Source: a plasmid
Direction: 5' to 3' (one strand)
DNA: 64,000 bases
Sequence record: NZ_CP092738.1
In this document: piece by piece, positions 1 to 64,000 of the stretch
Numbering within the stretch: the first letter of the stretch is position 1
Layout: every line of letters starts with the position of its first letter
Program-made: the position numbers and the translations under genes
The notes under the pieces: generated by a model
What the model was told of the DNA's origin: nothing
The model's database searches: none
The model's input: the letters and a program-made list of their open reading frames with translations, nothing else

Positions 1-767
<767 letters not shown>

Positions 768-789
768 AAAAAATAACGGGAGGGCTTGA

Positions 790-1199
790 CACAAGAAACA
801 TAGGAGAAGCGAGTAACTTTTGTTAAATAACTACCCCCATTCAAACGTTCCCATCCGCCACTTGCAACAGCGATTCCGTTATCAAGCCCAGTGAAAGTTT
901 GCATCGACCCCGTTCCGGGTAATTCATTTTCAGTCCATTGACGCAAGTTCGTCGTGCAGGCTACCACCGAAATTTCCGGATTACCCACCGGAAGCGGGGG
1001 CAGTAATACTACCTCCGCTTGCATTTCCAGAATTGGAACCGGAAGGATATAACTCTTGTAATACTCTTAATGAAAGTAAAAGATCAGAAACGTTTTCATT
1101 CTTTTGTGGGTTACAAAAGATCAATGAAAATAGAATTAAAAAGCAAAAGATGAATTTTGATGCATTAATGGAAATAAAATTTTTTATAGATGTATTCAT
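790..1199 (-). pseudogene. frameshifted lipoprotein gene remnant (signal peptide plus lipobox-like Cys, Gly/Ser-rich linker)
   Basis: Two overlapping minus-strand ORFs (981..1199 and 749..1024) lie in different frames. The N-terminus MNTSIKNF..LILFSLIFC is signal-peptide-like. The gene appears truncated at the adjacent IS110 end. Confidence 0.35.
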
Positions 1200-1496
1200 A
1201 GAAGTTTAAAAGGTCACAAGTTGTTATAGTTGTTTCAAAATTAGCATAAGAAAAAATTAAAAGTTTTGAGCTTTTTCACTTTTGAGGCAATAGAAAGTAT
1301 AATCCGGTCTTTGTATCAATGCTAATTATATTATAATGTGACATCTAATTTTTAAACTGCTATCTTGTTTGAGTCATATCTTTCAATGTCCCCAAAAAAT
1401 TTAATTTTCGTACTACAAGGAAAATGAAATCAAATCGAAGCTCAATAAAGAAAAGAACATTTTGGACGAATAAGGTCTGTGTAGTGCTGGTTCTAT

Positions 1497-2130
1497 CTGA
1501 CAGAATGAATTAGAAAATGTTAGTAAAGCCTGCAAGATCATGAGTTCCCGTCAGCAATTCTACGAGATCCAAAGAATCTTCCAAACATATGGAGCGGAAG
1601 AACTTCTGGATCAAATCCCAGGAGCAAACGGACCTCATCCAAATAGGGTCAATTGACAAAGAAGTCTTAGAGTATTATTCTCTACAACGCCCTACACATG
1701 TGGATGTTTAAAGGTTGCACAACAACTCTGCCTAAAGGGAATCAAAGTAAGCTCAGAAGACGTCAGAGGAGTTTGGGTGAGGAAAACACTCCTAACCAAA
1801 CATCAAAGACTTCTTAGACTCGAAGAACATAATGTTAAAGCTCAGACCGTTCTTATCGATAATGGTTGTGAGTATTGTGGAAAAGAAGATCAGCATCCCT
1901 TTGAATTATTTCTTCAATTAGAAGAAATCGAACAACGGATACGTTGAACGACTTCATCGAACTCTACTCGACGAGCATTTTAGAATTGCTGGTCGAACCA
2001 AATTCTACGAGTCAATTGAAGAAATGCAAATTGATTTGGAGATCTTTTTTGAGGAATACAATTACAAACGTGCTCATCAAGGAAGTAACATAAACGGAAG
2101 AGTTCCTTTCCAAGTTTTCATCAAAAGATA
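1497..2130 (+). pseudogene. degraded IS481-like (rve/DDE) transposase remnant
   Basis: Hand translation gives fragments with multiple stops (VSKACKIMSSRQQFYEIQRIF..., LIDNGCEYCGKEDQHPFELFLQLEEIE..., YNYKRAHQG). These resemble the intact transposase at 11530..12579. No ORF of 60 aa or more survives. Confidence 0.5.
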
Positions 2131-2182
2131 ATAAAAACAAGGAGAGCAAAGAATCAATTTATTTTAGAAGTGTTAGGTGAAT

Positions 2183-3238
<1,056 letters not shown>

Positions 3239-3287
3239 TATTAAGATTTTATCGTATTTGTTTTATTCGGGATAACACGAATAAAAG

Positions 3288-4001
3288 TCATTGAACTTGG
3301 ATGGGGAAAAGATTGGCTCCTTTGATAGGCCCTATCCAATGATTCTGTTCTATAATTTGTTTTACCTTTTGAGAAACTAAAATTTGTCGATCAGCACCAG
3401 CACCACTACCAAACCACTCGTTCGTAAGTACAAAATCAGGCTGATGTTCAAATATTTCTTTTTTGAAAAGCGCCCTTTTATCACCTTGCGAGTAATTATA
3501 CTTAATTTTGCCGCACCATGGACCCATGTAATAAATTTCTTTTGCAATTAATTCTTTTTTCAATTTATCGTCTTTAATCTTATTTTCACACAACTCCATA
3601 TTAAGATCGCCAGGAATAAGTCCCGGAGAAAGAATCGTTGTAACATACAATTGGTAAAGATTTTCAATTTCCTTTCCGTTTTTAAGATAAACGCTCAAAA
3701 ATTCAATTCCGGATATATTTTTCTTTTCAAATACAGTTTTAACGGACCCTCTTACAAATAAAGCACGGGTCCAATACGGACTTAAAAACTGAATATTTTT
3801 TGATTTCGGTTTTTTTTCAAAAATAAATTTTCCTTTCTGCTTCCAACCGATACCGCAGTATTTACATCCTTCTGAATAATCGTAAGCGGCGATTTGAAAT
3901 CCTTTTTCTTCTTCTATAAATGGGTATCCGGCGGCTCCCCATTTTCCAGACAAAAAATACCATTCCTGATGAGTCATATTCAATAAACTTAATAATTTCA
4001 A
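3288..4001 (-). CDS. hypothetical protein (one CXXCG motif; no family recognised)
   Basis: A clean 237-aa ORF. No confident homology could be read from the sequence. Confidence 0.45.
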   Translation of the reverse strand: MKLLSLLNMTHQEWYFLSGKWGAAGYPFIEEEKGFQIAAYDYSEGCKYCGIGWKQKGKFIFEKKPKSKNIQFLSPYWTRALFVRGSVKTVFEKKNISGIEFLSVYLKNGKEIENLYQLYVTTILSPGLIPGDLNMELCENKIKDDKLKKELIAKEIYYMGPWCGKIKYNYSQGDKRALFKKEIFEHQPDFVLTNEWFGSGAGADRQILVSQKVKQIIEQNHWIGPIKGANLFPIQVQ

Positions 4002-4929
4002 TTCTGAATAAAAATATATATTTTTAGAGTCCTATCTTCTGTATCCAATGAACCTTAGAAAAGTCTGAAAATTAACAAGAGTAGTAAATATTTTTCGCAC
4101 TTTTTTTATCATCCAATATGAACTCGTAAAAGAAAAGCATTCGCGACGATTGATCAGACTGATATTTGCGAGTTGGATACCGCAACATCGGGAGCTGTTC
4201 TTAATCTAACATGAGTTCGACGTAAGAAAATTGGGGCGAATCGTTCACAAATTTCATAGTTAAAATGGCTCACGACCGCGCTTTTCCGCTCCAATCGCTT
4301 TCGCATTTGTTATGCCGAACTCACGTTAATTTAAAAAACGAAGATCAAATCTGCAAGGTAAAAATACTTCAACACTGAACTAACAAGTATTTTTCTTTTA
4401 TGTACATCTTCTCTAACGATCTCTTATTCGATGAATTTTTACTTCTCTTTAAAGTTACTACTTTAAGTTGCCAGATTCATCGCCACCCAAAGAAATTCGA
4501 ATAGTTCTCTCGAAAGTTTAGAATCATGAATCCCTACTGGAGCAATTACAAATGTTACAGGCACTCCACGCCTATCGACGAGAATGTGCCTTTTAAGACC
4601 TCTTTTAACGTGATCCGGTCGGGTTTGGACCTGCCCCCTTTAGAAACCTCGCATAACTACCATTCTTTTTCGTTCTAATTCTAACAGAATGTTCATAAAA
4701 TTTTAATACTTCTTTTTCAATTTTATCAAAAACTCCTGCTGATACCTATTCCTGAATCTTCTATGTAAGGTTGATTTGGAACCGAACATTGGAGAAATAT
4801 CTCCATTGAATTCCTGTTCCTACCCAATAAAATATTGCTGCCATCACCACTCTATCATCTTGCCGAGAGAGCCTCTTCTCATGGCGCTTGTTTTAGGCTA
4901 AGAAGATTTTGGGACACGCTTTTAAAGTA

Positions 4930-5100
4930 AAGTGATGCAGAGTATATGAAAAGGTGATTCAACTCATTACAAAATTAAAAAAGAATTTTAAAAATAAATT
5001 AATGCTCTTAATCGACAAGATTCTTCTAAGAAAAAGGGCAATCATTGAATCCGCAAATGATGAACTTAAAAATATTTGTCAGATTCAACATACTAGGCAT
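4930..5100 (+). pseudogene. IS982/IS5-type DDE transposase C-terminal remnant
   Basis: Hand translation gives ...KNKLMLLIDKILLRKRAIIESANDELKNICQIQHTRHRSFFN*. The RxxIExxxxxLKxxxxIxHTRHRS tail is typical of IS982/IS5-type transposases. No N-terminal part is present. Confidence 0.4.
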
Positions 5101-5244
5101 AGAAGTTTTTTCAATTGAGCCGTTAATCTATTAAGCGGTTTAGTTGCATTTTCCTTTTTTCTTTGAATTTGAGATTTAAAGACAATTTTCAACTTTTACT
5201 TTCTACTTAGCTCGAACTCACGTTAACTTGTGGACAATAATCAA

Positions 5245-6447
5245 TTAAAACGTAGTTACACAACGGGCATACAGAGTACCAGACTTATCTGATGTAGCAA
5301 CTATACCATTTCCAAAAGCGACAGCTATAGCTAAACTTTTATTGCTATCATATGTAGTAGAGGTCCAATATCCTGAAGGATTGGGTGTGTTTGGAAAAAA
5401 AGTAGTATCGATTGTGGGCAAAATCGGATTAGGGTCACTATAATCTATGATACTTAAAAGTTCGTTTATATTCGGTAACCTCCAAACCCTTCCTGGCACT
5501 AAAACTTTACCATTGCAGTTACCACGCGCCTGATTCCAATCTAAGCTCCCTATACCGCCAAACATACATCCTACTCCTCCCTGTCCTTCTGAACATTGAG
5601 CCCAAAGAAGTCCAGTATTTAGGTCTCGAATTGTCCCATCTCCTTGATCTACAAAAGAAGTTGCAGGCATCGCGTTTCCGGAAACACAACGCAAATAAAT
5701 AGAGGTTACTTGTGCTGTGCTAAGAATCCTTACATCCATAGGTGGTGCAACTGAAAAGTCTATCACCCAATTGTTGCCTGCTGCCCTAGCATCTATTGTG
5801 CTAGTCATATAAGTCCTTCCGGTAAATGTCCTAGAAGGAAAAAAAGCATTCTCAATATGAGGATTGTTTGTGTAGTGAACGATAGATGCTAATTCTCTTA
5901 CTGTAGGGATTCTCCAATTGGTTCTGCCAGCATATCCTTCTCCACTGTTGAGAGTATTCAACTCGGTACAACTTCCAGAAAGTCCTGCATTCGCATCTGC
6001 CCAGTTAATTGGAGCCGCAACACTACCAGAACAGTCTGAACCAGTCTGGCCTTGTGCACAGGCCTTCCAAGTAAGTCCATGCAAAGGATCGAATATAGTA
6101 TAATCGGAAGTAAATTTACAGTGTTGGGTCGGTCCTACAAAACTGCGAGCATTTGGAACATTATTAAAATCTCCATCAGCGCCTGGCAACCACAGTGCAC
6201 AAGTTTGAACGGTTCCAGCTCCATTCCAACAAAGAGCTTGGCCAGTATCAAAGATTGCCCCTGGATTAAAAGGGCCAGCAGGAGCAGGGCATTGGGAGTT
6301 ATTGTTATTAGAGTTATTTCCCTGATTTTCAGTAGAATTTACATTTTGCAAATACTGTAATATAAAGTAGGGCGGATCAAGAACGGCGGGGGACTTTATA
6401 CAAAAACTGAAAAAAAGTAGGGCTATAAAAATAAAATACTTATACAT
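5245..6447 (-). CDS. lipoprotein with Lcl C-terminal/DUF1566-like repeats
   Basis: Signal peptide plus lipobox (MYKYFIFIALLFFSFC). Motifs repeat in the sequence: ...TNWRIPTVRELASIV... and ...WRLPNINELLSII..., typical of the DUF1566/Lcl C-terminal domain. Confidence 0.65.
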   Translation of the reverse strand: MYKYFIFIALLFFSFCIKSPAVLDPPYFILQYLQNVNSTENQGNNSNNNNSQCPAPAGPFNPGAIFDTGQALCWNGAGTVQTCALWLPGADGDFNNVPNARSFVGPTQHCKFTSDYTIFDPLHGLTWKACAQGQTGSDCSGSVAAPINWADANAGLSGSCTELNTLNSGEGYAGRTNWRIPTVRELASIVHYTNNPHIENAFFPSRTFTGRTYMTSTIDARAAGNNWVIDFSVAPPMDVRILSTAQVTSIYLRCVSGNAMPATSFVDQGDGTIRDLNTGLLWAQCSEGQGGVGCMFGGIGSLDWNQARGNCNGKVLVPGRVWRLPNINELLSIIDYSDPNPILPTIDTTFFPNTPNPSGYWTSTTYDSNKSLAIAVAFGNGIVATSDKSGTLYARCVTTF

Positions 6448-6981
6448 AACTTTGTTTAATTGCCTATTTGTTAAAACTGAAGGGATTTGAAAAAAAGATT
6501 CACTTTATAGTATGATCTATTTTTTATTCAGAGCAGATTCATAGAATGAGTATTTTTATGATACAAAATTTAAAATTTTCAGATTATATTTTGAACTTAT
6601 GCTATTTTGATTTTGTAGTAAGTAGATTTTTGAAGCTAAACCTAAGTTTTTTCACACTAAATAAATTTTTAGGAACAGACTTTTGAATTAGTATTCAATA
6701 AAAACTACTGCAGACGGATATATTGGACTTCCCCCGAAAAAACGAACATGGCTATCATACGGAAGTTTCAAAAAAATCAAATGATCGATATTTGAACCAG
6801 GTTATTGGTTTAACGGATAGCTTTTGGGATTATTGGACATAAAATCCAATTTCAAAGTTTTCCATTTCCCTTTCAATCGATATTCCGTTTCCGAAAGTTA
6901 AAGAAACTAATTTCGAAATGGAATTTACTCAACTTCGATCCCTATAGCACCGGAGATTCCAAACAAAGCAAAAAGACGATG

Positions 6982-7338
6982 TTAGCTGAAGTGTGATGTC
7001 TTAAGATCAGTAATTTCTTTTTCTAAAGCTCTCTGAACTAATTGATTCAAAGAGATCCCTTCTCTCAAAGATTTTCTATAAACACGTCTATGAAGTTCTG
7101 TTGGTATACGAACATTAAATGAACCTTTAAAGGATTTCTCCGGATTTTTTTTAGCTTTTTTACATAAAACTAAATAATCATTCACTGATTCTTGAAATGC
7201 CTTCTTCAATTCTTTAACCGATTCACCTTCAAAGGAAACTAAATCTTCAATTCCTTCTATTTTTCCAAAAAATACTTCATCATCCGCATTAAAATGAACA
7301 GAGCCTAAAAAGCCTTTATACTCGATAATATCCTTCAT
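6982..7338 (-). CDS. hicB: HicB-family antitoxin
   Basis: N-terminus YKGFLGSVHFNADDEVFFGKIEGIEDLVSFEGESVKELKKAFQESVNDYL plus a C-terminal RHH-like segment (LHRRVYRKSLREGISLNQLV). Overlaps the upstream hicA stop by 4 nt. Confidence 0.75.
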   Translation of the reverse strand: MKDIIEYKGFLGSVHFNADDEVFFGKIEGIEDLVSFEGESVKELKKAFQESVNDYLVLCKKAKKNPEKSFKGSFNVRIPTELHRRVYRKSLREGISLNQLVQRALEKEITDLKTSHFS

Positions 7339-7595
7339 TTTATATAACCCTCCGATTTTAATTCGTCTAAAATTTGATTTATCTGATACGACTTCAAAAT
7401 ATTTTTAGGATGGGGTTTGTGAAGTCTCATGATATGTTTAGTTTCTGAATGAATCCAAGCAACTCTTGAGCCTGAAGACTTGCCAGAATTATTTTCATTA
7501 TATCCAAAGGCTGAGAGTAACTTTCTTAGTTCATCGTAAGAAAAATCTCTTGGTCTACTTTTAAATCTTTCTACTAACTTTTCAACCTTTGACAC
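7335..7595 (-). CDS. hicA: HicA-family mRNA interferase toxin
   Basis: 86 aa with a YcfA/HicA-like pattern (...SGSRVAWIHSETKHIMRLHKPHPKNILKSYQINQILDEL). Lies immediately upstream of hicB in the same operon. Confidence 0.7.
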   Translation of the reverse strand: MSKVEKLVERFKSRPRDFSYDELRKLLSAFGYNENNSGKSSGSRVAWIHSETKHIMRLHKPHPKNILKSYQINQILDELKSEGYIK

Positions 7596-7744
7596 GATTC
7601 TATCATAAGTCCTCAGAATTGCAACTAATATTTAGTTACATTTCAATTTTGAAAGCAAAATTTTCTGTTATGATTATCAATATTAAGATATTATAAAGAA
7701 GTAGTTTAAAAAGTCAAAACTACTACTTTTTGGCCGAATTTTAA

Positions 7745-7773
7745 GGGTCAAATTTGACCTGAAATTTCCTGAA
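7745..7773. repeat. near-palindrome GGTCAAATTTGACC followed by GAAATTTCCT direct repeats (copy 1 of 4)
   Basis: Exact motif read from the sequence. Other copies are at 9903, 15730 and, inverted, at 58049. Confidence 0.8.
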
Positions 7774-8357
7774 TATCAAAAATATCGAGACAAGTATAAA
7801 GGGTTAAAAAAGACAGAAAAATTTATTCAAGACAATCAATAGAGGAAATCGTAAATAATCTTTACCATATTTTGAAAATTAATTCAAAGATAGTACACTA
7901 TTGTGCCGAAATCCGTAGATAAAAAGACTTTCGTTTTCTCTTTTTCTCGAACTTTAAAATATTTCGAAACTTGAAAATCCAAATCATTATAGCTAAAGAA
8001 CAAAGTTTCTTTCTACTTCCTGAAAGTAAATGTCCTACTACTTAAGTTTGTTAAGTGAGGGAAGAATCCGAGGTTCTAAATCCAGCTAAAGAGTATGATT
8101 CACCATAATAAAGTTCAGACAAATCTGGTAACGGCTTGAAAAAGTATGAAAGAAATAATGTTTTATAGACCTGCAAGAAATTTATAGAATACCCAAACGT
8201 TTTTACCCTTGTGAATAAATACCTAAATGCAGAAGTATTTTATATATCTTTAATATTCTATTTTACAATTCGTGAATTGGATCACAAGATTGCTGACAAC
8301 GGCCTTCGTATTCAATACTGAGTGAGAAATGTTCGATCTTATTCTTAACTTTACAGG

Positions 8358-9215
8358 TTATAACATCCCGTGGTCTTTTAGATCCTTTTTACTCAAACCA
8401 GTGATTTCTAAGATCATATCCACATCCATACCTTTCTGAAGCATCTTACGAGCGGATTTTAATTTTTCCTTCCCAATCCCTTGTAGTTCACCCGCTTCAA
8501 AACGAGCAGCCAAGTCATACGCATAGTCGCGGTCTGATTTTAACTTTGCTTCTAACTCATTGCGTTTCTGAGGATCATTTGAATACTGTTCTAAAATTGT
8601 AAATGCCTTACTTAAATCTGGAGTTTTATCTACTAAAATTCTCATTTCTTCTTCCTCCAACTCAGACGTATGTTTTAACACATACAACCAGATTTCTAAA
8701 TTATTCCTTAATTCCCTTACGTCTCTTTTGACAAACTTGCACAACTCTAAAAAATGAATTTCTACGTCGTCTGTTAAAATGATGTCAGGATTAGACTCTT
8801 CTCTAAATTTAAACTTACTATGAAAATTCTCCGAAGGAATTAAATCAAAGTCAACTATATTTATCTGATACACTGGCTTCAAATCGGAATACATAGAACC
8901 TCGGTTCAACTGATCCCGAATTAGTCCTGAAAGATAATACAAACTTCTCTTCACGAAAGAGCTCTGATGAGCTACTTGAATTTCTACATGAAATATTTTT
9001 CCATCCTCATCTTGAGCACGTATATCTAAATACGAACGTTTGTCATTCGGAGAAGAGCCTACAAGTTCCGGATTCAGTATTTTAATGTTTCGAATCGTAT
9101 GTTCCCCATCCGTAAATAACACACTGTTTAATATTGAAATCAGTAGATCCGGTTCTTTGACGAACAGGATCTTAAACATCAAATCATTGGTTAAAGGAAA
9201 AAAGTTTTTAGACAT
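8358..9215 (-). CDS. Rpn-family recombination-promoting nuclease/putative transposase (PD-(D/E)XK, PDDEXK_2-like)
   Basis: N-terminal ...[12 protein letters not shown]... pattern and family length. Nearly identical to 14075..14980 over the first ~240 aa. Confidence 0.75.
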
Positions 9216-12620
<3,405 letters not shown>

Positions 12621-12769
12621 CTTAAATGGCTGTCCACTTTTATGTGACTACTTCACAATATATATTCTCCTTCCTTTGTTCGAATTATTGTTTTAATTTT
12701 TAAAAACACGCAACGCATATTAGCACTACTGTAATAAGCTTTAATTTGTAAAAAATATTCTAATATTAT

Positions 12770-13267
12770 CTAATTATCTCTTATTTGAACATCATATTTT
12801 AATGCTTCAATTTCAACTTGATTCCAAGTATTGAAAACTTTTGAAGTATCAACTCCATCTTCCTGAAGTTCGTTTAAAAATACCCCAATCGCAAATTGGG
12901 GTTGACCAACGAATAAAGCAAATAAACCAACAAAAAAACCAACAAAAAAACTTTTAAAGGTGGATGATTCTTTTTCTTTCATTTGGTGAATCATATTTTC
13001 CCAAGCTTGGACATGTTCTAAAAATGCAAACCTAAAATTCCTTGGACAATAATCCGTATTTATACTTCGTAATAATTTAACATATTTTGAAAGTGCATCA
13101 ATTTTTTTTGCACCTGCTTTAATTTCCTTTTGTGATTCAAGGAAATAATGTTTATCTTTATCAAGAACCATTTGAATTGACCCAGCATCTGTTAAATTTC
13201 CAAGTGAAATACAAGAAAAAATACTTAAAGAAATTAATGTGATAATAACTTTGGGTATGATACTCAT
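12770..13267 (-). CDS. hypothetical lipoprotein
   Basis: 165-aa ORF with a signal peptide and lipobox-like LSIFSC. Confidence 0.45.
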   Translation of the reverse strand: MSIIPKVIITLISLSIFSCISLGNLTDAGSIQMVLDKDKHYFLESQKEIKAGAKKIDALSKYVKLLRSINTDYCPRNFRFAFLEHVQAWENMIHQMKEKESSTFKSFFVGFFVGLFALFVGQPQFAIGVFLNELQEDGVDTSKVFNTWNQVEIEALKYDVQIRDN

Positions 13268-14074
13268 AAGTGATATTTTTCTACCGAAGTCTCGCGTTTA
13301 AACAGTTACAACTCAAATGTAGGATACTACTTGTCATGAGCTTGTTTCAAAAGATAAAATATATAACCTCTTTAAAAAGTCTATAATTAATCCATGCATG
13401 AGACGTAATTATCGAAGAATTTTATATTTTTATATACTAAATAACAAAAAAATAAAATATTATAATATTTGGTTTATATTGTATAAAATAAACTTCAAGT
13501 TATACTTTGAATAGATTATTGCGTTAATTATATTCTTAATACTTTTGATCCTTTTTCTTTGCAATACTGAGGCTGAGGAAGTCTGCTTTTGGGAAATGTA
13601 TAAAACTCTTTTGGCCAATTTATATTCGTTTTTTTCATCAACCTTAGTTTATCAGTTTTTTACATTAGCGATAGGTGGAGTTCATTGAGTGCTTACAAAA
13701 CGAATGCCCTACTCCATTTAAAAACAATCCAAAGTTTGTTAGGTTGAGGAAATTCGAGGAAAAGTGAGGGAAGAATCCGAGGTTCTAAATCCAGCTAAAG
13801 AGTATGATTCACCATAATAAAGTTCAGACAAATCTGGTAACGGCTTGAAAAAGTATGAAAGAAACTATGTTTTATAGACCTGCAAGAAATTTATAGAATA
13901 CCCAAACGTTCTTACCCTTGTGAATAAATACTTAAATGCAGAAGTATTTTATATATTTTCAATATTCCATTTACAATTCGTGAATAAGGAAAAAATTGAA
14001 TCGTAAGATTGCTGACAACCCTTCGTATTCAATACTGAGTGAGGAATGTCCGATCTTGTTTTTAACTTTACAGG

Positions 14075-14980
14075 TTATAGTATCCCGTGGTCTTTTAGAT
14101 CCTTTTTACTCAAACCAGTGATTCGAAGGATTACATCTAAAGCCATACCTTCTTCCAACATCTTACGAGCGGATTTTAACTTTTCTTTCTCTGCACCCTT
14201 TTCAATCCCTTTCTTGATACCTTTCTCAATACCCTTCTGAATACCTTGTAGTTCACCCGCTTCAAAACGAGCTGCTAAGTCATACGCATAGTCGCGGTCT
14301 GATTTTAACTTTGCTTCTAACTCATTGCGTTTCTGAGGATCATTTGAATACTGTTCTAAAATTGTAAATGCCTTACTTAAATCTGGAGTTTTATCTACTA
14401 AAATTCTCATTTCTTCTTCCTCTAACTCGGACGTATGTTTTAACACATACAACCAGATCTCTAAATTATTCCTTAATTCCCTTACGTCTCTTTTGACAAA
14501 CTTGCACAACTCTAAAAAATGAATCTCTACGTCGTCTGTTAAAATGATGTCAGGATTAGATTCTTCTCTAAATTTAAACTTACTATGAAAATTCTCCGAA
14601 GGAATTAAGTCAAAGTCAACTATATTTATCTGATACACTGGCTTCAAATCGGAATACATAGAACCTCGGTTCAACTGATCCCGAATTAGTCCTGAAAGAT
14701 AATACAAACTTCTCTTCACGAAAGAACTTTGATGAGCTACTTGAATTTCTACATGAAATATTTTTCCATCCTCATCTTGAGCACGTATATCTAAATATGA
14801 ACGTTTGTCATTCGGAGAAGAGCCTACAAGTTCCGGATTCAGTATTTTAATGTTTCGAATCGTATGTTCCCCATCCGTAAATAACACACTGTTTAATATT
14901 GAAATCAGTAGATCCGGTTCTTTGACGAACAAGATCTTAAACATCAAATCATTGGTTAAAGGAAAAAAGTTTTTAGACAT
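14075..14980 (-). CDS. Rpn-family nuclease/putative transposase paralog with a C-terminal KGIEKG-repeat expansion
   Basis: Identical to 8358..9215 up to ...ELQGI, then GIQKGIEKGIKKGIEKGAEKE is inserted. This resembles the EEKGIEKGIQQG segment of E. coli RpnA. Confidence 0.75.
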   Translation of the reverse strand: MSKNFFPLTNDLMFKILFVKEPDLLISILNSVLFTDGEHTIRNIKILNPELVGSSPNDKRSYLDIRAQDEDGKIFHVEIQVAHQSSFVKRSLYYLSGLIRDQLNRGSMYSDLKPVYQINIVDFDLIPSENFHSKFKFREESNPDIILTDDVEIHFLELCKFVKRDVRELRNNLEIWLYVLKHTSELEEEEMRILVDKTPDLSKAFTILEQYSNDPQKRNELEAKLKSDRDYAYDLAARFEAGELQGIQKGIEKGIKKGIEKGAEKEKLKSARKMLEEGMALDVILRITGLSKKDLKDHGIL

Positions 14981-17270
<2,290 letters not shown>

Positions 17271-17291
17271 ATCTGTTTTTAACTTTACAGG

Positions 17292-18182
<891 letters not shown>

Positions 18183-18415
18183 GGTATTTTTAATAATGGA
18201 GATTACTTTTATTTGTAAAGATTCATTTTCTTTTTTATGAATTAGATTTGTTCTTTATCCGTCCAACATTCGAATCGATTTACATACATGAGTTCCTCCT
18301 CTTTCTCTCTTACAAAAAAAGTATCCGATCTTTTTAAAGGTCTTTGAGAATCAAGTCTTGTTCTTTTTTAAACAAGATCGGATACAGTTCACTTTGGTTG
18401 ATCCAATTAAAAAAC

Positions 18416-19816
18416 TCATGCAGCACTCCCCTTTCTATTTTCAATTGTAGTCTTTTTTACCTCTGAGTTATTTACAAGACCCGGATACACTTCGTTTACA
18501 AATTTTTCAAAGAGTATCTTTTTAGTTCCTTCGTATTTGAAAGGATCTGAGTTTTGTTCGTAATATTCTAATTGAGATTTAAGCAACTTACTCTTACCCC
18601 AACCTAAAAAACATTTATACGGATCTAAGTTGTTTATCTCTTCTATGGGTGTTTCTTGGATCGTCTTACTCTCGTTATATTTGGATTTATTTTGTGGTTC
18701 ATTTCGTTTTGTGTTCTTTTCAGTAGGTTTTACTTTTCTTTCAAATAACCTAGACCAAAACTTAGTAATCGATTCAGGACTCAAAGACTGCTCATACCAA
18801 AATTTGGGATCTTGTTTTCTCAGTTGGATGAGTGTTTGTATCTTACTTTCGATCAAGTTCCAATCTCCTTTGGATATTTCATACAGTGAACTTAATGCTT
18901 TTAGTTCTGAGTCTGGTTGCCCCATTTCACTTCCATGTTCTCTGAAATAATAGTCTTGGAATTTTATAAGCCAAGAATCAGGAAATTGAAATCGTGATAA
19001 CGGTTTAGGTTTGTTTAAATTTTGTTTTTGTTCTTCCAGGTGCGTTTTTGCAGGCGGGCCGTACTCTCTAGTAGTATTTAGTATTTGTTTAAAGAGTACT
19101 TGTTTTGATAGTCCTTGGTATATAGTACTTGATAGGGGTTGATTTTCCCCACCTTGAAAATCAAGTTGTGGCTTCTCTGCTTGGGGTGAACCAAGAGCCT
19201 GATTTTTTTCTCTCTTAAATTTTATTTCTAATTCTTCTTCTATGCGTGCTTGTGGGGGCTGGTCATACTCTCTAGTTGTATTTTGTATTTGTGAAGAGAA
19301 TACTTGTTTTGATAGTCTTTGGTATATAGTATTTGATAGGGGTTGATTTTCCAGACCTGGATTTACCGTGACTGGGTTTTCCGGTTGTGGAAAATCCAAG
19401 ACCGGATTTTCTTTTATGTTAGATTCTTTGACTTCTTTTAAAAAGAGTTCCTTTTGTTTTTCTAAATTCTTATTTTGAGTTGTTTTTATTTTGTATTGAA
19501 CTTCCGGCTTTTGAGACTCTTCAAAAAAATACCATCCCGAATTAAATCTACCAGTTACTGGATCTTTTCCTTTTCGAAATTCTGCATAGCCAAAGGTAAC
19601 TAGTTCTTTAAACCCAGATGCAATACTTGAATCTTTGTCGCTTTTGAATTTAGACATCGTTTTTACCGACATTCGCCAGTGGTCTGGGTAACGGAGGGCA
19701 AGAAGTAGGATTGCTGTCGCTTTCATACTTAAACGAACATCATCGATAAAGTTATTTTTTACGATTGTAAAGTTTCGGTCTTTTTGTACCCGAAAGACTC
19801 TTTGAGTATCATTCAT
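18416..19816 (-). CDS. hypothetical HTH/replication-initiator-like protein with a 33-aa internal tandem repeat
   Basis: 466-aa ORF. The N-terminus (FTIVKNNFIDD...LSMKATAILLLALRYPD) resembles phage/plasmid replication-organiser HTH domains. The direct repeat ENQPLS(N/S)TIYQ(R/G)LSKQV...NTTREY occurs twice. The matching ~100-bp nucleotide repeats lie near 19060-19150 and 19250-19340. Confidence 0.4.
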   Translation of the reverse strand: MNDTQRVFRVQKDRNFTIVKNNFIDDVRLSMKATAILLLALRYPDHWRMSVKTMSKFKSDKDSSIASGFKELVTFGYAEFRKGKDPVTGRFNSGWYFFEESQKPEVQYKIKTTQNKNLEKQKELFLKEVKESNIKENPVLDFPQPENPVTVNPGLENQPLSNTIYQRLSKQVFSSQIQNTTREYDQPPQARIEEELEIKFKREKNQALGSPQAEKPQLDFQGGENQPLSSTIYQGLSKQVLFKQILNTTREYGPPAKTHLEEQKQNLNKPKPLSRFQFPDSWLIKFQDYYFREHGSEMGQPDSELKALSSLYEISKGDWNLIESKIQTLIQLRKQDPKFWYEQSLSPESITKFWSRLFERKVKPTEKNTKRNEPQNKSKYNESKTIQETPIEEINNLDPYKCFLGWGKSKLLKSQLEYYEQNSDPFKYEGTKKILFEKFVNEVYPGLVNNSEVKKTTIENRKGSAA

Positions 19817-20279
19817 ATACTATTCTCTTGTTGTAAGTTATTCTGAAGTGAGTCTGGATGTTTCTAAAAAGTTGGCGGGAGAAACGATATATCGTTTCCA
19901 AAGTCATTTCTTTTTGTTTTTTAATCCTACTCGATCCGTTTTCACTTTGGCACAAAAACGAATATCGGAAGTTTGATTTCTAAAAAAATTCAATCTTAAG
20001 GTAAATTTTGGGATTCAATCTTTGTGTTTGGTTTAACGTGAATTTGATCTAAAAAAGGGAGAAAATTGTTCGGTCTGCATTTTAGATTTTTTCTAAAATC
20101 TGTTTTCCAACTCGGGAATTCCCTGTCTTGGGAATTCCTGGTTTAGGAAGGAGTGTTTTACAGAGTTGTGAGATTAATAAAATACCCACAATCGTTCAGA
20201 AAAATCTTGTGGTTACTCATTTTGACCTAGTTACGTAAAAACGGACACCTTTTACTCAGCGAATGAGGTAAAGGTGAAT

Positions 20280-21427
<1,148 letters not shown>

Positions 21428-22105
21428 AAATGTGTCCAATAATTCGTCACTAGGTTATTTTAGAGAATTAGAGTTTCCATTTTATCGGGAAAAAATATAT
21501 CTACTTTTTGTTTCGATTCAATAAAGAAAAATGGAGTTTTTAATTTTATTTAAAATACACTAAAACCCATTTTTAAATTAAAAATAATAATTTAAAACTA
21601 ATTCTTATATTGGTTCCAAGACCTGAGTATGAACTCTCTAAATTCAGAAAAAGTGTTTATTTTTTTCTATTTTGAAAGCTTGAAAACAGGAATTAAATTT
21701 GTGGTCATTTTAGAAAGTTACAGAAATTTTCTAAATTTGAATCTAATTCGAAAATGGTTTTAGAGAGTTTCAAAACGATCTCTTTGAATATGCAATCAAA
21801 ACTGAGATGTTTTAGTTTGTTCAAGAATGTGGGAACTCATACAAAAATTGAAAAACTTGTTCGTTTACAATACGACGCAATTTAAGGGAACTACCACGTT
21901 TTATTTGGGTTCATAAATTTATCTTGAGATAGATTCTAACCTTGTCCCCTACCCTTCTATTTTAAATCGTAATAACTTTTGGAATCTCCAATTTCATTCT
22001 TATTCTCATCCCAGTTTAGGACGTTTTTTGTTTTTTAAATAATTCCAGTCCTCTTCACAGGGTTAGGCGAAAATTCCTAAATTGTAGCTGACAGAGACTC
22101 ATTTT

Positions 22106-22513
22106 ATGAGTCCTTGTCTCCTATGGAAACTACTTGTGTCTACACTTTTTGAAAGACTTTCCGCTATTGACGACGACCTGAAACTGAGTCACAGCAGGAT
22201 GGCCGTGGAATTGGGTGTCAATCGTTCTACTTATTACAAATACAAAAATGGCACTCTTGCTATCCCTAAATCTATTTTAATCATTTTAAGGCTTAAAGGT
22301 TATGACGATCATTGGGTTCTTTCCGGAAAAGGCCAAATGAAACTCAAAGATTCTGTTCAATTAGTCGAAATGCAAAAAAGACTAAAACTCATTTCTAAGC
22401 TCGACTCTTACGGTGTGTTAGATTCTATCGAAAAATTACCAGAAACCCCTTCCTCTGTTCAAAAGAAAATCATTCGAGAATTCTTCATTTTCTTGGCTTC
22501 TAAGTTTGTGTAA
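22106..22513 (+). CDS. CI-repressor-like HTH protein (paralog of 37644..38036 and 51424..51864)
   Basis: HTH (...LGVNRSTYYKYKNG...) followed by a W(V/L)LSG(K/E)G(Q/S)M motif typical of the phage CI N-terminal HTH. Confidence 0.5.
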   Translation: MSPCLLWKLLVSTLFERLSAIDDDLKLSHSRMAVELGVNRSTYYKYKNGTLAIPKSILIILRLKGYDDHWVLSGKGQMKLKDSVQLVEMQKRLKLISKLDSYGVLDSIEKLPETPSSVQKKIIREFFIFLASKFV

Positions 22514-22875
22514 CAGGGAGTTTTGGTATGGTAGTCGGAGAGATTCAATGTCTTAAATGTTTACTCTGTGAAATCCGTTCAAAAATTTCAATGATGGATT
22601 CTTCTACCTGATCAACATTCGCGTGAATAGTAGAAATGACCGAGTGTTGCCTTGAGTAGTCGAAAGAATTCCTGTCATTATCAATAATCTTCCCGTTACT
22701 TAAATTTATACATCCAATGAAGTTTTATATTTTTTTTATTTATTCAGGATGGAACAAAATACCAGAACCACCGTAATATTTCAGTTTAGTTCTACTCCCC
22801 CTTCCTCTAATGCGTTTTCGTATTTCAAAAAAATTCCGCTTTCCATTTTTTTAAGATACATAATTTTTTCCATAA

Positions 22876-23613
22876 ATGCCAAAAATAGTCTGTATTATTT
22901 CAAATAAGGGCGGTTGTTCGAAAACAACTATTTCAACAGGTTTAGGTCAAGCTTTCGTAAGTTTTGGAAATTCTGTTGTGCTGGTCGATTTAGACAATAA
23001 TAACAATTTAAGCGACATTTCTTTACACTCGCACCCAGATTCAAATACTGTTCATAAAAGAAACTTAACAACAGCTATTTCCGGTGCACACGCAATAGAT
23101 GAAGTAATATGGAAAACGGCCCTACATGGATTCGATATAATTCCGACTCATGGAATAATTAACGATTTTAGCTTTAAATTAAACATGGACCCATCATTAG
23201 AAATTCGAATTAGCGAAGAATTAAAATCTTTAAATTATGATTATATAATTTTAGATGTAAACCCACTTCTAAATGAAACCACGAGATTTGCTCTTAAATA
23301 TTCTAATCTTGGAATAGCCCCACTTGAAGAAGATACACAAAATTTAGATGGTATTAACGATCTTATTAATTTTAGGAATAGTTTTAAAATTAGAACACCC
23401 ATAAAGGTGCTCCCAAGCAATATAAGTAAAGCCAAAGAAGATTTTCTAAAAAGTATGGTTTTAGGTAGAGGCTTGACCTCATTTGAAACTGTGATTTATA
23501 CAAATTCAAGTATCAAAACAGCTAAAAATCTGAGGCAACCTATTTCATATAAAAATGAAGCATTTAGTTATTTTACATCTCTTGCCAAGGAAATAATAAA
23601 TGAAATCAAATAG
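22876..23613 (+). CDS. parA: ParA/Soj-family partition ATPase
   Basis: Deviant Walker A (KIVCIISNKGGCSKTT). 245 aa. Confidence 0.85.
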   Translation: MPKIVCIISNKGGCSKTTISTGLGQAFVSFGNSVVLVDLDNNNNLSDISLHSHPDSNTVHKRNLTTAISGAHAIDEVIWKTALHGFDIIPTHGIINDFSFKLNMDPSLEIRISEELKSLNYDYIILDVNPLLNETTRFALKYSNLGIAPLEEDTQNLDGINDLINFRNSFKIRTPIKVLPSNISKAKEDFLKSMVLGRGLTSFETVIYTNSSIKTAKNLRQPISYKNEAFSYFTSLAKEIINEIK

Positions 23614-24196
23614 CATAAAAGAACAAAAGATTCAAGCTTTTCTTACATCCTCAAAAGTGAACACTGTTCCAGCTACGAGCATTAGTTTAGTTGAGCCAGA
23701 CATAGACGAAATAGCAGATAAAATTAATAAGTTAGTCGAAGGTGCGGAAAACGATTTTAAAAATGGAATGTTAAAATACATTGCTGCAGGCGAAATGTTA
23801 ATTCAGCAAAAAGAAAGTATGCCCTATGGAGAATTTACAGCTTGGCAAAAGAAAAATCTAACTTTTTCAATTCCTAGTGCTTCAATTTATATGAAATTTG
23901 CAAAATATAAAATTGAGCTAACCAAAAGTAAAGAAAAAACAATTAGAGGAGCAAGGATTTTAATCAAAGAACTAGAAGACGCTTCCAACCCAAATTCTAA
24001 AACCGGAAAAAATCAAAATAAACAAAAACTTTTTGATGAGCCTAAAATGTATTATAAAAAATTTCTTTCAGGCGAAAAACTCTCAACTTCTGAAAAGAGA
24101 ACAGTTAAATTATATTTGAAATCTGAAATTGAAAATATTAAAGATAAAATGAATGCAAAAATCAATAAAATCAATAACCATATTTCAAAGCTTTAA
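23600..24196 (+). CDS. putative partition partner protein (ParB-like DNA-binding protein)
   Basis: 198-aa ORF overlapping the parA stop. A basic/HTH-like central region. Position in the operon is the main evidence. Confidence 0.35.
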   Translation: MKSNSIKEQKIQAFLTSSKVNTVPATSISLVEPDIDEIADKINKLVEGAENDFKNGMLKYIAAGEMLIQQKESMPYGEFTAWQKKNLTFSIPSASIYMKFAKYKIELTKSKEKTIRGARILIKELEDASNPNSKTGKNQNKQKLFDEPKMYYKKFLSGEKLSTSEKRTVKLYLKSEIENIKDKMNAKINKINNHISKL

Positions 24197-24204
24197 AATA
24201 TCTT

Positions 24205-24228
24205 AGTTTTATAACATGTTATAAAACT
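24205..24228. promoter_or_regulatory. 24-bp perfect palindrome AGTTTTATAACATGTTATAAAACT (candidate parS/operator site)
   Basis: A perfect palindrome 9 bp after the 23600..24196 stop. A second hairpin (CCTTGTGGG-N10-CCCACAAGG) lies at 24351..24378 upstream of the rep-like gene. Confidence 0.4.
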
Positions 24229-24652
24229 AATTCTTTTAACTCTTATTTTTAAATTTCAAAATAAAAAAAGCTGGTACTTAAATTTGGTTTTAATATAAAT
24301 GGATTAAATCAAAGAGAAATAATTCTCCTTCGATTTACGTTCTATCAAAGCCTTGTGGGAGGTCAGATACCCACAAGGCATCCTTCCCTAAAGTTCCAAT
24401 AATTTAGTTATGTCCCATTTTTAACTTGACAGGTATATAGTACCTGTATCTAGTCCAAAATATCTTAGGCGGCATAACTAAGATTCGGCTTATCTGACAA
24501 TTGCCGAAAAGAAGAACGTGAATCGAGGACCTACCGAAAAGGCTCCAAGCCTGACCCTTAGTTCCCCGTATTTTTAACAGAGTAGGGTAAAAACTAACCT
24601 TTACCATGCGTCACCCGAAGTATGTCCGTATGGTAAAATAAGGGATACTAAA

Positions 24653-26092
24653 ATGACCGAGGTCGTACATTACGCTTTGGTGATAGCTCATGCTATCGAA
24701 TCACTACCACTTTCCAGGACCAAAAGACAACTACTGTCCAAAATCACGGAACTTGATATTGCAGGAAGAATTAATGGATTTGGTGGATGTATCGCCAAAA
24801 ACAAAACACTAGGTGAAGAAGTAGGATTAGCAGAAACTACTGTTTCTAGATACATTCGAGAAATGAGACGAGACGGATTTGTAATCTCTGGGGAATTCCA
24901 CGGGCATTATAGAATATTAAACTCTAGTCTACATGATGCAGTTGTAAAAGAACGTTATCAATATAACTTACAAAAACAAATAACAAAATATACTAGTCTG
25001 TCTAGTACAAATATCCTAGAGAGCCCAAGCCAAAGTACCGGGGCTGCTCCGTACAAACGTACGGGGGTTTGTTCTAGTAACCAAAGTACAAACCAAATAA
25101 ATAACAAAAAGAAAGTACAAACTTCTTCACTTTCAGAAATTACTTGGGAAAATATTTTTGAACATTCTAAAAACCTCGTTTCGGAAAAGTGGGGGGAATA
25201 TGGCCACAACCCGGAAAGGGAAAATGCTAAAATCAAATCCTGGAAAAAGGTCGAACCGGAAAACCCGGGAGTCGTTTTAGAAACTTTGAAGAAGCTAATT
25301 CATATCCGTAAATCAGAGGAATATAAAGCAGACCGTTTTTGGGGAACAATCCCTGTAAACATAGCCTCTAGTTACTCTTACAAGGACATTATAAAAAACA
25401 CATATAACCTACTTACACAAGTGGGAAGTAAAGGCCCTTTAGTCACGGAAAATAAAAAAGAAGTAAAAACCGAAAGTAAAGTAATTGATCCGTTCAAAAA
25501 TGAACCTACCTGGGAAGGATTTTTAGTTTGGGCCAAGGAAAGACTTTCTAAAACTAGTAACGAAAGTCTTAAACAGCTTAGAGTCAAATTCGAAAATAAA
25601 GGGTTATATATAATAGGGGAAATAAACGATTCACTCAAAATGATTGTATCTAAATACTTCAATGAAGAAGCAAAACTTAAAACAGAAATAAAATTTGTAA
25701 AAGAAGAATTGCAAGAGAAAGAACAGAATTTTAACTCAAGTAAAAAATTGGATCAGAAAAATAATCAGGAAAATCAAACCCAACCGAATCAAGAATCTTC
25801 CATATCGGTTGATCAATCAGAAAATCAAGATATTAAAACTTTCTCTGACTATATATCGGTAGATAAAGTAATCCATGAGTTCATGAGCCATTCTTCTCTG
25901 AAACTAAATCGACTTGACTTAGAAGAGATACGTAAACTAAGAATCAGTTACGATTTAGAGAAAATTGTAATCTATGACCCACTTCCAGAAAGATTGAAAA
26001 ATCACATACGTGATTACTTTTATAGCCATCCCCAAAGGGTTATCGCTCTACAATTTGAGGAATGTAAAAATAAATTCCATGTTGCGGCGTAA
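24653..26092 (+). CDS. putative replication initiator/winged-helix DNA-binding protein
   Basis: 479 aa. N-terminal winged-helix-like segment (...LGEEVGLAETTVSRYIREMRRDGFV...). Follows the parA-parB module. Confidence 0.35.
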   Translation: MTEVVHYALVIAHAIESLPLSRTKRQLLSKITELDIAGRINGFGGCIAKNKTLGEEVGLAETTVSRYIREMRRDGFVISGEFHGHYRILNSSLHDAVVKERYQYNLQKQITKYTSLSSTNILESPSQSTGAAPYKRTGVCSSNQSTNQINNKKKVQTSSLSEITWENIFEHSKNLVSEKWGEYGHNPERENAKIKSWKKVEPENPGVVLETLKKLIHIRKSEEYKADRFWGTIPVNIASSYSYKDIIKNTYNLLTQVGSKGPLVTENKKEVKTESKVIDPFKNEPTWEGFLVWAKERLSKTSNESLKQLRVKFENKGLYIIGEINDSLKMIVSKYFNEEAKLKTEIKFVKEELQEKEQNFNSSKKLDQKNNQENQTQPNQESSISVDQSENQDIKTFSDYISVDKVIHEFMSHSSLKLNRLDLEEIRKLRISYDLEKIVIYDPLPERLKNHIRDYFYSHPQRVIALQFEECKNKFHVAA

Positions 26093-26274
26093 AGATCTTA
26101 TGATTCTAAAAAAAAATGAAATCTTAAACATCATAGATCGACTTCTTAAATGTGGAAACTACAACAAACCACGATTGTACAAACAAATTCCAAAAGGGTA
26201 GGGCTGGTGATAACTCAATATTCAATTAAAAGAATGACGTAACTCATGTTTACCATATATATGTATACATATTA

Positions 26275-26898
26275 TTATCTCCTCTTCCACAAAAGAAAAG
26301 TGAAATAAAGATTACAAAAAGAAACCAACGTAAAGATCAAAATCAAACCCAGAAAAAGAATTTCTTTTTTAGAAAAGGATTCTTGTTCTTTGTTGTAGGA
26401 ATGAGTATCTTTGAGGCTAACAATTGTAGAATGGAGCTCCGACTTTAGGTCATCGATGGAACGAAATAATTCCGAATCTAAAAGGATGACGGTTTGTGAG
26501 CCGTTGAATTTACGATTTTGAGAAGAGTTAGATGGAACATTTTTTTTAGAAGAAATATTTCCCAGTAATTCAATTTCTTTTTTTAAGTCCTGATCAAAGG
26601 GCCATTTTTGACGTGCTTTTTGTAAAAGTTCGATTGCTTTATCAAGGTTTCCTTTTTTAGCTTCTTCCCTACCTAAACCAACCCAAGCAGAAGTAAGAAT
26701 ATATTCAGCGGTTACATCAGAAGGATTGTTAGTAAGTAAAGAAATGGCTAACTTTTCCGCTTCTATGTATCTTTTTTCTTCGATAAACATTTTAGCGTTT
26801 TCGTGACCTCCCGACATTTCGTCTGGAAAAGAATCTTTAGTCAAAAGGATCAACATTAGAAGAATAGAATATATAAAGATTTGAAAAATGGATTTCAT
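26275..26898 (-). CDS. TPR-like secreted/membrane protein
   Basis: Signal peptide. A TPR-like helical region (...AEYILTSAWVGLGREEAKKGNLDKAIELLQKA...). A C-terminal TM segment. Confidence 0.45.
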   Translation of the reverse strand: MKSIFQIFIYSILLMLILLTKDSFPDEMSGGHENAKMFIEEKRYIEAEKLAISLLTNNPSDVTAEYILTSAWVGLGREEAKKGNLDKAIELLQKARQKWPFDQDLKKEIELLGNISSKKNVPSNSSQNRKFNGSQTVILLDSELFRSIDDLKSELHSTIVSLKDTHSYNKEQESFSKKEILFLGLILIFTLVSFCNLYFTFLLWKRR

Positions 26899-26907
26899 AT
26901 AGTTTTT

Positions 26908-29159
<2,252 letters not shown>

Positions 29160-29462
29160 ATTATAATCTCTTGAAAAATTATGATCCAGAAGTTTGAAGT
29201 ATGTTAATCTTGTAAATAGATAAATATTTTTTGCAAATTTGAAGAAAATGAAAAGTTTTTCATATTATCGCGACCTAGCATAATTTAACAGGTAGGTTAT
29301 AACATAATAACTTTATATTTCCTAGAAAAGTGAAAAAAGTCTTCCTAGATACCGCTAGTTACTATATTTGTGGCCTGGTATCACAAATTAAAGAATTTGT
29401 TAGGCGAAAAACAACTAACAAAGGATTACGATTTGTGAATAAAAGAACCGGGAAATCTTTAT

Positions 29463-36348
<6,886 letters not shown>

Positions 36349-36365
<17 letters not shown>

Positions 36366-36831
36366 AGTTATAAATATTATGATATTATTTAGTATCATAT
36401 GTTTGCATGTTATTTGCTCTAACATTGGCGATATAAATATAAACAGAAATGGAGTTGATGATGAGGATATTGTAACAGGTGGAGAATTTTACTCATTATT
36501 AATTGCGTCTTATTCAGCAAAATATTATTATTGTGGTTTTTCTGATGCTGACATTTTTGATGATCCATTGTATTTACTGTATACTTTCAACTCTCCTTTT
36601 GAAAGGTCTGGATCTACCGGTCTTCATAGTAATGATTTTAGTTCGATTATTCCTGTTACAACAAATATTTATTATTATAAAAAAGATGCAGAATATTGTT
36701 CTAGATCGATACTTGTCGTACCTTGTAATAGCAATTTCCAGGAATTATCGAAATCTTTACAATATTCTGTATTAAAGAACTGTGAAAGTAATCCTGCTAG
36801 TGTAAGGAAGTCAGGGGATGGAAATTGGTAG
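36349..36831 (+). CDS. putative immunity lipoprotein, family X (paralogs at 44895..45383 and 45455..45904)
   Basis: Overlaps the toxin stop (36365). The probable ATG is at 36379. Signal peptide with lipobox-like Cys. Conserved CGF(S/T)DADI, PC(N/Q) and a C-terminal (S/K)GDG(N/S)W shared with the paralogs. Confidence 0.55.
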
Positions 36832-36851
36832 TATAATTTAGTAAAATATTT

Positions 36852-36937
36852 CCCCGCGTGAGTCGATCGAAGCGTGGTCAAGAAATTGAAATAACGGAAG
36901 AATAATATTCTAACAGTAAAATACAATTTCTTGACCG
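36852..36937. repeat. inter-cassette repeat with hairpin GGTCAAGAAATTG-N35-CAATTTCTTGACC (copy A)
   Basis: Direct read. Related copies at 43686, 45396 (partial), 45936 and a covarying variant at 40183. Confidence 0.8.
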
Positions 36938-36975
36938 CTGTATTGCCATCCTTAAACGTATAGAGATTTATTTTT

Positions 36976-37562
<587 letters not shown>

Positions 37563-37643
37563 TGGTCATATTGTATGATGCGTAGAGCAACATGTCAAAC
37601 TTAAAATATTGCATGAAGCAATGGTAAGAAACTTTAGAAAAAA

Positions 37644-38036
<393 letters not shown>

Positions 38037-38272
38037 ATTAATATTAACAATTACACATATAAAAGAAAAACCTTTAGGATAAAAATGGGAGTCAATTTCT
38101 TTCCAGAAAATGAATTATTGATCCAAAGAACGAAAGCTATTTTAATAAAGTTGAAAATACTTACATTTTGTTTTGAAATCTAAAAGATAAAATATTATAA
38201 ATTCTGAGTAAATTTTTTCCTTAGAGACTGAAACTATTATATAACTCTGAGTAAAATGTATAAAACAAAGGC

Positions 38273-39842
<1,570 letters not shown>

Positions 39843-40182
39843 CTTCTTTTAATTCTTGAAACTTCTATAAAATTATGTACGGATACTTAGAAATAATGTT
39901 TCTGAATAGAACGATTATTTCAAAAGAATCATAGAATTAGAATATACAATGAACTAAAAATGTTTGCGATATATTGGAATTGTATTATATTTTACTGAAA
40001 GTGCTGAAATCTCTGAATTTTTTCGAAAATCAAGTTTGACTGCACCGTCGGTGCGAAGAAATACGACTTATTTTTCTTTGAAAACAATTTTCTTTGAGTA
40101 AAAGAAATATGTAGATTTACAAAGCGGGGGAAACTCAAACAACGGCAAAACTTTTTTTACGAGCGGCAGGGATGGAGGCGGA

Positions 40183-40282
<100 letters not shown>

Positions 40283-40406
40283 TTAATGATGTTGAATACA
40301 ATAAAACTTTAAAATACAAAATGACCTTTCTCCGAAAGCCGCTACAAAAAGTATCCGGGACAACGTAAGCGGGAATGTAAGTACAACTCGGATCTTTACC
40401 GATCCT

Positions 40407-43331
<2,925 letters not shown>

Positions 43332-43344
43332 ATAAGGGTAGGTT

Positions 43345-43575
43345 ATGAAATTACTAAAACAAATCTTAATTCAGAACATAACAATATTACTTTTATTTAA
43401 TTGCCGATTTGACTCTAATTATTTTGACATTGAACTTTCAGCAAAGGATTACCGATGTCTTGAGGGAATTATAGAGCTAGATGAAAAATGTAATGGGGAC
43501 GAGAAGAATAAGATAAATCACGTAAGTGGCGAATGTAATCTTCGTTTGGTTGAAATGATAAGCGACTGTTCTTGA
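43345..43575 (+). CDS. small Cys-rich putative immunity protein for cassette 2
   Basis: 76 aa, 14 nt after the toxin stop. Lipobox-like LLLFNC. Position is the main evidence. Confidence 0.4.
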   Translation: MKLLKQILIQNITILLLFNCRFDSNYFDIELSAKDYRCLEGIIELDEKCNGDEKNKINHVSGECNLRLVEMISDCS

Positions 43576-43685
43576 ATTTTGCGCCAAGTGGGTGTGTTTC
43601 ATCACCAAGAAATCAAGATGTATTCTCTTTTATATAAAATCATATGAGGAAGCTTTATCTATAAAAAGTAATATTTTTCAGTTTT

Positions 43686-43826
43686 CTCCGCGTGAGTGAT
43701 CGAAGCGTGGTCAAGAAATTGAAATAACGGAAAAATAACATTCTAAAAGTAAAATACAATTTCTTGACCGGAGCTGAGAGCGCGACCCGGCACTAAAAAG
43801 AGAGAAAAATTTCGCCGGGGCACGCC
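43686..43826. repeat. inter-cassette repeat copy B (hairpin + CCCGGC..GCCGGG element)
   Basis: Direct read. Immediately precedes orphan cassette 3. Confidence 0.8.
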
Positions 43827-43839
43827 CTGGATATTAGCA

Positions 43840-44904
43840 ATGGGTGCAAACGTAGCTCCAGGAGTTCCTAGTATTCAAAATCCAGGGGTAGGTATGACGG
43901 GTGGTGGAAGTGTAGGGGGAATGCCAGTAACTGGAATGTATTTTTATCATCCCAATCATTTAGGTTCGATTACGATGATAACGGATGGAGCTGGAAATCC
44001 GGCTTCAGGACCAGAACCAGGGGTGAGTTACGTTTCTTATGAACCGTATGGTTCTATCATACGCAACGATTCTTATGGTCCTGATATATTTCGTTACAAG
44101 TTTACGGGTCAAATCGAAGACAAAGAGACTGGTCTTTACTATTACAAATCTCGTTTTTACGAACCTACGTTAGGCCGTTTCTTGCAAGCGGATTCAGTGA
44201 TTGCACCTGATTCTGTAAATGGTATGAATCGTTATATGTATGTAGATGGAAATCCTGTTAGTTATACTGATCCAAGTGGACACATTTCCGGCCCTGATAT
44301 GATGCACATGTTAAATCGTATCGTTGGTCATGCTATGGGGAAAGATTTTCATAATGGGAATAGTCCAAGTTTTAGCAGTATTGGAAAAGACCTTCATAGA
44401 AACGCATTGAGTAAAGGTATTAACAAATCCTTAAAGAAAATAGATACCTTTCTTGGAAAATCAGATATTGGAAGATTTATAAACAAAGGCTGGAGAGACA
44501 TTAGGCGAAGTGATCTTGGTACAGGATTTGACAAATATATCGGAAAGGATGGTATATTAGGATATGCTGGTGATCATCTAATTACTGCTCCTTTAAAACA
44601 TATGATAGAAGGTAAGGCGAGAGATGAAATTAAACACAAAAGCTACAAGGAATTAGTAAATAATTTATATTTTGAAGGTATAGCTGCTTATCTCTGCGGT
44701 AGACCTATGGATCCAAGTTATGCTGTAAGTAGTTTTATAAAAAGTAATATTATGTTACCAATATTATCAAAATATGTTGCAGATCATAAATCACACGATT
44801 TCTTTCCGGGGCAATCCTCATCCTATACAATGTTAAATATGGTGGCTGGTTCAGGTATGTTAAATCGAATTCAAGAGGGAATGGCGGAGGCTAATTGTCA
44901 ATGA
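43840..44904 (+). CDS. orphan RHS-core + toxin cassette 3 (toxin tip paralogous to the main gene tip)
   Basis: Starts at MGANVAPGV, which follows ..PWILA in the parent. RHS core through DPSGH plus the shared pre-toxin segment. The tip shares GFDKYIGK(N/D)GILGY(L/A)GDHL(V/I)TAPLK with the main gene. Confidence 0.8.
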   Translation: MGANVAPGVPSIQNPGVGMTGGGSVGGMPVTGMYFYHPNHLGSITMITDGAGNPASGPEPGVSYVSYEPYGSIIRNDSYGPDIFRYKFTGQIEDKETGLYYYKSRFYEPTLGRFLQADSVIAPDSVNGMNRYMYVDGNPVSYTDPSGHISGPDMMHMLNRIVGHAMGKDFHNGNSPSFSSIGKDLHRNALSKGINKSLKKIDTFLGKSDIGRFINKGWRDIRRSDLGTGFDKYIGKDGILGYAGDHLITAPLKHMIEGKARDEIKHKSYKELVNNLYFEGIAAYLCGRPMDPSYAVSSFIKSNIMLPILSKYVADHKSHDFFPGQSSSYTMLNMVAGSGMLNRIQEGMAEANCQ

Positions 44905-45383
44905 TTGTAAAAATAATTAGAACAATATTATATTATAACATTATTTCGTTATTTCTTGGATGTATAAACATAGATACGGGAATAGATGTTGCTGTAAGTC
45001 CTTCTGGTATTGATACCAACCGAGTTGTAAATTCAAGTGAATTTTATACATATGCAATGCAAGCATATACTGAAAAAATGTATTTTTGTGGCTTTACAGA
45101 TGCAGATATAGAAGCGGATTCGGCTTTTCCTTTATCCATATTTGTTTTGGGTGGTGACTTTAATGGTCTCGGTGGTGACCCATTGTCTACTTTCTCCTTT
45201 GCTCTATATTATACCGACTATTACTTAAAACGATCAATGCATGATTGTGGAAAGGCCATAATGGCAACGCCTTGTCAAGCAAGTGGGGCGCAACAAGCAG
45301 AGGCAATTCACTTATCTTTCTTGACCTCTTGCATTCCGGAAAAAGTAGTGTTCACAAAAAAAGGGGATGGAAGTTGGAAATAA
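44895..45383 (+). CDS. putative immunity lipoprotein, family X
   Basis: Overlaps the toxin stop. Paralog of 36349..36831. Confidence 0.55.
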   Translation: MSMIVKIIRTILYYNIISLFLGCINIDTGIDVAVSPSGIDTNRVVNSSEFYTYAMQAYTEKMYFCGFTDADIEADSAFPLSIFVLGGDFNGLGGDPLSTFSFALYYTDYYLKRSMHDCGKAIMATPCQASGAQQAEAIHLSFLTSCIPEKVVFTKKGDGSWK

Positions 45384-45454
45384 AAGAATCCCCTTCGCGT
45401 GAGCGATCGAAGTGTGGTCAAGAAAAGGAATAAGGGAAGAGTACTATTCTTAAA

Positions 45455-45904
45455 ATGTATAATCTAATTTATATTATTCTTATCCTTTCCGTATCATGCT
45501 CGGATGTGAATATAAACGGATACGGAGTAGATACAAAAGATATTGTAACGAGGGGACAATTTAAAACTGGTGTATTGCAGGCTTATTTATTAAAATATAA
45601 ATCTTGTATTTATCCTGATAATGATTCACTTGCTTCAGATGTAATATTTGATTCAATTTTACTAAGTGCTGATGATACGTCTACTAGCCTAGATATAAGT
45701 TTAGATAGGGCTGATTTCTGGACTAATTCAAGATTTAGAGAATATTATTACAAAGATGATATGGATACTTGTTCACGATCAGTATTATCTGTTCCTTGTC
45801 AACCAACCGTTGAAGATCAAGCAAAAGCATTAGCTTTGTCTTTCCTAAAAGACTGTCGTCCAGAGCGAGCAAGTTTTCGTGATAAAGGTCAGGGAAATTA
45901 TTAA
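45455..45904 (+). CDS. putative immunity lipoprotein, family X (extra copy)
   Basis: Paralog. Signal peptide plus SVSC lipobox. C-terminal KGQGNY. Confidence 0.5.
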   Translation: MYNLIYIILILSVSCSDVNINGYGVDTKDIVTRGQFKTGVLQAYLLKYKSCIYPDNDSLASDVIFDSILLSADDTSTSLDISLDRADFWTNSRFREYYYKDDMDTCSRSVLSVPCQPTVEDQAKALALSFLKDCRPERASFRDKGQGNY

Positions 45905-45935
45905 ACATATAATAAAAGTAATATTCGATGGCTTT

Positions 45936-46078
45936 CCCCCGCGTGAGTCGATCGAAGGGTGGTCAAGAAATTGGAATAACGAAAGAATAATATTCTAAAA
46001 GTAAAATACAATTTCTTGACCGGAGCTGAGAGCGCGACCCGGCACTAAGAATAAGGAAGAGTTTTGCCGGGGCACGCC
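45936..46078. repeat. inter-cassette repeat copy D
   Basis: Direct read. A partial copy lies at 45396..45440. Confidence 0.8.
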
Positions 46079-46085
46079 TTGGATA

Positions 46086-47207
46086 TTGGCAATGGGTGCA
46101 AACGTATCCCCAGGAGTTCCTAGTATTCAAAATCCTGGAGTAGGAATGACGGGTGGTGGAAGTGTAGATGGAATGCCAGTAACCGGAATGTATTTTTATC
46201 ATCCCAATCATTTAGGTTCGATTACGATGATAACGGATGGTGCAGGAAATCCAGCGAGTGGTCCAGAACCAGGAGTGAGTTACGTTTCTTATGAACCGTA
46301 TGGTTCTATTATACGTAACGATTCTTATGGTCCTGATATATTCCGATTCAAGTTTACGGGACAGATTGAAGACAAAGAAACAGGTCTTTACTACTACAAA
46401 TCTCGTTTTTACGAACCAACGTTAGGTAGGTTTATTCAAGCGGATACAGTGATTGATCCAGAATCAGTCAACGGTCAAAATCGTTATATGTATGTGGAAG
46501 GAAATCCTGTGAACTACAAGGATTCGTCGGGTCATAGTTTGGATATGATGTTTTATGCTGCATTGTATCAATACGCACAGTTACCCAATAGCCCTAAAAA
46601 AGAACAAGATAGTTTAATGTTACTTGCTTTACACAATCAACAGATTCGAAATACTTCCGGTCCTGGTTGTCCAGCGAGTGGAAAGAACAATTTGGTTTGG
46701 GGGAATTTTCAAGGAAATGGTCGGTGTGGGGGGACCTTGCCTAAGGAAGTAAGTCTTGTTATAAGTAATATTTTCCTTATTTCTTCTATATATAATATAA
46801 AAGAAGGCCCAACTATTGCTTTAGCTTATTATTATTTAAACAAACCGAATTCAGCTTTGACGATAGTAGATCGTTCAGGAATTGCACATGATGAAGAACA
46901 TAGCTGGGATTTAAATAAAAAGGCAATCCATGCTAATGAAGGATGGATTAAACAATCCTGGGGAAATTTTTATTCAATCCATGAACAAAGGGCAGCCTAC
47001 AAACGAGAGTATGACGCACTTCCGAAAAGTTATGATCGATATGGTAATACCGGGAAATCAATCCTAGCGGGTGTGAATTATCTTGGAACGACTCTGTTTT
47101 CAGTTCAAAATTATTTTGGCTATCAGTATCTTTGGGCCAAAAATGCAACGTTTATACCAAAAGGCAGATACAACAACTTTTGGAAACCGAATAAGTGGAA
47201 GTTATAA
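46086..47207 (+). CDS. orphan RHS-core + toxin cassette 4 (distinct toxin tip)
   Basis: [11 protein letters not shown]... RHS core through ..NYKDSSGH, then a unique ~230-aa tip. Confidence 0.8.
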
Positions 47208-47224
47208 CGGGAGAAAGGAAGAAT

Positions 47225-47530
47225 ATGAAACTAAGAATATTGAATATAACCATTTGGAATCTATTTGTTTTTTGGATTTTAAATTGTTCTATTGGATCAG
47301 CAAGGGACGCATGTAGAAATAATTTACATGCAAGTGATTCAGCTCATAATTGTGACTATTTTGGTTTAGGAATGTATGGAAATTCAAATAATAATAATGC
47401 AGAAACATTTGAAAAACGTCAGGCTTTCACAAGTTTTTTATTATTAGAATGTTTGGAATATTATGAAAAATTAAATGAGTGCGATGCAGCAGAAAAACGA
47501 TATATTCCGTCTGTTTATTCTAAAAAGTGA
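47225..47530 (+). CDS. putative immunity lipoprotein, family Y
   Basis: MKLRILNITIWNLFVFWILNCSIG signal plus lipobox. Conserved [13 protein letters not shown] C-terminal motif. Four paralogs follow toxin-4-type tips. Confidence 0.5.
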   Translation: MKLRILNITIWNLFVFWILNCSIGSARDACRNNLHASDSAHNCDYFGLGMYGNSNNNNAETFEKRQAFTSFLLLECLEYYEKLNECDAAEKRYIPSVYSKK

Positions 47531-47855
47531 GATAAAATTAAGAATATTGAATATACTTATTTGGAATCTATTTGTTTTTTTGATTTTAAATTGTTCAATT
47601 GGATCAGCAAGGGAAGCTTGCAAAAATAATTTAAAAAAAGGTGATATTTTTGATGCAAGCCCTGATAGCTGTGAATTCGGGTTAGCAGCTTTACTTTTCA
47701 CCCAGAAAGATAACGAATCTATTTCTGAGTTTGAAAATAGAAAAAACACGTTTTTCAATTTTAATTTGATCAATTGTTATCAATATTATGAAAAACTTCA
47801 GGAGTGTAATAAAGAGGAAAAAAAATACCTTCCAGCGATTTATTCAAAAGAATAA
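47475..47855 (+). CDS. putative immunity lipoprotein, family Y (start uncertain)
   Basis: Where its paralogs have ATG, this copy has ATA at 47532. The track ATG at 47475 would overlap the previous gene by 56 nt. Near-identical to 48630..48892. Confidence 0.4.
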
Positions 47856-47877
47856 CTTCGAATCTTCCTTTTACCTT

Positions 47878-48259
<382 letters not shown>

Positions 48260-48275
48260 CGGAGAAAGGAAGAAT

Positions 48276-48596
48276 ATGAAACTAAGAATATTGAATATAA
48301 CCATTTGGAATCTATTTGTTTTTTGGATTTTAAATTGTTCTATTGGAACTCGAACAGATGCTTGTAAGGCGGATTTAAGGAGAGCAACTGTACTTGAGCC
48401 TAGTGATGATAGTTGTGAAATGCTGCAAACTGTAGCAGGTTTGCCGCTAAGATCTAATGCAACCGAGGAAATGATTCAAAGCAGAATGGAGACATTATCT
48501 TTTCTAATTCTCAATTGTTATCAATATTACACGAAGCTTAAAGAGTGTGAAAAGGAAGGAAATCGCTACACCCCAGCATTATATAGTCGAGAATAA
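48276..48596 (+). CDS. putative immunity lipoprotein, family Y
   Basis: The ATG at 48276 lies inside track ORF 48168..48596. Same signal peptide and C-terminal motif. Confidence 0.5.
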   Translation: MKLRILNITIWNLFVFWILNCSIGTRTDACKADLRRATVLEPSDDSCEMLQTVAGLPLRSNATEEMIQSRMETLSFLILNCYQYYTKLKECEKEGNRYTPALYSRE

Positions 48597-48629
48597 AAAT
48601 TCTTTTCAGTTTATTTTCGTTATAATAGT

Positions 48630-48892
48630 ATGAAATTAAGAATATTGAATATACTTATTTGGAATCTATTTGTTTTTTTGATTTTAAATTGTTCAATTGG
48701 ATCAGCAAGGGAAGCTTGCAAAAATAATTTAAAAAAAGGTGATATTTTTAATGCAAGCCCTGATAGCTGTGAATTCGGGTTAGCAGCTTTACTTTTCACC
48801 CAGAAAGATAACAAATCTATTTCTGAGTTTGAAAATAGAAAAAACACGTTTTTCAATTTTAATTTGATCAATTGTTATCAATATTATGAAAA
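48630..48892 (+). pseudogene. family Y immunity gene, 3'-truncated
   Basis: Identical to 47532..47855 up to ...YYEKL, then diverges into the 3' end of the convergent LRR gene. The last ~17 codons are lost. Confidence 0.45.
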
Positions 48893-48909
48893 ACTTAGAA
48901 AAAGAAATC

Positions 48910-49359
48910 TTATTCAAAGTAAATTTGGCACTTTGGAAGAAGCTTTCGAATTCTTTCTTTTTCTTCGATTGAGAGTTGGTTGTTGTTTAAATCCAACGTT
49001 TGCAAGTTCTTCAATTGTTCGATTTCCTTAGGAAGAGTTGTAAGTTGGTTATAACCTAAATACAACGTTAGCAAGTTTTTCAATTGTCCAATTTCTTTTG
49101 GAAGAGTAGTGAGTTGGTTAAAATCTAAATCCAACCATTGCAAATTTTTTAGTTGCTCTATTTCGTTAGGAACAGTTTTGAGTTTTTGTTCTCTCAAAAT
49201 CAAAACTTGAACATCCAAAGGATTTTGTAGAGCTTTTGTTAATTCCCTATACGTTCCTGGTTCTTCTTTTTCCGTTTGAATTTTGCAAGAAAGATTAATG
49301 AGAAATAAAAGACTAATTATTATTTTTTGTAAGTAATTCAAAGTTATGCGAAAGTTCAT
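48910..49359 (-). CDS. leucine-rich-repeat lipoprotein
   Basis: Signal plus lipobox (LINLSC). Four 23-aa LRRs (LxxLPxEIxQLKNLQxLDL...). Confidence 0.7.
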   Translation of the reverse strand: MNFRITLNYLQKIIISLLFLINLSCKIQTEKEEPGTYRELTKALQNPLDVQVLILREQKLKTVPNEIEQLKNLQWLDLDFNQLTTLPKEIGQLKNLLTLYLGYNQLTTLPKEIEQLKNLQTLDLNNNQLSIEEKERIRKLLPKCQIYFE

Positions 49360-49539
49360 AAAGGTTATCCGGATTGGGATTGAATTAAATTGAAAGACAA
49401 GTTTCTAAATAAAAATAAAACGTCATTCAATTTAAACGTTCTTTTTTAAATTTCTGTTCGTTTAAAGTTAAAATTGATTCCGGATTTTTTAATAAGATTG
49501 AATTTAAAATTCTAATAGTCTGTTCTTTTCTTAAACACT

Positions 49540-50736
<1,197 letters not shown>

Positions 50737-50755
50737 GATATTGATTTTAAAAGAT

Positions 50756-50983
50756 TTATCTTTTTAGAAACTCTTCATTACTTTCTAGATTATCCGAAAA
50801 GGAATGATTAAGAGCATTAAAACTATGTTTATTTATGATTGCTATAGCCTTGCGAAAACCGGTGGATTTTAAAATTGCTTCTCTGTCTTCTTTTTGTAAA
50901 GGTATGCCTATGTATTTTTCGTATTCATCTAACTCGGACTCTGTTATGTCTAAGGGTTTTATATTAAAATAATTGATTACCAT
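50756..50983 (-). CDS. hypothetical small protein
   Basis: 75-aa ORF 19 nt upstream of the 7TM-AraC gene. No homology recognised. Confidence 0.3.
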
Positions 50984-51423
50984 GATTATTCCTTACTTTA
51001 AGTTTAGTAAATATTTATGATGATTTTTTGAGGGGGAGGGATAAAGTATGTGTTCCTTTATGTTAATTCGACTAACAGATTATTTAGTGAAATGTGAACA
51101 CTAATTAGTTCGTAAAATTTAGTGATCATCCACTGAATCAAAAAATATTTATTTTCAAAATAGTTTTGTCTTTGATTATTTCTTTTATTAATATGGAACC
51201 AAAATCGGTTTAATTTATTTAAGTGTAGTAACTGTCTGAATTTTTTCCCAAAATACTTATTCAAATAATTAATTGTCCAAAAAGTCTTAAAAGATCTATG
51301 TTTATTATAAAAAAGTGGCGATAATACAATGGGGAGACGGAAAATAAATTCACTAACTTTAAAATCTATCATTTTACATATCCTTATAATTAGGATTACA
51401 ATCAAGTTAAGGTAGAAAACACA

Positions 51424-51864
51424 ATGTATTCAATGAATACATTGTCAATAAAAAAATACCCAATGAATACTTTCAATCTTAAAACACAATCTGGAAGACT
51501 TGCATTCATAATCTCTGAGACCGGACTAACAAAAAGCCGATTCGGTGAAGAAGTGGGAATTTCTAAACAGCAAGTATCAAACATTATTTCTGGAGAAAGA
51601 GAAATATCAGATCCAGTTGCAATGGTAATTGAATATAAGTTTGGATTTAGGAAAGTATGGACTTTAACAGGAAATGGAATTAAAAAGGAACATAAAAGAA
51701 ATTCCCAAGAAATTGAAGCATTAAATTCAGATATTCAGTTACTACGAAAAATAGATCGAGTACCAGGAGCTAAAAAAATAATTGAAGACATTTTAGTTTT
51801 AGGCTCCAAGGATAGAGCTGTCATAGAAGATATGATAAAGAGGTTGAAGAAAAAAGAAGAATAG
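51424..51864 (+). CDS. CI-repressor-like HTH protein
   Basis: HTH (...TGLTKSRFGEEVGISKQQVSNIISG...) plus WTLTGNG. Confidence 0.5.
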   Translation: MYSMNTLSIKKYPMNTFNLKTQSGRLAFIISETGLTKSRFGEEVGISKQQVSNIISGEREISDPVAMVIEYKFGFRKVWTLTGNGIKKEHKRNSQEIEALNSDIQLLRKIDRVPGAKKIIEDILVLGSKDRAVIEDMIKRLKKKEE

Positions 51865-51916
51865 TATTCTATTATAAGTATATCTAAATTAAAAAATTAA
51901 ATTGTATATAAGTATC

Positions 51917-52819
51917 TTAACGTATTCTTTTTTTGTACCGATTTGCAAGGATACCAGATATATCTTCTATATCTAAATTTGTTGATTTTCGAAGTTTATA
52001 GTCTTCAATTAAAATACCTAGGGTAAACATAGATTTACTGTTTAAAAGTTTGAATCCATATTCAGGAGAATCGAGTAGGTTATATAATCCAAGAACGGGA
52101 AAAGAAAAAATTCTATTGAGTAATGGCAAACGTTTACCTTCTAAAATTTTTTCTCTTATTTCAAAAGCATCATAGTGTAAGATTGCGACTGCCCAAAGAA
52201 TAGATGATGGAAGAAGACCTAATACAGCTTCAGAGGAATAAAAATGTCCGTAAAACGGAAGAATATAAACACAAAGAATTGTAACAGTAAATGCTATGAA
52301 AGTTCCAACCGATAAAAGGAAGGCTCTAACTCTCAGGTCCCCACGGCTTTGAAAGGCATTTTTTACTAATATTGTAAAAGAAAAGGAAATGAAGATAGCA
52401 CAATATGCAATAATTAAATGATAATTATAAGTAGGTTGATAAGTAAATGAAGAGTAATCTTGAATTTTTGCAACTAAACCAGTAGCGGCAGTAAAAAATA
52501 AATAACAGAATATAATAGAATTTATAAAAAAAGTTCTACGACTTGGAATAGTATTGTTTCCAAATAAAGACCTAACAAGTGAATAAAACAAATATGGAGC
52601 AAATAAAATAGGGATTAGCATCCAATTTAAAATAATTTCTCGGAATTCAAAAGGGACAAGAAAACGGAATCCAAAACAAAGTCTCCAAATAGCTATTGAG
52701 ACACATAACCAAAAGAAATATTTTTGAACAATTCTTTGACACGGAATTCGATATACATACCATCCAAGGAATAAAAGAAAAAATCCAATAGTTATATTAT
52801 AAATAATTGTAGAATTCAT
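51917..52819 (-). CDS. polytopic membrane protein (paralog of 38901..39842)
   Basis: Shared motifs (YVYRI, REIILNW, LGLLPSSILWAVAILHYDAFEIRE). Confidence 0.55.
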   Translation of the reverse strand: MNSTIIYNITIGFFLLFLGWYVYRIPCQRIVQKYFFWLCVSIAIWRLCFGFRFLVPFEFREIILNWMLIPILFAPYLFYSLVRSLFGNNTIPSRRTFFINSIIFCYLFFTAATGLVAKIQDYSSFTYQPTYNYHLIIAYCAIFISFSFTILVKNAFQSRGDLRVRAFLLSVGTFIAFTVTILCVYILPFYGHFYSSEAVLGLLPSSILWAVAILHYDAFEIREKILEGKRLPLLNRIFSFPVLGLYNLLDSPEYGFKLLNSKSMFTLGILIEDYKLRKSTNLDIEDISGILANRYKKRIR

Positions 52820-52834
52820 GAAAATTACTCATAT

Positions 52835-53461
52835 TTAACCTATATATGATGTAATTTTTTGTAAAGACTCTTTTCTGATTTCAATAACTCTAAATTGACA
52901 AAATTCTCCATTGAGGTAAAAACCAGGAAAATACATCAAATCTGGATATTTTTGGGAATGAGAAACTCCAGCTCTAAAATATATTCTTTCGATTCCTTTT
53001 GAATCTGGATTGTACATCCCATAAACCATAGAGTAATTCTTATCTAAACAATGTTTAGCTACAGATTTGAAAAGGATAGTGCAAGCTCTTCCGCTTTTAC
53101 TTGTTGGTAAAAATGAAACTGAATTCCAATCTGCTACGTTCTCTTCTTTAACTTTGTATTGTTTAAGGGGTGGTTGTCCCCAGACTACTGCAACTTCTAA
53201 TGGAATGACGTTTTCTGGTTTTTTTTCTATTATTCTCATAGCAGCTAAAATTTCATTAGAATCTTCTACATAAAACCAAGTTGACCAAGGATCGTAATTG
53301 ATATTTTTCCACGAGGAATGGGAATATCCAGACTCAGTATAAACTTTGGATACAAAATCTTTTACTTTTTTCAATTCTTCTAATGATTCTAATCCTACTA
53401 TGGTCTTTACTTCATATTTTTCTTTTGTTTGTGTGTGGGTTTTAGTAGTTATTTGTGACAT
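52835..53461 (-). CDS. GNAT-fold N-acyltransferase, LuxI/FeeM-like (paralog of 38273..38920)
   Basis: ...NINYDPWSTWFYVEDSNEILAAMRIIEKKP... Same downstream partner arrangement. Confidence 0.35.
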   Translation of the reverse strand: MSQITTKTHTQTKEKYEVKTIVGLESLEELKKVKDFVSKVYTESGYSHSSWKNINYDPWSTWFYVEDSNEILAAMRIIEKKPENVIPLEVAVVWGQPPLKQYKVKEENVADWNSVSFLPTSKSGRACTILFKSVAKHCLDKNYSMVYGMYNPDSKGIERIYFRAGVSHSQKYPDLMYFPGFYLNGEFCQFRVIEIRKESLQKITSYIG

Positions 53462-53683
53462 AACATAATTATGTCACATTATAGCAAAATTTCAATGTTT
53501 TATTTCATTTTTTGACCCCTATATTATAACTTAGAGTCATCTAGTAAAATATATGTTACTTCGACTTTAAAAGTTGTATTTTGATAAAATTAAAAAAAGA
53601 GAACACAAAGCTACGGCTATTTTAGTAAATAAAAAATTTCCTCACAATTTGACTAACGTAAATAACGGGTTTAAATTTGTAGG

Positions 53684-54124
53684 ATGAAAAATAGGGGAAA
53701 GATAAATCCTAAAAAGATCCCCAAAACAAAGAATTTATATATAACGCCGATCAAAGCGGGATTTCCTTCACCCGCTGACGACTATTTAGAAAAAGAATTA
53801 GATATAATATCTCTCGTTATCCAAAATCCAAACTCAACGTTTTTCGGAAGGGTAAAAGGGGATTCGATGGTAGAAGAGGGGATCAAAGATCAAGACATTA
53901 TCGTAATTGATAAATCCATTAAACCACAAAGCGGCAATACTGTCGTATGTGCATTGGACGGAGTAATAGTAGTTAAAACCCTAAAAATAAAAGGTAAAAA
54001 AATAATATTAGAATCTTCGAATGCAAAATATGAACCTATAGAGATAAAAAAAGAAAACGAGTTTGAAATCTGGGGAACAGTAACGTGGACGATTCATAAA
54101 GTTAGAAATGTTCGTGCTCGTTGA
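53684..54124 (+). CDS. umuD: UmuD-like S24 peptidase (LexA-type)
   Basis: ...AGFPSPADDY...GDSMVEEGI... (Ser nucleophile motif) plus a later Lys. Overlaps umuC. Confidence 0.75.
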   Translation: MKNRGKINPKKIPKTKNLYITPIKAGFPSPADDYLEKELDIISLVIQNPNSTFFGRVKGDSMVEEGIKDQDIIVIDKSIKPQSGNTVVCALDGVIVVKTLKIKGKKIILESSNAKYEPIEIKKENEFEIWGTVTWTIHKVRNVRAR

Positions 54125-55361
54125 TTGTAACTCATTTTACTGTTCTTGCGAAAGACTGTTTCGACCTGACCTTAAAAACAAACCGGTTGTAGTGCTCAGT
54201 AATAACGACGGATGTGTAATTTCGAGGAGTAAGGAGGCAAAAGAATTAGGTATCAAAATGGGAGAACCGGCATTCAAAAGAAAGGAGTATTTCGAGGAAA
54301 ATAAGATAGAAGTATTTTCTTCGAATTACGCACTTTATGGAGATATATCAAGAAGAGTCATGAAAGAATTAGAAAGATACTCGGACCAAATTGAGATCTA
54401 TTCTATTGACGAGGCTTTTTTGAAACTATCTCAAGACAGAAAAGAAGAAATATCTAAAATAGCCAAAAAAATCAAAAAAGAGATAAATAGAAATATAGGA
54501 ATCCCTGTCAGTATAGGGATAGGAAAAACAAAATCACTTGCAAAAATCGCAAGCCAACTTGCTAAAAAAAGTAAAGATAACATATATATAATCCTAGAAG
54601 AAGAAAGGGAAGAAGCACTAAAAAAAGTAGAAATCAAAGACGTATGGGGAATTGGAAGAAGTTATGAAAAGTTACTAAAAAAGGTCAATGTACTAACGGC
54701 TTTTGACTACACACAACTAAACCCTTACTGGATCAGGAAACATTTAACCGTAGTAGGGTTAAGACTACAATACGAGCTCAAAGGATACCAAGCCTTAGAT
54801 CTAGAAAAGGATATAAAAAATAAAAAAACAATTTCAATCGCTAGATCCTTTTCACAAACTCAAACCGAGTTAGAAATTCTAGAATCAATCGTAGCGACAT
54901 TTGCCAGTAGGGCCGCTTATAAACTCAGAAAACAAAACGGATATACAAGTTTATTAAGAATTTTTATTCATACAAATCCATTTGCAAACAAAGAAGAAAC
55001 ATACTCCAAACATATAGAAATAAAACTTCCCGTTCCTTCACAAAGCACCCCTGAAATCGTACACTACTGTCTACAAGGACTTAGACAGATTTATAAACCA
55101 AAACTAAAATACAAAAAAGCAGGGGTTATTTTAGACAAAATAACAATCGAAGAAAATTTTCAGCCGGACCTATTCGATTCTGTAAATAGAGAAAAAGAAA
55201 AAAGACTCAATGAGAGTATAGACAAAATCAATGAAAAATTCCAAAATGAAAAAGTTAAATTCGCAGTCACAAATAATAAGAACTCATGGGCCTTAAAACA
55301 AGAAAGGTTATCACCTCGATATACAACACGATGGGAGGATATAATCTATGTGTTATCATAA
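54108..55361 (+). CDS. umuC: Y-family translesion DNA polymerase (UmuC-like)
   Basis: MFVLVDCNSFYCSCERLFRPDLKNKPVVVLSNNDGCVISRS... Canonical Y-family N-terminus. 417 aa. Confidence 0.85.
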   Translation: MFVLVDCNSFYCSCERLFRPDLKNKPVVVLSNNDGCVISRSKEAKELGIKMGEPAFKRKEYFEENKIEVFSSNYALYGDISRRVMKELERYSDQIEIYSIDEAFLKLSQDRKEEISKIAKKIKKEINRNIGIPVSIGIGKTKSLAKIASQLAKKSKDNIYIILEEEREEALKKVEIKDVWGIGRSYEKLLKKVNVLTAFDYTQLNPYWIRKHLTVVGLRLQYELKGYQALDLEKDIKNKKTISIARSFSQTQTELEILESIVATFASRAAYKLRKQNGYTSLLRIFIHTNPFANKEETYSKHIEIKLPVPSQSTPEIVHYCLQGLRQIYKPKLKYKKAGVILDKITIEENFQPDLFDSVNREKEKRLNESIDKINEKFQNEKVKFAVTNNKNSWALKQERLSPRYTTRWEDIIYVLS

Positions 55362-56061
55362 TTCACTGACCGAAGACTCTCAAAAATTGGCAAATCGATA
55401 TAACGTAAAATTTACGATTCAAGGTTATAGACCGATATACCACGAAAACGGATTTAACCATAACCCGCGTCCGGTTATAACGAACCAAAATCCAAACGAA
55501 TTCCAATGTTATCAGTGGGGACTAATCCCTTACTGGACAAAAAACTTAGAGGACGCTTTAAAATATCAAAATAACAATTTAAACGTAAAAACTGAGACAG
55601 TAACAGAGAAAAAATCGTTTCAAGAAGCGATTTTAAAACAAAGATGTCTTGTTCCCTCGACAGGATTTTTTGAATATCAGGAAATCAGAAAGAAAAAATA
55701 CCCCTACCGAATTTTCTTAAAAAAAGAAGAAGTGTTCTCGTTAGCTGGAATTTTTGATATATGGACCGATTCACAAACCCAAAAAACATATTATACTTTT
55801 ACTATATTAACGACAGAAGCAAACCCGCTTATGAGGCAAATTCATAATAGCAAATATAGGATGCCTTTAATACTACCAAGAGGCAAAGAATTTAATTGGA
55901 TTGATCCAGACTTAGACCAAATCAAAGAAATAGAAAAATTGTTTGAGGTATATCCGGATACAGAAATGGATGCGTATACGGTTAAACTGGAGAATGATTC
56001 TTATAAACCGAACCGATATAAATACTATTATCCGGATATAGAACAAGAACTTTTATTTTAA
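55348..56061 (+). CDS. SOS-response-associated peptidase (SRAP/YedK-like, DUF159)
   Basis: N-terminal MC(Y)H catalytic Cys2. Length and position directly after umuC. Confidence 0.65.
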   Translation: MCYHNSLTEDSQKLANRYNVKFTIQGYRPIYHENGFNHNPRPVITNQNPNEFQCYQWGLIPYWTKNLEDALKYQNNNLNVKTETVTEKKSFQEAILKQRCLVPSTGFFEYQEIRKKKYPYRIFLKKEEVFSLAGIFDIWTDSQTQKTYYTFTILTTEANPLMRQIHNSKYRMPLILPRGKEFNWIDPDLDQIKEIEKLFEVYPDTEMDAYTVKLENDSYKPNRYKYYYPDIEQELLF

Positions 56062-58048
56062 AAATGAGTATAAGTTCTGTAGATTATTAGCAAAAAAAAT
56101 ACCCCAATTGAACGGGGTTTGAAATGAAGATTAAATAGATTTATTAAAGTCTCGGTTGAAAAGACTTTTAATACAATAATTATCGGACAATAAAATTAGA
56201 ATATTACTAAAAATTTTTAAAGAAAAAACTATAGTAACAATCAATTAAAAAAAGAAACCCTACCTGTAAAAGCGTAGGGAAAATCTAGGAGAAATATATA
56301 ACTATATTCTTTTAAAAAAGAATTGAGTCATAATTTGCGTAGTTAAATGAAAAACTACGATACTATTTATTTAAGAAATCCCCCTATAATGGAACCAGTA
56401 CAGAGGGATCAATGAACCCTTAACCTTCGAAACAAAAGATTCGAATGTTTTTAGCAAATTCAGAATAATACAATTAAGACAAAAATCAATCAAAAAAATA
56501 AAATTATATATATAAATTATTTAATATATCTTAAAATAATAAATTAGAAATTATTTATTCTATAAAATGACAGTCAAAAAAATAAACAAATCAATATAAA
56601 AATGAAGAGTTTTATGGAAAAGCAGATAATCAAGTATTGTAATATCTAATACAGAATAAAAACGTATTAATAAAATCTAAAGAATAATGGATTGATAATT
56701 AAAAAATGACTTTGAAAATGTATAAATATATACCATTAAACGCATAGTAAAATAGCTATTCTTTTAATTGGTAGTCAAATACACTTACTTGAAAACGAGC
56801 AATGGATTTTAACCGAATACGCCAAAGAAATGTATATTTTGATTGAAGAACATTTACTCAGTTTTCCCGGCGAAATTTTCGAAGAAGAAAACTAAAAAAA
56901 AAACGATAAAATATAATATTACTCTTTAAGGATTTCAAGAAGTTATGATTAGGAATATCATTAAAGACGATCGTGTTCACTTCTTTGTAGATTATGATCC
57001 TGAATTTGTAGTCAGGGCTAAAAAGGTAAGTGGCATCTGGAATTCATTTGAAAAATCATGGTCATTTAGTTTAAAAAATTATGAAGAAGTCAAACAAATT
57101 TTAAGAGAGATATATGGCGAAGAAGGGGAAGGTCTGACCTAATTTGTTAATATAAAAATACTGGCCAAAGAAAAAATTATATCTTACGACAAAGGAGGAA
57201 TTAAGATCAAAGGTAGATTAATCGCACATTCCAATAATAAAGATACCGGTGCAAAACTTGGGAGAACTGTATAGATGATTTTCCTAAACTTTTGATAGAT
57301 CAAATAGACGATAGAATCGAATTGTTGGAATGGGTGCCAAGCCAAGAAAAATTTTACTATTTATCCAAAGCGGATCTACTGAGTGAAAAAGAAAGACTTC
57401 TGAAAAGATTAGAAGCATTAGAAAAATTAATAGAAGAAACAAAATAAAATAGGAAAACAAAATGAACGTTGAAAAAATTAAAATACGAACTTTAACCGAA
57501 ACTTCTAAAGAGTTTTTAAGATTAGCTATCAAAAATAACGTTTTAAATCCGGAAGATCCCTATAATTATTTAGTTCCTGGACAACCCACGTCTAAAATCA
57601 AATTTGCACATGAACAAATAAAAAAACGTAAGATTGATTTAAAAAGCATATTAAGAAGTTCAGAAACTTCCAACGCCAATACTTTTTTACATGCTATGGG
57701 TTATTATTTTGTAGGTTACCAATATGGGGCCCAACGCATAATTTTGAAGTTTTGATTTGGAAAAACGAACTAAACAAAGAAATTATAAAATATTCTAATA
57801 CCGATTATTATTTTAAGAAAAAAGAAATAAAAACAGAAGCAGACATAGAAGTATATTTTTTAAGTTACGACTTTGTAAACGGGCAAAACATTAGAGTTTT
57901 TAAACTTGGTAATAAAGAAGATCAATATAGAGCAAGTAAATGTTTCGACATTATCGATAGTTTTAAAAGTTAGAATTATTTATACAAAACTTTTAAAATT
58001 TATAAGAAATTCCGGTTCTTTAGAATAATGCTGTCTCCATGTTTTTTT

Positions 58049-58093
58049 GAAATTCAGGAAATTTCAGGAAATTTCAGGTCAAATTTGACCCCC
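58049..58093. repeat. GGTCAAATTTGACC + (GAAATTTCCT)n motif, copy 4 (inverted orientation)
   Basis: Sequence gaaattcaggaaatttcaggaaatttcaggtcaaatttgacccccc. Confidence 0.8.
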
Positions 58094-58231
58094 CAAAAAT
58101 AGGCCAAAAAGTTGTAATTTTGCTTATTTTTGGTGGTATATATCCTTTCTTTATAATATCTTAATATTACTTTAAAATTAACCCACGTTAATTTTTTATA
58201 TTGTAACTATAGTTTAAAGTTGATTAGAGTC

Positions 58232-58726
58232 TTATAAATTTACAAAAGAAATTTCTTTTGCTAGTTTATTGAATATAACTTGAAAAGAATATTTTTCATT
58301 TTTTGGATTGTGATAAAGAAATTCGGAACTTCCGAATTTTATTTCTGAAAACTCTTTTCCACGATCAGCGCATAACTGTTTCCAGATTATTTCCTTTTTT
58401 TCTTCCGAAAAAAATCTTCCTAATCTAATACTTCCGATTCCTGATTGGTATTGACCATTTACACTAATTTTAGTAGAAAAATAATTGTATTGTTCGTTTT
58501 TTGCGTCGTATTTTTTATTTTGGTACTTATTTGTAATTTCATTTACCTCTTGTTCTGTTGGTCCATCTTTCCAAGTAACAGAACAATCACTAAATTTATC
58601 TTTACGAACATTAAATTTAACCCCAGGAAAAGCTTTTTGAAGATCTAAGCGAATTAATTTATTTGTCTCCATCGAACTCAAATAAGGTAAATTATTTTCA
58701 AGGTTTTGTGAAATTATTCTTATCAT
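58232..58726 (-). CDS. hypothetical protein
   Basis: 164-aa ORF. Confidence 0.4.
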   Translation of the reverse strand: MIRIISQNLENNLPYLSSMETNKLIRLDLQKAFPGVKFNVRKDKFSDCSVTWKDGPTEQEVNEITNKYQNKKYDAKNEQYNYFSTKISVNGQYQSGIGSIRLGRFFSEEKKEIIWKQLCADRGKEFSEIKFGSSEFLYHNPKNEKYSFQVIFNKLAKEISFVNL

Positions 58727-58972
58727 TGTAAACTCCTTAGTATAAATTTACTAATATAAATAAAGTATAACATTATGGTTTTCATATGACAACCATAATG
58801 TTTGTTTTTTTTAAATTATTTAAGCAAACTTACTTTCTTTCAATCTATTATTAAATTATGTTTTTCAAATTAAATTATAAAAATTTCTCAAAAATTATTA
58901 AAAAAATCCTTGCAAATTTGCGAGGATTTTTTATACTGAAATAACAAACGGTTTGAAACCGGGGAGGGATAA

Positions 58973-59476
58973 ATGATTCAATTTACTCAAAGAGGTCCAA
59001 AGGTAAACGGTGTACAATATAAAGCTACTTATCAAAAATACAAAGATATGGAAGGAAAAGAATACATCCAGATCTACAGTCGAAATTATGGTAGCTTTTA
59101 TTTCCCGGAGGAAATTCGCGCACAGTTTCAAGTTGAAAACCGGACAGATTCAATGACTGACTATTTTGAGATGGATCGTTTCAACGTGTGCCAGGAGCAC
59201 GAATTATTCCCAAAAGTGAAAGCAACGTTGGAAGCGATTAATGCCTCGTATAACAAAAGGAAGGAAAAGAAAAAATCAGAACGGCATTTACCTAAAGTTT
59301 CTCGATGTAAGAGCCCTAAGCCTTTTCATCATGAATATGTTTCTAAAATTAGATTCCCTGAGTTAGGTAAAATCGTTTATCTTTCTTGTGTTCTTAAAAA
59401 ACAGGAAGCAATAAAAGCGGCGCAAGCTGTTTTAATGCTCACTGAAAACGCAAATTTTAAAATAGTTGTATGCTAA
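58973..59476 (+). CDS. hypothetical protein
   Basis: 167-aa ORF with a plausible RBS (ggggagggataa). Confidence 0.4.
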   Translation: MIQFTQRGPKVNGVQYKATYQKYKDMEGKEYIQIYSRNYGSFYFPEEIRAQFQVENRTDSMTDYFEMDRFNVCQEHELFPKVKATLEAINASYNKRKEKKKSERHLPKVSRCKSPKPFHHEYVSKIRFPELGKIVYLSCVLKKQEAIKAAQAVLMLTENANFKIVVC

Positions 59477-59607
59477 GATGATAATAACTGAAGATACAAC
59501 AGAAATTTACAAAAGAATATCGATCCCGGAAATAGTAAGTCACCGGGATCAGATCTTCAGGAACTTTTCGATTCTATTTCTAAAGTTTATGATATGATCG
59601 TTTTAAG

Positions 59608-60096
59608 TTGAATCGTATTCGCGGAATAGATATTGATTTTTATTTTCCGAGTCAAGGTAAGCGAACTCATTTTAATCCAAACGAAACGAACGACCTTAAA
59701 GAAAAGATAAGAAGTCAAATTGATCATAACATTTGGAAATTACTTGCGGAAGAAACTGGTTTATACGACTTGATGGATGAGCAGGCTAAGGATAATTTTA
59801 ATTGTGAGCTTGAGAAGAACCCGCCGCATGTTACGAACGGGAATATTCTTGCAACTTTTGAACGTCTTGAATCTGAAAAAGAAAATATTTTCGAAAGAGG
59901 TCTAATAAACGTATTTAAAAACCTCGATTGTAAATATGTTTCGAATGACTCATTCAAAGTTACCAAGAAAATCATAATTTCAAATTATCGTGGATTTTCG
60001 AGCAAGGATAGTGTTCGTGATATTGAGCGAATCAATAAAATAATAGCGAGAAGTGCCGGGTATCGAGTTCCAGAAAAAAATAATAATTGCATTTAA
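59608..60096 (+). CDS. hypothetical protein
   Basis: 162-aa ORF. Confidence 0.35.
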   Translation: MNRIRGIDIDFYFPSQGKRTHFNPNETNDLKEKIRSQIDHNIWKLLAEETGLYDLMDEQAKDNFNCELEKNPPHVTNGNILATFERLESEKENIFERGLINVFKNLDCKYVSNDSFKVTKKIIISNYRGFSSKDSVRDIERINKIIARSAGYRVPEKNNNCI

Positions 60097-60203
60097 AAAA
60101 TTCTTTCAATAGAGTCCAATTTTAAAATATTAAAAGTGATAATACATGATTGTCACTTATTTTATATTAATTTAAGAAGTCGGTCAAATCTCAGATTCTA
60201 AAA

Positions 60204-60461
60204 TTGGACGATTCGATGAAAATTAAATCATACAAAGAGGCTGAACTTATTAAAGCAGCCTTAACAAAATTCCATTTAAATAAAATTCAAAAAGCAGTTA
60301 ATAAATTCGGATATGCTGGGCTGTCGAGAAAGTTGAGTGAGGCGGGTTTTGAAAAGTGTTCTGATACGAGAATTCTTAGCGTACTAAGTCGTGAATCACT
60401 TACTGGGGCTGAAAAGTTGTCGCTAGAAATTAAATCTACTCTTTATCCTGATTTAGAATAA
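60204..60461 (+). CDS. hypothetical small protein
   Basis: 85-aa ORF. Confidence 0.3.
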   Translation: MDDSMKIKSYKEAELIKAALTKFHLNKIQKAVNKFGYAGLSRKLSEAGFEKCSDTRILSVLSRESLTGAEKLSLEIKSTLYPDLE

Positions 60462-61175
60462 AGTGGAAGAAATGATGGAGTAATTTACATTAGAAGTACT
60501 GAAAGAATTAAATTCTTTAATACAATAACCATAAAATCAAATTCCTGAAGTTGACTATTCTCGGCTCAAAGAGATCCCATGATATAGAGCTAGAAGGTGT
60601 TGCGGATTACAGAGAGAAGTTGTCAAAGGTGAAATAACAATTGGATACCGATCGGAGGACTGTTAAATGAAAGATGTCGAAATTTTAAAGGAAGTTCAGC
60701 ATTCGAAATTGGTAAAGTATGAATGGGTACGCTTAATGAACAAATGTTCATTTTTGATACATAATCCACATTATCGGAAGTTGATTGTTGTATCATTTAA
60801 AAAAAAATATACTTGAAACACTGAACGTTTCCTCACCTAAAGATCTACACGGAACTGCTTTTGAGAATCATCTATCGGTCTTATTGAACTGCACTACAGC
60901 TCTATTTTCTAATCTTTTGGGATTGATAGATTCCAGGGCTTTATGATATTCGTATATTCTGCTATTATTAGGTAGTTATACGAAATTCGATTATTTGCAG
61001 TTATGCGACATGCTAAAAATTATAGGGGTTAAGTGATGCCAATTACAATACAAAGTGTACATGATTTACGAAATTATTTCAAAGGGGTAGTAACGCGTTC
61101 TAAGCACCATGCCCCTAAAGTTGATCAAATTATTTACTCATTGGTCGGACATGTCATTTTAAAACCGGGTTTCAC

Positions 61176-61296
61176 CACATTTGCTTTGTCACTTCGGTTC
61201 GCGGGACGGCGCTAAGGCGCCTCGAACCTTGTGCCAATTCTTCCGCGCGTTTAGACGCGCTCCAGAACCGCAAACGTCGAGGAGACTCTTTCGTTA
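61176..61296. repeat. GC-rich ~120-bp structured repeat, copy 1
   Basis: cacatttgctttgtcacttcggttcgcgggacggcgctaaggcgcc...gcgcgtttagacgcgc... contains hairpins GGCGC-TAAG-GCGCC and GCGCGT-TTAG-ACGCGC. About 60% GC, against an AT-rich background. Confidence 0.8.
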
Positions 61297-61345
61297 TACG
61301 CAATCGCAAAAGAAAATATTAAATAAAAGAGACTGTAAAAAATTT

Positions 61346-62310
61346 ATGAAAAGTTATGTTTTAAGAATCAATTCCTCTTTAAGTGAAACATTGATTTCTA
61401 ATAAGAATGAAAATCGTATATCAATTGGCTGGTGTGACGCGAAAGAGTTACTCAATGCTGAACTTAATTGGTATGGTTTTCGAGAAGTATTACATCGAGT
61501 TTATTATGCAGACCGAAAAACTTATCGTGCCGCAGGAAACGCAGGAGCAAGTCTTTGGAATTTTATTCGAAACATGAAAAAAGATGACTATGTTTTGATT
61601 CCTAGCATAATTTTGATTTTTATATTGCTAAAATTATTTCCGATGACCTAGACTATATAGAAGAAAAAATTTCTGAAGAAACCGCTTTTTCACGAAAAGC
61701 TATCTGGTTAAATAATGGACAACCAATCAAAAGAAATCAAGTACGGTCAAAAATCATATCTAGACTAAAAGTCTACCAGACTTGTGTAGATTGTTCCGAT
61801 TTAAATAATGAAATTTTAGAATTATTAGAAGACATTGCATCCAACCGTACTTCAAATTTTGAAGATGACTTACGTAAAGACGTAACTAAAACAATTCTGA
61901 ATGCTCTACATACTGGAAAAATTGAAAATTTTGGCTTTGAAAGGCTATTAAAAAATCTATTCATTAAATTAGGATCACGGGAAACCAAAATCGTTCCCAG
62001 ATCCAAAGATAAAGGCTCTGATTTAATAGTTGAATTTTACATTTTTGATATAGTTCCTGTTCAAATATCCGTACAAGCAAAGCATTGGAACGAATCGAAT
62101 CCAGTTAAAAGAGAGGAAATTGAGCAATTAAAAACAGGAATCGAAAGCGATGGGACTAATTATGGCTTATTTATTACTAGTGGAATTTACACGCAAGAAG
62201 CAATGGATTATGTAGAACAACTATACACTGAAGGAATTATCATACATTTGATTGATGGGCTTCAGCTATCTAGTTTATTATTCAAAGAATCTGTTTTCGA
62301 TCTTACATAA
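61346..62310 (+). pseudogene. Mrr-cat-type restriction endonuclease gene with a frameshift near 61600-61650
   Basis: The N-terminal part lies in ORF 61181..61651 (from MKSYVL). The rest lies in frame 0 (61606..62310: ...RSKDKGSDLIVEF...ISVQAKHWNE...GLFITSGIYTQEA..IHLIDG) and has no ATG. Confidence 0.5.
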
Positions 62311-62387
62311 GCTTTGCGACAGCGTATAACTTCGTCTCCTCGCTGCGTTCGAGATTTGCTCCGCAAACTCTCACTCCAGGCTAAAGC

Positions 62388-62510
62388 CACACTTGCTTTG
62401 TCACTTGGTTCGCGGGACGGCGCTAAGGCGCCTTGAACCTTGTGCCAATTCTTCCGCGCGTTTAGACGCGCTCCAGAACCGCAAACGTCGAGGAGACTCT
62501 TTCGTTAGGC
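62388..62510. repeat. GC-rich structured repeat, copy 2
   Basis: About 95% identical to copy 1. Ends ...cgttaggcgacagtttttaaatat. Confidence 0.8.
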
Positions 62511-62614
62511 GACAGTTTTTAAATATTTTTTTGCAATGAAGATTTTTGAGCTCAATCCCAATCTTTAGTTTCTTTTCAGTTGACAAATTTATACGTAATT
62601 ACATAGTAATTACA

Positions 62615-62863
62615 ATGAAGGCTTCAGTCGTAAAAATAGGCAATTCCAAAGGTATTCGAATTCCCAAGGCAGTCTTAGAAGAATGTCATATTGAAGAAGA
62701 AGTAGATTTACTAATCGATAATAACAAATTAATTATTGTACCTCTAAAATCGAAACCAAGAGAAGGGTGGGAAAAACAATTTAAAACAATGTCATCTAAT
62801 AAAGATGATAAATTATTTATTCCTGATTCAATAGATTTATTAGACAAGGATTGGGAATGGTGA
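62615..62863 (+). CDS. mazE: MazE/AbrB/SpoVT-family antitoxin
   Basis: MKASVVKIGNSKGIRIPKAVLEE (AbrB/MazE swapped-hairpin motif). ATG at 62615 inside track ORF 62546..62863. Confidence 0.7.
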   Translation: MKASVVKIGNSKGIRIPKAVLEECHIEEEVDLLIDNNKLIIVPLKSKPREGWEKQFKTMSSNKDDKLFIPDSIDLLDKDWEW

Positions 62864-63180
62864 TTTCTCAATACGAAGTATATCTAATAAATTTAGATCC
62901 AACGGTTGGACATGAGATAAAAAAATCAAGACCTTGTGCAATAATCTCACCCAATGAAATGAATAAAACGATTGGAACAATTATTATTGCACCAATGACT
63001 ACAAAATCTCGATCATATCCGACAAGAGTTGAATTAACCTTTCAAGGAAAGAAGGGTTGGATTGTGTTAGATCAGATTCGAGCTGTTGATAAAACACGTC
63101 TGGTAAAGAAGTTAGGAAAAATAGATCCCAAAACAGTTAATAAAATGAAACTGGTAATAAAGGAAATGTTGGTTGATTAA
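62851..63180 (+). CDS. mazF: MazF/PemK-family endoribonuclease toxin
   Basis: ...YEVYLINLDPTVGHEIKKSRPCAIISPNEMNK...IIAPMTT... Overlaps the mazE stop. Confidence 0.8.
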   Translation: MGMVISQYEVYLINLDPTVGHEIKKSRPCAIISPNEMNKTIGTIIIAPMTTKSRSYPTRVELTFQGKKGWIVLDQIRAVDKTRLVKKLGKIDPKTVNKMKLVIKEMLVD

Positions 63181-63224
63181 GAATTGATCGATTTTCTAAA
63201 AACCGTCGCCTCACTCCGGCTCCG

Positions 63225-63260
63225 CACATTTGCTTTGTCACTCGGTTCGCGGAACGGCGT
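63225..63260. repeat. GC-rich repeat, copy 3 (left part only). The matching right end is at 63488..63515.
   Basis: cacatttgctttgtcactcggttcgcggaacggcg, and ...cgttggacgacagttttaaatat about 225 bp downstream. Confidence 0.7.
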
Positions 63261-63301
63261 ATCGTATGCTACCAATATAGTTGTAGATTAATTCATCATT
63301 A

Positions 63302-63472
63302 TATGGAAAAATATTCAGATCGGCCAATGGATTTTGCAGATGCTTCTTTAGTAAGTCTTTCTGAAATTTATGAAATAAAAGATATTTTAACTTTAGATAG
63401 TGATTTCCTTTTTTACAAAACAAAAAAAGGCAAAGCTTTAAACATTCTTAATTCCGAGATGATAAAATATTA
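63302..63472 (+). CDS. small ORF (56 aa) with a PIN-domain-like C-terminal fragment
   Basis: Hand translation MEKYSDRPMDFADASLVSLSEIYEIKDILTLDSDFLFYK... Below the track cutoff. Lies between the split halves of repeat copy 3. Confidence 0.25.
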
Positions 63473-63654
63473 AATCAGAGCACGCATAACGCCGTTGGAC
63501 GACAGTTTTAAATATCTTTTTTTTGGCATTGGATCATCACAATGATAAATTTAAATTCATTTTGAAAATAAACTCGCCCATACTTCTAGTAGCTTCGCCG
63601 TTTGGAAGTGTAGCAAAAAAATTCCAATGAAATATATATACTACCAAGATAAAT

Positions 63655-64000
63655 AAATGAAACAAGGCTCCAATTCGATTCCATTTCTTTTTATTTCCTT
63701 CTTGATAAGATCCCATCCAAAGCCCTTATACGGCTAAAAAACGTATTTCCTTATCCTCTCTTAGGGATTCACTCTGACAACGGTTCTGAATTCATTAATG
63801 AATCAATCATTCGATTTTCCGAAAAGTATCATCTAATCTTTACACGTGCCCGTCCTTACAAAAAGAACGATAACCCTCACGTAGAACAAAAAAACTTTTC
63901 AGTTGTTCGAAGAAATACTGGTTATCTCAGATTCGATAAATCAGAACACTTCGAAATTTTAGTAAAACTTTATTCTTTATTAAATCTTTATAATAACTTC
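63655..64000 (+). CDS. rve/DDE transposase fragment running off the window end
   Basis: Hand translation ...PYPLLGIHSDNGSEFINESIIRFSEKYHLIFTRARPYKKNDNPHVEQKNFSVVRR... No start codon inside the window. Confidence 0.45.

Follow-up and report, generated by a model that had tools for sequence, protein, structure and literature searches.

Repeats on a Leptospira interrogans plasmid as probable attC-type sites of an integron-like gene-cassette system in pathogenic (P1) clade Leptospira

The 64,000-nucleotide stretch of DNA that we analysed (the window; sequence record NZ_CP092738.1) belongs to a plasmid of L. interrogans and carries three co-oriented, GC-rich elements on its + strand: copy 1 at 61165..61306, copy 2 at 62319..62517 and the left fragment of copy 3 at 63208..63259, with a further right end at 63484-63520. 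These repeats, picked out in an earlier note on this DNA, are real: an nhmmer profile matches the three elements at E 1e-35, 3e-54 and 1e-7. The length of ~120 bp given for them was too short, the full-length element being ~195 nt. Over a stretch of 101 nt, copy 1 matches copy 2 at 99% identity; a 30-nt core (<=3 mismatches) occurs twice against 0.00 expected occurrences; and copies 2 and 3 do share the right end that had been described, CGTT(A/G)G(G/A)CGACAGTTTT(T)AAATAT. The GTTAGGC lies at 62504-62510, in copy 2. Also borne out is the claim that each repeat bounds one small gene unit, as a frameshifted Mrr_cat gene, a MazE/MazF pair and a PIN fragment each precede an element.

Copy 1 is 5′-truncated, covering profile positions 58-193, and is without R″ and L″. 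Its R′-like box, GTTATAC, lies at 61293-61299, and the crossover would fall between G61293 and T61294. The sequence left of copy 1, where the start arm of a cassette would be expected, has no partner within the window; this is explained by the truncation, since the match to the profile begins only at position 58. The truncated copy also cuts off an ORF (61036..61215, + strand) whose N-terminus weakly matches VCH_CASS14, a Pfam family of integron-cassette proteins (33 of 97 profile positions, E 4e-4, under the curated cutoff); this ORF marks the breakpoint between the plasmid backbone and an array fragment.

To its right, cassette 1 (61294..62504, + strand) consists of a start arm (TTATACGCAATCGCAAA, 61294-61310), a frameshifted Mrr_cat restriction-endonuclease pseudogene (61346-62310, + strand), an end arm (TTTGCGACAGCGTATAAC, 62313-62330) and its own attC-like site; the two arms are complementary at 16 of 18 positions (61293-61310 pairing with 62313-62330). 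That site is copy 2, the sole full-length site in the window (profile 1-193), with an R″-like box GTATAAC at 62324-62330, directly 3′ of the Mrr stop codon, and an R′ box GTTAGGC at 62504-62510. The R″-to-R′ distance is 187 nt (62324-62510), and is about 190 nt in the family. Its L boxes (L″ GTCTCCTCG, 62334-62342; L′ CGAGGAGAC, 62489-62497) form a stem that closes a multibranched body of GC-rich hairpins, and the folding energy of its bottom strand is -42.8 kcal/mol (z -3.4). The Mrr repeat unit, which spans 1211 bp and takes in the cassette and one copy of the element, is present in plasmid lcp1 and absent from pLiSL24, so that the two plasmids differ here by one exact unit; homologous recombination, acting on the near-identical repeats of 122 bp, would explain this difference equally well.

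Cassette 2 (62505..63214, + strand) holds mazE (62615-62863) and mazF (62857-63180), both on the + strand, between a start arm (TTAGGCGACAGTTTTTAAA) and an end arm (TCTAAAAACCGTCGCCTCAC, 63195-63214) that are mutually complementary, 62504-62527 pairing with 63195-63214. The attC-like site of this mazEF cassette is the left fragment of copy 3, which covers profile positions 50-102; it is without the L″ region, a deletion found also in other L. interrogans strains, and in the window it additionally ends after profile position 102, through a second deletion at 63259/63260. What follows (63287..63482, + strand, 196 bp, with an ORF of 56 aa at 63303-63473) is the 3′ remnant of a PIN-toxin cassette, and is 89% identical to L008:3970-4165, where an intact cassette encoding a 141-aa PIN protein lies in an L. 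alstonii array. Beyond it is a collapsed site (63484..63520, + strand) in which an R″-like GCATAAC (63484-63490) and an R′-like GTTGGAC (63494-63500) are left with 3 nt between them, followed by the start arm of another cassette (TTGGACGACAGTTTTAAATATC), resembling that of mazEF. Thus copy 3 does not have conserved ends around a variable middle, as had been proposed; it is two deletion remnants, the left fragment of the mazEF site fused by deletion to the end of a PIN cassette. The ~225-bp insert was also compared with the vapC found 3′ of mazEF in other L. interrogans strains, and this identity was ruled out, the PIN cassette being a different one.

A C-terminal fragment of a DDE (rve) transposase (63689..64000, + strand) lies at the window edge and interrupts or ends the array fragment. 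Because the elements are damaged, with copies 1 and 3 truncated and the later site collapsed, the locus is a relic array fragment on the plasmid, without a recombinase, and not a working array; its cassettes are probably frozen. We think it most likely that the fragment has been retained because mazEF would act as an addiction module.

Across Leptospira, our census found a family of ~195-nt elements with about 100 copies at 17 loci in 8 species, spaced ~0.1-1.3 kb apart within a locus; in other Leptospira as many as 11 stand in one orientation within 8 kb. All copies are parts of arrays, and in each of 18 sequences they have a single orientation. Several of these arrays stop at contig edges, and the repeat probably breaks short-read assemblies. 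Among 70 copies the consensus ends are CG(Y/n)(Y/n)TAAC (R″-like) and GTTA(R)(R)CG (R′-like), with TAAC and GTTA invariant or nearly so. The median cassette spacer is 789 bp. In all 72 cassettes the array strand carries the longest ORF, which is compatible with a putative Pc promoter driving promoterless cassettes. The cargo is mostly of toxin-antitoxin and defence type (PIN, MazF, HepT, BrnT, HigB, ParE, Fic, TIR, AAA_15, HNH), and one cassette has differing neighbours in different species. In the literature on Leptospira integrons, CALIN or repeats of this kind we found no account of this system, which does not by itself prove novelty.

This census bears on the alternative raised in the earlier note, that these are ordinary REP/MITE repeats, which would be non-autonomous, spread between genes by transposition and have their RAYT or transposase encoded elsewhere. 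A GC-rich intergenic hairpin element in an AT-rich genome with many IS elements could suggest this; however, such repeats would be dispersed in both orientations, would have terminal inverted repeats and/or target-site duplications and would not be linked to a site-specific recombinase, whereas ours keep one orientation in every sequence, accompany co-oriented ORFs throughout, form regular arrays headed by a recombinase gene with its attI-like site, and, in the window, number only 3 in 64 kb, all of them neighbours. They also are without terminal inverted repeats of their own, the right arm matching instead the left arm of the next element. We therefore reject the REP/MITE reading as very improbable.

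The 16 nt 3′ of the GTTA of one element are complementary to the arm before the TAAC of the next element at 11.1 of 16 positions on average (n=73), and to the arm of their own element at only 6.3 of 16 (n=79), where random expectation is 6.5 (sd 1.9); in the L001 array, all 8 of 8 consecutive R′/R″ boxes match. What lies left of GTTA covaries with the same element; what lies right of it is part of the next cassette, whose own 3′ arm it complements. Such complementarity to the next element's arm is the signature of integron cassettes, in which the crossover is at G|TT and the start of a cassette is complementary to its own R″, and it shows the predicted strand exchange to map to the invariant GTTA.

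An intI-type tyrosine recombinase and an attI site had been named in the earlier note as things to look for in the flanking genome. In the 64-kb window there is no integrase of any kind: Pfam searches of ten ORFs of 208-417 aa gave no tyrosine recombinase, neither tblastn with the Leptospira recombinase nor a family HMM run against the six-frame ORFs of >=60 aa gave a match, and no attI-like site is present in the window. In four related species, arrays do begin 70-165 bp 3′ of a co-oriented tyrosine recombinase gene, which lies directly upstream of the array at L014, L018 and L019, and is a pseudogene at L007. An attI-like sequence, AGTTKGR|GTTA followed by a cassette-specific arm, is found 70-100 bp past the recombinase stop at L014, L018, L019 and L007, and 164 bp past it at L029, so that in these species, as in integrons, attI adjoins the recombinase gene; the attI arm matches the R″ arm of the first element at 17-19 of 24 positions at each of the first four of these loci, and attI and the attC-like sites have only GTTA in common at the crossover. 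The chromosomal locus is itself conserved, in the order SSF transporter, patatin, recombinase.

The I2 insertion, an IntI-specific domain of ~35 aa (the I2 helix) near patch III, is the defining feature of integron integrases. The array-linked recombinase is Xer-like and has no such domain: it scores 174.7 bits against TIGR02249 (cutoff 265), in two stretches; in an alignment with IntI4, its stretch 232-253 faces residues 171-232, so that about 40 aa of the I2 region are absent; the predicted structure has no helix in the equivalent stretch; and it aligns without break to archaeal XerA. The catalytic residues R196, K221, H286, R289, H312 and Y321 are invariant across the family, and there is an extra N-terminal alpha/beta domain of ~65 aa. 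A HARP-like identity for this domain, suggested by only faint precomputed Pfam flags, is not established, and Foldseek matches to the whole recombinase model were dominated by the recombinase core.

With no integrase in the window and an array-linked Xer-like enzyme that has no IntI-specific domain, this is not a canonical integron. It might be argued that the arrays are nonetheless remnants of one (CALIN), their sites served by a true IntI from some other part of Leptospira genomes and the Xer-like gene a bystander, as the R″ and R′ boxes fit RYYYAAC and GTTRRRY and the cassettes obey exactly the logic of an integron. Against this, the Xer-like gene has one and the same place with respect to attI and the first cassette in all four species, where the chromosomal locus is conserved, and its catalytic residues are invariant across the family; distant homologues of it also precede their own repeat arrays, and the sites, at 187-195 nt, are outside the usual attC size range. 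Judged from the window and the array loci, the remnant reading is improbable.

Folding of the repeats as single strands had been put forward as a test in the earlier note. RNAalifold on a MAFFT alignment yielded 19 consensus pairs, a poor and incomplete structure that reflects the misregister of the middle columns, and we used instead a hand-specified structure with pair counts, together with per-sequence folding. The sites are imperfect palindromes with R and L boxes, bounded by R″ RYYYAAC and R′ GTTRRRY; a 9-bp L stem and a hairpin, H3, both covary, with 91.6% of cells paired in the two together against 26-44% when the partner column is slid, and in 500 shuffles the covariation score never came up to that observed. 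Between the R and L boxes is an unpaired, asymmetric spacer; bulges are present and the body is multibranched. Integron attC sites are single hairpins of roughly 57-141 nt, with defined extrahelical bases (T12″/G20″), and at 187-195 nt the Leptospira sites are longer and more branched than these. In 69 of 70 elements the bottom strand is the more stable (on average -40.5 kcal/mol, against -35.4 for the top strand), and it has a conserved G.T wobble at 7 nt past GTTA; non-Watson-Crick cells, read on the top strand, are A.C in 66 cases against G.T in 20, counts which come from related sequences and few columns and are not independent events.

Two further readings turn on these structures. One holds that the element acts in RNA, as a 3′-UTR stabiliser, terminator or small RNA of the TA and defence genes (which would be compatible with a role in DNA). 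It is strongly structured and lies at the 3′ end of each gene, as such an element would, but it has no Rfam match at E up to 1, and the sense strand has A.C where the antisense has G.T, so that the mRNA would fold the less well of the two; the complementarity of arms across cassettes, and the attI site, are left unexplained. We consider this reading extremely improbable. The other keeps the cassettes and supposes a double-stranded, Xer-type two-strand exchange at a short core around GTTA, with the hairpins serving transcription termination or the binding of an accessory protein. The recombinase aligns unbroken to archaeal XerA, and is without the I2 helix, which is regarded as the innovation that allowed single-strand recombination and is held to be necessary for the use of folded single strands (PMC7790495), which speaks for a double-stranded mechanism. 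We nevertheless think it unlikely: an overlap region of 6-8 bp would need more homology than the GTTA common to attI and the attC-like sites; cassette-specific arms of ~20 nt stay complementary, which is relevant only if the arms pair; the mismatch bias lets the bottom strand pair and not the top; and the +7 wobble is kept between recombinases only 39% identical. This last comparison is between the P1-clade recombinase and that of Leptospira sp. GIMC2001, which has the same cassette logic, including the A/G difference at +7, with a different repeat family.

We propose, and consider it likely, that the repeats are the attC-type sites of an integron-like gene-cassette system in pathogenic (P1) clade Leptospira. 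The earlier suggestion that they are attC-like and delimit mobile cassettes is upheld by the arrays, the neighbour-arm complementarity, the attI-like site beside a recombinase and the co-oriented, TA-rich cargo. In what would be its complete form (L. ellisii, L. ainlahdjerensis and L. kmetyi), the system comprises the recombinase at its conserved chromosomal locus, the attI-like AGTTKGR|GTTA 70-100 bp downstream and then the co-oriented array, in which each cassette usually holds one ORF or toxin-antitoxin pair, followed by a ~195-nt structured site. The recombinase would cut the folded bottom strand of this site, with its long R stem bearing the +7 G.T wobble, asymmetric internal loop, 9-bp L stem and multibranched body; cassettes may then leave the array as circles (attC x attC) and enter at attI, by analogy with integrons. 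For recombination of the folded bottom strand with replicative resolution, the greater stability of that strand and the bias of A.C over G.T are indirect support. The evidence for the system is entirely comparative, and activity at the window locus is not demonstrable from sequence.

Such a system would explain how TA and defence genes are gathered and exchanged among environmental, low-virulence P1 species, the relics in L. interrogans (a pseudogenised recombinase and truncated sites), and the presence of array pieces with addiction modules on lcp1/pLiSL-type plasmids. It may also extend further. Distant homologues of the recombinase, in other spirochaetes and in other bacteria, also precede arrays of their own repeat families; in T. 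primitia ZAS-2 an I2-less homologue is followed by a short repeat array, and in an earlier survey neither T. primitia nor other spirochaetes showed any sign of integrons (PMC3607928). Possibly T. primitia, a Spirochaetales MAG, GIMC2001 and some other bacteria hold an unrecognised integron-like family, with an I2-less Xer-like enzyme carrying an N-terminal domain, long folded single-strand sites and a +7 G.T wobble marking strand and register, which could be either an intermediate between Xer and IntI or an independent invention; the latter would mean that recombination of the integron type can do without the I2 domain. I2 is regarded as the step that enabled recombination of folded single strands, in whose evolution there is a ‘lack of intermediates’ (PMC7790495), and the cassette arrays described here, which have ten or more sites and follow integron logic in full, attI included, beside an I2-less enzyme, offer a natural test of that model. 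As the main integron detection tool discards I2-less recombinases (PMC4889954), our findings suggest that integron surveys miss a class of platforms.

Among known systems, REP/BIME elements with RAYT resemble the Leptospira repeats in being GC-rich intergenic hairpins, but the latter are without RAYT, dispersed copies or inverted pairs, and are tied to a tyrosine recombinase and to cassettes. The pdif modules and the IMEX of CTX-phi are alike in setting an I2-less Xer-family enzyme to work on mobile modules. The sites of pdif modules are double-stranded and ~28 bp long, are built of two 11-bp arms and alternate in orientation, and IMEX elements use the host XerCD at dif; the Leptospira system differs in its dedicated recombinase and attI, and in long structured sites of ~195 nt in unidirectional arrays. 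CTX-phi does illustrate that a folded single strand can serve Xer enzymes as substrate (PMC7790495).

A CALIN is a cluster of attC sites lacking an integron integrase (Cury et al. 2016, PMC4889954). The window locus is alike in being a small attC-like cluster with no integrase near, apparently a degraded array fragment, and differs in lying on a plasmid, in its damaged sites and in a parent system that is not a canonical integron. Integrons of the Treponema denticola “inverted integrase” type, which were detected through similarity to T. denticola intI and have attC sites of 63-132 nt (PMC3607928), share with the Leptospira arrays a spirochaete host, a chromosomal array and an integrase co-oriented with the cassettes.

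A further close parallel is with sedentary chromosomal integrons, such as the Vibrio cholerae superintegron and its VCR attC sites. Both have a recombinase at a fixed chromosomal locus, an attI and a long co-oriented cassette array; species-homogeneous, structured, cassette-final sites with RYYYAAC...GTTRRRY ends; and a GTT crossover, bottom-strand preference and cargo rich in TA and defence genes. As the crossover is within GTT, the first bases of a cassette belong, in both, to its own site. The Leptospira recombinase differs in being without the ~35-40 aa of I2, in scoring under the TIGR02249 cutoff and in its extra N-terminal domain, and its gene is co-oriented with the array, with attI 3′ of the gene. 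Its sites, of 187-195 nt, are multibranched where attC sites are single hairpins of roughly 57-141 nt, and their pairing reaches about 20 nt past the crossover, with the conserved G.T wobble.

Three GC-rich elements lie in the same orientation within 61.1-63.6 kb of the window, and here the earlier note was right: copies 1 and 2 (61165-61306 and 62319-62517) are 99% identical over 101 nt, and two matches to a 30-nt core (at most 3 mismatches) were counted in the window, against none in shuffled sequence. Between the elements are a frameshifted Mrr_cat endonuclease (61346-62310) and mazE/mazF (62615-63180); a third gene unit is a 56-aa PIN fragment (63303-63473), and a transposase fragment is found at the window edge. 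The plasmid is of the lcp1/pLiSL type (replicon cluster 216), from L. interrogans. An ORF truncated by copy 1 (61036-61215) weakly matches the first 33 of the 97 profile positions of Pfam VCH_CASS14 (E 4e-4, below cutoff), a Vibrio cholerae integron-cassette protein family.

A single exact-pattern scan over 185,579 species genomes gave matches confined to pathogenic-clade Leptospira, at 17 loci in L. ainlahdjerensis, ainazelensis, weilii, interrogans, alstonii, gomenensis, adleri and ellisii. An nhmmer profile derived from copy 2, applied to these loci and the window, found about 100 copies, nearly all spanning the full 193 profile positions, so that the true element is about 195 nt; it starts CGnnTAAC and ends GTTAnnCG, in agreement with the integron attC boxes R'' (RYYYAAC) and R' (GTTRRRY). 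All copies of any one locus lie on a single strand, in arrays of up to 11 copies per 8 kb, spaced by ~0.1-1.3 kb. The census which the earlier note proposed returned arrays, and its alternative, an ordinary REP/MITE family targeting intergenic regions, is rejected.

The arms that flank GTTA and TAAC carry the signature of gene cassettes. In the window, 61293-61310 (18 nt from the GTTA of copy 1) is complementary at 16 of 18 positions to 62313-62330, the 18 nt directly 3' of the Mrr stop codon, and the arm behind copy 2 is complementary to 63195-63214, directly 3' of mazF. Taking all loci together, we compared the 16 nt that follow GTTA in one element with the reverse-complemented 16 nt that precede TAAC in the next: 11.1 of 16 positions agreed (n=73), versus 6.3 for the element's own arm and 6.5 in random pairs (sd 1.9). 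As the match is to the next element and not to its own, the inherited unit comprises TTA-arm, ORF, arm', element body and G, and exchange takes place within GTTA, which is invariant; integron cassettes follow this logic. The same cassette can stand beside different neighbours in different species. Together, the Mrr cassette and a single copy of the element make a repeat unit of 1211 bp, which plasmid lcp1 carries and of which pLiSL24 lacks exactly one; homologous recombination between the 122-bp repeats could also account for this difference.

Folding the repeats was another check that the earlier note proposed. When a hand-specified structure was scored on 70 full copies, it was paired in 91.6% of cells, falling to 26-44% when the partner column was slid; compensatory changes occur in the 9-bp L stem and one internal hairpin, and the observed covariation score was reached by 0 of 500 shuffles, although these structure and mismatch counts come from related sequences, whose events are not independent. 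The two variable positions of the element's own R box are unpaired in 23-33 of the 70 copies, as expected if the distal bases of R' are part of the cassette that follows. Of 70 elements, 69 fold more stably as the bottom strand than as the top strand (for copy 2, -42.8 versus -38.6 kcal/mol), and among non-Watson-Crick cells top-strand A.C (bottom-strand G.T) outnumbers the reverse by 66 to 20. Exactly 7 nt past GTTA, nearly all cassettes carry a top-strand C.A mismatch, equivalent to a bottom-strand G.T wobble; one such pair in the window is 61304 with 62319. The mismatch is kept even in a distant lineage, Leptospira sp. GIMC2001, whose recombinase is only 39% identical, and looks like a recognition mark.

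No tyrosine recombinase is encoded in the 64-kb window, so the integrase search suggested by the earlier note came back negative there. A 344-aa recombinase gene lies immediately upstream of the array, and co-oriented with it, in L. ellisii (L014), L. ainlahdjerensis (L018) and L. kmetyi (L019), in the conserved order SSF transporter, patatin, recombinase; in L. interrogans ATCC 43642 it is in fragments. Some 70-100 bp past its stop codon, AGTTKGR|GTTA is followed by an arm that shares 17-19 of 24 positions with the R'' arm of the first element, which makes it an attI-like site. Two GTTTAYACG-like direct repeats between stop codon and crossover (L014:5376-5442, L018:11036-11125, L019:11036-11106) are reminiscent of the accessory DR sites in attI1, and might have some function.

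The recombinase belongs within the Xer/IntI group, below every curated family cutoff: XerA_Arch 199 bits (cutoff 220), XerD 176, and the integron integrase TIGR02249 175 (cutoff 265), in two stretches. Against VchIntIA (2A3V), residues 232-253 stand opposite IntI4 residues 171-232, so that ~40 aa covering the IntI-specific (I2) region are absent; the alignment to XerA runs without a break, the AlphaFold model (pLDDT 85) has no helix at 232-253, and Foldseek ranks XerA and IntI4 equal. Catalytic R196, K221, H286, R289, H312 and Y321 are invariant across the family. Residues 1-64 of the L. ellisii protein (L014:4344-5375) are predicted, with pLDDT >90, to form an extra N-terminal alpha/beta domain, which is conserved in the family with W34 and W41 almost invariant. 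Its role may be DNA binding, of the arm type or specific for structure; in some homologues it is faintly flagged as HARP. Orthologues of 66-100% identity were found in P1-clade (pathogenic) species only, none L. interrogans, among the matches listed.

Homologues of 35-45% identity were examined in five further genomes: Leptospira sp. GIMC2001, T. primitia ZAS-2, a Spirochaetales MAG, a Gracilibacter-like contig and one more. Downstream of the gene, all five have small co-oriented ORFs, and between these ORFs stand copies of the genome's own repeat family, ending ...CGTTA and then a variable arm. In GIMC2001, 5 of 5 elements, attI included, passed the arm test, with the A-versus-G difference likewise at +7. 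In another lineage (L031 and L032; for example L032:11112-11175, 16676-16739 and 18853-18916), a conserved GC-rich hairpin (GACGCCCGGACCTCCGGCCGACGGGCG) stands after GTTA at the cassette start, and also after attI. At L033:11399-13403, a second tyrosine recombinase and an IS91-type Y2 transposase lie directly 3' of the homologue, with a group II intron reverse transcriptase farther along the array.

The arrays hold 83 distinct cassettes, of median length 789 bp. Wherever an ORF of 50 aa or more was scored, the longest one ran along the array strand (72/72). Pfam cargo is mostly TA toxins (PIN, MazF, HepT/MNT, BrnT, HigB, ParE, Fic) and defence-type proteins (TIR, AAA_15, HNH, Mrr), plus many unknowns. 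ORF-less cassettes of ~125 bp (124-128 bp; L014:7457-7871, L015, L006, L011/L013) recur in several species, at times in tandem, as does a second class of ~260 bp.

The window locus itself is a relic, probably immobile: a decayed array fragment comparable to a CALIN (an attC cluster without integron integrase). In copy 1, R'' and L'' are missing (only profile positions 58-193 remain), and the mazEF site lacks L'' in every L. interrogans copy examined and is additionally cut in the window at 63259. Next come the last 196 bp of a PIN cassette that L. alstonii has intact, and after them a site of which R''+R' are left. The 'conserved ends, variable middle' that the earlier note saw in copy 3 are therefore two deletion scars. 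The fragment was plausibly kept for mazEF addiction.

Elsewhere on the plasmid, LPD29 and DUF4942 genes (58232-60096), characteristic of the leading regions of plasmids or conjugative elements, immediately precede the array fragment. A mutagenic-repair module (53684-56061) a few kb upstream of the fragment comprises an umuC-like Y-family polymerase gene (54108-55361), preceded by a 146-aa ORF (53684-54124) and followed by SRAP (SOS-response-associated peptidase). A 2300-aa SpvB/FG-GAP/RHS-repeat protein (29463-36365) has polymorphic-toxin or Tc-like architecture, and a second RHS-repeat ORF (40407-43331) encodes 974 aa. Three paralogous Rpn/YhgA-like PD-(D/E)XK 'transposase' genes (PDDEXK_2, Transposase_31) lie at 8358-9215, 14075-14980 and 17292-18182; this family also flanks the mazEF locus in other strains.

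We found no published description of a Leptospira cassette system, in a literature that we covered incompletely. A 2013 study reported T. primitia and other spirochaetes to be without integron traces (PMC3607928). Near attC sites, Cury et al. 2016 encountered just four intermediate recombinases without intI_Cterm, each with <3 sites, and concluded that IntI does not include such enzymes (PMC4889954). Escudero et al. 2020 viewed I2 as the innovation enabling single-strand recombination, with intermediates wanting (PMC7790495). The attC-like reading holds in kind, by the element ends, the arm test and the attI-like site, but membership of the canonical integrons fails on integrase and site size; the parent system of the window fragment is a new variant within the integron kind.
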